Shown here: positions 1-64,000 of the stretch, piece by piece
Layout: every line of letters starts with the position of its first letter
Numbering within the stretch: the stretch's first letter is position 1
DNA from: Candidatus Peribacteria bacterium
GTDB lineage: Bacteria; Patescibacteriota; Gracilibacteria; Peribacterales; Peribacteraceae
Length of the DNA stretch: 64,000 nt
Direction: 5' to 3'
NCBI GenBank assembly: GCA_023245765.1
Contig: JAHFJP010000001.1
Location: forward strand, 8,190 to 72,189
Translations under genes and position numbers: made by a program
Notes under the pieces: generated by a model
Databases searched by the model: none
Told to the model about the DNA's origin: nothing
What the model saw: the letters and a program-made list of their open reading frames with translations, nothing else

Positions 1-1
1 G

Positions 2-64
2 TTCTGCAGCACGTGCAGGGTCAAGAAGCCGACGAAACAGAAGGAGGAGAGACATTCGAAGTAA
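2..64 (+). CDS. rpmG: C-terminal fragment, probably 50S ribosomal protein L33 (partial at window edge)
   Basis: Frame 2 reads FCSTCRVKKPTKQKEERHSK*. The CxxC plus basic tail resembles the zinc-type L33 C-terminus. Confidence 0.55.
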   Translation, partial: FCSTCRVKKPTKQKEERHSK

Positions 65-90
65 GCGCTTAGGCAGGTGGAGTTTTTCGA

Positions 91-179
91 TCTCCTGGAT
101 CCCCCCACCCCTGCCCCTCCCCCTATCGATACGCTCGCAGCTTCGCCGCGAGCTACTCGGGACAGGCTCAGGAGGGAAG
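91..179. repeat. Composite REP-like palindromic element
   Basis: CCCCCCACCCCTGCCCCTCCCC...GGAGGG encloses a nested hairpin GCTCGC-agcttcgcc-GCGAGC. Confidence 0.5.
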
Positions 180-202
180 ATTTTTCTGTATGATGTCTGT
201 GT

Positions 203-1063
203 ATGTCTCGGGAAGAACGTGTTGGGCAGAGGTTTGTTCTCGTTTCGATGATGATCGAGGGTATTTATCCGGCGTTAGTCCATGTGGGTTCATTGGCGTT
301 CCCACCTATCTGGTTTGCGGCGATGTGCACGATGCTATCCGCTATCGTTCATTGCGCATTGGTAATCTACCGCGGTCGTTGGAATTTTACGTGGAAGTTA
401 TTCTGGCCGTGGGTTGGCATGACACTCTTCGTTCCTGTCATTCCTGCCATTTTCATTTTCTTAGGTACGCGATTGAGCACAGGAATCAATACGACGCTGC
501 TCCTTCAGACTGAGTTACTCGCAGCCATCATCGTCTTCAGTTTCATTATTCGGGAGAAGTTGCCACTGCGGCAGTACGTTGGGGCAGCATTCGTTCTCAT
601 TGGAACGTTGCTGGTGCTCTTCCAGGGAACCTTGGAACTTCGCACCGGCGATCTCCTGATTCTTTTGGGAGTTTCTTTCTATCCCTGGGGGAACATTTGC
701 GCGAAAAAGTTGCTCAAAACACTCGATCCGTTCCAGACGATGTTCCTGAGGGCATCACTCGGTGGAATTCTGCTGCTCCTGGTTAGCTGTATCGTTGAAG
801 GATCTCCGTTCGTTCCATTGTCTATGCAGGGACCGTTCTGGATTATTCCGACGTACGCCTTGGTGGTCCTCGTCGGTTCAAAACTTCTTTGGTACGCAGG
901 ATTGCGGTATTTGCCGATTCTCAAAGCGACGTCGATGATTGTGGCGTTTCCGATCGTTGGATTCTTCGTTGCTGCTGTTTTCCTTCACGAGATTCCCACG
1001 ATGTTTCAGATCGCAGGATTTGTCAGCACCGTGTGCGGGCTCTTCCTGCTGACCCGGGTATAG
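203..1063 (+). CDS. EamA/DMT family transporter
   Basis: 286 aa, about 10 hydrophobic segments in two repeats, with DMT-like signatures (IREKL, GDLLIL, FLHEIPT). Confidence 0.85.
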   Translation: MSREERVGQRFVLVSMMIEGIYPALVHVGSLAFPPIWFAAMCTMLSAIVHCALVIYRGRWNFTWKLFWPWVGMTLFVPVIPAIFIFLGTRLSTGINTTLLLQTELLAAIIVFSFIIREKLPLRQYVGAAFVLIGTLLVLFQGTLELRTGDLLILLGVSFYPWGNICAKKLLKTLDPFQTMFLRASLGGILLLLVSCIVEGSPFVPLSMQGPFWIIPTYALVVLVGSKLLWYAGLRYLPILKATSMIVAFPIVGFFVAAVFLHEIPTMFQIAGFVSTVCGLFLLTRV

Positions 1064-1072
1064 TATCGGTGT

Positions 1073-1531
1073 ATGGAAGACGTCTACCGTCGCGCTGCCT
1101 CGATCCTCGTTCTCCGACCTGTTGAGAGGGGTTATCACATCCTTCTGCTCCACAAGCCGCGCAAGCGCGACGCCTGGCAGCTGCCACAGGGGGGAGTCGA
1201 AGACGGCGAGAGCGTCACGGAAGCGGCGTTGCGGGAACTCAACGAAGAAGCCTCACTCACCGGTTGCCGGGTGCTCGGAGTCAGTGAGCGGGTCTATCAG
1301 TACGACTTCCCCGCGTCGTTCCGCCGGTTTCGTCCCGATAACGTGAAAGGCCAGCGCATCGAGTATGTGTTCGCGCTCGCGCCGCATGATGCGACCGTCA
1401 CAGTGGACGGCAAAGAAGTGGATAATCATGCGTGGATTGAACTCTCGCAGTTGCCGCAGTATGTGAAAAGGAGTGAGTATGTGGAGATTGTGACGGGTCT
1501 CTATGATGAAGCTCTCCAGCAACTCGCATGA
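1073..1531 (+). CDS. NUDIX hydrolase (RppH-like)
   Basis: Nudix box WQLPQGGVEDGESVTEAALRELNEEA; the QxPQGG variant is typical of the RppH/Ap4A hydrolase group. Confidence 0.85.
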   Translation: MEDVYRRAASILVLRPVERGYHILLLHKPRKRDAWQLPQGGVEDGESVTEAALRELNEEASLTGCRVLGVSERVYQYDFPASFRRFRPDNVKGQRIEYVFALAPHDATVTVDGKEVDNHAWIELSQLPQYVKRSEYVEIVTGLYDEALQQLA

Positions 1532-2646
1532 GATTACTGTCTCTCTCCCTCGAGCAATACCGCAATTACGGCGCTCTGACCGTCGATTTTCCAGAGAATG
1601 ATCTTCATTTGTTCGTGGGGCCCAATGGCAGCGGCAAGACCAATATTCTGGAGTCGATCGCGCTACTCTCGCTCACCAAATCGTTCCTCGGTCTCGAAGA
1701 AGAAGATCTGCGGCAGTGGGGGAAAGAACACTACCGGGTCCGAGCCCGGATGAAGACGGACGGCGGAGCCACCGAGGAATTGGAGATCGTCAGCCAGGTT
1801 CTCCCTCGGAAACAGAAAGTTTGCTTCCATAATGGCGTGAAGATTTCGCTGTCGCAGATGGTGGGTCGTCTCCCCGTCGTCACCTTCCTGCCACAGGAGC
1901 TTGCACTCTTCGCCGGTCCTCCATCGGAGCGCCGGCGGTTTTTTGATCAGATTCTTTCGCAGGTGTCGCCGGGCTATTTTTCGTCGCTGATGGATTATCA
2001 GAAGGTTCTCAAGCAGCGCAATGCGCTGCTCAAGAGCATCGCCGAGCGCACTGCCGATGCGTCATTCCTCGCGCCGTGGGATGAAGAGATTGCTCTACTC
2101 GGGAGCGCGCTCACGCTCCTGCGCCTGGAGCTCGTCGAGACGTTCAATCTGGCCCTGCGCGAGGAAACGCAGGCGCTTGGAGAGTCGTGGAACGACGTCG
2201 TCGTGTCGTACCGGCGAACCGGAGACTCGCGGGTACAGGAAGAGCTGCGGCAGGAGATACTGGAGCAGTTGAAGAAGTCCGTCGAGCGTGACGTGATTCT
2301 GCGCTCGACGACGGTCGGTCCGCATCGTGACGATTGGGAGATTCATGCGGACGGCCGTTCGCTCATTTCGTTTGCATCGCGCGGGCAGCAGCGCGTCGCC
2401 GTCCTTGCGCTCCTGCTCCTGCAGGCGTCGTACCTGGAAGTGCGCCGGGGCGAGAAGCCGGTGATTCTCCTCGATGATATTTTCTCCGAACTCGACTCTG
2501 AACATCGCGAAAAACTCCTCGGTGCGTTCTCTGCGCATCAGGTGATCCTCACGGCGACAGATATTCCCGGCAGCGCGGAGTTTCCCGGAAGCGTGTTCCA
2601 GGTGGAGCAGGGGAGGGTTGCCCCCTATACTGCGCTCCATGCATGA
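1528..2646 (+). CDS. recF: DNA replication/repair protein RecF
   Basis: GPNGSGKTN Walker A, GPPSERRRFFD, GPHRDD, ASRGQQR and LLDD. Confidence 0.95.
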   Translation: MRLLSLSLEQYRNYGALTVDFPENDLHLFVGPNGSGKTNILESIALLSLTKSFLGLEEEDLRQWGKEHYRVRARMKTDGGATEELEIVSQVLPRKQKVCFHNGVKISLSQMVGRLPVVTFLPQELALFAGPPSERRRFFDQILSQVSPGYFSSLMDYQKVLKQRNALLKSIAERTADASFLAPWDEEIALLGSALTLLRLELVETFNLALREETQALGESWNDVVVSYRRTGDSRVQEELRQEILEQLKKSVERDVILRSTTVGPHRDDWEIHADGRSLISFASRGQQRVAVLALLLLQASYLEVRRGEKPVILLDDIFSELDSEHREKLLGAFSAHQVILTATDIPGSAEFPGSVFQVEQGRVAPYTALHA

Positions 2647-3220
2647 CCGCTACCTCCACGAAGGCGAGACTCTGCTCTGCGACCGCCGGTCATCCGCAGC
2701 CGTTTTGATCATTGCGTTGCTGCGTGGCGTCGTGGAGACGCTGATCGTGGGTTCCATCCTGAGTGTGCTTGCTGCGCTGAGTTTGATCCTCGCCTTCGAG
2801 ACCACGTTGGCGGTCTGGATGTACGCCGCGATATTCCTCATCTGTCTGGCTGTGATCGTGTTCCAGCGCGTGCACATCTGGCGGGAGGCGACGTTTCGCG
2901 TGACGACGGAGCGCATTCTGCTCGCCAATCCCACGGCCTTCTTCCACGCACCGCTCGTCACGGTGAAATGGCCGCAGTATCAGGAGTGTGAGGTGGACCA
3001 CCGCGGGGTGCTCGACGTCTTCTTTTTCGCCCGCCCGCTCAAGATCCGCTACGGCACGGCCGATGCCCGGTACGAAGCGAAGTTCCCGTCACTGCGGTAC
3101 GCCGAAGACCTCAAGCACTATCTCGACAAAGTCGACGCGGCTGTGCGGCGTAATGATCTTCAGTCACTCAAGCCTTTCGTGGCGAAGCCCAGGGGGAAGC
3201 GGGATGCAGAAAATGTCTAA
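2639..3220 (+). CDS. Two-TM membrane protein with bacterial PH-like domain
   Basis: Two TM helices followed by FRVTTERI. Start moved to ATG 2639, which is 7 nt after TATACT. Confidence 0.6.
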   Translation: MHDRYLHEGETLLCDRRSSAAVLIIALLRGVVETLIVGSILSVLAALSLILAFETTLAVWMYAAIFLICLAVIVFQRVHIWREATFRVTTERILLANPTAFFHAPLVTVKWPQYQECEVDHRGVLDVFFFARPLKIRYGTADARYEAKFPSLRYAEDLKHYLDKVDAAVRRNDLQSLKPFVAKPRGKRDAENV

Positions 3221-3290
3221 TGATAAATCACTAAGAAATTTGTGAACTTCGTAACTTTCAAAATTTCTTAATGATTAAACATTAATCATT
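3212..3290. repeat. AT-rich ~30-bp imperfect inverted repeat overlapping two convergent stop codons
   Basis: AATGTCTAATGATAAATCACTAAGAAATTT ... AAATTTCTTAATGATTAAACATTAATCATT. Confidence 0.7.
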
Positions 3291-3760
3291 TCTTTCGATA
3301 AGGCTCCATACACCGCGAGAGCCAGTGCATCAGCGGCATCATCCGGCGTAGGAACAGCCGTCAGATTCAGCATCCGCATCAGCATATCCTGCATCTGGCG
3401 CTTGTCGGCCCTTCCATCGCCGGTGATCGCCGATTTGAGCTGCAGCGGGGTGGGCTCGAGAACTTCTATACCGTGCTCCGCCAGCGTCAGTAGAATCACA
3501 CCGCGCGCTTCGGCAACACCCATGGCCGTCTGGACATTGGTTTCGAAGAAGAGCCGTTCCACGACCGCGCAATCGGGTTGGACATCATCAAGGAGCGCGG
3601 ACAGGTCATCGTGAATCTCCCGCAGACGCTCCGGTGTCGGAACGCCCGCCTTCGTTTCAATCGTCAGCCATTCAACGGGAATGATCCGGTGGACCGAGTC
3701 GGCCTGCACAATGCCGATGCCGATCGTCGCCAGGCCAGGATCGATTCCGAGGATGCGCAT
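3275..3760 (-). CDS. ruvC: Holliday junction resolvase RuvC
   Basis: ILGIDPG, VVERLFF, ARGV, ITGDGRADK and DDAADALA. Confidence 0.96.
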   Translation of the reverse strand: MRILGIDPGLATIGIGIVQADSVHRIIPVEWLTIETKAGVPTPERLREIHDDLSALLDDVQPDCAVVERLFFETNVQTAMGVAEARGVILLTLAEHGIEVLEPTPLQLKSAITGDGRADKRQMQDMLMRMLNLTAVPTPDDAADALALAVYGALSKEMINV

Positions 3761-3830
3761 GTGGCGGCATGATAGCAGATTGCAAAAACGGTCTTTTTCT
3801 GCTATGATATGAGGAAAACATCATATCCAC

Positions 3831-5285
3831 ATGTTGCATAAACACCGCCACTTTCTGGCCGCTCCGCTCTTCGCGCTTTCGCTCCTTGTGACAGTCGCAG
3901 GGGTCAGCGTGACGAGTCGGGCGCAGGTGACTTCGGAAACCGGAACCGTCGCACTGGGCGACATCACCGCCGTGCATGCAGACAAGACATTCACCCTCCC
4001 GCGCGGCGTGCGTGGTCTCCTGCGGGAAGATGGCGTGCTGCACGATGACGGCGACGTTCTCTCGCTGCGGCAGGGAACACTTCTCGTTGCATCCGAGGCA
4101 ATGACAGAGGTGCAAATCGACGATGTGTTCCTCTCGGCATTCCATGGGGGATTTTTGGTGACGCGCAACGGCACGACATTCTCCGTCCATGCACTGACGA
4201 GCCCCGTTCTGATCGCTCGCGGTTCCTTTCGCTTGATCATCCCCGCGGGCATGCAGGGGTCGTGGGCAGCGGCCGGGAAACTGCCGTCACAGTTTGATCT
4301 TGCTGCTACTCTGGCCGATCGGCAGCGGTTACAGATGATCCCGGAGGGTTCTCTGCGCGATGAGCTCAATGCGCTTGCCGCTCTGCCTCCATCCCCGTCC
4401 CTCCAGCCTGGTGACACGTCTTCCGTGCCTGAGCTCTCGACGGAAGCTCTTTCGATTCTCTTGGCTGACACCGCAGAGCGTCCCAGTGCGTCACAGGAAC
4501 TGCTGCAGTACCTCCGGGATGATGACCTGTGGCTCCTGCTATCGTTTCATCATAACTATCAGGCTGCGGCCTGGGAAACCTCCGGCTCGCTCGGCATCTC
4601 TGCCGATGCCCGTGTTCTGCGCTGGCTCCAGTTGCCTTCTTCCGATGTTGGTGGAGATGCCGTCACCGCTCTTGCCATGGACCGGTGGACGGAGCAGACG
4701 GAAAAATATGTGAATAGTCTCATAGAGCCCCAGTCGTTCCTTGAGCCGCTCCTGCAGTCACTGCGCGGACACAGAGCCTTCGCAGAGCAGAGGGGCTTCC
4801 CCGAACGTCTGGAGCGCATGGCGCATGCACTGCACACCGTCATCGAGCCGTTCAAAGACCGTCTCTCCAACGATGCAAAAAGCCTCTATGCCGGGTGGCA
4901 GGAGCTCGATGCCATCGCCCCGTACACCGAGCCCGCGCCGCTACCTGCGCCCGTCATTGAGCCCGCTCGCCCCGCGAAGCTCGCCGAAGGCGAGCGAAGT
5001 GGGGAGATCATCCCCGAGCCGTTCGATGCAACTGCGGTCGAAGCGCGCGCAAAACAGATGCTCCTCGATGCCGGAGCGCTCTTCACGACGCAGACCGTTT
5101 TGCATGCCGAGAGTGCCGACAAGGTGACGGTACAGCATCTTCTGTTCGCCTCTGCCGATGGTGAGCACCAGTATGAATGTGTTCTCGATCTGACTGCCCG
5201 GCAGCTCAAGAGCATTCACCGTGACGGCCAGCTGATGCCGTATCCGCTCAGCGTGGAGGGGTTTGGGGCATGGGCAGGACGTTGA
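3831..5285 (+). CDS. Secreted hypothetical protein (possible FecR-like N-terminal beta domain)
   Basis: 484-aa ORF with a signal peptide, a beta-rich N-terminus and a Pro-rich linker. Confidence 0.6.
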   Translation: MLHKHRHFLAAPLFALSLLVTVAGVSVTSRAQVTSETGTVALGDITAVHADKTFTLPRGVRGLLREDGVLHDDGDVLSLRQGTLLVASEAMTEVQIDDVFLSAFHGGFLVTRNGTTFSVHALTSPVLIARGSFRLIIPAGMQGSWAAAGKLPSQFDLAATLADRQRLQMIPEGSLRDELNALAALPPSPSLQPGDTSSVPELSTEALSILLADTAERPSASQELLQYLRDDDLWLLLSFHHNYQAAAWETSGSLGISADARVLRWLQLPSSDVGGDAVTALAMDRWTEQTEKYVNSLIEPQSFLEPLLQSLRGHRAFAEQRGFPERLERMAHALHTVIEPFKDRLSNDAKSLYAGWQELDAIAPYTEPAPLPAPVIEPARPAKLAEGERSGEIIPEPFDATAVEARAKQMLLDAGALFTTQTVLHAESADKVTVQHLLFASADGEHQYECVLDLTARQLKSIHRDGQLMPYPLSVEGFGAWAGR

Positions 5286-5288
5286 CCC

Positions 5289-5522
5289 CTATGCAACAGT
5301 AGTTTTCTTCACGGGTTTTTTTGACGCGGCAATTTTCGTGATTTTGTATTTCATTGTGCTGCCGTCATTCCAATCAAGGTCTTGCCTGATTGCGACCTTC
5401 AGACCATTACCGGCAAACACCTCCCGGAGAACTTCGATAGCCGAGCGCGTTATCAAATCAACGCATGTCACATTGCCCTTTTTCAGTTCATCAATTGCGT
5501 CGGAAACGGTGCGGAATTCCAT
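5289..5522 (-). CDS. Small hypothetical protein with Lys-rich tail
   Basis: Fills the gap downstream of tRNA-Ile. ATG at 5522 (MEFRTV). Confidence 0.4.
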   Translation of the reverse strand: MEFRTVSDAIDELKKGNVTCVDLITRSAIEVLREVFAGNGLKVAIRQDLDWNDGSTMKYKITKIAASKKPVKKTTVA

Positions 5523-5577
5523 GGGGGCATTTTCATGAGGTAGTGGCTGCGCCACGTGGCGCCGAAGGCGCTTTACG

Positions 5578-5653
5578 TGGTGGGCGATGATGGATTTGAA
5601 CCATCGACCTCGACATTATCAGTGTCGCGCTCTAACCCCTGAGCTAATCGCCC
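5578..5653 (-). tRNA. tRNA-Ile(GAT)
   Basis: Reverse complement: GGGCGATTAGCTCAG...CGACA-CTGATAA-TGTCG...GGTTCAAATCC...ATCGCCCACCA. Confidence 0.96.
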
Positions 5654-5715
5654 GAAAACAACGTCAAACGCCGAGAAAGGGTACGGAGGAACCAAGGGAT
5701 GGTCAAGAAGCCCCC

Positions 5716-7704
5716 TCACGCCGCTGATTCCACGCGGTTCTTCCGGAACACCTTCTTGACAGCATTTTTCACACCCTTGAATGAGTCGAGGATCTTCTGG
5801 ACCGGTCCTCGTATGGAGGCTTTATCCTGGCGTCGTAGCAGTTCGTCGCCGGTTTCGTGCGCCGCTGTTCCCATCATCAGATACCCCTGTTCGCCGTGTT
5901 TTCCCTTGGAGTTCCCGGTCAAGTTTGCCGATCCCCCGAGAGTGATTTGCTTTGGCCATCCCATGTCGGAGACGATGCACTTGGAGTGGAGCGTGTGTTT
6001 GGCTTTATAGACGCGAATCATCGGTGACAACTTCTTGAAGATTGCATCGTCCATGTTGTTCTCTCCTTTCAAATTTTTCCAATGTTCGTGCTTTCTTTTT
6101 CCATCAAGAAAATGTTCGTACTCTTTCAAAAATGCCTTCGTTTGTCTGTAGGTGAATCCAAATTCATTCTCCAATGTTGCGCGGTTTTTCTCCTTCATTT
6201 TTTCGTTGAACTCATCGATTTTCCGGAAACTGTCTTCTTCCATTTCCGCGAATTCCGCCCCTTCGGGAGTACCATGCAGTATGTAAATACGTAGCCCGCT
6301 TTTCGCCTTGTCGATCAACAGATTCGTCAGCTCTTCGTCGTGGATAAAGGCATGTTCGATATGCAGGGTATGCTTTGCGCCGCGGATAATCTCCTTCATG
6401 GCATACGTGATCTGCTTTTTTTCCGGTTCCTCGCCGCTGTCATTGCTGTTACTGAGCACCTGGAAGACATCGCTGGACGTGCGTTTGGGAAGGAGAACAG
6501 GATCGGTGGATTTGCGCGGTGCTGCGAGCAGATCGTCGGTTTCGGCATCGTCACCCTGCAGAAGCACTTCGTGGGAATAATCGTGATACATGTCCGGACC
6601 ACCCGACCATCGCTCCCGAGGATCCTTTTTTTGCGGATCGCAATTCCCCGAATATCGAATGCCGATGTTTCTGCCCCCCAAAAACTTTCGCACGGTTTTC
6701 TTGCCACTTGCATCAGTGCTGGTGAACCGGATGATCTTGGAGTGATCCATGTTTTCAATGCCGCGCTGCACGATCTTGAGAGACGACCCCAATGTGGTCT
6801 GCAATGTCTGTAATGGGTCGTTCATGGACAACAGATATTTGTCATCGAATGCCTTTCTCAAACGGGCATCAAACGCCTGTATTTCTTCGGGCGGCAGCTG
6901 CTCAATGACTTTTGAATTTCCCCGTACCATACCCAGCAGCCGGTGCCATCGCCGCCAATTGACGGAACCGAGAAAGGCGAGTGCTGCACTGAACATCGTT
7001 TTGCACTTCTCCCACCAGCGCATCTTTTTTTTGCTTCCAAACAGCAGACAACCGGCCAGATCCACCGTCACGTGCACCTGTACGCCTCTCGTGTGCGCCT
7101 CCACCAGCTGCTCAGCCAGATAGTTACCGGTTGCATCGTCATTCCATTCGAAAATATGGATGTCGATGCTGTCCCCGCTCTTTGCCTTTCGTATCCGTTC
7201 ATCGAGCACGCGAAAATACTCGTCGCCACTGAAGTGCGGAGTGACAATGCTCGACGTACTGGCATTGGCACCCGTCCGTGCCACGATGCGTTCGATCGTG
7301 TTAAGCCGGATCAATCCGTACAACGGGGGGTTCTTCTGCTTCAGGACCGGCCAGAGATCCTCCCGAGCGACCTTCAGGACAGCGGATACCGGAACGTCGC
7401 TCCATACTCCGTTCTCATCCATCCAACTGACACGTTGTTGCGTGAGGAGAGAATCGAGAATTTCCTGTTTTTTCATCGGAGGAGCACCGATCATACCGGT
7501 CTCCATCTTTGTGCTGTCGGCGGCGTTTCGAATTTGTCCCCGTCGTTGGACGTTCCTGTTCATACGGGAATCAACAGGTGCACGGTGAAAGAGCTGATCG
7601 ATGCGAGAACGATTCTGCCGAACATGCGTGTTGATCGTGCGTACGGCAATCTGCTTTTCGGCAGATTGTAAGCCCTCCATATCTTCTGTTTGTATTTCAG
7701 CCAT
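5716..7704 (-). CDS. Phospholipase D superfamily protein (cardiolipin-synthase-like core, long N-terminal extension)
   Basis: HSKIIRFT...LGGRNIG and HSKCIVSD...GGSANL motifs; also IFEWNDDATG. Confidence 0.75.
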   Translation of the reverse strand: MAEIQTEDMEGLQSAEKQIAVRTINTHVRQNRSRIDQLFHRAPVDSRMNRNVQRRGQIRNAADSTKMETGMIGAPPMKKQEILDSLLTQQRVSWMDENGVWSDVPVSAVLKVAREDLWPVLKQKNPPLYGLIRLNTIERIVARTGANASTSSIVTPHFSGDEYFRVLDERIRKAKSGDSIDIHIFEWNDDATGNYLAEQLVEAHTRGVQVHVTVDLAGCLLFGSKKKMRWWEKCKTMFSAALAFLGSVNWRRWHRLLGMVRGNSKVIEQLPPEEIQAFDARLRKAFDDKYLLSMNDPLQTLQTTLGSSLKIVQRGIENMDHSKIIRFTSTDASGKKTVRKFLGGRNIGIRYSGNCDPQKKDPRERWSGGPDMYHDYSHEVLLQGDDAETDDLLAAPRKSTDPVLLPKRTSSDVFQVLSNSNDSGEEPEKKQITYAMKEIIRGAKHTLHIEHAFIHDEELTNLLIDKAKSGLRIYILHGTPEGAEFAEMEEDSFRKIDEFNEKMKEKNRATLENEFGFTYRQTKAFLKEYEHFLDGKRKHEHWKNLKGENNMDDAIFKKLSPMIRVYKAKHTLHSKCIVSDMGWPKQITLGGSANLTGNSKGKHGEQGYLMMGTAAHETGDELLRRQDKASIRGPVQKILDSFKGVKNAVKKVFRKNRVESAA

Positions 7705-7777
7705 TTCCCCCCATTATACCAGATTTTTGCATTCTTGGGCAGATCGGCTTTGAGGCACTACGGCAGTGACGTTGCAC

Positions 7778-7808
7778 AAAAAAACGGAGAGCAATGCTCT
7801 CCGTTTTT
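7778..7808. terminator. Intrinsic (bidirectional) terminator
   Basis: AAAAACGGAGAGCA-A-TGCTCTCCGTTTTT, downstream of the 7829..8431 gene. Confidence 0.8.
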
Positions 7809-7828
7809 GAATCGTCTCTGAAAGCCTC

Positions 7829-8431
7829 TCAGTGCGAGGACGTCGATGCGCTTGCGGAGGACGCACTCGATGTCGACGACGTCGATGCCGCGGAACTCGA
7901 GGATGTTGCCGAACTCATCGACGCGCTCTTGGCGGAGGCGGACGCGCTTGCAGCGGCAGCCGATGCAGATGCAGCGGCAGCCGACTTGCTGCTCTGCATC
8001 CACATGTACATGTTCTGGCGGTCGCGCTCCTTGTCCTTGATTTCCCGTATGCGGTAATGCTTCATCTTCTCCATCATATTCGTCTCGACCTTCATCATTT
8101 TGTTCTCCATTTTTTCCATTTTGTTCTCCATTTTTGCTTCGAGCTTCTCGCCTTTCATTGCGCTTTTGATGCGATCCAGGGCGGCTTTGAATCCTCCCGA
8201 AGCGCAGCGGCTGCGTGCCGGACCGCGCAGATCCTCACAGCTCGTGCCTCCCATCTTGGGAAGCGAAAACGTCCACTTTGAGCTCGTGGAAGATGAGGAC
8301 ATCATGGAACTGGAGGACGAGGACATCACGGAAGAACTGGAGGAGGTCGACGATGAGCTGTCGGCCAGTGCGGTGCCAGCCAGGCTGAATGCCAGCGACC
8401 CGGCGACCAGGACATTGACGAATTTCTTCAT
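7829..8431 (-). CDS. Secreted Ser/Ala-rich low-complexity protein
   Basis: Signal peptide MKKFVNVLVAGSLAFSLAGTALA, poly-Ser tracts and a MENKMEK coiled-coil repeat. Confidence 0.8.
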   Translation of the reverse strand: MKKFVNVLVAGSLAFSLAGTALADSSSSTSSSSSVMSSSSSSMMSSSSTSSKWTFSLPKMGGTSCEDLRGPARSRCASGGFKAALDRIKSAMKGEKLEAKMENKMEKMENKMMKVETNMMEKMKHYRIREIKDKERDRQNMYMWMQSSKSAAAASASAAAASASASAKSASMSSATSSSSAASTSSTSSASSASASTSSH

Positions 8432-8503
8432 AAAAATTTGCTAAAGAAATAAAGGACGCGGGCATGCTACAAAGTCTTGGGTGGAAGAGGAATTGCCAAA
8501 AGT

Positions 8504-8592
8504 CAGCTTTTTAGCTTGTTAGCTAATTAGCTTTTTAGCTTTCTCCCCAAAAGTGTATGAAAAGCTAACCAGCTAAAAAGCTAAACAGCTAA
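8504..8592. repeat. 8-bp period AGCT-core inverted tandem array
   Basis: (tAGCTnnn)x5, a spacer, then (nnAGCTAA)x4. Confidence 0.85.
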
Positions 8593-8604
8593 TACGCTCG
8601 CGAA

Positions 8605-9531
<927 letters not shown>

Positions 9532-9553
9532 GTGTACGCTACTATTCTACCAT

Positions 9554-10084
9554 ATGCGCGCGCGCTTTTCGAGGTCACGGGGCCTCCCCGTTCTCGACGA
9601 GGAAACAGGGGAGACCATCGGCACGATCAGCGGGATGGTCCTCAACCCCGACACCGGAGTCGTGGAAGGATTCTTTGTGCGTGCCGCGGGCTTCTTCCAT
9701 CGCGAGAATCTCTTTCTCCACAGTCTCGATATTCTCCACTGGGGGCTGCGGCTTACTGTGCGGCACCAGGATGTTCTCTCGCCGATGGAGGACCTCGTGC
9801 GACTGCAGTCGCTCATCGCATCACAGCGCCCCATCCTTGGTCAGCGCATGGTCACCGAGAGCGGCAGAGTGCTTGGCCGCTGCAGTGACGTCCAGTTCTC
9901 CACCCGGGATTTCCGGCTTGAGTGGCTCTTTCCACGACGATTCTTCCGGTTGGGAATCCCCGTTCCCGCGTCGCAAATTCTCGAGGTGCGGCGGGAGGCG
10001 ATTGTGTCGCGAGACACCGTTCTTCCGTCCAAAGAAAAACAAGAGAATGTTTCTCTTCTCCCGCAGATGCCGGAGGCCGTTTAA
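9554..10084 (+). CDS. PRC-barrel domain protein (two barrels)
   Basis: GLPVLDEETGETIG and GQRMVTESGRVLG PRC signatures. Start moved to ATG 9554. Confidence 0.75.
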   Translation: MRARFSRSRGLPVLDEETGETIGTISGMVLNPDTGVVEGFFVRAAGFFHRENLFLHSLDILHWGLRLTVRHQDVLSPMEDLVRLQSLIASQRPILGQRMVTESGRVLGRCSDVQFSTRDFRLEWLFPRRFFRLGIPVPASQILEVRREAIVSRDTVLPSKEKQENVSLLPQMPEAV

Positions 10085-10099
10085 AAAAGATTTCCTTAT

Positions 10100-10142
10100 C
10101 TCCCTCTCCCTTCGCAAAGGGAGAGGGCGGGGTGAGGGTTTT
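10100..10142. repeat. REP-like CCCTCTCCC/GGGAGAGGG element
   Basis: CCCTCTCCCTT-CGCA-AAGGGAGAGGG-CGGGGTGAGGG. Confidence 0.75.
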
Positions 10143-10153
10143 TGAGCTCTACA

Positions 10154-10180
10154 AAAACCCCCGCGATGAGCAGGGGTTTT
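10154..10180. terminator. Probable intrinsic terminator between convergent genes
   Basis: AAAACCCC...GGGGTTTT hairpin. Confidence 0.55.
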
Positions 10181-10203
10181 GAACTCTACAGAATCCGTCG
10201 CGA

Positions 10204-10587
10204 TCAGCACCCGCTACCACCCACACAGTTGCCGACGGTGTCGGTGAAGAATCCGACGATCACGCGGGCGAAGAGGATGACGAGGAGACCGATGATCACG
10301 AAGAGAATCGTCTTCTTCGCTTTGTCCTTCTGTTCGTCACCACCCTGCGAGACGATCAGACGGATACCGGCGATGACGATAAAGACCACCGCGGCCAGCG
10401 CGAGAAAGTCGAGGACGAACGTGAGAGCATTGAGGATGATCTGGCGGACACCCTGCTTGTCGACAGCCGAGGGCGTGCCCGGAATCGCGGGAATTTGCCC
10501 GCCGAACTGGGCAAAAGCGGATGCGGGGGCAATGATGCCCGTCGCAAGGAGCCACGTGCGGCAGGAGACTTTCTGGAAAAGGGACAT
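10204..10587 (-). CDS. CPR-type pilin (TrbC/VirB2-like)
   Basis: Signal ending in AFAQ, then two TM helices around IAGIRLIVSQG..EQKDKAKKTILFVIIGL. This is only the last 127 aa of the 764-aa track ORF. Confidence 0.8.
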   Translation of the reverse strand: MSLFQKVSCRTWLLATGIIAPASAFAQFGGQIPAIPGTPSAVDKQGVRQIILNALTFVLDFLALAAVVFIVIAGIRLIVSQGGDEQKDKAKKTILFVIIGLLVILFARVIVGFFTDTVGNCVGGSGC

Positions 10588-10700
10588 AGGGAAAAGTGGG
10601 GAATTACCGCAATATGTACTCCAGAGCTCCGCTCTCCGCAAGCGTAGGCACACATACAGAAGTGAATGAACTTGACTGGTTGTCAGTTTACTCTTTTTAT

Positions 10701-11261
10701 TTACTGATTGTGCAGTACACCTGTCGTGATGAGCACGGCGGCAGGCAGCGTAAACCACAGATCGAGATTCTGGATCATCAGACTCATGAGCATGCTTTGC
10801 TTCAGGATCGCGTCGAGCCCGGGTGTGGCGGTGACGTGCATATCGAGCAGCGACGTGCCGGCGATAAAGCTCAGCAGGGTCGCGAGCAGCAGGCCCGCCG
10901 TTGCAAACCCGCACAGCCCGGTCATGAGGACGTTCATCACCGTGCCGCCGTCTTTGGCGTACTGTACATGCAGGCCGCCGCGAACGGTCAGAAAGACGAC
11001 GACCGTGATGAAGAGCGTTAATTTGATGATCGACATCACCGACGAGTCGAGCGGGATGCCGACCGAGCTGAGCATCGATTGTGTTTCGGCAAATCCGATG
11101 ATGCGCTGCCCAAAATTGCCGATTCCCTGAATGGCGACGATCGCGATGTAGCTGCTGAGGATGATCTTCACCGATTCCTTCTTTCCGATGATGAAACTGT
11201 AGGTGACGACGAGAGCGAAGAAGACGATGATGAAGAGGTCCCAGGACAGCGTGAGGTTCAT
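10701..11261 (-). CDS. Membrane protein (CvpA-like)
   Basis: 4-5 TM helices starting WDLFIIVFFALVVTYSFIIG. Confidence 0.65.
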   Translation of the reverse strand: MNLTLSWDLFIIVFFALVVTYSFIIGKKESVKIILSSYIAIVAIQGIGNFGQRIIGFAETQSMLSSVGIPLDSSVMSIIKLTLFITVVVFLTVRGGLHVQYAKDGGTVMNVLMTGLCGFATAGLLLATLLSFIAGTSLLDMHVTATPGLDAILKQSMLMSLMIQNLDLWFTLPAAVLITTGVLHNQ

Positions 11262-11275
11262 GGAGACGAGTATAC

Positions 11276-11353
11276 GGCAACCTAGGCAACCGACGAAACC
11301 GACGTAACCGAGGATCCTCGGTTTCTTTGGTTGCTTCGGTTTCCTCGGTTACT
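11276..11353. repeat. 9-bp period inverted array (4+4 units, ACCGA core)
   Basis: ggcaaccta ggcaaccga cgaaaccga cgtaaccga GGATCC tcggtttct ttggttgct tcggtttcc tcggttact. Confidence 0.85.
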
Positions 11354-11361
11354 CTGCACCC

Positions 11362-12216
11362 ATGCGGCATGGATTCCTGTTGATCGATAAACCTCTCGGC
11401 CCCACCTCGCACGACGCCGTCGCGATCGTGCGGCGGTCGTTGCCCGAGCGCTCCGTGGGTCACCTCGGTACGCTCGATCCGGCCGCCACGGGACTCCTGG
11501 TCCTCGCGGTTGGGAAGAAGGCGCTCAAAGTTGTCCAACTCTTTACCGACCTCACCAAGGAGTACGAAGCCGACGTGAAGTTTGGGCAGATCAGCACCAC
11601 CTACGATCGCGAGGGCATGCTCCAGCAGTACGATATCGGTATGGGGTGGACGCCGCCAGAGCAGGGCATGCTCCAGCGCATCATCAAGGATCGCTTCACC
11701 GGCAAAATCTCCCAGGTGCCTCCCTCCTACTCTGCCGTCAGCATTGGTGGAGAACGTGCCTACCGCAAAGCGCGCCAGGGCCGCCCGGTCGATCTGCCCG
11801 CGCGTGAGGTCGAAATCGAGAAGTGCGAGATCCTCTCGTACGACTATCCGAACCTGCGCCTGCGCGTCGCCTGCGGCTCGGGGACCTACATCCGTTCCCT
11901 CGCGCATGATCTGGGGCAGGTGCTCAAGTGCGGCGCGTACCTCAGTGGTCTCAAGCGAACGAAGGTGGGGGAGTGGTCCGTGGCGAACGCGAAGGCGCCG
12001 GATGCGATCAAATGGACGGATGTGATTCCTCTCAAAGAAGTCCTCAAAAATTTTCCTCGTCGCGAACTCACCGAAAGCGACATGGAAGAACTGCGCTATG
12101 GGAGGAATATCGAAGCGGAAGTCGAGCCCGATACCATCGCCTGGTACGACGACCTGCCCGTGGCGATCCTCATTCCCGCGCCCGACGGGACAGCGCATGC
12201 GAGGAAGGTGTTCTAA
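11362..12216 (+). CDS. truB: tRNA pseudouridine(55) synthase TruB
   Basis: DKPLGPTSHD, GHLGTLDPAATG and CGSGTYIRSLAHD. Confidence 0.97.
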   Translation: MRHGFLLIDKPLGPTSHDAVAIVRRSLPERSVGHLGTLDPAATGLLVLAVGKKALKVVQLFTDLTKEYEADVKFGQISTTYDREGMLQQYDIGMGWTPPEQGMLQRIIKDRFTGKISQVPPSYSAVSIGGERAYRKARQGRPVDLPAREVEIEKCEILSYDYPNLRLRVACGSGTYIRSLAHDLGQVLKCGAYLSGLKRTKVGEWSVANAKAPDAIKWTDVIPLKEVLKNFPRRELTESDMEELRYGRNIEAEVEPDTIAWYDDLPVAILIPAPDGTAHARKVF

Positions 12217-12255
12217 GGAATTGCATAAAATACAAAAATTGTTATAGTTACATTT

Positions 12256-13581
12256 GTGAATCTTGCCGCTCTCCAAGAAGCGTTCGCCACCCACGCACTT
12301 CTGCTTCACGAAGAAGCAAGCAAAGTGGGAATTCCCGTATCCATTGAAGATGCAAAAGTCCTCCTGCTCTTTGCACAGGCCAAAGAAATTTCTCAGAAGA
12401 TTGCTCTGCTTCTGAAGATCAACACTCCGGCTCTCGAGGCAATTACGGAGATCGTGACCCATGTGCACAAAAAATTTCTTGAGGGGACTCGATTGCACGA
12501 AAGAAAGGAAATAGTCTTCCTTTCCGAGGGGTTAGAAACGGTTGGACTGAGAAAAGCTGTTCATGATTTCATTGAACGTCGCTTCAACGATTCTGAGGAA
12601 GCACTTGATGAATCAGCATTGAATGGAATACCGGGCTTGGAAAAGCACGGCAGAATTCGCGGGGAGGCGGCTGCAATCATGAAGCGTGCACAGAATCTCC
12701 GTGCACTCATTCGTGGATTCGAGAATGCGACAATGTTGTTCACTGCTCTCGCGGGCGAAGCGCCAAGTGGTCCGATAGAATGGGACGTTCGGTCGTATGG
12801 TATATGTCTGGTTGTATCTCGCAATGACGGTCTGAAATTGTGCAAGAGGAGCGGGGCATGGCTGACCGCAGGGCATGCAGGAGATTGCAGCACGAATATT
12901 CCTGCACTCGATAAGTACCTCTCTCTCGTATACAACGAGGAAGTAATTGGGAAAGAACGCAGTGTCGACGAAAAGCATGGAACTGTGAATCATGAACAGA
13001 TGCACATGTATTTTCACGCAATTGATCTTGATGATGATCTGGAAAATACCAGAGAAGAAACCAGTACCCTCGCGACACTGTTCAATCCGCTTGATGGAGA
13101 TGTTCGATTGCTGTGTCAACGCTCTGCGCTTCTTCATGCCAACTTCCATTTGCGTCAGGAAATGATTTGTCAGCTGCTGTATCCCGGAACCGAAGGTCTT
13201 GAGAATATCTACCAGAAGTATGACCCTCGCTTTCCGTATGTCGCCCTCTGGGATCCTTGGTTTGGAGATAAGGAGATCGATGGACTTGTCGAAGGGGTAC
13301 ATACGGCACTAGGTGTGCCTGCATTTACGTCCTTGATTCCGCGCTCACAGAAAGAGCTCATCCCGGAATGGTGGTCTTCTCTCAAAAAACGCCTTAAGGA
13401 TACGATGGAAGAAGAAGTTACTCCCTACAAACATGCAACTGAAGAGATCACTGCTCTGCTCAAGGAAGGGCGCTCTCTCGGCATCCCTGTCTGGGACTTC
13501 GTGGATATCTTTGTGGGAAACGAATTTCTCCGTATCCCCGAGATGCTTCGAATATTCATCGCATCGAAAAAGGCGGTGTAA
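12256..13581 (+). CDS. Hypothetical protein with HExxH motif
   Basis: 441-aa ORF, lower GC than its neighbours, containing NHEQMH. Upstream promoter TTGCAT-16-TATAGT. Confidence 0.6.
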   Translation: MNLAALQEAFATHALLLHEEASKVGIPVSIEDAKVLLLFAQAKEISQKIALLLKINTPALEAITEIVTHVHKKFLEGTRLHERKEIVFLSEGLETVGLRKAVHDFIERRFNDSEEALDESALNGIPGLEKHGRIRGEAAAIMKRAQNLRALIRGFENATMLFTALAGEAPSGPIEWDVRSYGICLVVSRNDGLKLCKRSGAWLTAGHAGDCSTNIPALDKYLSLVYNEEVIGKERSVDEKHGTVNHEQMHMYFHAIDLDDDLENTREETSTLATLFNPLDGDVRLLCQRSALLHANFHLRQEMICQLLYPGTEGLENIYQKYDPRFPYVALWDPWFGDKEIDGLVEGVHTALGVPAFTSLIPRSQKELIPEWWSSLKKRLKDTMEEEVTPYKHATEEITALLKEGRSLGIPVWDFVDIFVGNEFLRIPEMLRIFIASKKAV

Positions 13582-13582
13582 G

Positions 13583-14257
13583 ATGTCTCGCGTGGAATAT
13601 CGTCGCCTTGTCATCGTCCTTTCCACCGTCGCCATCAGCATCGTCGGCGTGACCCTGCTGGGACTCGTGCCGCAGTATTCCGACTGGAAGACGGGACTGC
13701 TACTCAATCTGATCGAGAATACCGTGCTGCTGATCTATGTCCTGCGCACCCGGGATACGTTCATTCTGCATCTGATGCTCTTCGGCCTCTTCGTCGGGCT
13801 TGCGGAGCTCATCGCCGATGCGTGGCTCGTCGATGCCACGCGCACGCTGGATTACGCATGGGGCGGCGGCCCGATGCTCTGGCGCTCGCCGATCTGGATG
13901 CCGCTTGCGTGGGAGATGGTCTCCGTCCAGTTCGGTTACCTCGGCATGCGGCTGATCGAGTGGCGTCGCGCGCTCGGCGTGTTCCTCATCGGTCTCCTCG
14001 GCGCGATCAACATTCCGTACTACGAAGAGATGGCATTGCGCATCCACTGGTGGCGCTACGTCGATACTCGAATGCTCCTCCACACGCCGTACTACATCAT
14101 CGTCGGCGAGTTCCTCATTGCGATCTGTTTGGCCCTCACGGCACTGCCGCTGCGACGTCAGAGCATCTCAAAAACGATGCTCATGGGGATCTTGGGAGGG
14201 GTGCTGATCTTCCCGTGTTACGTGGTGGGGTTTTGGGCGACGGAGAAACTGTTTTAA
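13583..14257 (+). CDS. Integral membrane protein
   Basis: About 7 TM helices with SPIWMPLAW and WWRY..TPYYI. Start moved to ATG 13583. Confidence 0.7.
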   Translation: MSRVEYRRLVIVLSTVAISIVGVTLLGLVPQYSDWKTGLLLNLIENTVLLIYVLRTRDTFILHLMLFGLFVGLAELIADAWLVDATRTLDYAWGGGPMLWRSPIWMPLAWEMVSVQFGYLGMRLIEWRRALGVFLIGLLGAINIPYYEEMALRIHWWRYVDTRMLLHTPYYIIVGEFLIAICLALTALPLRRQSISKTMLMGILGGVLIFPCYVVGFWATEKLF

Positions 14258-14300
14258 TTTTGCATTGCACGGAACGGCGCATGCGTGGAAGGTGTTTTCG

Positions 14301-14726
14301 CTAGTCCTGGGAAGTCGATACTTCCGCAAGTTCATTTGCGTCGATGCCAAGGTCTTCGGGAGTGAGCCCTGTTGCTGATAACCATGTATACATGTCTGCC
14401 AGAGGTTCCCGTACGTACATCCTGGTTCCTGACAACGCCCTCTTGTTCATGTGGAAATTACTTTTCGCCCGAGTCCAGTTTCGCATGGCCATCCCGATAC
14501 GATTGGCCTGGAGGATGGCTGCGACGGTTCTGCCATCCGATTGTTCCTCTTCCTGGTGTTTCTCCATAAAATGTCGAACATCACCGCTGCCGCCATCCAA
14601 AACATATTTCAGAGCGTTTTTATACCAATACTGAGTATCACCCGTGCTCACTCCTTCGATGACGGTCGATGTCTCAATACCCACTGCCTGGAGAACTTCT
14701 GCTGCTTTTGGATGGAGAGTGCCCAT
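14301..14726 (-). CDS. Hypothetical protein
   Basis: 141-aa ORF with plausible globular composition. Confidence 0.55.
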   Translation of the reverse strand: MGTLHPKAAEVLQAVGIETSTVIEGVSTGDTQYWYKNALKYVLDGGSGDVRHFMEKHQEEEQSDGRTVAAILQANRIGMAMRNWTRAKSNFHMNKRALSGTRMYVREPLADMYTWLSATGLTPEDLGIDANELAEVSTSQD

Positions 14727-14861
14727 AGTCGATACGGTTATAATAGCTTTTTGTTGTATTCTGTCAAGATGGTGGTTGGAAGTGGAGCACGAACGGAGAT
14801 GCTTAGATCAGGGAGGGGTTTTCGTTGGACTTTGCCGGAGTGCAGACATACAGTTTTCTCC

Positions 14862-15113
14862 ATGATCAATCGCATCTTCGCCTCCATAGCGGTTCTCGTC
14901 ATCATCTTTCCTCATTGTGCGTACGCAGCGAGCACCGGCCACGTGCCACCCGATGTGCGTGATCGATTGATCGATGCGATCGATGATGCGTTTGGGAAGG
15001 CGGACGATGTCACGGACCAATTGCCGATCGATGACGGACAGAAGGGGACCATTTCCAACGTCCTCAAAACCCGGCACGACACTGTAAAGAACAGTATCGG
15101 GAATATACGGTGA
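14862..15113 (+). CDS. Small secreted hypothetical protein
   Basis: Signal peptide MINRIFASIAVLVIIFPHCAYA. Confidence 0.55.
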   Translation: MINRIFASIAVLVIIFPHCAYAASTGHVPPDVRDRLIDAIDDAFGKADDVTDQLPIDDGQKGTISNVLKTRHDTVKNSIGNIR

Positions 15114-15119
15114 GAAAAC

Positions 15120-15797
15120 CTACTGATTTTTACAACACACAGCGTAGGCGGTTGGAGGCTCTGCTAGTTGAACATCCGCACCCGGAACCCCGCTTGCATC
15201 ATGCGATGAAAAGCAACTCCACCCATGAGGAGTGCCATCTTGGGCGCTGATGGGATTCTGCGAAAAACTCTGTGGCCGATGAATCGAATACAGGATCGAT
15301 CCCGTAGAGAATTGTTTTTCGACCTGATAATCAGGTCTGTAATAGCATCCTCCTCCTGTTGCGAATTCTCCGGATTCGCACGTCACAATCGTTGTACATG
15401 AAGACTGCCTGTCGAATATAGAATGAGTATTGTAACAGTTAGCGAATACAGCGTTGCTTTGCTTAAATTGACGGACAACGCATGATGTCACTCCTGGAGC
15501 ACCTGTGTCGCCTTTTAACCCCTGCAGTCCCGTTGCCCCCGTTCCACCCTTCGGTCCTACCGGCCCCTGCTGACCTTGAGGTCCCTGTGGTCCTTGCGGT
15601 CCTGGTATGAGTTGAATGCTATCGATGCGTTCCCGAAGATCGCAGACGAATGCGGTGATTCCTATCTGCTTTTTCTTCGTGCAGTTCTGGTCAAAAAACT
15701 TTTGCGCATCAGATGCATAGTGATTCGCGAGCGCGACTCCTGAAACGAGAAACAGACAGATTCCCACGCCCCATGAAACGTACGTACGCGTTGTCAT
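15120..15797 (-). CDS. Secreted collagen-like protein with Cys-rich C-terminal domain
   Basis: The protein listed in the track only reads on the minus strand (CTA at 15120, CAT at 15840-15842 and 15795-15797). It has 13 Gly-X-Y triplets and a C...ATGGGC...GWSC...AVCC tail. The likely start is 15797, preceded by TTGACA-17-CAGTCT-7. Confidence 0.85.
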   Translation of the reverse strand: MTTRTYVSWGVGICLFLVSGVALANHYASDAQKFFDQNCTKKKQIGITAFVCDLRERIDSIQLIPGPQGPQGPQGQQGPVGPKGGTGATGLQGLKGDTGAPGVTSCVVRQFKQSNAVFANCYNTHSIFDRQSSCTTIVTCESGEFATGGGCYYRPDYQVEKQFSTGSILYSIHRPQSFSQNPISAQDGTPHGWSCFSSHDASGVPGADVQLAEPPTAYAVCCKNQ

Positions 15798-15882
15798 GAC
15801 AACTAGACTGGACGTGGACAATATGGATGTCAATTGTCTCATTGAGAGACCTGCACAAAGTTGCTACCGTATGCGGGTTCTC

Positions 15883-15959
15883 GGGTCAGTAGCTCAGTCT
15901 GGTAGAGCAGTTGCCTCTTAAGCAATTGGCCGTGGGTTCAAATCCCACCTGACCCACCA
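15883..15959 (+). tRNA. tRNA-Lys(CTT)
   Basis: GGGTCAGTAGCTCAG...GTTGC-CTCTTAA-GCAAT...GGTTCAAATCC...CTGACCCACCA. Promoter-like TTGAGA-17-TACCGT upstream. Confidence 0.96.
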
Positions 15960-16015
15960 TCCGGCTTCGCCCTGCGGGGCTACGCCGAGATAGGTGAAGA
16001 TTCCAGGCTAGCCAT

Positions 16016-16525
16016 ATGAAACGTCTGTCATTACTTTTCATCGCACTGACGATCTGCGCCTGCGTTCCATCGAAGGAAGTACATCAGATGGAATATGGCT
16101 CAGGAATCGCTGTTGTTGATTCGTCGAATGTGTGGACGTACAAGATTGATGGAGTATCGACGGGCGTCCATCCGTATCCATTCGATAATGGTCCTGACTA
16201 TTTTGAAGAAGGACTTGCTCGTTTTGTGAAGAACAACAAATTCGGATTCTTTGATACGAAGGCAAGAATTGTCGTTCCGGCAACGTACGACTTTGCTACA
16301 CCATTCAAAGAAGGCCGTGCAGTAGTATGCAATGGATGCAAGCCATACACAGAAGGAGAATATATTTTGTACAAGGGTGGCAAGTGGGGCTTTATTGATA
16401 CCGCAGGCAAGGTCATCATTCCTCTACAATACGACAGCGCAGAAATGTTTCAGGGTGGTCGAGCGGTGGTCGTCCTTGATGGGAAAACGATGACGATTGA
16501 TACGCGAGGAGTTGTCCAGAAATAA
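16016..16525 (+). CDS. WG-repeat lipoprotein
   Basis: Lipobox-like ICAC, with repeats FEEGLA..KFGFFD, FKEGRA..KWGFID and FQGGRA. Confidence 0.85.
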   Translation: MKRLSLLFIALTICACVPSKEVHQMEYGSGIAVVDSSNVWTYKIDGVSTGVHPYPFDNGPDYFEEGLARFVKNNKFGFFDTKARIVVPATYDFATPFKEGRAVVCNGCKPYTEGEYILYKGGKWGFIDTAGKVIIPLQYDSAEMFQGGRAVVVLDGKTMTIDTRGVVQK

Positions 16526-16757
16526 GACCAGAGCCGATTTGGCGTGTATATACGCAATTGTCGAAATTTTGACAGAAAAAGCAGCAGACGTTCGGCAGAA
16601 AATAGAAGGACTCGGTTTGAAGATTACTGAGGAGCAGGACAGTGATTATTAGTTCAAAGAGTTACGCCGCATGTACGTCCTGATGACAGGAGTGCCAAGT
16701 CGCACTCATTTCGCTGAACGCGGAGAAGCGCGAGCGTGGGCCCGTGCACCCGACCCA

Positions 16758-17024
16758 CTATTCGTCCGATTGGTCATTCACCACTTTGTTCACAATCTCC
16801 AAGCCGTAGTGTTTTTTTAGGACATCTTCGACAAGAGTGGAGAAGCTTTCACTCATGACTCTCACTTCCCAGGTGCCATCGTCACGTTGAATCGGTGTTC
16901 CTTCGGGTGCGCAGAACATTGCGCCAAGCCGATTGACGTGCTGATCCACTCGTTTCATTGCCTCGGGAGTCGTGTAGCCGTTTCCTTCGGGCGCCTTCAC
17001 ATAGAGTTGAACCCATTTATCCAT
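16758..17024 (-). CDS. Hypothetical protein
   Basis: 88-aa ORF in tandem with the upstream minus-strand genes. Confidence 0.55.
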   Translation of the reverse strand: MDKWVQLYVKAPEGNGYTTPEAMKRVDQHVNRLGAMFCAPEGTPIQRDDGTWEVRVMSESFSTLVEDVLKKHYGLEIVNKVVNDQSDE

Positions 17025-17049
17025 AAGAAATTTGTGGAAATTGTATACG

Positions 17050-17589
17050 TTATCTGCTTTTTTTAAAATGCCCTATTCTCACTGCTTCCCGAACTGAAAA
17101 TAAGGCAAAGAACACATTGAGCCAGAAGAAGATCCAGGTCGCGCTCAGGTAGCTGAAGGCGGCGATCAGGATGCTCCCGGCAATCAGGGCAATCTCACGC
17201 TTGACCGTGCCGCCTTTGAGTTCGTAGCCCAGCGCAATCCCGACGAGGCCGAGGATGAAGATCAGCGTCTCGGATCCTTGGGAGAGAGAGAAGGACCAGA
17301 TGATCAAGCCGAGTGCGGCAACAATCGTCACCGTCGAGTCGATCCGGTCGTCGATGTCGAGCATCATGAAGACACTGCTGAGGATCACCAGCGCCTGCAG
17401 GAAGATGAAGAAGATCGGCCCGCCGGCGAGGTAGTTGAGGGTCGAATACGCGGCCATGAAGGCCGCTCCTATTGCAAAACACCAGTTCTTCGTTGACTGG
17501 TAGGGATGCTTTGCGCGGTGGTCCGGGAGGGCGGATCCGGTGACGAGGATCAATGAGCCGACGAGACCGAGGAGGAACGTTGGTGTCAT
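17050..17589 (-). CDS. Membrane protein (internal duplication)
   Basis: About 6-7 TM helices in two similar halves. Confidence 0.7.
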   Translation of the reverse strand: MTPTFLLGLVGSLILVTGSALPDHRAKHPYQSTKNWCFAIGAAFMAAYSTLNYLAGGPIFFIFLQALVILSSVFMMLDIDDRIDSTVTIVAALGLIIWSFSLSQGSETLIFILGLVGIALGYELKGGTVKREIALIAGSILIAAFSYLSATWIFFWLNVFFALFSVREAVRIGHFKKSR

Positions 17590-18176
17590 GAGAGGGCTTC
17601 CATGCCGTTGCGCTGTATCGTCTTCCAGTCAAACGGCAGTTTGTAGGTTTCCATGGACCGGACGAGTGCGGCAAAGCACTGCCAGGCGTTTGGGCTCTCA
17701 TAGAGGAATGCGTTGCCCGACTCCTGCACCGGGTCGTAGTTTTCGAGCAGCGGACAGGGGAGCGAGACGGGGACGATGCCTGCGCTCAGACAGAGCGCCA
17801 GTTCCTTCATGGTGCGCGGGTCGCTCAAAAAAAGCGCCACATCGCAGGCGGTGTACATCGAGCGCAGGCCGTCATCGGTATCGGGCATAATGTGGACGCG
17901 GTGACGGTGTTCTTTGCTGAGCTTGGTAAAGAGCGATCCGTACGACGCCGAGCCTTTGCCGACGACGAGCAGTTCCAGAGGGAGTGTGAGCAGACCGGGG
18001 AGGAGTTCCTCGAACACCGTGCCGCCGAGCTTTTCGCTCATCCCCGCGGGGAGGCAGACCATCGGCCGCTTGGGTTCTGCCGGCCAGCCAAAACTCTCCT
18101 GCAATTGTGCTTTGCTTTGCTGCTTCAGATCGAGCATTCCCGATGGTCGTTTTTGGCTCTGCATAGGCAGTTGCAT
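17586..18176 (-). CDS. Stand-alone glycogen-synthase (GT5) C-terminal-like domain
   Basis: LLVVGKG, MYTACDVALF, GNAFLY and W..IQRNGM match the GlgA C-terminus. No N-terminal domain. Confidence 0.65.
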   Translation of the reverse strand: MQLPMQSQKRPSGMLDLKQQSKAQLQESFGWPAEPKRPMVCLPAGMSEKLGGTVFEELLPGLLTLPLELLVVGKGSASYGSLFTKLSKEHRHRVHIMPDTDDGLRSMYTACDVALFLSDPRTMKELALCLSAGIVPVSLPCPLLENYDPVQESGNAFLYESPNAWQCFAALVRSMETYKLPFDWKTIQRNGMEALS

Positions 18177-18276
18177 GATGTTTGTGGTATCTCGTCAGTA
18201 TAGCGGAAAAGCGTGTTTTTTGGGAGGGGGATGATGTTGATTATTCTTTACATTGGGATCTGATAGTCTGCTCACC

Positions 18277-19236
18277 ATGGATCACTTGGTATTGGTCGAT
18301 GGGCATCACCTTATGTACCGCGCATTCTATGCGATTCCTGCGACCCTGAAGACCTCAAAAGGGGAGCAGACGAACGCCGTGTATGGGGTGGCGTCGATGC
18401 TGCTGGCGCTCCTCAAGGCCGAAGAACCGAGCCATCTTCTCTTCTGTTTCGATGCGGGGGAGGAGACCTTCCGGCATCAGGAGAACGCGACATATAAGGA
18501 GGGGAGAGCCGAGACGCCGGATGAGTTCTACCTCCAGATTCCGCGGATTCTGGAACTGATCGAAAGCTTCCCGGTCCAGCATCTCTCGGATCCCAAGTAT
18601 GAGGCCGATGACCTGCTCTGTGCCTATGCGAAGGCCGGCGAAGCTGTAGGGATGCGTGTCACGATCGTCACAGGAGACCGGGATGCGTTTCAGCTGGCGA
18701 CGGATAAGATCCGTATTGCCATTCCCCACAAGGGCTACCAGGCCCCCGAATATCTTGGTCCACAGCAGATTTTGGCCAAGTACGGCGTTCGGCCCGACCA
18801 GATTGCTGCGTATAAAGGGATCAGCGGCGATGCGTCGGATAACCTCCCCGGGGTCAAAGGAATCGGCCCCAAAGGTGCCGCGACCCTCCTCCAAAAGTAC
18901 GACACACTCCAGGGAGTCTATGAGCATCTGGAGGAGATCAAAGGGTCCATGAAGGAGAAGTTGGCGCGTGACCGCGATCAGGCATTCTTCTGCGAGCGCA
19001 TGGCCACACTCGTGTGCGACTTTCCGCTCGCGATCCCTCTTGAGACATTGGTGCTGCGTACGATTGCGACTGGTCGTGCCCAGACGTTCCTCCGGGATCT
19101 CGAATTCAATTCCCTCGGCAAGCGTCTGCAGGCGCTCTGCGAGACACCCTACGGCCGGGAGCATTTCGTGTGGGAAGGGGAGATGACGTCACAGAAAAAA
19201 ATTGTAAAAGCGGAGGATCAGATGGCACTCTTTTAA
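18277..19236 (+). CDS. 5'-3' exonuclease (PolA N-terminal/FEN-like, stand-alone)
   Basis: LVDGHHLMYRAFYA, YKEGR, YEADD, TGDRD and GDASDNLPGVKGIGPK. No polymerase domain. Confidence 0.92.
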   Translation: MDHLVLVDGHHLMYRAFYAIPATLKTSKGEQTNAVYGVASMLLALLKAEEPSHLLFCFDAGEETFRHQENATYKEGRAETPDEFYLQIPRILELIESFPVQHLSDPKYEADDLLCAYAKAGEAVGMRVTIVTGDRDAFQLATDKIRIAIPHKGYQAPEYLGPQQILAKYGVRPDQIAAYKGISGDASDNLPGVKGIGPKGAATLLQKYDTLQGVYEHLEEIKGSMKEKLARDRDQAFFCERMATLVCDFPLAIPLETLVLRTIATGRAQTFLRDLEFNSLGKRLQALCETPYGREHFVWEGEMTSQKKIVKAEDQMALF

Positions 19237-19238
19237 AA

Positions 19239-19308
19239 CCCTCACCCGCCCCGCACCCTTGCGAAGCAAGGTGCGGGGCACCCTCTCCCACTGCGGTGGG
19301 AGAGGGAG
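19239..19308. repeat. REP-like CCCTCACCC...CCCTCTCCC/GGGAGAGGG element with nested hairpin
   Basis: CCCTCACCC-[GCCCCGCACC CTTGCGAAGCAA GGTGCGGGGC]-ACCCTCTCCCA...TGGGAGAGGG. Confidence 0.75.
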
Positions 19309-19615
19309 TGAATCCATGAGTGATTTTTTTCGATGAATGAAGACGAAAGAATGAGTACAATCTGTATTCAGCATATTTTAGTCATTTTTAGCATGAACTA
19401 ATTTTTTATACTTTCATGTCCTCTAGCGGAAAAACATAGGTAAATTTTGTATTCACTTCATCAATGTCTGAATACCAAAGGTAGTCGGTTTGAGGTTGCA
19501 CACGGTCTTTCCGGCACATTAGACTGATCTCCGTTCTCCTGATTGTAAGGAGATGCGTGCCATGGATTTCCCCTTCGGTACGCCACAATTTTCATCTCCT
19601 TCATCTGTCCTGTTT

Positions 19616-20851
19616 ATGCCGAAAGAACGTGTCGTCGCCAGTCTAGATATCGGATCTGCCAAGATCCGCACTGTTATCGCCGTGGTCGATGGTGGCGACG
19701 GAGAGAGACGGACACCGAACGTCATCGGGGTCGGCATCAGTCCGTCACTCGGTATGCGCAAGGGGCATGTGATCGACGTGGAGGAACTCATCCATAACAT
19801 CATTTCATCATTGGAAGATGCCGAGCGGATGGCGGGCGTACCGGTCAATCATGTCTTCGTCGGCATGAGCGGCAGCCACATTGAGGCGTTCGACAGCAGG
19901 GGCGTGATCGCGATCTCCGGATCCGAAATCACGATGGAGGATATCGGCCGCGTGCTCGATGCCGCCCAGGCCGTCTCGATCCCCCAGAACCGCCGCATCC
20001 TTCATATTGAACCAAAGGCATATGCCGTCGACGAGCAGAAGGGCATCAAGAACCCGCTCGGCATGACCGGCATCCGGCTCGAAGTCGAAGCGCACATCAT
20101 CACCGGCCAGGTGCAGCATGTGAAGAATGTGGAAAAATGCATCGACCAGGCGGGCGTCGATATCGACGCGCTCGTCCCGGCAACCATTGCCGCTGCGGAG
20201 GCGACCCTCACCAAGCGTCAGAAGGAACTCGGCGTTGTCGTCATCGATATCGGCGCGGGCTGCACGAGCATCGCCGTCTTCGAGGAGGGGACGATCCTCC
20301 ACTCCGTCTGCTTGCCTATTGCCGGCGAGAGCGTCACGAGCGATGTCGCGATCGGGCTGCGCACCTCCATTGATACCGCTGAGAAGATTAAGATCGAGTA
20401 CGGATCGGTGCTGCCGGGAGAAATGAGCGAGCGCGAGATGATCGATCTCTCGTCGGTCAGCAAGGTCGACACCCAGACTGTCTCCAAGAAATACATGGCC
20501 GAGATCATGCAGGCGCGGTACTTCGAGATCTTCTCCCTTATTAAGGCGGAGCTCACCCGCATCGGCCGCAGCGGCATGCTCCCGGCTGGAGCGATCCTCA
20601 CCGGTGGCGCCGTCAAAGCACCCGGTGTGCTCGATCTCGCGCGCGATGTCCTCGGACTGCCCGTGCAGATGGGCTTCCCGGTGGATATCGGCGGCGTCAT
20701 CGAGAAGGTCGATGATCCCGCCTACGCCACGGCACTCGGCACCCTCGTCTGGGGCGTCCGGGAAGATGAGCAGGGCGGGTTCCGTGCCAACTTCCAAATG
20801 AAACGCGCTCTTGCCAGTGCTGGGTCCTGGATTCGTAGTCTCTTCCCCTGA
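19616..20851 (+). CDS. ftsA: Cell division protein FtsA
   Basis: LDIGSAKI, NPLGMTG, DIGAGCT, LTGGA and YATALG. Start moved to ATG 19616. Confidence 0.96.
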   Translation: MPKERVVASLDIGSAKIRTVIAVVDGGDGERRTPNVIGVGISPSLGMRKGHVIDVEELIHNIISSLEDAERMAGVPVNHVFVGMSGSHIEAFDSRGVIAISGSEITMEDIGRVLDAAQAVSIPQNRRILHIEPKAYAVDEQKGIKNPLGMTGIRLEVEAHIITGQVQHVKNVEKCIDQAGVDIDALVPATIAAAEATLTKRQKELGVVVIDIGAGCTSIAVFEEGTILHSVCLPIAGESVTSDVAIGLRTSIDTAEKIKIEYGSVLPGEMSEREMIDLSSVSKVDTQTVSKKYMAEIMQARYFEIFSLIKAELTRIGRSGMLPAGAILTGGAVKAPGVLDLARDVLGLPVQMGFPVDIGGVIEKVDDPAYATALGTLVWGVREDEQGGFRANFQMKRALASAGSWIRSLFP

Positions 20852-20877
20852 ACCACTCGCTTCGCTCGGGTTCAGGG
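20846..20877. repeat. Hairpin element overlapping the ftsA stop
   Basis: CCCTGAACC-ACTCGCTTCGCTCG-GGTTCAGGG. The same loop motif occurs at 42475..42512. Confidence 0.6.
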
Positions 20878-20926
20878 CAAGCCATTCGGTTTCCTTCCTC
20901 TCCTCTAGCGTTTTCCCCTCCATTCT

Positions 20927-22183
20927 ATGTCTGATACATTCCGTTCTATTTTCTCCCGCGGCGGTACTGGTGCATCCGGTTCCGGAACCGGTGGGACGCA
21001 GGGCGACGACACGACGGGTGGCCGCGAGGTTCGCCCCGACATGATCCCCGGAGCCACGATCCGCGTGCTCGGCGCGGGTGGCGGCGGCGGCAACGCCGTC
21101 AAGCGCATGGTGGAGGGCAAGCTCCAGGGCGTGGAGTTCATTGCCGTCAATACCGACGCGCAGGCGCTCTACCATAACCCTGCGGCAAAGAAGATCACGA
21201 TCGGCCGCGGCACGACGCGCGGTCTCGGTGCAGGCTCGAACCCCGAAATGGGTAAGCGCGCTGCGGAGGAGAGTTTGGAGGAGATCAAAGCCGCACTCGA
21301 AGGCACCGACATGCTCTTCATCACCGCCGGGCTCGGCGGAGGCACCGGCACGGGCGGTATCGTCCCCATTGCCGAGGCGGCCCGCAGCATGGGCATCCTG
21401 ACGGTCGCGGTCGTCACCCGGCCGTTCAGCTTTGAAGGCTTCAAGCGGAAGAAGCAGGCCGACGAGGCGCTTGAGGCGCTCAAGGGCAAGGTGGATACGC
21501 TGATTACGATCCCGAACGACAAGATTCTTTCACTGATCGACAAAACCACGCCGCTCACCGAGGCCTTCCAGGTGGTCGACGAAGTGCTCAAGCACGCGAT
21601 CGAGGGCATCTCTTCGCTCATCACTGTGCACGGACTTGTGAACGTCGACTTCGCGGACGTCAAAACGATCATGCAGGACGCCGGTACGGCTCTGATGGGC
21701 ATCGGCTACGGTACGGGCGATAGCCGCGCCTCAGAGGCCGCGCGCGCCGCTGTGGATAGCCCATTGCTCGAGGCGAGCATCCACGGAGCGCAGGGCATTC
21801 TCTTCAACATCACCGGTGGCAACGACCTCAGCATGTTCGAAGTCGACGAAGCCGCCCGCATCATCACGGAGGCTGCCGCGCCGGAAGCCAACATCATCTT
21901 TGGCGCCGTCATCGACGAGCAGTTCACCGGTCAGGTCAAAGTGACCGTCATCGCGACGGGCTTCGACGACCAGACGACCTCTGCCGCGCAGATGGCCAGC
22001 CCTGCCGCGCGCATCCTCAAGAGCAACTTCGGCCGCACGATCCTGCCTTCCGCCGCAACGACCGAGAAGACCGACGGCCGCCGCGAGGCGGTCACGGACG
22101 CGACGCTCAAGTCCACCGCGATGGATCTGAACATGGAAGAGCTCGAAGTACCGGCGTTTATGCGGAAGCCGTTGTCGAAATGA
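20927..22183 (+). CDS. ftsZ: Cell division protein FtsZ
   Basis: GGGGGNAV, NTDAQ, GGGTGTG, NVDFAD and C-terminal LEVPAFMRK. Confidence 0.98.
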   Translation: MSDTFRSIFSRGGTGASGSGTGGTQGDDTTGGREVRPDMIPGATIRVLGAGGGGGNAVKRMVEGKLQGVEFIAVNTDAQALYHNPAAKKITIGRGTTRGLGAGSNPEMGKRAAEESLEEIKAALEGTDMLFITAGLGGGTGTGGIVPIAEAARSMGILTVAVVTRPFSFEGFKRKKQADEALEALKGKVDTLITIPNDKILSLIDKTTPLTEAFQVVDEVLKHAIEGISSLITVHGLVNVDFADVKTIMQDAGTALMGIGYGTGDSRASEAARAAVDSPLLEASIHGAQGILFNITGGNDLSMFEVDEAARIITEAAAPEANIIFGAVIDEQFTGQVKVTVIATGFDDQTTSAAQMASPAARILKSNFGRTILPSAATTEKTDGRREAVTDATLKSTAMDLNMEELEVPAFMRKPLSK

Positions 22184-22187
22184 GGAG

Positions 22188-22323
22188 GGGACCGATGGGA
22201 TCGACGTGACCGAGGGGACCAACGTGCATCAGCGAGAAACCGGGACCGGGGATCCCGGCTTCTCTGTAGGGAAAATTCGGGAGATACCTCGGTCCCGTCG
22301 GTTCCCTCGGTGCCTTCGGTCCC
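22188..22323. repeat. 9-bp period inverted array (4+4 units, ACCGA core)
   Basis: gggaccgat gggatcgac gtgaccgag gggaccaac, 64-nt spacer, ctcggtccc gtcggttcc ctcggtgcc ttcggtccc. Confidence 0.85.
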
Positions 22324-22324
22324 T

Positions 22325-22759
22325 TTAATGCGTCCCCGTACTCCCAAACCCCCCCCTTGTCTCCTTTCCATGATCATCCACTTCGCTCCACTGCGCCTTC
22401 TCCACCTTCACGAATACCCCCTGCGCGATGCGTTCCCCGCGTTCGACGGTGACCGGCGCATCGCTGATGTTCTGGACCTGCACGAGCAGTTCATCCTTTG
22501 CTCCGTGGTAGTCGCAGTCGATGACGCCGATCGAATGCGGACAGACGAGCGCCTTTTTCCGCGGGAGCGACGAGCGGGGGATGATGAGCAGCGCGTAGCC
22601 CTCCGGGACCTTCACGATCACGTTTCCGGGCACCAGAGCGATCTTTCCAGGCTCGATGACGGTGGTCTCCCGCGTGATCAGGTCAAAGCCGACCGCTCCC
22701 GCTGATTCATATTTGGGGAGGGGCAGTGACGGGTCGACGCGTTGAAGAGAGACAAGCAT
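22325..22759 (-). CDS. dut: dUTP diphosphatase
   Basis: GFDL, PRSS, GVIDCDYHG, RIAQ and RGGFGSTG. Confidence 0.95.
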   Translation of the reverse strand: MLVSLQRVDPSLPLPKYESAGAVGFDLITRETTVIEPGKIALVPGNVIVKVPEGYALLIIPRSSLPRKKALVCPHSIGVIDCDYHGAKDELLVQVQNISDAPVTVERGERIAQGVFVKVEKAQWSEVDDHGKETRGGFGSTGTH

Positions 22760-22793
22760 CGTCACAGAGGATGCACGCCTGAGCCTCTACCGT

Positions 22794-25700
22794 CTAGTGG
22801 TGCCCTCCCGAGGGTACCACCATGAGTTCTCTGCGAGCGACGTCGCGGGCTTCGACCGCTGCTTTCACGTTCTCCAAACTGACTTGCCCGCTGCTGCCGC
22901 CTTCATCGAAGAATCCGTTCGCGTAGTCCGGATTATCTGCACCACTCGACAGTTTGTAATCTTTTGTAAAGTCCATGAGCACTTCCTTGAGCACGTGAAG
23001 ATTCTGCGGGAGCACTTCTTTGAGCGCCTGGACGAACGCTGGTGTGCCGTCGAACAGCTTGCGTCCGACAGTTGCATCTTTCTTGTCGATCTTCTTGCCT
23101 GCTACCACATCTTTGTCGGTTGCAATGTAGTCGCCGAGCAATCTGATCGGTTGCTCCTTCTCGTAATAATCCTGTGGCTCCCCGTTCGGGCCTTCTCTGG
23201 TTTTCTTGCCGCCGTCTTTCATCTTGTTCTGGCTGAGGTAGGTCTGCCAGTGGGATGATTGCTCGATTTTGTCCTTCAATCTCGTGACGAGCTTGATGAC
23301 GAACTTGTTCATGTTCTCGCGGTACTTGGCGATCGTGTGCACCCCATCGCTGGAAGGGGAGTGGCTTGCAAGCTGGCTCAAACTCAGGGTCGGACGCGTT
23401 TCCGTGTTGTACCCGCGTCGGGCGAGAATGTTATCGACGTCGACGTATGCACCGAGTGCATCGGCGAGAATGCTCGCGTCTTCGGGTGTAAAGCGCTCTT
23501 CGCCGTTTTCTTCCAGCTGCGCCAGACGGCCGAAGATCTTGAACTTGGAACTGTAGCCGCAGTAGAGGTTTTTGAGCCCTTCCGGCGACATCTTCTGGCG
23601 GCTTCCACTGATGACGTCGGCCATGCCGCGGACGGCGTTGAAGTCGAGTTGCGGGAGGAAGAGCGGCACGTCTTCGTGGTCGATCGTCTCGGAACTCGTC
23701 CGTGACGTGCCCTTGCTCAGACGTTCCTGGACGCCTTTGTTGCGGACGAGGTCGAGCTGGATCCAGAGCGTGGTCTTGGCGCCGGGCCGGAACGTGTCGA
23801 CTCCATCTTTCGTTTCCCGCAGACGGTTGCGGAGGGCCTGCACTTCCGGCAGGGTGTTGTTCTTCTTGTAGAAGTAGTCGATGAAGGGGAACTGGTTGAG
23901 CACGCCGCCTTCCTCACCGGCGAGCGTGCGCAGGCGATCGATACTCAGGAGGCCGTCGGCGACGCCGCGGATGAGGTAGTAGAACTTCTGCTCCATGGTC
24001 ATTTTACCGTTCTCAATGGCGTAGTGAATGATCTTTTCGAAGAGATGTGGCTTGATGTCCTCGGGCGGTGTGGTTCCGGTGTGGTGTTTTTCTTCGTACG
24101 TTTTCCATTCGTTCCAGAGGCGCAACTGCTTGTTGAGTTCGCCCTCCATGCCGCCGCGGAGGTTACTGAGCTGGTCGACCCACGGCGTGAAGTGCTCTTT
24201 GCCGCTCTTGGTCTGACTGTCGTTCTCGGAGCGCCAGTGGTAGTAGAGTTCTTTGTCGTTCCAGATGTAACTGATGATTTTTCTCAGCCACGTATCGCGC
24301 AGCACATCACTGCGGAGGCACGGCCGTTCCGGCATGTTGTAGCCCGAAATCGCATTGAGCGTTGTCCATGTGCCGGTGTCGTTCCAGTCCATTTCGCCAC
24401 GACTGCAGAGGAGAGCGATGATACCGCGAACGGCGTCTTTGTTCTTCGTGGAGTGCAAAAAATGCTGCAGCGTGTGGCTGTCCTCGTTCTTCATGCCGTC
24501 TTTCCATTTGTTGGCCGCCTCTTCCTCCGTGCCCGAGTAGCGCCGCTGATGGTACGCGTGGAGCCCCGTCAGGTACTTGCCTGCGCCGGGAATCTGTTTG
24601 AGCAGACTGCTATCTTGTAATGGCTTGGTGATGGCGTAGCCGATGTCTTTGAGAACGGCATCCTGGCGGCGTTTGTAGATGTCCTTGATGTCTTCCCACG
24701 TGTCGTTCCACAGCCGCACGACGTCATTGATGCTCGCAAGCCGCACGCCGCCCGTGAGGGCTTCCCAGATGCCCACATCGCGGGCCTGCTTGGTGGTATC
24801 GAGTCTCTGATTGTCGTAGTTGACCACCACTGTTTCGAGCTTCTCAGCATAGGCGATGAGCTTTTTGCAGCGCTCCTGTTGCTCGTGATCATCTTCCGGT
24901 GGTGTCTGAGGATCACGCCACTGAGACTTCTCGCGGAATATTTTTTCGAGTTCGTTGAATTCGTCTTCGCCGTCCTGGTACTTGTCCTTGAGTTCCACAA
25001 ACAGATCCGGCGGAAAATCTGGCGGTTCGGTGTAGGCGTAGATGAACTGCTTCACATTGCGCAGCGCACGGTCGGTATCGTTGAGCATTTCGCGCATGTT
25101 GAAGATTTCTTTCTGCTTTGGTGCCGCATCGGCATCGACCGTCATGCGTCTGCGGGTCGCGCGGCGAATGGGTTGGTCCTGCACCCGTCCCACCCGGTTG
25201 AGCCGTCGTCTGAAATCTTTTTCGATCGGACCGCTCTTCATCGGTGCACGGGGCTTGCGTTCCATCAGATCGAACAGTGACTGTTCTGCATCCGAGAATG
25301 GCCGAGCGATTCTGCCCGCTTTGTAATCGGCAAAGCGGATAAGCAGCTCTTCCATGAGTTCCTCCCGTTCGATGTTTGGTTCGAGGTGTTCTTCTCTGAT
25401 CGCTTTGTACGAACCCCAGTCGAGAAGAGAAAGTGCCTGGTCAAACGTCTGTCCGCTTGGTGTCGATCGCGTGCTGAACTCGTCGAGGGTCCCCTGGATG
25501 AGCCTGGGGAACAGTCCGGTTCTTGTCCGGAGAATATCGAGAATGGCATGCGCACGCTCATGTTCGACTTCGGGTCCGTTGCGGTCGACGCCCGGACGAA
25601 TGGCGATGATCGGTCGTGGCTGATGATTTGGGCGATACTCCGCGGGAACGTTTTCCGGCAGATCATTGACTTCCTGGATGTTGTTGCGGACGTCATTGAG

Positions 25701-27968
25701 CATTCGCACGCACTGTTCGATCTTCTCGACCTCTGTCCGCTCTGCGTAGAGCGACCGAAGTTTGCCGATCCCACTCTTGTTCTTGTCCTGCACCGCGGCA
25801 TCCATCCTCTGCTCGATTTCCCGCTGTCTGCCGAGGAAAAAGTATCCGAGGTTCAGGTACTCGCTGATGCTGTGGCGCAGCGGCGGGTAGAGGCCGTTGC
25901 GCTCCGTGCGCTTGGGATCACCGGTTGTATCCGTATTCGCGCGCTCGGGGATGAGAATGCCGATGGCGGTCCGCAGGCGCCCGCGCGTCTGCTCGCGAAT
26001 GTTAATGATTGCACTGTCCGTATCCAGATCCTTCGTTTCTGCATCGATCTGTGCGTCGATGGTTTTTACGTGTGCGACGGCACGTTCGAGCCGCGACGGA
26101 TCGCGGAGGTATTCGAGACATTGGGAGATCCGTGTTTGCGTGTGGATCGGGAACCGCGTGGGCGTGACGCACTTGTTCAGTTGCGCGCGCAGCTGCTGCG
26201 GAGATTCCCCACCTGCGTAATTGCGGAGTCGCGCAAAGTAGTCTTTGAAGTCCGCAATGAACGCGTTTTTCTCCCCCTCGGGAATCGGCAGCAGCGACCG
26301 AATCATCTCGAGGCGCTCCGTCCAGGATTTTTGCGGAGCGGGCAGATTCTCGATCTCCCGGATTTTTTTCGCCATCTCATGCGCCCACGTCTCGGTGGCG
26401 ATCTGTTCATCGCGCAGCGCGATGATGTCGGGTTCCGCCTCGAGCATTGTGCCGTCGCCCGCTTCGCGGTTGAGATCGTTCTCGCGCCTGTTCCAGACGG
26501 CGATGTCTTCTTTCGCGGAGATCAGGAAGTCCTGTTCGTCGTCTTTTTTCCGGTCCGGTGCGGGTGGCAACGTGTAGAACGGCTTGCCTTGTTCGTCCGT
26601 GTGGGCCGCTTCTCTGCACTGTCGCAGCGCCTGGGTCTGGACTTGTCCGTAGTCGTCGAGCAGGGGAATGATGCTGAAGCCGTGTTTGCCCAGGAACCGG
26701 CTTTCCAGATCTTGCGCTGCATGTTCCTCCTGCCGTGCGCGGCTCGGCGTCCAAGCGGGATTCCCGGACCGCGTGCGCGTGAGAAGAATCACCTCAGCCT
26801 TCTCGATTGTCAGTGCGGGGTCGACTGCGAGCAGCAGCTTCTCCAGCCGCGCCTTGTGCATCTTGAGCACCTCTTTGGCTCGTTCCTGCAGTTGTGCGTC
26901 GAGGACCAAACGCAATGCAAAGCTTTCGCCCTGCAGACGCTCCATCACGGCGTCGGGCTTCTCCACATCCTGAGACTCTTTCGATGTCTGACTGCCGCCG
27001 AAGTTCCTCGCCTTGCGAATCTGCTTACGGACGTTTCCCATCATTCCCCGTCTGGCGTCGATACGGATATTGAGCTTTTCGTCCTTCGTCAGTTTCAATT
27101 CTTCAAAGTTCCCAGTGTAGGACTGAGATCTGATCGCGTCCGCTCTGCGTTGCCGGAAGATCTCGTCGAAGTATCGCTCAAAGAGCGTGTCGAGGTCCGA
27201 GCTCGCGACCGTTGTTTTTGCGGCGTCTTTTGCACGATCTTCGATCGCATCGGCAATCTTTTTTTCTAGGTCATCCTTGAGTTGCTCTTTCGTGTTCGCG
27301 TCCAGATTCTGCCGCTCAATCATGATGAACTGGTCTTCCAGTTCCGGAATACTTGGATCGATCTTCAAGGTGGCTCTGATCTTTTCCTGCAGATTCGCAT
27401 ACTGCGCGGCGCGATTTTCCATTTCGTGCGCGCAACGCAGCGTGATGGACGGATTTGCGCTGAGTTGTTCCATCACGAGTGGACGCAGACGCGTGTTGAG
27501 CTCATCACGCTTGTCCGCACCTGTCTTGTCGATCAGTTGATCGAAGTACGATTTCCGCTTTTTTGCGTTAATGACTTCTCTCGTGAATGACGGATCAATG
27601 GCCGGCTCCTCCAGGGTGATGCCAACAGACCGTGCGATCTCTTCCAGGGTTCTGTGACTGATTTGATTATCAATCACGAGGTATCCTGCAGTCAGCATCG
27701 ACCTGTACGCGTCGAAGAGATTTTGAGATTCCAGATAGTCCATCCCACTGAGCTCCCGGAGAACCGAATGTTGGACGGATTTGATGGCGGAACCAACGCT
27801 GGCCACCGTTTCCGAATCTTTCGGAGTGCCTGCTTTCTCCGCATCTTTATCGGAGTCCGGCGCCGAACCTGGTGGCGGTGTCGGATTCGCAAACCGCGCC
27901 TCCCGCCGCTCCCGGGTGGGAGAGTGGTGAGGGGCAAGGTGGCCGGTGAGGAACCGGTCCAACTGCAT
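22794..27968 (-). CDS. Very large hypothetical protein (1724 aa) with HExxH motif
   Basis: Uninterrupted, helical and charged ORF with EHERAH...EELMEE. Its start overlaps the stop of the upstream gene. Confidence 0.8.
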   Translation of the reverse strand: MQLDRFLTGHLAPHHSPTRERREARFANPTPPPGSAPDSDKDAEKAGTPKDSETVASVGSAIKSVQHSVLRELSGMDYLESQNLFDAYRSMLTAGYLVIDNQISHRTLEEIARSVGITLEEPAIDPSFTREVINAKKRKSYFDQLIDKTGADKRDELNTRLRPLVMEQLSANPSITLRCAHEMENRAAQYANLQEKIRATLKIDPSIPELEDQFIMIERQNLDANTKEQLKDDLEKKIADAIEDRAKDAAKTTVASSDLDTLFERYFDEIFRQRRADAIRSQSYTGNFEELKLTKDEKLNIRIDARRGMMGNVRKQIRKARNFGGSQTSKESQDVEKPDAVMERLQGESFALRLVLDAQLQERAKEVLKMHKARLEKLLLAVDPALTIEKAEVILLTRTRSGNPAWTPSRARQEEHAAQDLESRFLGKHGFSIIPLLDDYGQVQTQALRQCREAAHTDEQGKPFYTLPPAPDRKKDDEQDFLISAKEDIAVWNRRENDLNREAGDGTMLEAEPDIIALRDEQIATETWAHEMAKKIREIENLPAPQKSWTERLEMIRSLLPIPEGEKNAFIADFKDYFARLRNYAGGESPQQLRAQLNKCVTPTRFPIHTQTRISQCLEYLRDPSRLERAVAHVKTIDAQIDAETKDLDTDSAIINIREQTRGRLRTAIGILIPERANTDTTGDPKRTERNGLYPPLRHSISEYLNLGYFFLGRQREIEQRMDAAVQDKNKSGIGKLRSLYAERTEVEKIEQCVRMLNDVRNNIQEVNDLPENVPAEYRPNHQPRPIIAIRPGVDRNGPEVEHERAHAILDILRTRTGLFPRLIQGTLDEFSTRSTPSGQTFDQALSLLDWGSYKAIREEHLEPNIEREELMEELLIRFADYKAGRIARPFSDAEQSLFDLMERKPRAPMKSGPIEKDFRRRLNRVGRVQDQPIRRATRRRMTVDADAAPKQKEIFNMREMLNDTDRALRNVKQFIYAYTEPPDFPPDLFVELKDKYQDGEDEFNELEKIFREKSQWRDPQTPPEDDHEQQERCKKLIAYAEKLETVVVNYDNQRLDTTKQARDVGIWEALTGGVRLASINDVVRLWNDTWEDIKDIYKRRQDAVLKDIGYAITKPLQDSSLLKQIPGAGKYLTGLHAYHQRRYSGTEEEAANKWKDGMKNEDSHTLQHFLHSTKNKDAVRGIIALLCSRGEMDWNDTGTWTTLNAISGYNMPERPCLRSDVLRDTWLRKIISYIWNDKELYYHWRSENDSQTKSGKEHFTPWVDQLSNLRGGMEGELNKQLRLWNEWKTYEEKHHTGTTPPEDIKPHLFEKIIHYAIENGKMTMEQKFYYLIRGVADGLLSIDRLRTLAGEEGGVLNQFPFIDYFYKKNNTLPEVQALRNRLRETKDGVDTFRPGAKTTLWIQLDLVRNKGVQERLSKGTSRTSSETIDHEDVPLFLPQLDFNAVRGMADVISGSRQKMSPEGLKNLYCGYSSKFKIFGRLAQLEENGEERFTPEDASILADALGAYVDVDNILARRGYNTETRPTLSLSQLASHSPSSDGVHTIAKYRENMNKFVIKLVTRLKDKIEQSSHWQTYLSQNKMKDGGKKTREGPNGEPQDYYEKEQPIRLLGDYIATDKDVVAGKKIDKKDATVGRKLFDGTPAFVQALKEVLPQNLHVLKEVLMDFTKDYKLSSGADNPDYANGFFDEGGSSGQVSLENVKAAVEARDVARRELMVVPSGGHH

Positions 27969-28510
27969 TAGAGCTTACAGAGGCGGATAATGACGTCGAG
28001 GAAGTGTTCTTTTTGATCCGGCCGGAGGGGGATAAATTGGCTTAGGGTAGTGCGAATCAGGGTGGGGTCGATCTCGCCGGTCTGGATCCGGATATCACTC
28101 TGGAAGCGGGATTTTCGGATAATCTTGAGTTCCGTGAAGAGCGGCGTCTGCACCAGCCAGAAGTCTTTGCACTGGTCCCAGGGCGTGAACGAATCTTCAA
28201 ATTGCACGCCGTCGATCTCGATCTGAATGCTCCGAAGCGGCGTCTTTTCGTTGCGGACCAGGAAGTACACACCGCCGAGCAGCAGCGACACGAGCGTCAG
28301 TGTCCATGCTCCACTGAGGATTCCGTAGGCCGCGACAATCAGCACGATTGCGCCGCCGGTCATGTACCAGCGCGGCGTGTGTTCGTGGTTAAAATGCGTC
28401 GCGGCGCTCCAGGCGAGGAGCACTTTTGGCACCCGCAGACCGGGTGTAGCGGTCGTCGAATTCTGCGCAGTATTCATGGCCGGAGGAGTGGTGGGTGTTT
28501 GTGTGTCCAA
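27968..28510 (-). CDS. Two-TM CPR-type membrane protein
   Basis: LLAWSA...RWY, two TM helices, then a PH-like IEIDGV..W...KDFW segment. Confidence 0.7.
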   Translation of the reverse strand: MDTQTPTTPPAMNTAQNSTTATPGLRVPKVLLAWSAATHFNHEHTPRWYMTGGAIVLIVAAYGILSGAWTLTLVSLLLGGVYFLVRNEKTPLRSIQIEIDGVQFEDSFTPWDQCKDFWLVQTPLFTELKIIRKSRFQSDIRIQTGEIDPTLIRTTLSQFIPLRPDQKEHFLDVIIRLCKL

Positions 28511-28603
28511 ATCCTTATATTATAGCGGAAAAGTCGTGTTTTTAGTACGGGCGGATTCTTGATTATTGATAAAAGTATGGTTTTCTATATACTATAGAGA
28601 AAT

Positions 28604-29236
28604 ATGCATCAGGTAGATATTCTTGGCCCCGAGCAGACCAGACAGGAGTTCACGGATGACAGAGTCCGCTGCTTCGCGGAAACAATCATCGCGTACTACG
28701 AAAGGAAACAGGCGGAGGATCTCGCAGCGTCGCAATCACGGATAGAGCGGCATGCCGGTCGAATTCTGTCGGCAGCAACGCGACTCTTCAAAGGAAAAAA
28801 GAAGCGAGAGGGGGAAATTACAGAGATGCAGTCATTGCTGGCTGGTTCCCGTGATAATGGCCAGCTCTTCACTGCGAGGGTCGGAGAAAAAATTGTTGCT
28901 ACGACCGGATACAGGCTCATCGGCAGCGATTCCAAAACACACAAGCCGGTGTGGGAAATCGTTCAGGTGTTTGTGTCCGATGAGCACCGTGGAAACAAAC
29001 TGTCGTGGACGTTGATGGACGCCGCTGAGAATGCCATCAGAAAAGCTGATCCCATTGCAAATATCGTGATCGTATCGGACCACAAAACCGTCCAAAATTG
29101 GGCGAAAGCCAGGCAATACGGAAACATTACTCTCAAGGACCACTGGGAGATCGAACATCCGTCGGAGACACTTCCGAATCAGAAGAAGGCTGAATTTCAG
29201 GGGAAGGCGAACACGCTACTGGCGTTCCGGAAGTGA
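28604..29236 (+). CDS. GNAT family N-acetyltransferase
   Basis: VFVSDEHRGNKLSWTLM acetyl-CoA-binding motif A. Confidence 0.7.
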   Translation: MHQVDILGPEQTRQEFTDDRVRCFAETIIAYYERKQAEDLAASQSRIERHAGRILSAATRLFKGKKKREGEITEMQSLLAGSRDNGQLFTARVGEKIVATTGYRLIGSDSKTHKPVWEIVQVFVSDEHRGNKLSWTLMDAAENAIRKADPIANIVIVSDHKTVQNWAKARQYGNITLKDHWEIEHPSETLPNQKKAEFQGKANTLLAFRK

Positions 29237-29237
29237 G

Positions 29238-30254
29238 TCATGTCATCGGAGAATTCTCGTCAGCAACCTGTCCGATCTGGAACGCTGGCATTCTGCCGAG
29301 GTCCCGCGGCAGAGAGCGAATCCGCTCTGCATGGCGGAACAGAGAATGCTTTGCCGCTTCCAGACAACACTCAAAGACCACCGGGAATAATTCTGTTCCG
29401 GCGCAGCCCACATGAGGCTGGTGCAACTTGAGCGCAGGATCGCTCAGTCGATCCATGACGATTTCGCGGATGAGTGCGACGCTGTCTTCGCTCAGCAGCA
29501 GCGTGGATCCATCGAGCGCGAAATCTTCCGCATGGAAAGGCTGCCAGAAGAAGCGCACTTTCTGTTGCCCGTCATTCTTTTCGTCATTTTCGGCATCCTG
29601 CGGCGTCCCGCGTCGAAGCACTCCATCGATCATGCGGAAGATTCCGTCGTGGGTCATAGCGGTTTCGAGCATTGTTGAGAGAACTGTTCTCGCGATCGTC
29701 AGATATTCCTCGGGCGTGGCATCCCGCCCGAACTCTGAATGGAATGCTTCCGGAATGACGTCGAAATATGAATAACTCACTATCGCGACGTTCTCGATGC
29801 CGAAGTTGATGACTCCTTCGAGAATTCTCAATGCCTTCTCGTCATCATTCTCCCCCTCTGGGATAATGTTGGGACGAATCGTGAGGATCCGATCTGCAAA
29901 TTTCCGAAGTGCGGCGCGTGTTTGCTCTCCGACGGCATCCCGTGCAGCGGCAGCCCGGCGTACTGCACCTCTATGGGCCTTCCGGACTTCGCTGAACGAT
30001 GCGACGGTGATTCTCCGCAAGCAGTCGATGATGTCTCTGCGCGACGGCGCGTTGAGAATGACGGTATTCATGAGCTGTAGCGAGTGCTCTGGCACGCTGA
30101 CGTCGTGTTCGCCGCAGAGCTTCACCAGAGCCTTTGCGTGCGGATGGAACCAGGTGATCGCCTTCGGCGTTTTGCCGTCATGTTTCTGCAGCCCTGGTAC
30201 GTCTGCATGCAGCGCATCGATCCACTCTTTCGTCGGGATACCGCGTTTGGGCAT
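29238..30254 (-). CDS. Hypothetical protein
   Basis: Long ORF. Start moved to ATG 30254 because the track start overlaps tRNA-Val. Confidence 0.6.
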   Translation of the reverse strand: MPKRGIPTKEWIDALHADVPGLQKHDGKTPKAITWFHPHAKALVKLCGEHDVSVPEHSLQLMNTVILNAPSRRDIIDCLRRITVASFSEVRKAHRGAVRRAAAARDAVGEQTRAALRKFADRILTIRPNIIPEGENDDEKALRILEGVINFGIENVAIVSYSYFDVIPEAFHSEFGRDATPEEYLTIARTVLSTMLETAMTHDGIFRMIDGVLRRGTPQDAENDEKNDGQQKVRFFWQPFHAEDFALDGSTLLLSEDSVALIREIVMDRLSDPALKLHQPHVGCAGTELFPVVFECCLEAAKHSLFRHAERIRSLPRDLGRMPAFQIGQVADENSPMT

Positions 30255-30317
30255 AGGAAATAGGATGAGGTGGATTTCTGTGTGCGTCAAACTTCTGCTA
30301 CGCTGCCCCGGCTCTTT

Positions 30318-30394
30318 GGGCAATTAGCTCAGCTGGTTAGAGCGCCACATTGACATTGTGGAGGTCACTGGTTCGAATCCAGTATTGCCCACCA
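30318..30394 (+). tRNA. tRNA-Val(GAC)
   Basis: GGGCAATTAGCTCAG...CCACA-TTGACAT-TGTGG...GGTTCGAATCC..TATTGCCCACCA. Confidence 0.96.
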
Positions 30395-30403
30395 GCTCAA
30401 TTT

Positions 30404-30667
30404 TTATTCATAGTGCGTCCACATCCGGAGAACTTTGACGATGTGCTGTTTCTGCAAAACCTGATACACCAAGCGATGCTGAATGTTGATTCGGCGTGAA
30501 TACGCTCCATACAAATCTCCTATCAGTTTTTCAAAAGGAGGGGGATTCTGAAAAGGATTTTCTTCAAGGATTGCCAAGAGTTCCTTCGCTTTTGCGGCAA
30601 GAGGGGTGCCTTTGAGTTTCTTCGCATCTTTCTGTGCCTGCTTCATATAGACCAGGCGATATCTCAC
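30404..30667 (-). CDS. Txe/YoeB family toxin
   Basis: PFEKLIGDLYGAYSRRINIQHRLVY...RMWTHYE. Confidence 0.92.
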   Translation of the reverse strand: MRYRLVYMKQAQKDAKKLKGTPLAAKAKELLAILEENPFQNPPPFEKLIGDLYGAYSRRINIQHRLVYQVLQKQHIVKVLRMWTHYE

Positions 30668-30903
30668 AGGTCGATATGGCGGGAACCACGGGAAGCCGGT
30701 TCTTTCATCCCGCTCCGGATGGAATCGCGCATGCCGGGAATGGAGAGCAGATAGAGCGTTTCCTCGACGGCGCGCCAGTCATCTTCGGAAATGAGGACGG
30801 CATTCCCTTGCTTGCCGGTGATCACGATCGGTTCATTTCCGTCCTGCACGTTGGCGATCAGACGATAGAGCGTTGCGCGGGCTTTGGTGGCGGTCACTGT
30901 CAT
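30664..30903 (-). CDS. Phd/YefM family antitoxin
   Basis: ATKARATLYRLI..PIVIT..AVLISEDDW...ETLYLLSIPG. Confidence 0.92.
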   Translation of the reverse strand: MTVTATKARATLYRLIANVQDGNEPIVITGKQGNAVLISEDDWRAVEETLYLLSIPGMRDSIRSGMKEPASRGSRHIDL

Positions 30904-30911
30904 ATGTACAT

Positions 30912-30940
30912 ATCGTACGCTTTTGCGTACGGTATTGCAA
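30912..30940 (-). promoter_or_regulatory. TA promoter with operator palindrome
   Basis: Minus strand TTGCAA-17-TACGAT-8-ATG, overlapped by CGTACGC-TTTT-GCGTACG (30914..30931). Confidence 0.7.
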
Positions 30941-31081
30941 CCTCTTTTTCTGCATCTTCAAAACGTTCCACACCCCCATGGAACGTCTTTTAGGCCTTCT
31001 GGAAGCCAAGATAGACGACAGTCAAAAAGAATCTTTTCACAGAGGTCTTCCGTGATTTCTTGAAGAGCACAGGATGGTTTC

Positions 31082-31720
31082 ATGTTTCTCACTCTCCTAG
31101 ATTTCCTCTTCCCGCGCCGGTCGCTGACCGGTGAAGGCAGCGCGTGGGTCACGGATGACGAGCTGCGGCAGTTGCAGTCACGCCCAGTGATTCTGGAGAC
31201 GGCGCAGTTGCGCGCGCAAGGGCTGGAGTGTGTGGATCGGATTGTTGCTGTGGCGGATTATGATTCTGTGCCGATGCTGCATCAGGCAGTTCATCTGTTG
31301 AAGTATAAGAAGGTGCGGGGGGTATCTGAGGTGTTGGGAGGTTTGCTTGTGAGAGCTTCAGGAGAAGGAACTCGTTGCCCCACTCTCTGCCCGGTCCCAC
31401 TTCATTGGATCCGGAGATTTTCGCGCGGATTCAATCAAGCAGAACTTCTTGCAGGCGTCGTCGGCCGCGAGAGGGGATGGGAGGTGCAGAATCTTTTGAA
31501 GAGAACTCGCTGGACCGGCTCGCAGGTGGGGCGGCATCGGAGAGAACGATTGATCGGCGTCAAAGATGCGTTCGCGATCCGGTCACGAATGCACATTCCG
31601 GCGCGCGTGATTCTCGTCGATGATTTGTCGACGACCGGAGCGACGTTGAACGAGTGCGCGCGAGCGTTGAAAAAAGCCGGAGTGAAAAACGTCGAGGGAT
31701 TAGTGCTTGCGCTCGGATAA
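31082..31720 (+). CDS. comF: ComF family phosphoribosyltransferase-like competence protein
   Basis: PVPLH...RGFNQAELLA and ILVDDLSTTGATL. Confidence 0.9.
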   Translation: MFLTLLDFLFPRRSLTGEGSAWVTDDELRQLQSRPVILETAQLRAQGLECVDRIVAVADYDSVPMLHQAVHLLKYKKVRGVSEVLGGLLVRASGEGTRCPTLCPVPLHWIRRFSRGFNQAELLAGVVGRERGWEVQNLLKRTRWTGSQVGRHRRERLIGVKDAFAIRSRMHIPARVILVDDLSTTGATLNECARALKKAGVKNVEGLVLALG

Positions 31721-31785
31721 TCGTGAGCAGTTTTTGAGTTCATCGCATGGCAAAATTTTCCCTTCCAGAAGGCAAGACGAAGTGG

Positions 31786-31811
31786 TGTGGAAAACCTTTT
31801 TGTTTTCCACA
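31786..31811. promoter_or_regulatory. Pair of inverted DnaA-box-like sites
   Basis: TGTGGAAAA (31786) and TTTTCCACA (31803), each one mismatch from TTATCCACA, upstream of rseP-dnaA. Confidence 0.55.
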
Positions 31812-31834
31812 GCAGCCCGTACCATCGGCTTCCA

Positions 31835-32941
31835 ATGACTGTGCTGATTTCTGCACTGGCGTTTCTGTTGTTGCTGAGCTTCCTCGTGCTTATTCACGAG
31901 TGCGGACACTTTTTTGCCGCGCGATGGGCGGGTGTTGTCGTCGAAGAATTCGGATTCGGCCTCCCTCCTCGCGCCAAAACTCTTTTCCGTCGTGGCGGCA
32001 CGCGGTTCTCGCTCAACTGGATTCCTTTCGGAGGGTTTGTCCGCCTGCAGGGCGAAAATGCGGCGTCCGAGCGCGAGCGCCGGACGACAGGGAGCTTTGC
32101 GCACGCGAGCATCCCCGCGCGCGTCGTGATTCTGGTCGCGGGAGTCTTTATGAACCTGCTCTTCGCGCTTGTCGTCTTCACCGTCGGATTCTCCGTCTGG
32201 CAGTGGGTTCCGACATACCTCTCTCTTGAGGAGATGAAGAGCGCATCGATGAGCGGCGAGATCACACTCAGTCCGGGCGTGCGGGTCGGGAGCGTGCAGG
32301 CGGGGGGCACGGCGGCGGGGGCAAAGGTGCCTTCTCCCAGCACGCTGCTCAAAGTCGACGATATTCCCGTGTACGTTCCCGCCGATGTGGTGGAAGCGCA
32401 AAAGGGGAAGCAGTTCGTGAAGTACACGCTCATCAAAGAGGGTGCAGAGAAAGAATCCATCTACACCGTTCCCGTCCGCGATGGGAAGACCGGCATCGAG
32501 ATCTCTTTTTCCCCGCACGTGTACTCCCCGCCGCGGTCGGTCCCCGCGGGATTCGTTCTGTCTCTGCGGGAAGTGAAGGTGACGACCGTGCAGACGATCA
32601 TCGGAATTTCGCACCTGGTGCGGTCACTCGCGTGGCACGGGAGTGTGCCCGAGGGCATCACGGGCATCGTTGGCATCGCCCAACTTACGCACAATTCCGT
32701 GCAGGAAGGTTGGGGTGCATACATTCGCCTGATGGCCGTTCTGAGTCTCAGTTTGGCGATTTTGAATATCCTCCCGTTCCCGTCCCTCGATGGCGGCCGG
32801 CTGATCTTCGTTCTCGTCGAAGGCATCGCGCAACGGCCTGCGCCGCGACGGTTTGAATTGATCACGAACACTGTCGGATTCCTCATCCTCATTTTGCTCA
32901 TCGTGCTTGTGACATTTAACGACATCTGGAAGTTATTCTAG
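31835..32941 (+). CDS. rseP: Site-2 (M50) RIP metalloprotease RseP
   Basis: IHECGH, FGFG, IPFGGFVRL and NILPFPSLDGG. Start moved to ATG 31835. Confidence 0.92.
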   Translation: MTVLISALAFLLLLSFLVLIHECGHFFAARWAGVVVEEFGFGLPPRAKTLFRRGGTRFSLNWIPFGGFVRLQGENAASERERRTTGSFAHASIPARVVILVAGVFMNLLFALVVFTVGFSVWQWVPTYLSLEEMKSASMSGEITLSPGVRVGSVQAGGTAAGAKVPSPSTLLKVDDIPVYVPADVVEAQKGKQFVKYTLIKEGAEKESIYTVPVRDGKTGIEISFSPHVYSPPRSVPAGFVLSLREVKVTTVQTIIGISHLVRSLAWHGSVPEGITGIVGIAQLTHNSVQEGWGAYIRLMAVLSLSLAILNILPFPSLDGGRLIFVLVEGIAQRPAPRRFELITNTVGFLILILLIVLVTFNDIWKLF

Positions 32942-32955
32942 TTTTTCGCCGCAAT

Positions 32956-32983
32956 TTTTCACTTTTCACTTTTCATTTTTCAC
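32956..32983. repeat. 7-bp tandem repeat (TTTTCAC)x4 abutting the dnaA start
   Basis: ttttcac ttttcac ttttcat ttttcac, followed directly by TTG. Confidence 0.8.
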
Positions 32984-34444
32984 TTGAATCCCACCGCCAC
33001 TCTTTCCCCGGCTCCCACTTCTCCCGCTGTTTCGACGTCCGATCTGTGGCTGCGCATCCTCAAGATCATCGAATCCAAGATCCAGCGCGGACAGTTCATC
33101 ACGTGGTTTAAAGATACTGCCGTGCTCGGTTTGGAAGAGGGGAATCTCGTCGTCGGATTGCCGCTGCCGATGTTCCTCACCTGGCACATGCAGCACTACC
33201 GCACGATGACGCTCGAGGCGGCGCAGGAGATCGATCCCAGCATCCGGGAGATCGTCTACACGGTCGACGTCGGGCTCAAGGACAACCGCGAGCGCAGCAC
33301 CGACCTGCTTGAGCATTTTCCCGAACTGAAGAAGCGCAAGGTGGCGGGGCGCCAGGAGGTGAAACTTGCTGAGGGCATCGTCAGTAAAATCCTCAGCCCC
33401 AAGTACATGATCGAGAACTTTATCGTGGGGACTAATAACCGCCTCGCGCATGCCGCCTGCATGGCCGTCGCCCGCGAACCGGGGGGCAAATACAATCCAC
33501 TCTTCCTCTACGGCGGCGTCGGGCTTGGCAAAACGCATCTGCTGCAGGCGACGGGCAATGCGATCCTCAAAGCACATCCGCGTTCGACCGTCGTCTACAC
33601 CACGAGCGAGGACTTCACGAACCAGGTGGTCGAGGCGATCCAGCATCAGAAGATGGATCAGTTCAACCGCCGGTACCGCACGGTCGATGTGCTGATCATC
33701 GACGATATCCAGTTCATTGCGAACAAGGACCGCACGCAGGAGATCTTCTTCCACACGTTCAATGCCCTCTACGAGGAGCGCAAGCAGGTGATCATCTCCG
33801 CCGACCGGCCGCCGCAGGAGCTTCAGTTGGAAGACCGTCTCATCTCCCGCTTCGCCCGCGGCATGATCGCCGACGTCTCGCAGCCCGACTACGAAACACG
33901 CCTCGCGATCCTCAGTGAAAAAGCTGCCGAATACGAAATCTTCCTCGACCGCGCGGTGCTCGAATTCATCGCGCAGCATGTGACCAAAAACGTCCGCGAA
34001 CTCGAAGGCATCCTGATGCAGGCGGTCGCGCTCTATGAGCTTGAGCAGCGGATGCCGACGGTGCGGTCCATTTCCGAAATCATGAGCAAGCTCAGCATGG
34101 ATCCGCTCAAGGATGAGGAAACGGTTGGCTTCACGAAGGCCCCCAAGCGCAAGCCGACGTTTCAGGAAATCATGGAAGCGGTGAGCCGCTACTACTCGGT
34201 CAGTATTCAGGACATGGTCGGTGCCAGCCGCGTTCGCGAAGTGCTCCACCCGCGACAGGTTGCGATGCTCCTCGGCAAAAAACATCTCGACATGAGTTAC
34301 GTCCGCCTCGGTGAAGTCTTCGGTGGGCGCGACCACACGACGGTGATGAACGCGCTTAAAAAAGTCGACGGACGGCAGCATAATGATCCGCAGTTGCTCA
34401 GGGAAATCCGGGCCGTGGAGGTGGAGTTGGGATTGGTGCAGTGA
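32984..34444 (+). CDS. dnaA: Chromosomal replication initiator DnaA
   Basis: YNPLFLYGGVGLGKTHL, IDDIQF, NVRELEG and GGRDHTTV. Confidence 0.98.
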   Translation: MNPTATLSPAPTSPAVSTSDLWLRILKIIESKIQRGQFITWFKDTAVLGLEEGNLVVGLPLPMFLTWHMQHYRTMTLEAAQEIDPSIREIVYTVDVGLKDNRERSTDLLEHFPELKKRKVAGRQEVKLAEGIVSKILSPKYMIENFIVGTNNRLAHAACMAVAREPGGKYNPLFLYGGVGLGKTHLLQATGNAILKAHPRSTVVYTTSEDFTNQVVEAIQHQKMDQFNRRYRTVDVLIIDDIQFIANKDRTQEIFFHTFNALYEERKQVIISADRPPQELQLEDRLISRFARGMIADVSQPDYETRLAILSEKAAEYEIFLDRAVLEFIAQHVTKNVRELEGILMQAVALYELEQRMPTVRSISEIMSKLSMDPLKDEETVGFTKAPKRKPTFQEIMEAVSRYYSVSIQDMVGASRVREVLHPRQVAMLLGKKHLDMSYVRLGEVFGGRDHTTVMNALKKVDGRQHNDPQLLREIRAVEVELGLVQ

Positions 34445-34494
34445 GTAGAGCGGAGAATATTGACTTCTTGTGAAAAACAGTATAAAAAGATATA

Positions 34495-35205
34495 GTGAAT
34501 CAGGAGCCAATTCTCATCGAGCCTCTGTCGCCACTCAAGCCGATTTATCTGATGTCCGAACAAGGAGTGACCGACGACCAGATGCGGGCTATTACCGAGG
34601 GTATTCATGCGGTGCTCAATGTGGCGCAACAGAAAATGCCAATTTATGACTTTGGTCATTGGCGTCATACGCAGTGGCGTGACAATGGACAATTGCGGCC
34701 GTTCCACAGTGTTGATTGGTATCTTGAACGAGCACAAGAAGAGAGCGATCGTGCAGAGCAACTAAACGCAGACACCCTGCTCAATCTGCTCGCCATGGAA
34801 CCCTGGCGCAATCCCGATGAGGGCGGTCAACGTCATTATGACGTCGTTGTTCTCCAGAGTGATCTGTATTCCGGAAGCGACAACAACCGTTTCATTATTG
34901 GAGGAGCGTATCCCGATCTGGGAGCGGCGATCTCCGTGAACAGATTTCAAGGATTGGAACCATCGTTGCAATTTGATTGCATCGTGACGGAGACCATCCA
35001 CGAGATGGGCCATGTTTTCGGACTCATACCTCCTGGGCGTCAAAGGAATGTTGAAGAATCGTTGGGAAAGCACTGCACAAACGTCTGTAGTATGCGACAG
35101 GGGGTGAATGTGCCGATGGATTGGATTCGGTTTACCCGCGATCGTCTTCAGCAAGGACCATTCTGCACTGACTGTGAACAGGACCTGCGAGGGTTCTTTG
35201 CATAA
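34495..35205 (+). CDS. Archaemetzincin-like zinc metalloprotease
   Basis: HEMGHVFGL...HC...CSM...FCTDC. Confidence 0.7.
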   Translation: MNQEPILIEPLSPLKPIYLMSEQGVTDDQMRAITEGIHAVLNVAQQKMPIYDFGHWRHTQWRDNGQLRPFHSVDWYLERAQEESDRAEQLNADTLLNLLAMEPWRNPDEGGQRHYDVVVLQSDLYSGSDNNRFIIGGAYPDLGAAISVNRFQGLEPSLQFDCIVTETIHEMGHVFGLIPPGRQRNVEESLGKHCTNVCSMRQGVNVPMDWIRFTRDRLQQGPFCTDCEQDLRGFFA

Positions 35206-35243
35206 ATGATGCATTCTTTTTAAGCATGCTGTACACTCCGAGC

Positions 35244-35291
35244 GTGATCCGCTTCATCACCACGACCGCGACGACCACGACCCTCCTGTAG
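35244..35291 (+). CDS. Thr-rich leader peptide (M)IRFITTTATTTTLL
   Basis: GTG 7 nt after TACACT, with 7 Thr in 8 codons and a TAG stop. An alternative in-frame ATG lies at 35226. Directly upstream of thrS. Confidence 0.8.
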   Translation: MIRFITTTATTTTLL

Positions 35292-35349
35292 GGATGGCTC
35301 TCGCGTGCGGTGAATCCCAGAGCCTCCCCCTACCGAGGTTCTTTTTTTT
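35289..35349 (+). terminator. Attenuator: terminator with overlapping antiterminator
   Basis: GAGCCTC(35320)-8nt-GAGGTTC followed by T8. Alternative pairing GGGAtGGCTCT (35291-35301) with AGAGCCTCCC (35319-35328). Confidence 0.75.
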
Positions 35350-35372
35350 CCTGTACGTTTCCCCGTACCACC

Positions 35373-37709
35373 ATGCCGCTCGATACCTATTCCAAGCTGA
35401 TTGAACTGCTCGATCAGCATAAAGCGAAGTACCGCCTGATCGATCACGAGCCCGAGGGCCGGACCGAAATCGTGAGCAAGATGCGCGGCAACAACGTCTC
35501 GCAGGCGGCGAACTGCATTGTCATGATGTTGAAGATTGGGAAGAAAGAGACGAAGTACGTCCTCGCTGTCTATCCCGCGGATAGGAAGCTTGATTTCAAT
35601 GCAGTGAAAGCATTGTTCAATGGAACCTACGCGTCGTTCGCGACCAAGGAGAAAGCGGAAGAACTTGCGGGCAGCGTTCTTGGGACGGTGCTGCCGTTTT
35701 CCTTCAATGACGATCTCGAACTCATTGTCGATCCTCTTCTTCTGGAGAATGAGGAGATCTTCTTCAATGCCGCACGGTTGGATCGTTCCATGGCGCTGAA
35801 AACGAAAGACTATGTCGCGATCACGAAACCGCGGCTCGAATCCATCGCGCAGTCAGCATCATCCGCATCAACCGGAGTCGCGGTTTCACCGGGCAAAAAG
35901 AAAGAAGGACCTGTCGTCGATGATCTCTACAAACTGCGCCACTCGCTCGCACACGTGCTCGCGCAGGCGGTGACTAAACTCTGGCCCGCGACCAAGATCA
36001 CGATTGGGCCGCCAATTGAGTACGGCTGTTACTACGATTTCCTCTTCGAGAAGCCAATTTCCGAGGAGCACTTCCCCGCGATCGAGAAGGAGATGAAGAA
36101 GATCATTCAACAAGGTCAGACCTTCCGATGCGATGAACTTTCCGCAGCCGATGCCAAGAAATTTTGGAAGGGTCGCAAGCAGCAGTTCAAAGTCGAACTC
36201 ATTGAAGATCTGGAGAAGAACGACAAGGTCACGACCGTGACCAACTACGCCAACCTCGGTCCGAAAGGGGAGGAGACGTTCGTCGATCTCTGTCGTGGCG
36301 GCCATGTGGAGAATCTGAAGGAAATTCCCGTCGACGCATTCAAGATCATGACATTGGCCGGTGCCTACTGGAGAGGGGATGAGAAGCGCGAGCAGCTCAC
36401 CCGGATTTATGTCGCCGCGTTCCCATCGAAAGCCGAACTCGATCAATATCTGCTGATTCTCGAAGAGGCCCGCAAGCGCGACCACCGCAAGCTTGGCAAG
36501 GAACTTGATCTCTTCACGTTCAGCGAACTCGTCGGGCCCGGACTTCCTTTATGGACTCCGCGGGGAACACTGCTGCGGAATTTATTGGATGGCTATGTGT
36601 GGGAACTGCGCAGCGCGAAAGGCTACGAGCGCGTGACGATCCCGCACATCACCAAAAAAGAACTCTACGAGACGTCCGGGCACTGGCAGAAATTCCAGAA
36701 CGATCTGTTCCATGTGCGGACGCGTGAGGGGCATGACTTCTGCATGAAGCCGATGAACTGCCCGCACCACACGCAGATCTTCGCGAGCAATCAACGGAGT
36801 TACCGCGATATGCCGCAGCGGTACGCCGAAACCACGACCTGCTACCGCGACGAGCAGACGGGTGAACTGCACGGGCTCTCGCGCGTTCGGGCCTTTACGC
36901 AAGATGACGCGCACGTCTTCTGTCGTCCAAGTCAGGCGAAAGACGAGATCCTGAAGATCTGGGAGATCGTCGATACGTTCTACCAGACGGTCGGATTTGG
37001 AAAGCTCCGCGTACGTCTCTCACTGCACGATCCTGCTGCGTTTGAAAAATATCTCGGCACGCCCGCGATGTGGAAGAATGCGGAAGGGGAGCTCCGGAGT
37101 ATCGCGGTCGATCGCAAGGCGGACTTCTTTGAAGCACCCGGTGAGGCGGCATTCTACGGTCCCAAAGTCGACTTCATTGCAAAAGATTCCATCGGACGCG
37201 AGTGGCAGGTGGCGACGATCCAGCTCGATATCAACATGCCCGAGCGGTTTGACCTCTTCTGCATCGATGAGAAGGGCAACCACGAACGCTGCGTGATGAT
37301 CCATGCGGCGATCATGGGATCGCTCGAGCGCTTCCTCTCGATCTTCATCGAACATCATGCGGGCCTCTTCCCGCTCTGGGTCGCGCCTGTACAGGTGGGC
37401 CTCATCCCCGTTGCGGGAAGTCATGAAGATGCCGCCCGCGCGCTCGAGGCACAGCTCAAACAACACGGCATCCGGACGCAGTTCTTCGGTCATGAAGACT
37501 CACTGGGGAAGAGAATCCGTGATGGAGAGATGTGGAAGATTCCCTATCTGCTCGTGATGGGGGATAAGGAGGTGGAAGCGAAGAGTGTGACGGTCCGCAA
37601 CGTCAAAACCAAGAAGCAGGTAACGGCGTCGATCCATGAGTTCCTCACCAAGACGATGGAGGACGTTCGGGACAGACGGTTGGAAGCGTCGATTGGAATA
37701 CTAGAGTAA
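35373..37709 (+). CDS. thrS: Threonine-tRNA ligase with N-terminal YbaK/ProXp-type domain
   Basis: HSLAH, DLCRGGH, AGAYWRGD, RDHRKLG, KPMNCPHH, HGLSRVR and AFYGPK. The first ~160 aa are YbaK-like (GTVLPF, FFNAAR). Start moved to ATG 35373. Confidence 0.96.
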   Translation: MPLDTYSKLIELLDQHKAKYRLIDHEPEGRTEIVSKMRGNNVSQAANCIVMMLKIGKKETKYVLAVYPADRKLDFNAVKALFNGTYASFATKEKAEELAGSVLGTVLPFSFNDDLELIVDPLLLENEEIFFNAARLDRSMALKTKDYVAITKPRLESIAQSASSASTGVAVSPGKKKEGPVVDDLYKLRHSLAHVLAQAVTKLWPATKITIGPPIEYGCYYDFLFEKPISEEHFPAIEKEMKKIIQQGQTFRCDELSAADAKKFWKGRKQQFKVELIEDLEKNDKVTTVTNYANLGPKGEETFVDLCRGGHVENLKEIPVDAFKIMTLAGAYWRGDEKREQLTRIYVAAFPSKAELDQYLLILEEARKRDHRKLGKELDLFTFSELVGPGLPLWTPRGTLLRNLLDGYVWELRSAKGYERVTIPHITKKELYETSGHWQKFQNDLFHVRTREGHDFCMKPMNCPHHTQIFASNQRSYRDMPQRYAETTTCYRDEQTGELHGLSRVRAFTQDDAHVFCRPSQAKDEILKIWEIVDTFYQTVGFGKLRVRLSLHDPAAFEKYLGTPAMWKNAEGELRSIAVDRKADFFEAPGEAAFYGPKVDFIAKDSIGREWQVATIQLDINMPERFDLFCIDEKGNHERCVMIHAAIMGSLERFLSIFIEHHAGLFPLWVAPVQVGLIPVAGSHEDAARALEAQLKQHGIRTQFFGHEDSLGKRIRDGEMWKIPYLLVMGDKEVEAKSVTVRNVKTKKQVTASIHEFLTKTMEDVRDRRLEASIGILE

Positions 37710-37792
37710 TAGAATATTAGGGCTTCGCAGTAAACGAGGTCAGCGCCCCCGGACGTCCCTAGTAGTCTAGTATTCTAGTACTCTACTATTCC
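37694..37792. repeat. 8-bp period inverted array (TAGAATAC-like)
   Basis: tggaatac tagagtaa tagaatat tag ... ctag tagtctag tattctag tactctac tattcc. Confidence 0.8.
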
Positions 37793-37795
37793 CGC

Positions 37796-38719
37796 ATGTT
37801 TCAAGCCTTCGAAATCGGCCCCTTCCTGATCTGGACCCGCCTCATCTTCATCCTTGTCGGTATCTGGCTCAGTACGGAGTTCTTTTTGCGCATTGCCGAG
37901 AGCGCCAATCTCAGCCTCCAGCATTTTCGCGATCACAGTCTGTGGTACGTGGTCGCGTTCGTGACCGGAGGCAGATTTGTGGCCATCCTCGCCGATTACA
38001 AGGCGTACCTGCGCGAACCGCTGAGGACGTTCTTCCTGCACGACGGGAACTTCAGCTTCCTCGGCGGTGCAATCGGCATTGGCGTGGTTCTCTACATCGT
38101 CACACGCGGGCAGCGCACGACGTTCCTCCAGTGGCTGGATGCACTGCTGCCGGCTGCTACGCTCGGTCTTGTCTTCTCCTGGCTTGGATCCTTCTTCGCG
38201 GGGGATGCCTACGGCAAGCCGACCGACATGTTTTGGGGCGTCATCTACGACGCGAGCAATGTCCGTTACACGATTCCGCTGCATCCCGTGCAGATGTACT
38301 ACGCACTCTTTTACTTCCTGCTCACATTTCTGCTCCTGATTATCCGAAAGCGCAGTAAGCGCGTGGGGGCCGAGACGCTCTTTGGCATCGTCGTGGCCTG
38401 CCTTGGAACGTTCCTGCTCGAAACGTATCGCGGGGACTTCAGCATTCCGGTCTTCGCCACGCTGTTCGATTTCATCTTGCTGACGTTCCTCTTCGTGAGC
38501 CTTGGCGTGTTCGCGCTCATCGAAAATCGCATCAGCAAATCCGTCTCGCTCGGGTACGAAGCGGCGCTCTTCACTGCCACGATTGCCTACATGTTCGCGC
38601 GTCCGTGGCTCGACTTCGAAACATATGAACTGCGCATCAGTCAGCTTCTCGCCGTACTGGCGCTGCTCGTGACCGTTGTGTATGTTGTGGTGGAACGACG
38701 GAGGTATCCGTACTTTTGA
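37796..38719 (+). CDS. lgt: Prolipoprotein diacylglyceryl transferase
   Basis: GGRF, GNFSFLGG, GSFFAGDAYGKPT...WG, HPVQMY and E.YRGD. Confidence 0.8.
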   Translation: MFQAFEIGPFLIWTRLIFILVGIWLSTEFFLRIAESANLSLQHFRDHSLWYVVAFVTGGRFVAILADYKAYLREPLRTFFLHDGNFSFLGGAIGIGVVLYIVTRGQRTTFLQWLDALLPAATLGLVFSWLGSFFAGDAYGKPTDMFWGVIYDASNVRYTIPLHPVQMYYALFYFLLTFLLLIIRKRSKRVGAETLFGIVVACLGTFLLETYRGDFSIPVFATLFDFILLTFLFVSLGVFALIENRISKSVSLGYEAALFTATIAYMFARPWLDFETYELRISQLLAVLALLVTVVYVVVERRRYPYF

Positions 38720-38780
38720 TTTTTTCGCGGCCTGCGGCCGCGTGCGCAGGTAGGAATACCTGTGCTGGGAACTTCATTCT

Positions 38781-39089
38781 ATGTCCTTCTTCTTTTCCCT
38801 CCTCACCGACAATCCTGCGATCAGGATGCTGCAGCTGTCGCTCCTGGGTGCGGCGGTCGTGGCGATTTATCTGGTCTTTTACACGACGCGCGATATCCTT
38901 TTGCGCACGCGGTCGTTTGTGTATCAACTCCTCTGCATTCTTCTCGTCGCCGTGCTTCCGGTCCTCGGCTTCTTCCTCTATCTTCTGATCCGGCCTGCGT
39001 CGACGGTGCGTGAGCGGGAAACGGAGAAGATGCTGAGAAAAATTCTGAAGAAAGAACTTTCCTCTTCACCTTCACCACCCACCCCATGA
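38781..39089 (+). CDS. Small membrane protein (PLDc_N-like)
   Basis: RDILLR...LPVLGFFLYLLIRP. Confidence 0.65.
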   Translation: MSFFFSLLTDNPAIRMLQLSLLGAAVVAIYLVFYTTRDILLRTRSFVYQLLCILLVAVLPVLGFFLYLLIRPASTVRERETEKMLRKILKKELSSSPSPPTP

Positions 39090-39493
39090 TGAACATCCTC
39101 ACGTACCTCTTCTATCCGAACCCGGGACACCTCACGTACGACAGCACTCAAACACTGATCGCGTTCGCCGTCTGCGGCGGACTTCTGCTCGTTGCGCTGC
39201 TGATCCGTTTCTGGCGGGCGCGACAGATCAATGCGATCACCAAAAAGCTCAGCCGCTCCTGGTCGGCCGTCAGTTTCTGGTTCGGCGTGATCGGGCTGGT
39301 GCTGATCGTGTCCCGCGTCGAGAAGATCCAGTTTGTCGCGATGCGCTTCCTCTGGGTGATCTGGGCGGTTTTGCTCGTTGCTCTCGTGCTGCTCCAATAC
39401 AGGATCTACCGCATGCGACACTACGAGCTCATGCCCCGGAAGGTGGCACCCGACGATCCGCGCGCGAAATACCTGCCGGGAAAGAAGAAATAG
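39086..39493 (+). CDS. CPR-type membrane protein
   Basis: Three TM helices, R.EKI.F.AMRF and a C-terminal KYLP.KKK. Confidence 0.7.
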   Translation: MMNILTYLFYPNPGHLTYDSTQTLIAFAVCGGLLLVALLIRFWRARQINAITKKLSRSWSAVSFWFGVIGLVLIVSRVEKIQFVAMRFLWVIWAVLLVALVLLQYRIYRMRHYELMPRKVAPDDPRAKYLPGKKK

Positions 39494-39554
39494 ACATTCG
39501 GCTACCCAATAATGAATTGACTTCGCCGCAAGGTACGACGAAAATGCTCCTCCT

Positions 39555-40394
39555 ATGCCGTTAAAGCATTTGACGGAGACCGTTCTCGTCGTGCTGCTTG
39601 CGCTCGTGACGATCGTCACGGGTGTCGTCGTATCAACCCTCCCGCATATTCCCGAGGGCTTCTTCCCGTGGACCATCATCTTCGTCGCGACGGTGCTCTT
39701 CCCCGCACTCGTGTACCCGCTTCTCAAGAACAACCGTGCCGATTACGCATTCCGCGCGCTGCATTTTGCGCCGGTGGCGATTACGATTGTCTGGATGTTC
39801 GTTGAGATTGCGATTCTCAAGCAGCCGCGCCTGGAAATCCTGCACCGGATCTACACCTGGGGCTGGAGCGCTCCGGCCGTCGCGCTCACGTTTCTGCTCC
39901 TTGCGGTCTTCTGCTTGCAGGTCATCCGCCGCCGCGTGCCGCGCATCACACTCCTGATTCTCTTCTTTGTGCCATTCATCGCCAGCGCGTATGCCAGTGA
40001 GAACTACACGCACTGGAACACGCAGCTTGCGGCACTGCTGTGGGAAGCGAAGGAGCCCGTCATCATCGCGCAGAACTCTTCGTCGAGCATGAGCTCGATG
40101 CTCTCGCAGAGCGCAAAGGGTGAAAAGAACCTGGCATCGTCCTCGGTGCCCGAAGAGGAAGCCTGGCGGCAGAAGCTCCGCGAGGTGGAAGAAGGCAAAA
40201 CACATTCTTCCGTGACGGCCAAGGGTCCGCTCCAGGGCATTGAGGCTGCGGCGAGTCTCTCCGAGGGAAAGAAGATCGTCGCCCACAAACGCACGAAACT
40301 CCCCAAATCCGGAGGGGAGATGGAGGCGATGGCAATTTTCATCATTGCTGCGTATGCAGCGGTGCTCCACAAGAGAGCAATGAACGTTGCGTAG
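39555..40394 (+). CDS. Polytopic membrane protein with C-terminal LPxSG sorting-like signal
   Basis: Five TM helices, a Ser-rich linker, then KLPKSG-hydrophobic-HKR. Confidence 0.65.
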   Translation: MPLKHLTETVLVVLLALVTIVTGVVVSTLPHIPEGFFPWTIIFVATVLFPALVYPLLKNNRADYAFRALHFAPVAITIVWMFVEIAILKQPRLEILHRIYTWGWSAPAVALTFLLLAVFCLQVIRRRVPRITLLILFFVPFIASAYASENYTHWNTQLAALLWEAKEPVIIAQNSSSSMSSMLSQSAKGEKNLASSSVPEEEAWRQKLREVEEGKTHSSVTAKGPLQGIEAAASLSEGKKIVAHKRTKLPKSGGEMEAMAIFIIAAYAAVLHKRAMNVA

Positions 40395-40426
40395 TGAAAA
40401 GTTGAAAGTGGAAAGTGAAAAGTGAA
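40394..40426. repeat. 7-bp tandem repeat (GTGAAAA)
   Basis: gtgaaaa gttgaaa gtggaaa gtgaaaa gtgaa; the reverse complement of the array before dnaA. Confidence 0.75.
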
Positions 40427-40442
40427 CCTGTATGATCTTGCC

Positions 40443-41720
40443 ATGTCTGCAATCAAGACTCTTCATGCGCGTCAGATATTAGATTCGCGGGGCACACCGA
40501 CGGTTGAGGTGGATTGCCTGCTTGATGACGGCTCCTTCGGGCGTGCCGCAGTTCCGTCGGGTGCATCCACCGGCAGTCATGAGGCGCTGGAACTGCGGGA
40601 CGGCAACAAGAAGGTCTACAACGGCAAGTCGGTGAGTAAGGCTGTTTCCAACGTCAATGACATCATCGCCAAGAAATTGAAAGGAACGCCGGTGTCGGAT
40701 CAACGCACGCTGGATCAGATCATGATCGATCTCGACGGTGCGCCGAACAAATCCAGGCTGGGTGCAAATGCTATTCTCGCAGTCTCGATGGCGGTCTGTC
40801 GTGCCCGGGCGGTGTCGGAGAAGGCACCGCTCTGGAAGTCGCTCGCAGATCAATTCGATGTGAAGCTCGAGAAGGACGTGAAGCTGCCCGTTCCGCTCAT
40901 GAACGTGCTCAACGGTGGCGCCCATGCGGATTCGGGCCTCAGCTTCCAGGAATTCATGATCGTTCCAGTTGATTTTCCGTCATTTGCCGAAGCCCTCCGT
41001 GCCGGTGCCGAGGTGTTCTACGCGCTCAAGGACATGCTCAAGAAGTTCCAGTACGTGATCGCCGTGGGGGACGAAGGGGGATTCGCTCCGCACGTGGCCG
41101 ATGCCGATCATGCGTTCTCGATCCTCACACACGCGATCGAGGATGCCGGTTACGCAGGCAAGGTCAAACTCGCGATCGACTGCGCCGCGTCGGAGTTCTA
41201 CAACGATGGAAAATACATCGCGGACCGCAAAACATTCACCTCTGCACAGCTGACGGACTATTACGCGCATCTGGCCGAGAAGTATCCGATCGTCAGCATT
41301 GAAGACAGCCATGCGGAAGATGACTGGGACGGTTTCATTCTGATGCAGAAAAAGATGGGGAAGGGGATGCAGCTTGTCGGCGACGATCTCTTTGTGACCA
41401 ACACGCAGCGCATCACCGATGGCATCAAGAAGAACGCGGCCAATGCCGTCCTCATCAAGCTGAACCAGATCGGCACGGTCAGTGAAACGGCCGATGCGAT
41501 CCAAATGTCGCAGAAGAACGGCTGGAACAGCATCGCGAGCCACCGCAGCGGCGAAACCGAAGACACCTTCATCGCCCACCTCGCGGTCGGCCTCCAGACC
41601 GGACAGATTAAGACCGGCTCCCTGAGCCGCACCGACCGGATCTGCAAATACAACGAGCTGCTCAGGATTGAAGAAGAACTCGGTAAAAAGGCTGTCTACA
41701 AGAGTCCTTTCGGAGTATGA
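40443..41720 (+). CDS. eno: Enolase
   Basis: DSRG.PTVE, PSGASTG, GDEGGF, VGDDLFVTN, SHRSGETED and QIKTGS. Start moved to ATG 40443. Confidence 0.98.
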   Translation: MSAIKTLHARQILDSRGTPTVEVDCLLDDGSFGRAAVPSGASTGSHEALELRDGNKKVYNGKSVSKAVSNVNDIIAKKLKGTPVSDQRTLDQIMIDLDGAPNKSRLGANAILAVSMAVCRARAVSEKAPLWKSLADQFDVKLEKDVKLPVPLMNVLNGGAHADSGLSFQEFMIVPVDFPSFAEALRAGAEVFYALKDMLKKFQYVIAVGDEGGFAPHVADADHAFSILTHAIEDAGYAGKVKLAIDCAASEFYNDGKYIADRKTFTSAQLTDYYAHLAEKYPIVSIEDSHAEDDWDGFILMQKKMGKGMQLVGDDLFVTNTQRITDGIKKNAANAVLIKLNQIGTVSETADAIQMSQKNGWNSIASHRSGETEDTFIAHLAVGLQTGQIKTGSLSRTDRICKYNELLRIEEELGKKAVYKSPFGV

Positions 41721-41727
41721 TGTGGAT

Positions 41728-41985
41728 ATGAAGAAGAAGCGCTTCGTTAGCAGGAAGAACCAGCCAGCACGCTCTCTGCCCGTTCTTATCGAACGAGACG
41801 AGGGAGGGATGTACATCGTTGAATGTCCCATTCTCTCAGGGTGTTATTCGCAGGGAAAAACACTTGATGACGCACTGAAGAATATCCAGGAAGTCATTGC
41901 ACTTGTGAGCGAAGAAGAGCCGAATCGGGCTATTCTCCGCGATTACCTGCCACGTGAAATCAGCTTCCATACGATCACGATCTGA
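41728..41985 (+). CDS. HicB family antitoxin
   Basis: VLIERDE..YIVECP.L.GCYSQGKT...A..NI.EVI. Confidence 0.85.
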   Translation: MKKKRFVSRKNQPARSLPVLIERDEGGMYIVECPILSGCYSQGKTLDDALKNIQEVIALVSEEEPNRAILRDYLPREISFHTITI

Positions 41986-41987
41986 GA

Positions 41988-42215
41988 ATGACAATCTTTC
42001 CCATCGTTTCCGGACGGGAAGCGGTGAAGTGTTTTCTGCGTCTCGGATATGTTCTTGTGAGGCAACGCGGGAGTCACATGCGTTTAACTCATCCTTCGGA
42101 TAGGAACAGGAAGTCTCTCACTATTCCCGATCACCGAGAGTTGGGAAAAGGACTGCTCAGAAAGTTGCTGCGTGACGCTCAGATCACTGTCGATGATTTT
42201 TTGAAGTTGCTGTAA
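41988..42215 (+). CDS. HicA family toxin
   Basis: VSGRE...LGY..VRQRGSH...TIPDH.EL.KG.LR..LRDA. Confidence 0.9.
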   Translation: MTIFPIVSGREAVKCFLRLGYVLVRQRGSHMRLTHPSDRNRKSLTIPDHRELGKGLLRKLLRDAQITVDDFLKLL

Positions 42216-42453
42216 TCCAGAACCGTTTCAACCACGGCAGCGTCAGCGTCGAGAAGACGTACGAGATCGTTGGAATGAGTGAGAGCAACAGAAAACGTTC
42301 TTCACCAATCAGCCAGAGCAGGAGTACTGCGGTGAGGTACGTCAGCAGAGCGAGAAAAGCCCGCCGCGTGAAACTGACCTCCCACGCTTTCTCCGCTTCG
42401 ACGCGACGATTTCGTTCAAGAATCAATTCCAGTGACCGTTCAAGATTTGTCAT
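42184..42453 (-). CDS. Small membrane protein
   Basis: ERNRRVEAEKAWEVS.TRR followed by two TM helices. Start moved to ATG 42453. Confidence 0.65.
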   Translation of the reverse strand: MTNLERSLELILERNRRVEAEKAWEVSFTRRAFLALLTYLTAVLLLWLIGEERFLLLSLIPTISYVFSTLTLPWLKRFWITATSKNHRQ

Positions 42454-42474
42454 ACAAGTTATGAATGAATTTCG

Positions 42475-42558
42475 TGGCCCCGCACAACTCGCTGCGCTCG
42501 TATGCGGGGCCAAAGATCTTCGGCTTCACGCTTCGCCCTTCGGGCTCGCGTTCAGCTC
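42475..42558. repeat. Two REP-like hairpins downstream of tRNA-Pro
   Basis: TGGCCCCGCA...TGCGGGGCCA with an ACTCGCTGCGCTCG loop, and a GCCC-TTC-GGGC branched hairpin. Confidence 0.6.
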
Positions 42559-42568
42559 GAATTCACTT

Positions 42569-42645
42569 TGGTCGGGACGACAGGACTTGAACCTGCGACC
42601 TCATGCACCCCATGCATGCGCTCTAGCCAACTGAGCTACGTCCCG
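42569..42645 (-). tRNA. tRNA-Pro(GGG)
   Basis: Reverse complement: CGGGACGTAGCTCAG...CATGC-ATGGGGT-GCATG...GGTTCAAGTCC..CGTCCCGACCA. Confidence 0.96.
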
Positions 42646-42765
42646 ATTGTGAAGGATCCTACAGCATGCATGAACGGCGTGACAGCCGCTCCCGTTTGTC
42701 AAAATATCCAGCTTTAGACCATTGAATTCCGAGGGTCGCGAGACTAGACTGGGCCATCAAAATTT

Positions 42766-44334
42766 ATGGGGAAACCCCCTCCATCCACATCTTCCATTGA
42801 ATCAACGCTCCAGGCTCTCCGCGAAGCCATCTGGTCGCGGCGACCGATCCTGGGGGATATCATGCGTAAGCACGGCGACATGCAGCTGTTTGAGTACGCG
42901 CAGGACTTCATGGACGTCAACGACGCGCCCGTTCTTGACCCGTACAAGCCTGAGATCATCGATACGCTGTGTGATTTGATCGGTCAGCGTTTGGGGCCGG
43001 ATGTGGCAACTCGCGCCCGAAAGCAGCTCAAGAAATTCGCCCTCGTCTCCACCGCCGATCACCATTCCACGATCGATCATCCGTTCTGGGTGAACGCCAA
43101 CATTATTTCGGGTCTGCCGTTCCTCGAGAAGCCCGATCCCGATGTGTTCTCGCTCGTCGTGCTGTCGTTTGCCAGTGTCTCGCTAAACAATGCGTCGGGA
43201 TTCGCACGGGGAATTCTCTTCCATGGCGGCATGGGCAATTCCAGCAATCTCATCCGCCTGCCGGTGCTGCCGGATAAGGAGAAGATGGGAATCGTGTACA
43301 GCAGCCGTGCATTCACGCGTGAGGATCTTGACCGCGCGCAGCAGTCACTGCACGAAAAGGAGAGGGCAGGGGAGATCACGCCGCAACGTCGCGCGGGGAT
43401 CGCGGGATTTCTGGAGGACTATTACGGAGCCAAAGACGTCCTCGATTCTCCCGATCTTTCCACGCAGATCACCAAGATCAACTTCCGTTTCTGGCCCAAG
43501 CTCTTCCATCCGGCTAAAGGCGAAGAGCCCGGACGGCGCATGCTCGATCTGATTTACTTCGAGATCGAGACGCTCGTGACCGAACTGCTGCTGCGTCGTC
43601 ACCTGACGGAGAATACACTGATCAACCGGCTGCTGTTCCGCGATGACTACCGCAAGCTTGTCCTGGAGTGTTTCGACGGCATCGCCGGCGCGTTTTCTCA
43701 CAAGAAAGGATGGGGGACCTACATGTTCTGGGCGATCGATGCCAATCACCACCGTGTGCGTTTGGAGCTCGACGGAAACAGGCTGGTCTCCAAAACCCAG
43801 CCGGATCTCTCGGTCGACTTTACCCCGGATGCGATTGCGCAGGCGCTCAAAGACCGTCGCATCTATCCGAGCATGCTCCTCTGCTACATCATGGTGTCGC
43901 TCTACTACGGCATGAAGTGCCTGGGCGGGTTTTGCCAGGTGCATGATCTGACAGTGACGAAGGAGGCGTGGGGCAAGATGCTCCGAGCGGTCGGCGAGAG
44001 CAAAGAAGCCGATGCGCTGACGCCGATCCAGACCAAAGAGCTCGGCGGCGACGGTATGGTGCTCGCGTACTCGCGCTCGGCATCGGGCACGGAAATGTTC
44101 CCCGCGACGGGCATCGACATGTACCTGAGCGAAAAAGATACGGGTGTGGAGAAGTACCTCAACCGGTCAAAGGAAGTGACGATGCAGGAGATGATGAATC
44201 CGATGCTGCCCGAGATGTATACGGTGCTCTTTACCGCCGATGAGCGCGATCCCGAACTTCTCAAAATCTCCCCGGAGGCGATCCTGCGGGAAACGGGTCT
44301 GCAGGAGAAACTCGCTGCGGAGGCGAGGAAGTGA
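42766..44334 (+). CDS. Hypothetical protein (enzyme-like, 522 aa)
   Basis: Long ORF with host-like codon usage; motifs STADHH..HP..VNAN and LGGFCQ. Confidence 0.75.
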   Translation: MGKPPPSTSSIESTLQALREAIWSRRPILGDIMRKHGDMQLFEYAQDFMDVNDAPVLDPYKPEIIDTLCDLIGQRLGPDVATRARKQLKKFALVSTADHHSTIDHPFWVNANIISGLPFLEKPDPDVFSLVVLSFASVSLNNASGFARGILFHGGMGNSSNLIRLPVLPDKEKMGIVYSSRAFTREDLDRAQQSLHEKERAGEITPQRRAGIAGFLEDYYGAKDVLDSPDLSTQITKINFRFWPKLFHPAKGEEPGRRMLDLIYFEIETLVTELLLRRHLTENTLINRLLFRDDYRKLVLECFDGIAGAFSHKKGWGTYMFWAIDANHHRVRLELDGNRLVSKTQPDLSVDFTPDAIAQALKDRRIYPSMLLCYIMVSLYYGMKCLGGFCQVHDLTVTKEAWGKMLRAVGESKEADALTPIQTKELGGDGMVLAYSRSASGTEMFPATGIDMYLSEKDTGVEKYLNRSKEVTMQEMMNPMLPEMYTVLFTADERDPELLKISPEAILRETGLQEKLAAEARK

Positions 44335-44343
44335 TGACGGTGT

Positions 44344-44622
44344 CTATCCCACGAGTTCCTCCGTATCCGGATAGATTGTTGACCGGTGGCCGAACAATTC
44401 AATACGAACGACGTTTTCCATGATTCTGTACACGACGCGGTATTCACCAACCCGCAGACTCCATAGTCCGTGCAGAGGATGGCGCAGGGGTTTTCCGAAT
44501 AGAGATGGCTCTCTTGTGAGTTTCTCTTCAATCATGAGGCGAATGCGCTCTTTCACATTGTTCGGCAAACGCCGGAATTTTTTCCAGTCGATGTTCGGCC
44601 CGTATTCAATGTGATAGGTCAT
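44344..44622 (-). CDS. RelE/ParE family toxin
   Basis: P..FGKPL...L.GLWSLRVGEYRVVY...GHR..IY. Confidence 0.88.
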   Translation of the reverse strand: MTYHIEYGPNIDWKKFRRLPNNVKERIRLMIEEKLTREPSLFGKPLRHPLHGLWSLRVGEYRVVYRIMENVVRIELFGHRSTIYPDTEELVG

Positions 44623-44849
44623 GAAACCTTCTTCCAGAACTCCTCATGAGATATATATTTTCCTCCTTTCGCTATGCGCTCAGCGGCTATAGTTGCGAAG
44701 TAATCGTCCTCCGCGAGTTCCAGAGCGTTCTCGATCAATTGAAGGGCTTTTTCCGATTGAGACATCTCATCCCGAACGGCGATCTTCTGGAGATAGACCG
44801 CGATGTGTTTCGGCAATGTGAGATTGAGCCTCTTCTTCTTTGTCGGCAT
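44619..44849 (-). CDS. Antitoxin (RHH-type)
   Basis: KKRLNLTL...LIENALEL.ED...ISHEEFW, overlapping the toxin start. Confidence 0.8.
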   Translation of the reverse strand: MPTKKKRLNLTLPKHIAVYLQKIAVRDEMSQSEKALQLIENALELAEDDYFATIAAERIAKGGKYISHEEFWKKVS

Positions 44850-44855
44850 GTATTT

Positions 44856-44885
44856 AGTGTAACACTGGTGTTACACCTTGCGCAA
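44856..44885 (-). promoter_or_regulatory. TA promoter/operator
   Basis: Perfect IR GTGTAACAC-TG-GTGTTACAC (44857..44876) over the minus-strand TACACT -10, which is 6 nt before the ATG. Confidence 0.7.
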
Positions 44886-44958
44886 GGCGGATGCTATCAA
44901 AATCTTCCTTGTCCTTTGGCTAAGATTCTGCTTCCATAATCGCTATTTGGCATGGTAC

Positions 44959-44987
44959 TTGCATATTTAATTAAATTATGTTATAGT
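44959..44987 (+). promoter_or_regulatory. Sigma70-type promoter for nrnA
   Basis: TTGCAT-17-TATAGT. Confidence 0.6.
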
Positions 44988-45034
44988 ATTCAGTTCGCTA
45001 ACGCTCACTGCTAACCGTCCTTCCTATCTAGTCC

Positions 45035-46387
45035 ATGAGCCTCAATCCCAAAGATCTATCGGCCGCAACGGGTGCGATCAATGAGCATCAGCGTCTGCTC
45101 GTGATCCCCCACGCGAACGTCGACCCCGACGGGCTGAGTTCGGCGCTTTCGTGCTACCAGATGTTCAAAAGCATCGGGAAAGACGTCACCGTGATCTGCC
45201 CCGATACGCCGCCGGAGTCACTGCGGTTCCTCCCCGGCTTCGAAAAGCTCGAAGGCGAGATCGCCGAGAGCCAGAACTTCGTCGTGACGATCAATCTGGA
45301 GGACGGCGTGGAGGTCGATAAGCTCCGCTACACCGTCGAAGATCACAAGGTGAACATCATCGTGGTGCCGAAGAAAGGGAAGATCGGCAGTCGCGCCGTC
45401 ACGTTTGCCGAAGGACCGCGTCACTACGATCTCATCGTCATGGTCGATACCGCCGATCTCGCGTTGCTTGGGAGCCTCCACACCGATCACATGGATCTCT
45501 TTTCACAGGTCCCCATCCTCAATATTGATCATCACATCAGCAACATGCGCTACGGTCAGCTGCATTTGATCGACCCCACCGCGGCCTCGGCCACCGAAGT
45601 CCTCTACAACTGGTTCCTCCAGGTGCCCGACTGGGCCGGGAAGATCACGCCGGATATCGCCACGCTGCTACTCACCGGGCTTATCACGGATACAAGAAGT
45701 TTCCAGAACCCCAATACCACGCCGCGGTCACTGGAAGTCGCCGCCGAACTCCTGGAGCGCGGTGCCCGTCAGCAGGAAATCATCCAGCACATCTACAAAA
45801 CGAAGCCGCTCAGTACTCTCAAGATCTGGGGCCGTGCTCTCAACCGCATCCAGATGGACGCCCAGGCGGGCATCGTGTGGTCGAGCATCAGCCGCGAAGA
45901 TCTGCAGGAGATGGAAGCATCGTCCAAGGAAACCCATGGCATTCTCGACGAACTGATCTCGACGATTCCGAATGCCGATATCCATGTGCTCTTCACGGAG
46001 GTCGAAGAGGGCGGGCTCAAAGCGAGCATGCGCAGTTCCGCGATGATCGACTGTTCACGCCTCGCTGCCGAAACGTACGGGGGCGGCGGACACCCGAGAG
46101 CGTCGGGATTCCGCGTCAAGAACTACGACAACTTCCAGCTGCAGGTCCTGGAGTCGGTCAAGAAACTGAAGGAGGGGATGGTGAGGCAGCGGAGGGAGGG
46201 AGATGAGCCACGAGTGGTGCGGGCGGTCGTGACTCCTCAGGCGACGAAAGGAACCAAGGCAACCGAGGGGACCAAGGTGTCCGAGGCGCCCAAAAAGAAG
46301 CACAAAGGAAAAGATGTTGTTCGCGGTCTTCAGAATGGCAAAGACAACGGAGGTGGAACGGATATCGTTGGAAAAATCACGCAATAA
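45035..46387 (+). CDS. nrnA: DHH family phosphoesterase (NrnA-like)
   Basis: HANVDPDG, VDTA, IDHH, TDT.SF and GGGGH..ASG. Confidence 0.88.
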   Translation: MSLNPKDLSAATGAINEHQRLLVIPHANVDPDGLSSALSCYQMFKSIGKDVTVICPDTPPESLRFLPGFEKLEGEIAESQNFVVTINLEDGVEVDKLRYTVEDHKVNIIVVPKKGKIGSRAVTFAEGPRHYDLIVMVDTADLALLGSLHTDHMDLFSQVPILNIDHHISNMRYGQLHLIDPTAASATEVLYNWFLQVPDWAGKITPDIATLLLTGLITDTRSFQNPNTTPRSLEVAAELLERGARQQEIIQHIYKTKPLSTLKIWGRALNRIQMDAQAGIVWSSISREDLQEMEASSKETHGILDELISTIPNADIHVLFTEVEEGGLKASMRSSAMIDCSRLAAETYGGGGHPRASGFRVKNYDNFQLQVLESVKKLKEGMVRQRREGDEPRVVRAVVTPQATKGTKATEGTKVSEAPKKKHKGKDVVRGLQNGKDNGGGTDIVGKITQ

Positions 46388-46457
46388 CCTCGGCCCGCCC
46401 ATATCGAACAACGTTCGGTCAGGTCACCTCGGCACCGTCGGTCCCCTCGGTGCCCTT
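46241..46457. repeat. 9-bp ACCGA-family inverted array whose left arm lies inside the nrnA 3' end
   Basis: gcgacgaaa ggaaccaag gcaaccgag gggaccaag gtgtccgag ... ctcggcacc gtcggtccc ctcggtgcc. Confidence 0.7.
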
Positions 46458-46514
46458 TCATGCGCCCGGAATACCTGATAGAGTTCTTCCGGTCATTATC
46501 TCAATCCGTATCCC

Positions 46515-48797
46515 ATGCGCCTCGTCCAAGTCGCAAAAATCTTAGGCATGACAGGACAGGAACTCCGCCACGAGCTCACGCAGGTGAACTTCGGCGTCAA
46601 GCCGACGGACCGTGAGGTGCCCGAGTCGCTCGCCAAGGGCATCATCCGGTTTGTCGCACAGAAGAAGGGCCTCACGATTGATCTGGAGAATATCGGTCTG
46701 ATGAAGGATGACGGTGAGGAGGAATCGTCCGATGAATCGTCCGCGTCCGCCCAGGAGGCTGCGCCAGCCCAGGCGGCAGCAGCTCAGCCCGCGGCGCCCA
46801 CCGGTGTTGCTCCCCGCACGGGAGGCGGTGACAGCTTCACCGTCATGCGCAAGCTGACGCTGGAAGACGTTCCCAAGGAAGCGATTGCGCGGCAGGAGCA
46901 GCAGCTGAAGAAGCTCACCAAAGAGGAGCGCGAAGAGCAGGCACGTGAGCAGCGCAAGACGGCCGCGCTCGCACGATCAAAAACCTCTGCGGCGCAGCGC
47001 GACCAGGAACAGATCAAGAGCAAGGAAGGTCCGGTGACGATTCCCGACATGATCACGGTAAAGGAGCTCAGCGAAAAAATGGGCGTTCAAGTTCCCAAGG
47101 TCATCGCGGCGCTCATGAAGAACGGCGTGATGGCGACGATCACGCAATCGATCGATTTCGATACGGCGGCGATTGTCGCAACCGAGCTCGGCGTCACGTT
47201 GGAGCGTGAGGAGCGCAGCGCCACGGCCGAGCAATTGATTGCGCGCAACCTCAAGGAACTCATCAAGGATGACCAGGAGAACTTGAGCCCACGCCCGCCC
47301 ATCGTCGTGGTGATGGGCCATGTCGATCACGGAAAAACCGCGCTCCTCGATGCCATCCGCTCAACCGACGTCGTCTCGCAGGAGGCCGGCGGCATCACCC
47401 AGCACATCGGCGCGTATCAGGTGGAGCACGAATCGTCCCTCGTCGGCCGCCGCGCGATCACGTTCCTCGATACGCCGGGCCACGAAGCGTTTACCGCAAT
47501 GCGCGCACGGGGGGCCCAGGTGACCGACATCGTCATTCTGGTTGTTTCCGCGGAGGAAGGCGTCAAGCCGACGACGATCGAAGCCATCGACCATGCCAAG
47601 GACGCCGGCGTGCCGATCCTCGTCGCGCTCACAAAGATCGACAAGGAACGGGCCGATCTCGATCGTGTCAAAGGCGAACTGGCCGCGCACGAGCTCCAGC
47701 CGGAGGAATGGGGCGGCAAGACGCCGATGGTGCCGTGTTCGGCGGTCACCAAACAGGGCATTCCCGATCTGCTCGATCATCTGCTGCTCATGGCTGACGA
47801 ACTCAAGCTCACCGCAAATCCCAATCGCTCGGCTATCGCAACCGTCATCGAAAGTCATCTGGATACCTCCATGGGGCCGCTCGCGACGGTGATCGTGAAT
47901 ACCGGGACGCTGCGTGTGGGTGATATTTGCGTCTGCGGCAAGATCACGGGGAGAGTGAAAGCACTGATCGACGCGCATGGAAAACGGCTCAACGAAGTTC
48001 GCCCTTCCGGTGCCGCGCGGATGTCAGGGCTCGAGAGTGTGCCGACCGTCGGCGATATTCTGCAGATCGTCGCATCCGACCGGGAAGCGCGTGGGCTCCA
48101 GGAAGCGTTCAGCGAGCATGCGGGCCGGGTGCAGAAGCACACCTTCGCCGATCTCGTCTCGCGCCTGAGTGCCGGCAAACTCAAGCAGCTCAAAGTCGTG
48201 CTCAAAGTCGATACCCAGGGCTCTCTTGAGGCCATCAAAGAAGCGCTCAGCAAGCTCGCCACGCCGGACCGCGATGTCACGGTGAAAGTGATTCACGGAG
48301 CGATCGGCGCCGTCTCCGAGAGTGATGTGATGATGGCCTCGGCGAGCGAAGGCATCGTCCTCTCGTTCCACGTACCCGTGCCGCCGGACGTCAACCGCAC
48401 CGCCGAACGCGAGGGCGTCAAAATCCGCCAGTATGAGATCCTCTACGAAATGCTCGACGAGGTCGAAAAACTCCTCAAGGGCCTGGTCGAACCGGTGGAA
48501 GAAGAGAAGATCCTCGGCCATCTGGAGGTCCGCGGTATCTTCCTCAACAAGAAGAGCGAGCAGATCATCGGCGGCAAGGTGACCGACGGCATCCTCAAGC
48601 GCGTGACGTTTCGGCTCATCAGAGAAGAGGCAGTGGTCGGCACCGGCCGCATCACCTCGCTCAAGCACGTCGACAAAGACATCAAGGAAGCCAAAGAGGG
48701 CCAGGAGTGCGGCATGCGTGTCGAAAGCACCGTCCCCGTGCAGGAGGGGGATAGATTGGAGGCGTACGTGCGAGAGCTCAAGCGCAAAGAGGAGTAA
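46515..48797 (+). CDS. infB: Translation initiation factor IF-2
   Basis: [26 protein letters not shown] and [15 protein letters not shown]. Confidence 0.98.
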
Positions 48798-48801
48798 CCA
48801 G

Positions 48802-48820
48802 CGCACGTCTTCGACGTGCG
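48802..48820. terminator. Hairpin between convergent genes
   Basis: CGCACGTC-TTC-GACGTGCG. Confidence 0.5.
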
Positions 48821-48837
48821 GTGAATGACATCATTTT

Positions 48838-50013
48838 TCAGACAACCGTCACCCCCGGTCGCGGTACGGGCGCTCCACCCGGCCCCGGCGGTCCCTGAAT
48901 GTGCCCCAGCACTGCGCGCTGGGCAAAGGGCATCGTTGCATGATTGAGTTCATTGGCGAAGTTCCGAAAATCCGTGCCGAGGCCACCGTCGGTATCGAGC
49001 ATCTCCTGGATGCGCGGCTGAATCCTCGACGGTGCGAATCCGAGGATCGCCGCATGCTGGTCTTTGAGCTGCTGTTCATCGCGATTGCGGTGCGTGGGGT
49101 TGAGGTGATTGCTCCCGTTCATGTAGGCGAGCAGGAGCTGATTATTATCTCGGCGTGCCTCGTAGTAGTCACGGACGAAGGCCATCCAGTCGGGTCCACG
49201 AATGTTGTAGCGGTTACGCAGATCGCGAAACGCGGTTCCCCGGAGGAAGTCCAGCTGGGTACCGATGCGGTCTGCTCCGCTCTGCGTGAGCCGGTCGTAG
49301 CCCATGATTGCCGCCGTCGCGACGCCGTAGGCCAATGGAAGCGTCCAGTTCGCTTCCTCGTCCTTCGCAAAGAACGCGAGGAGGCTCGTGCCGATCACGC
49401 CGGCCGCTCCGGCAATAGCAAGGCCCGTCTGGAGGAGCTGCCCCTCGCGCGTGCGGCCCGTGGGCTGGCTCGTTTCGTAGACGGGATCGGGCATAATCAG
49501 CGACGGATGTGGCGGCTCCACTGCCTGTGCGTACGCAGAAAACACGTTTTCAATGTTCGTGACAGCGGTCGCAAACCCCGCATCTTCCGGAGAATTGCGC
49601 GACGCGTTTGCGAGTGTGCGTAGTTGCTGTAGCTCCGGCCGGATGCTCCTGGTGAGTCGTACCATTGCGACGGGATCGCCGGTACTTTCCGTGGGGGGCG
49701 TGGTCGAACGATCGCGAACCGTGCGCTCCGCGGCGCGCTTGAGTCCACTCAGGTGATTCGTCCATCGCATCTGGACGGTCGGTTCCAGCTGGCCGAGCGT
49801 TCCTTCGGCAATGGCGAGGCTGGCGGCAAGCTGCGGATTGGCCATGCGCTTCTGTGCGCCGGTGATCCAGTCTCGGAGTGTTTTCTCCATCCGTTGCAGC
49901 TCAATCTCGGATTGCATGCCTGCAAGCTTGTTGCGGGTCTCGCTGCGGATCGCACGCATTTTGACTCCCTCCTGGAAGTTCTGTTTATCCGGTGATTGTC
50001 CAAGACCGCTCAT
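48838..50013 (-). CDS. Hypothetical protein with central two-TM hairpin
   Basis: 391-aa ORF, co-oriented downstream of the VirB6-like gene. Confidence 0.7.
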   Translation of the reverse strand: MSGLGQSPDKQNFQEGVKMRAIRSETRNKLAGMQSEIELQRMEKTLRDWITGAQKRMANPQLAASLAIAEGTLGQLEPTVQMRWTNHLSGLKRAAERTVRDRSTTPPTESTGDPVAMVRLTRSIRPELQQLRTLANASRNSPEDAGFATAVTNIENVFSAYAQAVEPPHPSLIMPDPVYETSQPTGRTREGQLLQTGLAIAGAAGVIGTSLLAFFAKDEEANWTLPLAYGVATAAIMGYDRLTQSGADRIGTQLDFLRGTAFRDLRNRYNIRGPDWMAFVRDYYEARRDNNQLLLAYMNGSNHLNPTHRNRDEQQLKDQHAAILGFAPSRIQPRIQEMLDTDGGLGTDFRNFANELNHATMPFAQRAVLGHIQGPPGPGGAPVPRPGVTVV

Positions 50014-50046
50014 AGGGGAGATGAATTAGGAAGAATCAAAAGTGCA

Positions 50047-51960
50047 TCAGGGCGGGGGCGGGGGTGCAGGCGGGGTCGGTGCGGGTGCGGGAGGTGTGGC
50101 GCCCGGCGTGAAGTTGCCAATGTTGTTCTGCCGGCGCGTATCGGTGAGGAACTTCTGCAGTTGATCGTGGCGTGCCCGGTCGATTCTTCCCGCATTGAGC
50201 AGGTGTGTGACGATCTGGCTGTCGGTCTGGTTGTTGAGTGTCGAGAATTGCGATCGTAGTTGCGTAAAGCCCGTGTTGAGCTGTGCGTGGGCATTGGCGT
50301 TGTTTGCTCCGGGGTTGGTGAGCGCCTGCGTAAAGTTCGTTTCGTTGATGTTGGTGACGAACTTCTGATTGTTGTTGATTTGTTTGATCGCCGCGTCGTT
50401 TGCCGGCCCTCCCTGCAGACGCGCTGTTCTGCCGAAGGTACCACGGTCGAGGCGTCCGGTCGCTTCCAGATCCTGACGGATAGCCCGCGGGTCGATGCCG
50501 CGGAGTCCCTGCTGGATCGACATGAATTCCTGTTTGCCTTCGGCGTTTCTGCGGCCCGGCACGGGGATCAGTGGCAAGCTCATCGGCCACTGAGCGGCGA
50601 TCGAACCAAGACTGGAACCAATGCCCTGGATGCGTTCGGTGAAGTGACCCATGAAGCCCGCCTTGTCGGCCTTGAGCGCGTCGAAGCTGTACTTCCAGAT
50701 GATGAAGAGCGCGATGCCCATCCACAAAAACTGCCACATGTCGCGAATACCAACAAAAACAGGAAGAATCGGGAAGTTGCCCAGGTTATCCGGTGGCGGC
50801 AATTGCGCGCCGGCGTTGAGCATGATGAAGCCGATGACAAACGGCACGGCGACTTTTGCGGGCAGGAAGACGGCCTGCAAAAAGTGCTCCTGCCATTTCC
50901 AGAAGAGATCGCCGTATTCGCCCTCGCGGAGCTTGGGGAACGCGAATCCCAGCGCCACCAGCGGCATAAAGGCGATACTGACCCAGATCACCGGGATCCG
51001 GATGAAGAATGCCGCCGCCATGGCGAGCAGCGGAAAGACGATCGCGATCTGGATGATCAGCACGAAGACCAGCTTGATCAAGGTCCCGGAGAGCCGCATG
51101 AACGTTGTCGTGAGCCGCTCCCCTGGTCGCTCACTCACTTCAAATGCCGCCGGCTGAATCTGTCCGAGCCACTGCAGCCGCGCGTGGTTCACCACAAGGC
51201 CCTGGAAGATCTTCGTCGGCAGGCGTACCTGTGCGTCGGCCTCGTTGATCGGCACTTTCTGGACGCAGACAAGGCCCCGCATGGGGCAACGCCAACCGGT
51301 TGAACCGTCTCTGGTATCACGGAAGCTCCCGTCTGGTTCGGCGACCGTCCCGATGCGGTCCGCTTCGCTGAGGAAGCGGAACTGTGTCACGATTTCGCAC
51401 CGTCGTGGCTCCGTATCACCGGGCTGTGCCGGCATCACGCAGTTATCGGCACCGAGCAGAGAGGGGAGCTGGTAGATGGTGTACGTGAGGACCTGGGACG
51501 CATCGAAGATCACGCGTGGGATGAACCACGAGAAGTTCACGAGGACGAGTCCGATGACGAACTTAAAGAGATGCTCCTTCATCTTCGTGCCGTCGGCGGT
51601 GACAATCATGATCACCGCGCCGATGATGAGCGCGAGAGCGAAGCCCAGGTTTACGAGATCGCGCGTAAACTGCCATATTTCACGCAGCATGTTGACGAGG
51701 TTCATGTTGAGCTCGCCGTTACTCTGCATGTTCATGCCGAACATGAACTGCGGGTCCATGAGCAGCTCGAGGACGGAGAGCAAGAACCAGGAGAGGAATT
51801 GCAGAACCGAAAAGAGCACCGCAGCAATCTGCGTCGCACCCGAGACTGTCGATGTCGAGAGGCTCGGCGTCTGGGCAAAAACCGGGTGGGGAAGAATCAC
51901 ACAGAAAACCGCAATAACGACCAGGGAAAGTAGGCCTCTGAGGAGTTTTCGGGCAGACAT
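50047..51960 (-). CDS. CPR polytopic membrane protein (TrbL/VirB6-like)
   Basis: Signal ending VFAQ, W...RDLVN..F, LVNFSWFI.R..D, IRI..IW.....PL and W...F...F.P. Confidence 0.7.
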   Translation of the reverse strand: MSARKLLRGLLSLVVIAVFCVILPHPVFAQTPSLSTSTVSGATQIAAVLFSVLQFLSWFLLSVLELLMDPQFMFGMNMQSNGELNMNLVNMLREIWQFTRDLVNLGFALALIIGAVIMIVTADGTKMKEHLFKFVIGLVLVNFSWFIPRVIFDASQVLTYTIYQLPSLLGADNCVMPAQPGDTEPRRCEIVTQFRFLSEADRIGTVAEPDGSFRDTRDGSTGWRCPMRGLVCVQKVPINEADAQVRLPTKIFQGLVVNHARLQWLGQIQPAAFEVSERPGERLTTTFMRLSGTLIKLVFVLIIQIAIVFPLLAMAAAFFIRIPVIWVSIAFMPLVALGFAFPKLREGEYGDLFWKWQEHFLQAVFLPAKVAVPFVIGFIMLNAGAQLPPPDNLGNFPILPVFVGIRDMWQFLWMGIALFIIWKYSFDALKADKAGFMGHFTERIQGIGSSLGSIAAQWPMSLPLIPVPGRRNAEGKQEFMSIQQGLRGIDPRAIRQDLEATGRLDRGTFGRTARLQGGPANDAAIKQINNNQKFVTNINETNFTQALTNPGANNANAHAQLNTGFTQLRSQFSTLNNQTDSQIVTHLLNAGRIDRARHDQLQKFLTDTRRQNNIGNFTPGATPPAPAPTPPAPPPPP

Positions 51961-52124
51961 AAATCCAAGAAGTATACCAGTTTTTCGTGTTCTTTGCCAT
52001 CTACAGTTGGAGCATCAGGATGCGCAAAGATGCAGTTTTTTTCAGAGAAATGCCGATCGTGTGAATAGGGTGGGGAGAGGACTAGTACGGCGCCATAATT
52101 AGGAAATTTCGTGACTCTATTTTG

Positions 52125-52254
52125 TGTTCAACAATGATGAATAAATTTAACAAAAATGATCATATTAAGCTATTTGAAGCCAAAATATGTGAATAATATA
52201 TATGTTCATTATGTCGTATACTTTTCTTGCGCTATCCATGTACTCATGAGTACT
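52125..52254. promoter_or_regulatory. AT-rich promoter region with operator-like palindromes
   Basis: TGTTCA-N7-TGAATA (52125..52143) and GTACTCATGAGTAC (52240..52253). Confidence 0.5.
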
Positions 52255-52267
52255 GTTTGTGATCAGC

Positions 52268-52855
52268 ATGTCCTCATCCACTCTCAAAGCACTGTTTTCG
52301 TCGCAGACGCGGGTCAAACTGCTCTCGACGTTCCTGCTCCATCCGGATAGTGAATATTTCATCCGTGAGCTCACACGACTCCTCGGCGAGCAAATTAACT
52401 CCATCCGTCGTGAACTCGAAAATCTCCGCCGCGTGGGACTCGTGAAGGCACGGCATCGCAACCGCAAGAAGTACTACCGCGTCGATACCGAGTTTCCGCT
52501 CTACCAGGATCTGCGCAATCTCTTCAGCAAGGAGGTACAGGCCGAAAGCCCGATCGTTGCGAGTCTCAAGAACATGCCGAATATTGCACTGATCGTCCTC
52601 GCGGGATCCTTTGCAGGGACCGAGAGCAAGGTCGATCTGCTCATCGTCGGTACGGTCAAAAAGGAACTCATCGAAGCGCTGCTGCTCCAGGATCCGGAGA
52701 TGAAACACGTGAAGTATTCGATTTTCCCGGAGGCGGACTTCCTCTACCGCCTGAGCCTGAAGGACCGCTTCATTCTCGAGATTCTCAACGATCCCCGGCA
52801 TATCACGGTGCTGAATACGATTGGCGAGAAGATCGCAGAGGCGCAGGGAAAATAG
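52268..52855 (+). CDS. Winged-helix transcriptional regulator with nucleotidyltransferase-like C-terminal domain
   Basis: LFSS.TRVKLL..F...Y.IREL.R...EQINSIRREL.NL and VDLLIVG. Confidence 0.8.
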   Translation: MSSSTLKALFSSQTRVKLLSTFLLHPDSEYFIRELTRLLGEQINSIRRELENLRRVGLVKARHRNRKKYYRVDTEFPLYQDLRNLFSKEVQAESPIVASLKNMPNIALIVLAGSFAGTESKVDLLIVGTVKKELIEALLLQDPEMKHVKYSIFPEADFLYRLSLKDRFILEILNDPRHITVLNTIGEKIAEAQGK

Positions 52856-52953
52856 GAGGGCTGCGAAGGGTAAAAAGGGTTGAGAGGGTTGAGAGGATTT
52901 TGGGTTTTTCCTTTTCCGCCCTCTTTACCGTCGTAGCCCTCGCTCGCCCTCCT
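52854..52953. repeat. ~9-bp period AGGG-core inverted array
   Basis: gagggctgc gaagggtaa aaagggttg agagggttg ... ccctcttta ccgtcgtag ccctcgctcg ccctcc. Confidence 0.65.
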
Positions 52954-52991
52954 CTTGCGGCTACCGAAAACTCGTGTAACCTGTTCCGGCT

Positions 52992-53441
52992 ATGACTTCG
53001 CAATTGCTTCATACGCAGGCCAAGAAATACCTCCGCAAAGTCCCTGACGTTGCGCCGGGCAACACCGTGCGTGTGCATGAGCGGGTCAAGGAAGGCGAAA
53101 AAGAGCGGACCCAGATCTTCGAAGGACTGATCATCGGCATTCATCGCGGTCACTCGCAAACCGACGCGTCCTTTACCGTGCGCCGGATCGTCTCGGGCGT
53201 GGGTGTCGAAAAGGTCTTCCCGATGCATTCGCCGGTCGTAGAGAAGATCGAGGTGAAGAAAATTGCGAAGGTTCGCCGCGCGCGCCTCAACTTCCTCCGC
53301 GGTCGAAAGGGCAAAGCGGCGAGGATGAGTGAGCGGTTCACGACCTCAGAAGAGTTCGGTCAGGCAGTGGCGGATGAGCCGGTTGTTGCAAAAGAAGAAG
53401 TGAAGGCAGAGGCCGAAGTGGTCGCGGAAAAGAAGGCGTAG
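52992..53441 (+). CDS. rplS: 50S ribosomal protein L19
   Basis: PGNTVRV..EG.KERTQIFEG, FTVRRI.SGVGVEK.FP and VRRARL.FLR. Confidence 0.97.
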   Translation: MTSQLLHTQAKKYLRKVPDVAPGNTVRVHERVKEGEKERTQIFEGLIIGIHRGHSQTDASFTVRRIVSGVGVEKVFPMHSPVVEKIEVKKIAKVRRARLNFLRGRKGKAARMSERFTTSEEFGQAVADEPVVAKEEVKAEAEVVAEKKA

Positions 53442-53450
53442 TTTAGCGCT

Positions 53451-54098
53451 TCAGTATCCCAGGATTTCCATCAGATCTTCAATTTTGTCGATCACGAAAT
53501 CTGCCCCCACAGTCGCTCCTTCAGGAGTTTCTTTTGTCGTCAGAAGACAGGCGGACATATGAGCGCGTTTCGCCGCCTGAACATCAACATGTTGATCGCC
53601 GACATACATGCATGCTGTGGGCGCGATGCCGATGCGCTCCGCAAGCAACAAGAGGCCATACGGATCGGGCTTCATCTTCGTTCCCGTGTCATCGCGCGTC
53701 ACGATGGTCGCGAAGAGTGATGAGAGGTGGAGTCGTTCGTCCATTGCGTCAACGAAGCGCCGTCGCGATCCCGTCATCATGCCGAGCGGTCCGAGTGCTG
53801 CGCAGCGTTGCAGTGTCTTCTGTGCTCCTCCGGTCCACTGCACGTGTTCACGCAGGAGGCTGGCAAAACGGTTATCACGATCATGATAAAAGTGCTCGTT
53901 CTCCTGAGGGTCGGCTCCGCATTGTTCAAGGATGCCTTCGTAGTGCAGGCCGGCGTGATAGAAGTCCGTGAGGAACCTCTCGGCGTCCATGACGACGCCC
54001 AGCGGTGCCAATGCCCGGAGATTCGCCTTTATCCACAGCGGCACGCTATCGACCAGCGTTCCATCAAGATCGAAGAGAATCGCTTTCGGTTGGGGCAT
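53451..54098 (-). CDS. HAD family phosphatase
   Basis: FDLDGTLVDS, KPDP and YVGD...D. Confidence 0.9.
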   Translation of the reverse strand: MPQPKAILFDLDGTLVDSVPLWIKANLRALAPLGVVMDAERFLTDFYHAGLHYEGILEQCGADPQENEHFYHDRDNRFASLLREHVQWTGGAQKTLQRCAALGPLGMMTGSRRRFVDAMDERLHLSSLFATIVTRDDTGTKMKPDPYGLLLLAERIGIAPTACMYVGDQHVDVQAAKRAHMSACLLTTKETPEGATVGADFVIDKIEDLMEILGY

Positions 54099-54134
54099 GC
54101 GGATAGTGTAGCGCTCTATGCGTATACTCTCTCC

Positions 54135-55121
54135 ATGCGCTGTCTTCTCATCGGCAACTACGGCGTGGGGAACTTGGGCGACGAAGCACTCAAAGACTAT
54201 TTTCTGACGCGCTTTCCGGATATTGAATGGACGGTCCTCTCCGCGTCTCCCAGGACGTCGTCAGACGTTCCCCGGCTGCCCTTTGGCCTGCGATCACTCT
54301 TCACGCCATGGTGGAACACGCTCCGCGCGTTTAGAGCCTCTGACGCGGTCGTATTCGGCGGCGGGTCGCTCTTCACGGATGTCGAGTCTGTGTACGCGTG
54401 TATGCTCTGGTGGTGGCATGCACGAATCGCGAGATTATTCGGCAAGCCCGTCATCCTCGCATTCCAGGGTATTGGTCCATTCAAGACGAGCGTGGGGGAG
54501 TGGTGCGCGAGGGACGTCATTTCCCGGGCGGCATTCGTGTCGGTGAGGGATGAAGAGAGCGGGGAGAGAGTGAAGAAGTGGACCCGCCTTCGCCAAGGCT
54601 TCGGTGGGCAAGAAGTGGAAAGTGGAAAGTGGACGGAAGTTTTCCTGACGGCTGATCCGGTGTTGAGTCTTCTTGAAGGCTCGTCGCAGACGTCAGGTCT
54701 TGCCATTGCGCTGATTCCACGGGCGAATTCAGGTGATGACTTTTTGGCGCAGGCAATGAGCGTTGTGGAGCGCGACCCATCATCCGTGGTGATTATCTCC
54801 ATGCAGGTGGACTCGTCTGACGAGCGTTCCTTCTGTCTCTCGCTGAAGGAAGCCATCGGTGTGAGAGCAGCGATTCATGTAGTCCAATCACTCCATGAGC
54901 TTTCGGCCCAGCTCTCGCGGAGCTCACGGGTGGTCACGGCGCGGTACCATGGTGCACTCGCGGCGCTCGCTCTGGGGATCCCTGTCGATATCATTGCCCA
55001 GCATCCGGGTGACAAGCTCGATGCACTTAGGACGATTCAGGGAACCACGGGTATTGAGGAGCTGCAGCGGCTTGTACAGGATGGTGAGCGGGAATTGCTA
55101 AAATATTTAAATATGTTATAA
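54135..55121 (+). CDS. Polysaccharide pyruvyl transferase (CsaB-like)
   Basis: GNYGVGNLGDEA, GGGSLFTD, QGIGP, SVRD and RYHG. Start moved to ATG 54135. Confidence 0.88.
   Translation: MRCLLIGNYGVGNLGDEALKDYFLTRFPDIEWTVLSASPRTSSDVPRLPFGLRSLFTPWWNTLRAFRASDAVVFGGGSLFTDVESVYACMLWWWHARIARLFGKPVILAFQGIGPFKTSVGEWCARDVISRAAFVSVRDEESGERVKKWTRLRQGFGGQEVESGKWTEVFLTADPVLSLLEGSSQTSGLAIALIPRANSGDDFLAQAMSVVERDPSSVVIISMQVDSSDERSFCLSLKEAIGVRAAIHVVQSLHELSAQLSRSSRVVTARYHGALAALALGIPVDIIAQHPGDKLDALRTIQGTTGIEELQRLVQDGERELLKYLNML
54573..54633. repeat. In-frame palindromic element nested in a 7-bp AAGTGGA array
   Basis: AAGAAGTGGA-CCCGCCTTCGCCAAGGCTTCGGTGGGC-AAGAAGTGGA-AAGTGGA-AAGTGGA. Confidence 0.75.
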
Positions 55122-55131
55122 TAGCAACAAC

Positions 55132-55710
55132 ATGCACATCACTCAACGACGACTCAAATCGTTCGCCATCGCGCACGACTCGCTCCCGGCGTTCCATGCG
55201 GGCTATCTGGCCGTGACGGTGCTTATTGCAGCGCTGCTCAATGTCGGCGCATTTGCCCTGCTCATCGCTGCGCACGCTGCGCTCGATTTCGTGAAGTACC
55301 GCGAGGTGCACGGGCGGTCCTGGCACCAGACACTCCTCTCGACGTTGCGTGAAAGTCTTCTCGATCTCTTCCTGCTCTTCGGGGCACTGGTGCTTGCCGT
55401 CTACCTCCATCATGGGAGTTCGCTCATCGCGCTGAGCGGCCTCGCGCGTGCGGAAGCCTCGTTTTTCCGTGGGATTATTCTTCTCGCGCCTCGCGTCGAA
55501 ATCCTCTGGAACGGCGTGTGGATTTTTTCGAATTTCAAGCAGCACCTCTTCGTCTCTCTTGAAGCATCGGGACCATGGAAGAGATCCGAGCGGCTCTTTG
55601 TGCTGGGAGTTGCCGTTTCGCTCTTGCTGATTGCACTGTCATTCCAGTTCTTCGATACGGAGGGGGTCGTCAAGATTCTGGATAATCAACTGGTGCCGTG
55701 GAGAATCTAA
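55132..55710 (+). CDS. Membrane protein
   Basis: About 5 TM helices; TATAAT lies 9 nt upstream. Confidence 0.7.
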   Translation: MHITQRRLKSFAIAHDSLPAFHAGYLAVTVLIAALLNVGAFALLIAAHAALDFVKYREVHGRSWHQTLLSTLRESLLDLFLLFGALVLAVYLHHGSSLIALSGLARAEASFFRGIILLAPRVEILWNGVWIFSNFKQHLFVSLEASGPWKRSERLFVLGVAVSLLLIALSFQFFDTEGVVKILDNQLVPWRI

Positions 55711-56759
55711 AACGGCGGTCCATCCGGAAACAGTTGCCTCTCCACGTCCTTCACCTGCGCATACCATCGTTTGTGCTCTTCGCTGATGGTGCCGTTGCCA
55801 TACCGCTCCGCAAAATCCGCGAAGCGCTCCTCCAGGCTTACGACCGTGTCGAGCATCACGCGCTTGTCGGCGTAGAAGAGAATTTTTTGCTCGATCGTTC
55901 CATCGGCTGCCGGCGGACGCTTGAGACCATGAAAGAACACGATGGACCCGAGGACGGGGAATTCCCGCTCGCTCAGGAAGGCAGTGCAGGCTTCTTCGTG
56001 ATGCATGCCGGGGTAGCGTTTACGGACGGATTCCCACACGCTCTCATGGTCCGGGCTGTGATGGATCCCGCTGGGGTGGCCGCCCAGGCGGAAGTCGAGA
56101 AAACGGAAAAGGTCGTGCACGCGGGCTGCCCGCATGAGCGCCTGCGGCCGGATGATCCTGCCCTGGCGCATCAGATACTCCGCATATCGCCCACAGAGTG
56201 CTGCGACTGCTTCGCAGTGATCAATGATGTGCTCGGGAAGAAGAACGTCATGGCGCCATGCTGCTATTGCTTCATCGGACGGAAGTGCAGCGTCATGAAA
56301 GGCGCAGGCAACGGTTCTTGATCCCGCCGTATCTTCGGCAACATCGAGGTGAATCACATGCCCCGATGCGATCAGGCGATCCAGAGACACACGATCGGAC
56401 CATTCGATGGCGCGTATGCCGGCAAAGTGCTCCGATCCGCGCAGGAGATCTGCCGACTGTTCGGGTGTCAGCCGGTACAAATCCAGATGAATAAATTCGT
56501 TTTGCAGGGGCGATTCGCGAATCGCCCGTACAGGATTCGTGATCATATAGCGTTGTTCCAGCGCGTAGGTAGGGCTCGTCAGATTGTCCTGAATGCCCAG
56601 TGCGGATGCCAGTCCCTGGAGCAGCGTCGTCTTGCCGGCGCCGAGTTCCCCGGTCAGGGCAATCGTGACCGGACGCTCGTAGAGTGTGGATAGTAAAGAA
56701 ATGCCAATAGAACGCATTTCTAACGCGTTCTGTGCCGTTACTGTGCATTTGTCATACAT
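55707..56759 (-). CDS. tsaE: TsaE (t6A ATPase) fused to a C-terminal HD domain
   Basis: GELGAGKTT, SPTY, HLDLYRL and IEW, then HCEAV...VHDL...HHEE...HG...YADKR. Confidence 0.85.
   Translation of the reverse strand: MYDKCTVTAQNALEMRSIGISLLSTLYERPVTIALTGELGAGKTTLLQGLASALGIQDNLTSPTYALEQRYMITNPVRAIRESPLQNEFIHLDLYRLTPEQSADLLRGSEHFAGIRAIEWSDRVSLDRLIASGHVIHLDVAEDTAGSRTVACAFHDAALPSDEAIAAWRHDVLLPEHIIDHCEAVAALCGRYAEYLMRQGRIIRPQALMRAARVHDLFRFLDFRLGGHPSGIHHSPDHESVWESVRKRYPGMHHEEACTAFLSEREFPVLGSIVFFHGLKRPPAADGTIEQKILFYADKRVMLDTVVSLEERFADFAERYGNGTISEEHKRWYAQVKDVERQLFPDGPPF
56503..56532. repeat. REP-like palindrome inside tsaE
   Basis: Perfect 20-bp GGGCGATTCGCGAATCGCCC with TGCAG/GTACA flanks. Confidence 0.8.
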
Positions 56760-56811
56760 TGATAATTTGGTCAAATAATTGTATAATAGACATGTACATC
56801 AATATCAGTCT

Positions 56812-58218
56812 ATGACAATTGTATCGAAGCGGAAGTTCGGCTTCACATCGAGTTCCGTGTATCGCCGGAAAGAGCCTCATGCGTTCGCGTACCTCTCCGA
56901 GCGCGCGACGTTCTGGATCGCCGTGCTCTCCATTTTCGCGTTCGTCACCGGCAACATGGTCGGGCAGAACGGGTGGCACGTCTTCTGGAAATCCGTGCTG
57001 GGGGAGGGGGGCGACTCGATGATCGTCTTCACGGGGATGGTGCCGCCGGTCCCCAAAATTCCCGATTATGACAAATGGGCGAAACTCGGCGGGTCGCCGC
57101 GCACCAATACTTTCCGCCAGGTTCCGGTCGATCTTCTGGTGGCGATGCCTACCTACATCCGGTACGGAGACGACACCAAATCCAACCCCGGCCTGCGCCG
57201 GACGTACTTCGTCGAACACCTCGGAACGTACGAGACGGGCCGTGGGAAGGGGAGCCACGTGGGCGAAGATATCTCGCTCCCCGAGGGGACGCCGATCCAG
57301 TCGGTGGCAAACGGTATCGTCGATAAGGTCGGAAATGATCCGGGAGGCTACGGCAATTACGTGCTCATCCGGCATCCGAACGTCCCGGACGTGGAGGAAA
57401 AGGGGAAGAAATCGACGATTTACTCGGTCTACGCGCACCTTAGTACCGTGCTCGTGCAGGAGAACATGGTTGTTCTAAAAGGCGATCAGATCGCCCTGAG
57501 CGGCATGACGGGCAACGCCTCTGCTCCGCACCTGCACTTCCAGATGGACCGGTCGGACGCGCCATTTCATCCATACTGGCCGTTCAGTTCCGCCGACCAG
57601 CGCAGTGCGCACATGAACTTTGTCCAGGCGATCGATGCCGGTCTCAAGCGCGAGAACGGCGTGCAGTACACGCTCGATCCGATGCTCACGGTGCAGGCCT
57701 ATGAGACCTACGCAGGGCCGGTGGTTGCCGATGCCTCGGCCGCGTCGTCCGCGCAGGCCAGTTCTTCCAGTCGCGCGCGATTGACGATGGAAGAGCGCAG
57801 GCAGCAACGGGTGATCAAGCTCGCCGCGCAGAAGACGACGCTCGTTGCGTATAACGACAACACGCCGATCGTGGCGATCCCCGCAGCCGCATCGTCTTCG
57901 GCGAAACCCGGTGAGGGAACCGTTGCCAGTGTTCGGTTCCTCCATAGCGGTTCGTTCCAGGATCGCGGCTGGCAGACGCTCACCATCACACTGCTCGATG
58001 CGGCCGGTGACACGATTCAAACGCCGGTGACGGGTGACGGGAAGATCCATCTCTCCACAGCCTTCGGACGCGCGGATTTCGACCCGCAGGACGTTCCATT
58101 CTCCTCGTTCAAGAACGGCGTCTACCGTGCGAAGATTCTTCCGCACGAAGGGCAGACGGTGGTGGTCCGCGAAGAACTGACCGGTTCGATGAGCCAGCCG
58201 ATGAAGTACGTGCGATAA
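56812..58218 (+). CDS. M23 family peptidase, membrane anchored
   Basis: HVGEDI, YAHL and PHLHF, with an N-terminal TM helix. Start moved to ATG 56812. Confidence 0.88.
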   Translation: MTIVSKRKFGFTSSSVYRRKEPHAFAYLSERATFWIAVLSIFAFVTGNMVGQNGWHVFWKSVLGEGGDSMIVFTGMVPPVPKIPDYDKWAKLGGSPRTNTFRQVPVDLLVAMPTYIRYGDDTKSNPGLRRTYFVEHLGTYETGRGKGSHVGEDISLPEGTPIQSVANGIVDKVGNDPGGYGNYVLIRHPNVPDVEEKGKKSTIYSVYAHLSTVLVQENMVVLKGDQIALSGMTGNASAPHLHFQMDRSDAPFHPYWPFSSADQRSAHMNFVQAIDAGLKRENGVQYTLDPMLTVQAYETYAGPVVADASAASSAQASSSSRARLTMEERRQQRVIKLAAQKTTLVAYNDNTPIVAIPAAASSSAKPGEGTVASVRFLHSGSFQDRGWQTLTITLLDAAGDTIQTPVTGDGKIHLSTAFGRADFDPQDVPFSSFKNGVYRAKILPHEGQTVVVREELTGSMSQPMKYVR

Positions 58219-58238
58219 AGGATGTCTTCAAGTAATCA

Positions 58239-58565
58239 TCATGGTTCCTCGACCATCGGCAGAATGTGAATCGCCGGCTCCTCATACGGATGAGCTTTTC
58301 TGACGGCTTTCAGAAGAGCAATCAGGTCCACGCCGTCGGGAATGACGACTTCGATCCGTTCTTCCTCCACTTCTTCAATCTTCCCCACGGAGCCGATATG
58401 CGGCTCCGCTCCCTTCAAGGGCCGGAAGCGGCCGATGCCCCGGCAGCTAAAGGAGCAGCTGTCGTAGTTGCCGATGCGGCCTGTTCCGCTGGAAGCGAGA
58501 GCGACGCGGACTGCCTGTGCATGTGTCAGAGGAACGTAGATGATGAGGTGGTGGCGCATAGTCAT
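58239..58565 (-). CDS. YqfO/Nif3-insert (PII-like) small protein
   Basis: GRIGNYDSCSF...G.GRFRP..GA.P.IG...HPYEEPA. Confidence 0.8.
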   Translation of the reverse strand: MTMRHHLIIYVPLTHAQAVRVALASSGTGRIGNYDSCSFSCRGIGRFRPLKGAEPHIGSVGKIEEVEEERIEVVIPDGVDLIALLKAVRKAHPYEEPAIHILPMVEEP

Positions 58566-59596
58566 TTTTTTTCCGAATACCAAGATAGTCCCACCATCAC
58601 GAGGAACAAGAGAACCCCCGCGATCACCTTCCCTCCCGTACTGAGGAACAGCGCGGTGATGCCGAAGGCAGCGCCGATAGCCGCGGTGAGGAGGATCACC
58701 TGGCGGGGCGAGAAGCCTTTGTTGAGGAGCCGGTGATGCAGATGCTGGTCGGTCGCGTTGCCCTTCCACGGTGCCTGGCCGCTACGCAGCCGCCGGACGA
58801 TCACAAAGAGCACGTCGATCAGCGGCACGCCAAGGACGAGGAACGCCGTCGCCACTTTGCCTCCGGACGAGATGGTGAGCACGCCGATCATGAGCCCAAA
58901 GAACATCGCGCCCGTGTCGCCCATCAGGAGTTTGGGCGGGGGAAAATCAAACAGCAGGGCACCGAGAGCGATTCCCGCAAGGATGAATGCGAGTAGCGCG
59001 AGTGACGGCTGATTTACACGATCACTCACGGCCAGGAAGCCGATCGTCAGAAACGCGATGACGCTGAGCATGCTCACCTGTCCGGGAATGCCGTCGAACC
59101 AGTTGAGTGCGTTGATTGTGAAGAGCAGCCACACGACGGTGAAGACTGCGCTCAACGCGAGCGCCCAACCGCTACTCAGAACGAGGCTGGAGGCGTCACT
59201 GAGGACGCCCGGCAGGGGATTGGTCACGGCATCAATGCGAATGCCGCCCGAGACCAGGAGAATCGCCACGAAAGCCTGAACAGAGAAGCGCAGAATCGGA
59301 GAGAGAGGAGCGCGGTCGTCGATGAAACTTGTCGTTGCGAGGATCAGAATTCCTGCCATCAGCGACGTGTTTTCGGTCGAAAATTCTGAGCGAATGCTGA
59401 GGAGCAACAGAAAGGCTGCAACGGCGAGAATGCCTGTGGGGTAGGGGATTGGGGTTCGGGAGAGTCCGTAGCGCTCGGGAAAATCGAGCAGACCCACGCG
59501 TGGAAAAACCTGCAACGCGACGGCATGCACTATCACCGAGATCCCGAATGCCAATAGGGGAGTGATCAGCAGGGGAGTTGACACGGGATCAATCAT
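58562..59596 (-). CDS. Polyprenyl-phosphate GlcNAc-1-phosphate transferase (WecA/TagO, MraY family)
   Basis: FIDD, NALNWFDGIPG, MGDTGA and HLHHRLL. Confidence 0.9.
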   Translation of the reverse strand: MIDPVSTPLLITPLLAFGISVIVHAVALQVFPRVGLLDFPERYGLSRTPIPYPTGILAVAAFLLLLSIRSEFSTENTSLMAGILILATTSFIDDRAPLSPILRFSVQAFVAILLVSGGIRIDAVTNPLPGVLSDASSLVLSSGWALALSAVFTVVWLLFTINALNWFDGIPGQVSMLSVIAFLTIGFLAVSDRVNQPSLALLAFILAGIALGALLFDFPPPKLLMGDTGAMFFGLMIGVLTISSGGKVATAFLVLGVPLIDVLFVIVRRLRSGQAPWKGNATDQHLHHRLLNKGFSPRQVILLTAAIGAAFGITALFLSTGGKVIAGVLLFLVMVGLSWYSEKK

Positions 59597-59639
59597 ACAA
59601 GTTTTGTGTCGACCATGCTTCATGCTTTATAGTCGGGTC

Positions 59640-60842
59640 ATGACTGCAGGGAAGATTCATTCACTCACCGAAGCGTCACTCAAGGGAAAACGCGTGCTGC
59701 TGCGCGCCGGATTTGACGTGAGCATTGAAAATGGGAAAGTGATGGATACGGAACGCATCGAAGCATTGCTCCCGACAATGCGCCATATCCTTACGGGCGG
59801 AGCGTCGCTCATCATCCTCAGCCACCAGGGACGTCCCAAGGGCAAGCCGCTCCCTGAATTCAGTCAGAAGCCGATTGTGCCTGTTCTCGAAAAACTGCTC
59901 GGTACGACAGTCGCATTTGCAGCGTCCTGCCGAGGGCCGGTTGCGGAGGCTGCGGCGAAAGCAGTGAAGCCCGGCGAGGTGCTCTTCCTCGAAAATCTGC
60001 GGTATGAACCTGGTGAAGAGAAAAATGATCCGGAGCTCGCAAAAGATCTCGCAAAACTCGGCGACGTGTATGTCAACGATGCGTTCACGAACTGTCATCG
60101 CAATCACGCGAGCATGGTGGCACTCGCGAGACTTCTTCCCTCCTTTGCCGGACTCCAGCTTCAGAAGGAGATCGATTCGCTGTCGCATGTCGTCGAAGAT
60201 CCAAAGAAGCCGCTCGTACTGATCGTCAGTGGCGCAAAAATGGAAACGAAAGTGCCGATCATCCAGCACTTCCTCACCAAGGGTGATGAGATTCTCCTGG
60301 GGGGCTGTATCGCCAATACCTTCATCGCGGCGCGGGGGTTTGACGTCGGCGGATCAAAGTATGAACAGGAACATGTGGAGAAAGCGCAGGAGATCATGCT
60401 GGAATCGGAGAAGAAGGGCCGTGCGGTGATTCATGTGCCGCGGGATGTGATCGTCGCCACAGAGCCCAAGGACGGCGCCGAGAAGCTGTGCCTGCCCGTC
60501 GAAGACATCGAGGGCGATATGAGTATCTTCGATATCGGAAAACTCACCATCGAGCGGTATAAAGAAGCAATCGCGAAGGCCAAAACGATCGTCTGGAACG
60601 GACCGCTGGGACTCTACGAGATCAACCGCTTCTCGCACGCGAGCAAGCGCATTGCTGAGGCTGTCGCGGAAGCGACCAAGAAGGGCGCATACTCGGTGAT
60701 CGGCGGCGGCGACACGATTGATTTCCACATCCGCTACAACCATCCGCTCGACGCGTACAGTTTTGTCAGTACAGGCGGGGGCGCGATGCTCGAGTTCATC
60801 GGTGGGAAGAAGTTGCCGGCGATAGAAGCGTTAAAGAGGTGA
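59640..60842 (+). CDS. pgk: Phosphoglycerate kinase
   Basis: SHQGRP, LENLRY, YVNDAF, WNGPLG, GGGDT and VSTGGGA. Start moved to ATG 59640. Confidence 0.96.
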   Translation: MTAGKIHSLTEASLKGKRVLLRAGFDVSIENGKVMDTERIEALLPTMRHILTGGASLIILSHQGRPKGKPLPEFSQKPIVPVLEKLLGTTVAFAASCRGPVAEAAAKAVKPGEVLFLENLRYEPGEEKNDPELAKDLAKLGDVYVNDAFTNCHRNHASMVALARLLPSFAGLQLQKEIDSLSHVVEDPKKPLVLIVSGAKMETKVPIIQHFLTKGDEILLGGCIANTFIAARGFDVGGSKYEQEHVEKAQEIMLESEKKGRAVIHVPRDVIVATEPKDGAEKLCLPVEDIEGDMSIFDIGKLTIERYKEAIAKAKTIVWNGPLGLYEINRFSHASKRIAEAVAEATKKGAYSVIGGGDTIDFHIRYNHPLDAYSFVSTGGGAMLEFIGGKKLPAIEALKR

Positions 60843-60937
60843 CCGAAGGGACCGAAGGCACCGAAGTTACCGAGGTGGTCTCACGTTTTTTATTGCGCTA
60901 CGTCGGTCCCCTCGGTCCCGTCGGTACCGTCGGTGCC
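60839..60937. repeat. 9-bp period inverted array (4+4 units, ACCGA core)
   Basis: gtgaccgaa gggaccgaa ggcaccgaa gttaccgag, 27-nt spacer, gtcggtccc ctcggtccc gtcggtacc gtcggtgcc. Confidence 0.88.
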
Positions 60938-60981
60938 CTTCTTCCGCTACTCTCTTTTCCGACGCGGCTTCCGTGTTTCCT

Positions 60982-62586
60982 ATGCAACAGAAATTGACTG
61001 TCCTTTGGCGTTCCGATGAAGAATCGTGGAATGCCTTTGCCAGACGCATCCGCGAAACGGATGGCGACATGATCGTCGTGCTCTCGAGCGCGGATAACAC
61101 GTATCTTCTGCAGGAAGAAGCGCGTGGGCCGTTCCTCGAGGAACTGGCCAAAATCCGCTACAGACTGCGACTGGCCAGCAAAGAGCCGATTGTCGTCGCA
61201 CGGGCGCGCAAGCACGGCATCCGCGTGATCGACCGCACGCGTAAATTGCGCTCGCTGCTCGCGGGCCATCCGCAGGTAGGCGAAGCACTGCGGTTCTTTT
61301 CGCCGAGCCTCTGGCGCCAGCAGTGGCGGTCGCGTCTGCAGACCGTCGGACTGCTCTCGGTCCCGAAGGTCCGCATCTGGGTACTGGTCCTGCTCAGTGT
61401 CGGCCTGTTCGCGTTCGTCATCTTCCGTCTGCTGCCGTCCGCCGAGGTCCGGATCTGGCCGCGGTCGGATCTTGTGACACAGACGATGAATGTCACGCTC
61501 GTCGCGACGGGTGCGAAATTGCAGCTTTCTGAAAAAGTGCGCGTGCAGCCGCTGGAGAAGCTCACCGTCCGTGTCCGCAAATCCATCACGTTCGACGACA
61601 TCAGTCCCGAATTCACGGGGACCGACGCGAAGGTCGAGATGACCGTGATCAACAAGTCGACTGAGACGTATTCGCTCAGGGCGGGGACGCGGCTCCTCAA
61701 CCAGGCGGGCATGGTCTTCAAGCTCGGCGCGCCGGTGATCGTTGCCCCCGGAGGCAGGGTGACCGTGCCCTCCGTCGCCGATCATGTGGATCTCTACGGG
61801 AAGATCATCGGCAAGCGGGGAAACGTTCCCGCGGGCCTGCAGTGGGAGATTCCGGGCCTCCCGGTAGACGAGCGCAAGCTGGTCTATACGCAGAACGAGA
61901 AGGCCGCGACGGGAGGGGATACCTCGCAGCGCACGGTGCTCCAGCAGAGGGATATCGATGCTGGTCGCAAGCGCCTGCAGCAGGAACTTCTCGTCACGGC
62001 AAAACAGCTGATCGAGGAGGAGCGGCAGCTCCGCAGCGCGGATCCAAAAACGAGGCTGGAGCTGCTCGCCAAAGATGACGTGATTTCAACGACCTACAGC
62101 GGCTTCATTCTGCCGACGGAGTTTCTCGGTCAGCCCGTGATCTCGGTGCCGATTGAAGGAGAGCTTGTCTACACCGTTCCCGCGTACAATTTGCAGGGTC
62201 TCCAGGAGACGTACAGCAGCGAGCTCCAGGCACATACCAGCGAAGGCAGGCGCCTGGTCCCCGAATCCGTCCACATCGATCCCGATAAGGTGATCATCAT
62301 CGAATACGGAGATGACGAGACCGAGAAGCACCTGTTCACGGGCGACTGGCTCAAGATCACGGCCGATGTCGCGGGGACCGAGCAGTTCGTCATCGATCCG
62401 CTCACGCCGACAGGCGCGAAGTTCGGGCGCAAGGTGCGCGATGCGATTGCGGGGCTGCCGGTCCATGATGCGCAACGCATCCTGCGCAATTTCCCCGAAG
62501 TCGAACGCGTCGATATCCGTCTGTGGCCGCCGTGGAGCTCGGCGCTGCCGGAGATTCCAAGTAACATCACTATTTCCCCGCAGTAG
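60982..62586 (+). CDS. CPR membrane-anchored baseplate-J-like protein
   Basis: Single TM helix, then LPSA.V.I.P, L.AGTRL....G..F, N..A.TGG and a C-terminal WP.W...LP....I. Confidence 0.65.
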   Translation: MQQKLTVLWRSDEESWNAFARRIRETDGDMIVVLSSADNTYLLQEEARGPFLEELAKIRYRLRLASKEPIVVARARKHGIRVIDRTRKLRSLLAGHPQVGEALRFFSPSLWRQQWRSRLQTVGLLSVPKVRIWVLVLLSVGLFAFVIFRLLPSAEVRIWPRSDLVTQTMNVTLVATGAKLQLSEKVRVQPLEKLTVRVRKSITFDDISPEFTGTDAKVEMTVINKSTETYSLRAGTRLLNQAGMVFKLGAPVIVAPGGRVTVPSVADHVDLYGKIIGKRGNVPAGLQWEIPGLPVDERKLVYTQNEKAATGGDTSQRTVLQQRDIDAGRKRLQQELLVTAKQLIEEERQLRSADPKTRLELLAKDDVISTTYSGFILPTEFLGQPVISVPIEGELVYTVPAYNLQGLQETYSSELQAHTSEGRRLVPESVHIDPDKVIIIEYGDDETEKHLFTGDWLKITADVAGTEQFVIDPLTPTGAKFGRKVRDAIAGLPVHDAQRILRNFPEVERVDIRLWPPWSSALPEIPSNITISPQ

Positions 62587-62623
62587 GCAGAAGGAATACA
62601 ATTCACACCTTTAATCCACATGT

Positions 62624-63034
62624 ATGGATTTACTGCAAAAAACAGTTCTCGTTGCAGAAGACAGCAAACGGCAGCGTATGGCACGCGTCCAATTATTGGA
62701 AACCAATGGTTACGGTGTTCACCAGGCCAGTGATGGGGCAGAGGCACTGCGTATTTTTATTTCAACCAATATTCACAGAGCAGTGGATGAAATAAAAGCG
62801 AGAGTGGATGTCGTCGTCACTGATTTTAAAATGCCCAATATGAACGGCCTCACTCTTGCGAAGGAAATTCAGAAATTGGATCAAACAATCCCTGTCATTG
62901 TTCTGTCACACGAAGAACTGGAGAAACTGCAGAGGATGGCGGAAAATATGAAGTTTGATCCGCTGCCGCAGATACTTTCGAAAGGAGAAGACAAGGAAGC
63001 ACTGCTCGCTATGGTTCGGAAGTCTTTGGTATAA
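62624..63034 (+). CDS. Single-domain response regulator (receiver)
   Basis: VLVAED, A.DG.EAL, VVTDFKMPNMNG, PVIVLS and K. Confidence 0.88.
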   Translation: MDLLQKTVLVAEDSKRQRMARVQLLETNGYGVHQASDGAEALRIFISTNIHRAVDEIKARVDVVVTDFKMPNMNGLTLAKEIQKLDQTIPVIVLSHEELEKLQRMAENMKFDPLPQILSKGEDKEALLAMVRKSLV

Positions 63035-63076
63035 GGGAAGATGCGCTGAGAGCGATCTTCACTGTATACTTCTCTC

Positions 63077-63697
63077 ATGAAGCGTTTCGTCTTCCGCTGG
63101 TTTCGTCGTGGCATTCTGATCGCTTTGCCCATTGTCATTTTCTACGCATGCACCGTCTACTACGTCTATGACCGGATGGATGGTAACGCCAAGCTCCCTG
63201 CCGAGTGTGGCATCGTTTTCGGCACGGCTGTTTGGCCCGTGTACAACGCGGACGGAAAGGTTATCAATGCGGTTGCAGGGCCGGGAATTCGTCGGCGGGT
63301 CTCGGCGGCTGCAGAGCTCTACCGGGAGGGGAATCTCAAAAAACTCTTCCTCACCGGGGGCAAAGGGGAGGGGAACCGGACAAGTGAAGGACAGGTGATG
63401 GGGGAATATGCGCAGTCACTGGGAATTCCCCGTGGGGACATGACGGTTGAAGATCGTTCACGGAGCACCTGGGAGAATCTGCTGTACACCCGCCCCTTGA
63501 CATCCGGCTGTAAGTCGATTGTCGCGATCAGTGACGGATACCATCTGGCGCGGATCGAATTGCAGGCGCATCTGCAGGGAATATCGCTCTCCACATACTC
63601 TGCTATCGAGATTGATTCGAAGTTGTTCACCTTCAGAAATCTGCTACGGGAAGCCATAGGCATCGATTTGCTTGTGCTCTCTTCATTATCAAGATAA
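63077..63697 (+). CDS. YdcF/ElyC (DUF218) family protein
   Basis: IVFG, LTGG, SEG..M, E..S.STWEN and SD.YHL.R. Confidence 0.88.
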   Translation: MKRFVFRWFRRGILIALPIVIFYACTVYYVYDRMDGNAKLPAECGIVFGTAVWPVYNADGKVINAVAGPGIRRRVSAAAELYREGNLKKLFLTGGKGEGNRTSEGQVMGEYAQSLGIPRGDMTVEDRSRSTWENLLYTRPLTSGCKSIVAISDGYHLARIELQAHLQGISLSTYSAIEIDSKLFTFRNLLREAIGIDLLVLSSLSR

Positions 63698-63736
63698 AAT
63701 GCATTATCTTGACTAGTAACAACTGTGGAAAACTTG

Positions 63737-63755
63737 CCCTGAGCTTGCCGAAGGG
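63737..63755. repeat. Short REP-like element
   Basis: CCCTGAGCTTGCCGAAGGG. Confidence 0.45.
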
Positions 63756-63785
63756 CCCCTCCCCTCACCCAGGATTATCCTGATC

Positions 63786-64000
63786 ATGCACATGGCGACG
63801 ACATCAGTGGATACACCGCTGGCCAAGGCAATCGAGCGTTATCTTACCTTCCTCAAAGCGGAGGAAAACAAATCCGCGCTTACGATCAAAGCGTATCGCG
63901 AGAGTTTAAAACTCCTTTCAACACTCTCCGACATCGATGACCCGCGCAGGTTCGATAAGAGCTCCATCCGGGTCTACAAGTCCGCCTTGCACTCGTTTCG
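63786..64000 (+). CDS. Tyrosine recombinase (XerC/D-like), N-terminal part, runs off the window
   Basis: AIERYLTFLKAEENKSALTIKAYRESL matches the integrase SAM-like N-terminus. Absent from the ORF track. Confidence 0.75.
   Translation, partial: MHMATTSVDTPLAKAIERYLTFLKAEENKSALTIKAYRESLKLLSTLSDIDDPRRFDKSSIRVYKSALHSF

Follow-up and report, generated by a model that had tools for sequence, protein, structure and literature searches.

A probable threonine-codon leader-peptide attenuator upstream of thrS in Candidatus Peribacteria and related Patescibacteria

Within a 64,000-nucleotide stretch of a Candidatus Peribacteria genome (the window; its genome is denoted G000) we identified a short open reading frame (ORF) rich in threonine codons, followed by an intrinsic terminator, upstream of the threonyl-tRNA synthetase gene thrS. 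On the basis of sequence comparison and RNA folding models this element is probably a ribosome-mediated transcription attenuator which senses charged tRNA-Thr and controls thrS. A preliminary description had placed a Thr-rich leader, a terminator and a competing antiterminator at 35226-35372 of the window, and direct reading of 34800-35700 together with a consensus scan located all of them there, each at its described position.

The leader ORF, like every other feature of the element and thrS itself, lies on the + strand. It extends from a GTG at 35244 to a TAG at 35289-35291 (35244-35291, 16 codons including the stop), was identified by direct reading and has homologous ORFs in relatives. The encoded peptide of 15 amino acids, MIRFITTTATTTTLL*, is specified by the codons GTG ATC CGC TTC ATC ACC ACG ACC GCG ACG ACC ACG ACC CTC CTG TAG, of which codons 6-13 (ACC ACG ACC GCG ACG ACC ACG ACC; 35259-35282) form a putative regulatory run of seven Thr codons and one Ala codon. 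A -10-like hexamer, TACACT (35232-35237, in the context TGTACACT), is separated from the GTG by the 6-nt spacer CCGAGC and represents a candidate promoter (P1) for a leaderless transcript. thrS (35373-37709, ATG at 35373) encodes a protein of 778 amino acids which matches the NCBIfam model TIGR00418 with 640 bits against a cut-off of 383.65; according to Pfam it comprises an N-terminal YbaK-like tRNA_edit domain, tRNA_SAD, the class II core and an anticodon-binding domain, without a TGS domain. It is the single thrS of G000, a genome with tRNA-Thr genes for the anticodons UGU, CGU and GGU in which ACG and ACC, both used in the leader, are the commonest Thr codons. Short frames with such a Thr run (stop-to-stop, 8-60 amino acids, at least 6 Thr in 8 codons) number only four when all six reading frames of G000 (1,447,856 bases) are counted, the leader among them, and by our own arithmetic the chance of finding one within 400 nt upstream of thrS on the same strand is ~5e-4. 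A Thr run before thrS is unlikely to have arisen by chance.

The intrinsic terminator identified by the consensus scan occupies 35319-35349 and consists of an 8-bp stem (35319-35326 with 35335-35342), an 8-nt loop and a T8 tract at 35342-35349, the 5′ arm, loop and 3′ arm reading AGAGCCTC, CCCCTACC and GAGGTTCT respectively. The 5′ strand of the proposed antiterminator, segment 2 (GGGATGGCTCT, 35291-35301), begins with the last base of the leader stop codon, and its 3′ strand, segment 3 (AGAGCCTCCC, 35319-35328), includes at 35319-35326 the terminator 5′ arm. As this arm is common to both, the antiterminator and terminator pairings are mutually exclusive; the duplex of GGGATGGCTCT with AGAGCCTCCC is calculated at -16.0 kcal/mol with one bulged U, and the terminator hairpin at -10.5 kcal/mol. 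In the minimum free energy (MFE) structure of the untranslated RNA a further 1:2 helix (35257-35313) is predicted, for which the Thr codon run supplies the 5′ strand (segment 1) and which encloses a small hairpin, CCCU/AGGG, with a loop overlapping positions 1 and 2 of the stop codon. This small hairpin is also present in the consensus of six sequences, with compensatory changes. The loops of the leader RNA read CCCCUACC and UUUCCC.

The 138-nt region folds better than its shuffled counterparts (MFE -44.1, z = -3.5), with 1 of 200 shuffles as good. Both conformers were folded, with and without a masked ribosome. In the unmasked MFE structure (-35.4 kcal/mol) the Thr codons pair with 35293-35313 as the 1:2 helix and the terminator is formed. 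When the A-site of a masked ribosome is placed on Thr codon 7 or 8, the most stable structure (-27.3) instead pairs the G-rich segment following the stop codon with the terminator 5′ arm and the terminator is lost, while with the A-site on the stop codon it returns (-13.2). Across positions, the models of the window element lose the terminator with the A-site on Thr codons 6-10 and form it at the stop codon and in the absence of a ribosome; the element passes this switch test, as does 1 of 20 of its own shuffles. The thrL-type attenuation logic put forward in the preliminary description is thus reproduced by the masked-ribosome folds, which lack the terminator when the ribosome is placed within the Thr run and contain it when the ribosome has reached the stop.

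From these structures the following mechanism can be proposed. Transcription from TACACT would start at or next to the GTG at 35244, giving a leaderless mRNA on which a ribosome translates the 15-codon leader behind the moving RNA polymerase. When Thr-tRNA is ample the ribosome would reach the TAG and cover segment 2, which begins inside the stop codon, leaving segment 3 to pair with segment 4 such that the hairpin and T8 stop transcription approximately 24 nt before thrS. When Thr-tRNA is scarce the ribosome would stall within the Thr run and segment 2 would stay free; GGGAUGGCUCU would then pair with AGAGCCUCCC, no terminator would form and the polymerase would read into thrS. With no ribosome on the leader, segment 1 would pair with segment 2 and the terminator would form. 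We infer from the arrangement of these elements that the leader is translated and that it responds to threonine.

Evidence for the element outside the window comes from the thrS loci of related genomes. A search with ThrRS found thrS in 41 of 41 relatives, and in a first protein-anchored scan seven of the 29 loci with upstream sequence carried a Thr-rich frame. One of these seven (L027/G029) is without a clear terminator; the other six have the complete arrangement, in which a GTG or ATG preceded at 6-8 nt by TAnnnT opens a frame with a Thr run, the stop codon is immediately followed by a G-rich stretch (mostly GGGUGGC or GGGAUGGC), and a hairpin with T-run stands 30-50 nt ahead of thrS. A covariance model (R1) built from an alignment of six elements (A1) gave matches in 82 of 151 Peribacteraceae genomes (E ≤ 0.01). 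All of the best 30 matches lie directly upstream of a thrS CDS, each with 5-8 Thr in 8 codons, and a further 16 of the next 43 rows are thrS-linked, amounting to at least 46 of the 151 family genomes; this is a lower bound since the count covers the best 30 and the next 43 rows, and the weaker matches (E of ~3e-4 to 0.01) mostly fall outside it. The Thr richness of R1 matches is partly inherent in the model, and the independent signal is adjacency to thrS only. Several weak R1 matches proved to be Thr-rich coding or low-complexity sequence. At the level of the class, 10 of 23 rows from outside the family were thrS-linked, in four families (f8, f11, f23 and f24), and in a sample of the phylum this was true of two of nine rows from other classes (families f40 and f86), giving a total of at least 58 genomes in seven families, Peribacteraceae and six others.

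Among 56 thrS-linked elements, 55 contain an ORF of 13-21 amino acids (median 15) starting with GTG in 31 cases and ATG in 24, and 54 have 5-8 Thr in 8 codons; the Thr runs of two thrS-linked elements (G080 and G143) are degenerate. The leader peptide outside the Thr run is not conserved, and the RNA pairing is. Genes located 5′ of the element vary, with dnaA in approximately 9 of 28 loci and others elsewhere, and in 7 of 28 loci the preceding gene is on the opposite strand. As the upstream neighbours differ between loci, the element travels with thrS and not with the preceding gene. Its distribution among relatives is patchy. It is absent from the same-genus relatives G002, G004, G005 and G006 and from the partial G001, and the leader is therefore dispensable. 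In a ThrRS search of genome contigs (80 loci), no Thr-rich frame (at least 5 Thr in 8 codons) was found upstream of thrS in 17 further Peribacteria and 61 non-Peribacteria loci.

The paired regions were compared in an alignment of the best 30 elements (A2). In the terminator the proportion of paired cells is 85.7 % and every one of the 8 pairs has compensatory changes on both sides, with none of 500 shuffles scoring as high, a covariation measure which is biased towards the terminator as A2 was fitted to that of the model. For the antiterminator, 74.1 % of cells in fixed columns are paired vs 70.1 % in shuffles (4 of 500 as high), and 6 of 9 pairs have changes on both sides, the positions of the bulges shifting between sequences. 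The mean energy of the antiterminator duplex is -13.3 kcal/mol vs -9.9 for shuffles, and in 12 of 30 elements their own duplex beats 95 % of shuffles, a result lowered by failures of the automatic segment definition where the ORF runs through segment 2 (e.g. ...SSEGGC*). Support for the antiterminator is modest, and weaker than that for the terminator. By eye the segments co-vary, GGGAUGGCUCU, AGAGCCUCCC and GAGGUUCU in G000 being matched by GAAGGGG, CCCCUUC and GAAGGG in G097.

Masked-ribosome folding was extended to the same 30 elements. With the ribosome at the stop codon, all 30 are predicted to form the terminator, which appears in the unmasked MFE structure of only 18. In a stricter switch test, 25 of the 30 elements lose the predicted terminator for at least three placements of the A-site on Thr codons and retain it at the stop, compared to a mean of 20 % when the spacers are shuffled; the five that fail are G010, G109, G164, G145 and G112. 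Thr codon runs and covarying stems, the signature to be sought among relatives according to the preliminary description, are both present, the leader architecture upstream of thrS being conserved in 46 or more of the 151 family genomes and in six further families, and all eight pairs of the terminator showing covariation.

The preliminary description had the leader beginning at the first nucleotide of its transcript, and several lines of evidence argue for such a start. Of the 56 thrS-linked elements, 49 carry a TAnnnT at 6-9 nt upstream of the leader start, and 25 of these have it at exactly 6 nt. Throughout G000, TAnnnT upstream of the first start codons of long ORFs shows a peak at a distance of 6 nt (110 of 1,054), and at 5-8 nt it precedes 215 of 1,054 first starts vs 28-75 at control offsets, while the genome-wide profile of Shine-Dalgarno (SD)-like tetramers is flat, with no peak before start codons. 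Candidatus Peribacter riflensis appears among SD-scarce organisms without a conserved CCUCC in the available part of a published survey (PMC10783764). The spacing of TAnnnT in the elements, the 6-nt peak in the genome and the lack of an SD signal make a leaderless leader the simplest reading, and we infer that its transcript starts at or next to the GTG at 35244. An attenuator as proposed whose mRNA starts further upstream, the GTG being reached by some other route of initiation, is unlikely. As a leaderless start GTG performs poorly in E. coli and is in the minority among the putative leaderless long ORFs of G000 (10 of 64), and no TAnnnT stands at 6-9 nt in seven of the 56 elements, all of which would suit such an arrangement; it conflicts however with the hexamer upstream of the remaining 49, with the sharp 6-nt peak in a genome devoid of an SD signal and with the gap between hexamer and GTG in the window, which at only 6 nt leaves no room for a ribosome-binding site.

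A second -10-like element, TGTACGTT (35352-35359), is located between the terminator and thrS at a distance of 13 nt from the ATG, and could, as an uncertain basal promoter P2, drive expression of thrS independently of the attenuator. thrS on a read-through transcript is without an SD sequence. It is possible, if somewhat improbable, that the attenuator is real and thrS is also transcribed from its own promoter at TGTACGTT, such that the leader supplies a boost over a basal level upon threonine starvation; this would be a refinement of the attenuator reading and not a replacement for it. A TGTAnnnT resembling the leader promoter occurs 12-13 nt before the thrS ATG in G000, G003 and G118, and 10 of 30 leader-bearing loci have a TAnnnT at 7-10 nt ahead of thrS. 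Relatives without the leader show a comparable promoter geometry, with a -10-like TAnnnT, usually TGnTAnnnT, typically 6-8 nt before the thrS ATG. The 13-nt spacing in G000 is however off the 6-nt leaderless peak of this genome, 9 of 30 loci are without any TAnnnT between terminator and thrS, and a T-rich tail followed by GTA can yield such hexamers by chance.

Two further explanations would do away with attenuation by a leader peptide. The hairpin and T8 might simply terminate the archaemetzincin-like gene at 34495-35205, a neighbour on the same strand whose end lies 114 nt upstream of the terminator stem, the Thr-rich frame being incidental or encoding an independent micropeptide. The comparative data largely refute this and we consider it very improbable: ORF and terminator occur as a unit upstream of thrS in at least 46 family genomes behind differing genes, which in 7 of 28 loci are oppositely oriented, short frames with Thr runs are rare at four per genome, and it is the RNA pairing that is conserved and not the peptide beyond its Thr run. 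Scarcely more credible, and if anything less so, is control by one of the other known thrS systems, although the usual ones are a T-box riboswitch in Firmicutes and, in E. coli, a translational operator bound by ThrRS, in which hairpins next to the ribosome-binding site of thrS mimic the anticodon arm of tRNA-Thr. Autoregulation by ThrRS is mentioned in the accessible portion of one comparative study (PMC2965389). An Rfam scan of 34500-36000 (cmscan, E ≤ 10) returned no T-box, no Thr_leader and no regulatory family, the only matches being two chance snoRNA-like ones, and the leader is therefore neither a T-box nor a relative of the enterobacterial thr leader thrL (Rfam Thr_leader, RF00506). 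At 129 nt it is also much shorter than a T-box.

The proposed attenuator shares with E. coli thrL a short ORF rich in Thr codons, hairpins that alternate as 1:2, 2:3 and 3:4, and an intrinsic terminator separating the ORF from the regulated gene, and in both a ribosome stalled on Thr codons would favour the antiterminator. It differs in its host, a member of the Candidate Phyla Radiation (CPR), in its predicted target, a synthetase instead of a biosynthetic operon, in a run of Thr codons only with no Ile, and in its putatively leaderless GTG start 6 nt after a -10 hexamer, where E. coli thrL has an SD-led ATG. The T-box of thrS in Bacillus and other Firmicutes senses uncharged tRNA directly and needs no translation, but there as here a shortage of charged tRNA-Thr would let the polymerase pass a terminator located ahead of thrS. 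In E. coli pheM-pheST, too, a leader peptide attenuates an aminoacyl-tRNA synthetase gene through its cognate codons, with an SD-dependent leader, another amino acid, another phylum and no homology to the element in the window; pheST is given as a gamma-proteobacterial example in the consulted part of PMC1262725, which also predicts attenuators before trpS and leuS in Streptomyces. A His leader before hisS paralogues in bacilli is noted in PMC2965389, as far as the accessible text extends.

The closest parallels for the leaderless arrangement come from actinobacteria. According to the available text of PMC8079986, leaderless leader peptides precede leuS, trpS, alaS and thrS in Streptomyces lividans, and a thrL-thrS pair was proposed there in which thrL has only 2 Thr and, within that text, no clear terminator. 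The Peribacteria element resembles these Streptomyces leaders as a leader peptide on what appears to be a leaderless transcript upstream of a synthetase gene, and differs from S. lividans thrL in having 5-8 Thr in 8 codons, a clear hairpin with T-run, a presence in at least 58 genomes and a different phylum. Since leaderless leader peptides before synthetase genes are already reported in Streptomyces, the mechanism proposed for thrS is not new in kind. Polycysteine leaderless short ORFs in mycobacteria have been described as attenuators (bioRxiv 10.1101/834739, in the part available), and as far as that source shows they have in common with the present element the leaderless short ORF, the run of a single codon and amino-acid-responsive attenuation of downstream genes, while differing in amino acid (Cys vs Thr), in target (biosynthetic operons vs a synthetase gene) and in the canonical intrinsic terminator found here. 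As the preliminary description had supposed, no report linking CPR, Patescibacteria or Peribacteria with leader-peptide attenuation was found in the literature searched, in which subscription journals and supplements were thinly covered.

A threonine sensor was earlier suggested to serve an organism that probably cannot make threonine, and the gene content of G000 fits this without proving it. In this 95 % complete assembly no homoserine dehydrogenase, aspartate-semialdehyde dehydrogenase (asd) or aspartokinase was found; its two AA_kinase matches are a ProB-like protein and a protein of 247 amino acids, and a threonine-synthase-like protein scores below every curated cut-off. These absences fit a dependence of G000 on imported threonine. 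Relatives do carry aspartokinase, ThrA-like and asd genes, and these are found behind similar leaders. Other R1 matches in relatives correspond to short ORFs with Thr/Ile or Thr/Lys/Met runs followed by terminators. Such leaders precede genes identified by Pfam as ThrA-like aspartokinase-homoserine dehydrogenases in G212 and G177b, an ACT-domain aspartokinase in G083 and asd in G056. Judged from the N-terminal sequences of the proteins behind them, further leaders probably precede ThrA-like genes in G202 and G211, aspartokinase-like genes in G156, G116 and G056#3 (the AA_kinase Pfam score of G156 being below the cut-off) and an asd-like gene in G117. Leaders before asd sometimes occur as tandem pairs.

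G000 itself contains a second such leader on contig C70, with the Thr/Lys-rich peptide MLRTLVTTTTKTTTSRQGRVQLQ*, preceding a protein of 259 amino acids which matches no Pfam family and is without a homologue in 150 family genomes. Altogether, similar Thr/Lys, Met, Val and His leaders precede orphan or uncharacterised proteins in this genome; the four proteins are mutually unrelated, two of them without a Pfam match and one a methyltransferase. We regard it as a possibility, falling a little short of probable, that Peribacteria and other CPR bacteria of the class Gracilibacteria, in which an SD signal would be absent and many genes would begin without a leader, sense amino acids chiefly through a whole family of leader-peptide attenuators that are leaderless and often open with GTG, with Thr leaders acting on thrS and Thr/Ile or Thr/Lys/Met leaders acting on ThrA-like, aspartokinase and asd genes. 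If so, the proteins encoded after the Thr/Lys, Met, Val and His leaders of G000 would be parts of amino-acid-responsive regulons, and 70S leaderless initiation would be tightly coupled to transcription in CPR cells.

Gene regulation in CPR/Patescibacteria is almost a blank, as these organisms are uncultured and their regulation is usually deduced from missing transcription factors. The thrS leaders appear from their sequences to form a new and extensive family of regulators of a familiar kind, in bacteria about whose regulation next to nothing is known; as their mechanism is textbook, what makes them valuable is the lineage and how broad the family is, and not a new principle. They would constitute a cis-regulatory RNA family without an Rfam model, usable in the annotation of CPR genomes, and related leaders could give amino-acid-linked roles to unknown genes. 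A conserved Thr attenuator before thrS would show that these cells monitor tRNA charging, couple translation to transcription and initiate on leaderless, often GTG-started, messages, all three of which are directly testable through one small element.

A variant of the threonine-rich leader was identified upstream of thrS in six genomes (loci L132, L133, L135, L145, L146 and L157 in G144, G161, G142, G107, G163 and G061, respectively). In these variants the ORF continues across segment 2, the G-rich 5′ strand of the antiterminator, and ends in TTTTSSEGGC or SHEGR directly before the stop codon. Because the variant ORF spans this segment, a ribosome terminating there would occupy the antiterminator strand itself. 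In relatives, leaders that are rich either in Thr, Lys and Met or in Thr and Ile, and that each carry a terminator, also lie 5′ of genes encoding aspartokinase, a ThrA-like aspartokinase-homoserine dehydrogenase and Asd (L149, L154, L156, L162, L165, L177, L195, L196, L204 and L208), with tandem leader pairs preceding asd in G056 and G117.

Outside the window, the genome from which it derives (G000) encodes further leaders. One of these, MLRTLVTTTTKTTTSRQGRVQLQ followed by a stop codon, is a second leaderless leader, of Thr/Lys type, and lies on the minus strand of contig C70 (1413-1283, locus L179), with the promoter TTGACT-N16-TACGAT 8 nt 5′ of it and a terminator consisting of CCCCTT...AAGGGG followed by T6. 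It immediately precedes a gene for a 259-aa acidic protein, which has no Pfam family and no homologue among 150 family genomes. Three other leaderless short ORFs carry runs of a single amino acid together with terminators, namely MIFPGKLVGMMQMMTPVRAGCSC (Met; C34, plus strand, 953), MILRSISLALVVVVVTP (Val; C50, minus strand, starting at 15642 along the reverse complement) and MFRTFTSHRHAHHHSHAGEERMASAELQF (His; C52, plus strand, 7216). The proteins encoded behind them are mutually unrelated (238 aa, 227 aa and 249 aa); the 249-aa protein is methyltransferase-like, and the other two had no Pfam match.

Within the window, the gene upstream of the main leader (34495-35205) encodes a 236-aa protein with an HExxH motif, for which no Pfam family was found and whose sole NCBIfam match was a sub-threshold one to archaemetzincin-type Zn metalloproteases (36.9 bits, cut-off 145). 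In many Peribacteraceae thrS lies directly 3′ of a gene called DnaA-like from its C-terminal motif as judged by eye rather than by search, with or without a leader between them (L005, L007, L009, L011, L016, L018, L022 and many loci matching the covariance model of the leader). The -10-like element TGTACGTT at 35352-35359, between the terminator and thrS and 13 nt 5′ of the ATG, may represent a second promoter of thrS; an element of this type is retained in G003 and G118 at a spacing of 12-13 nt. The ThrRS itself lacks a TGS domain and carries a YbaK/ProX-like tRNA_edit domain (PF04073, residues 32-148) in its N-terminal part (residues 1-170, 35373-35880); the ThrRS of most relatives begins at approximately residue 180 of the window protein. 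The same fusion occurs in G003, G023, G008 (partial), G118, G144, G163, G061 and G143, and a stand-alone 161-aa relative is encoded on G000 contig C54.

Across the whole G000 genome the -10-like hexamer TAnnnT shows a peak at a spacing of exactly 6 nt upstream of first start codons (110 of 1054 long ORFs), and no Shine-Dalgarno peak was found before long-ORF starts. Leaderless initiation appears to be common in this Peribacteria organism.
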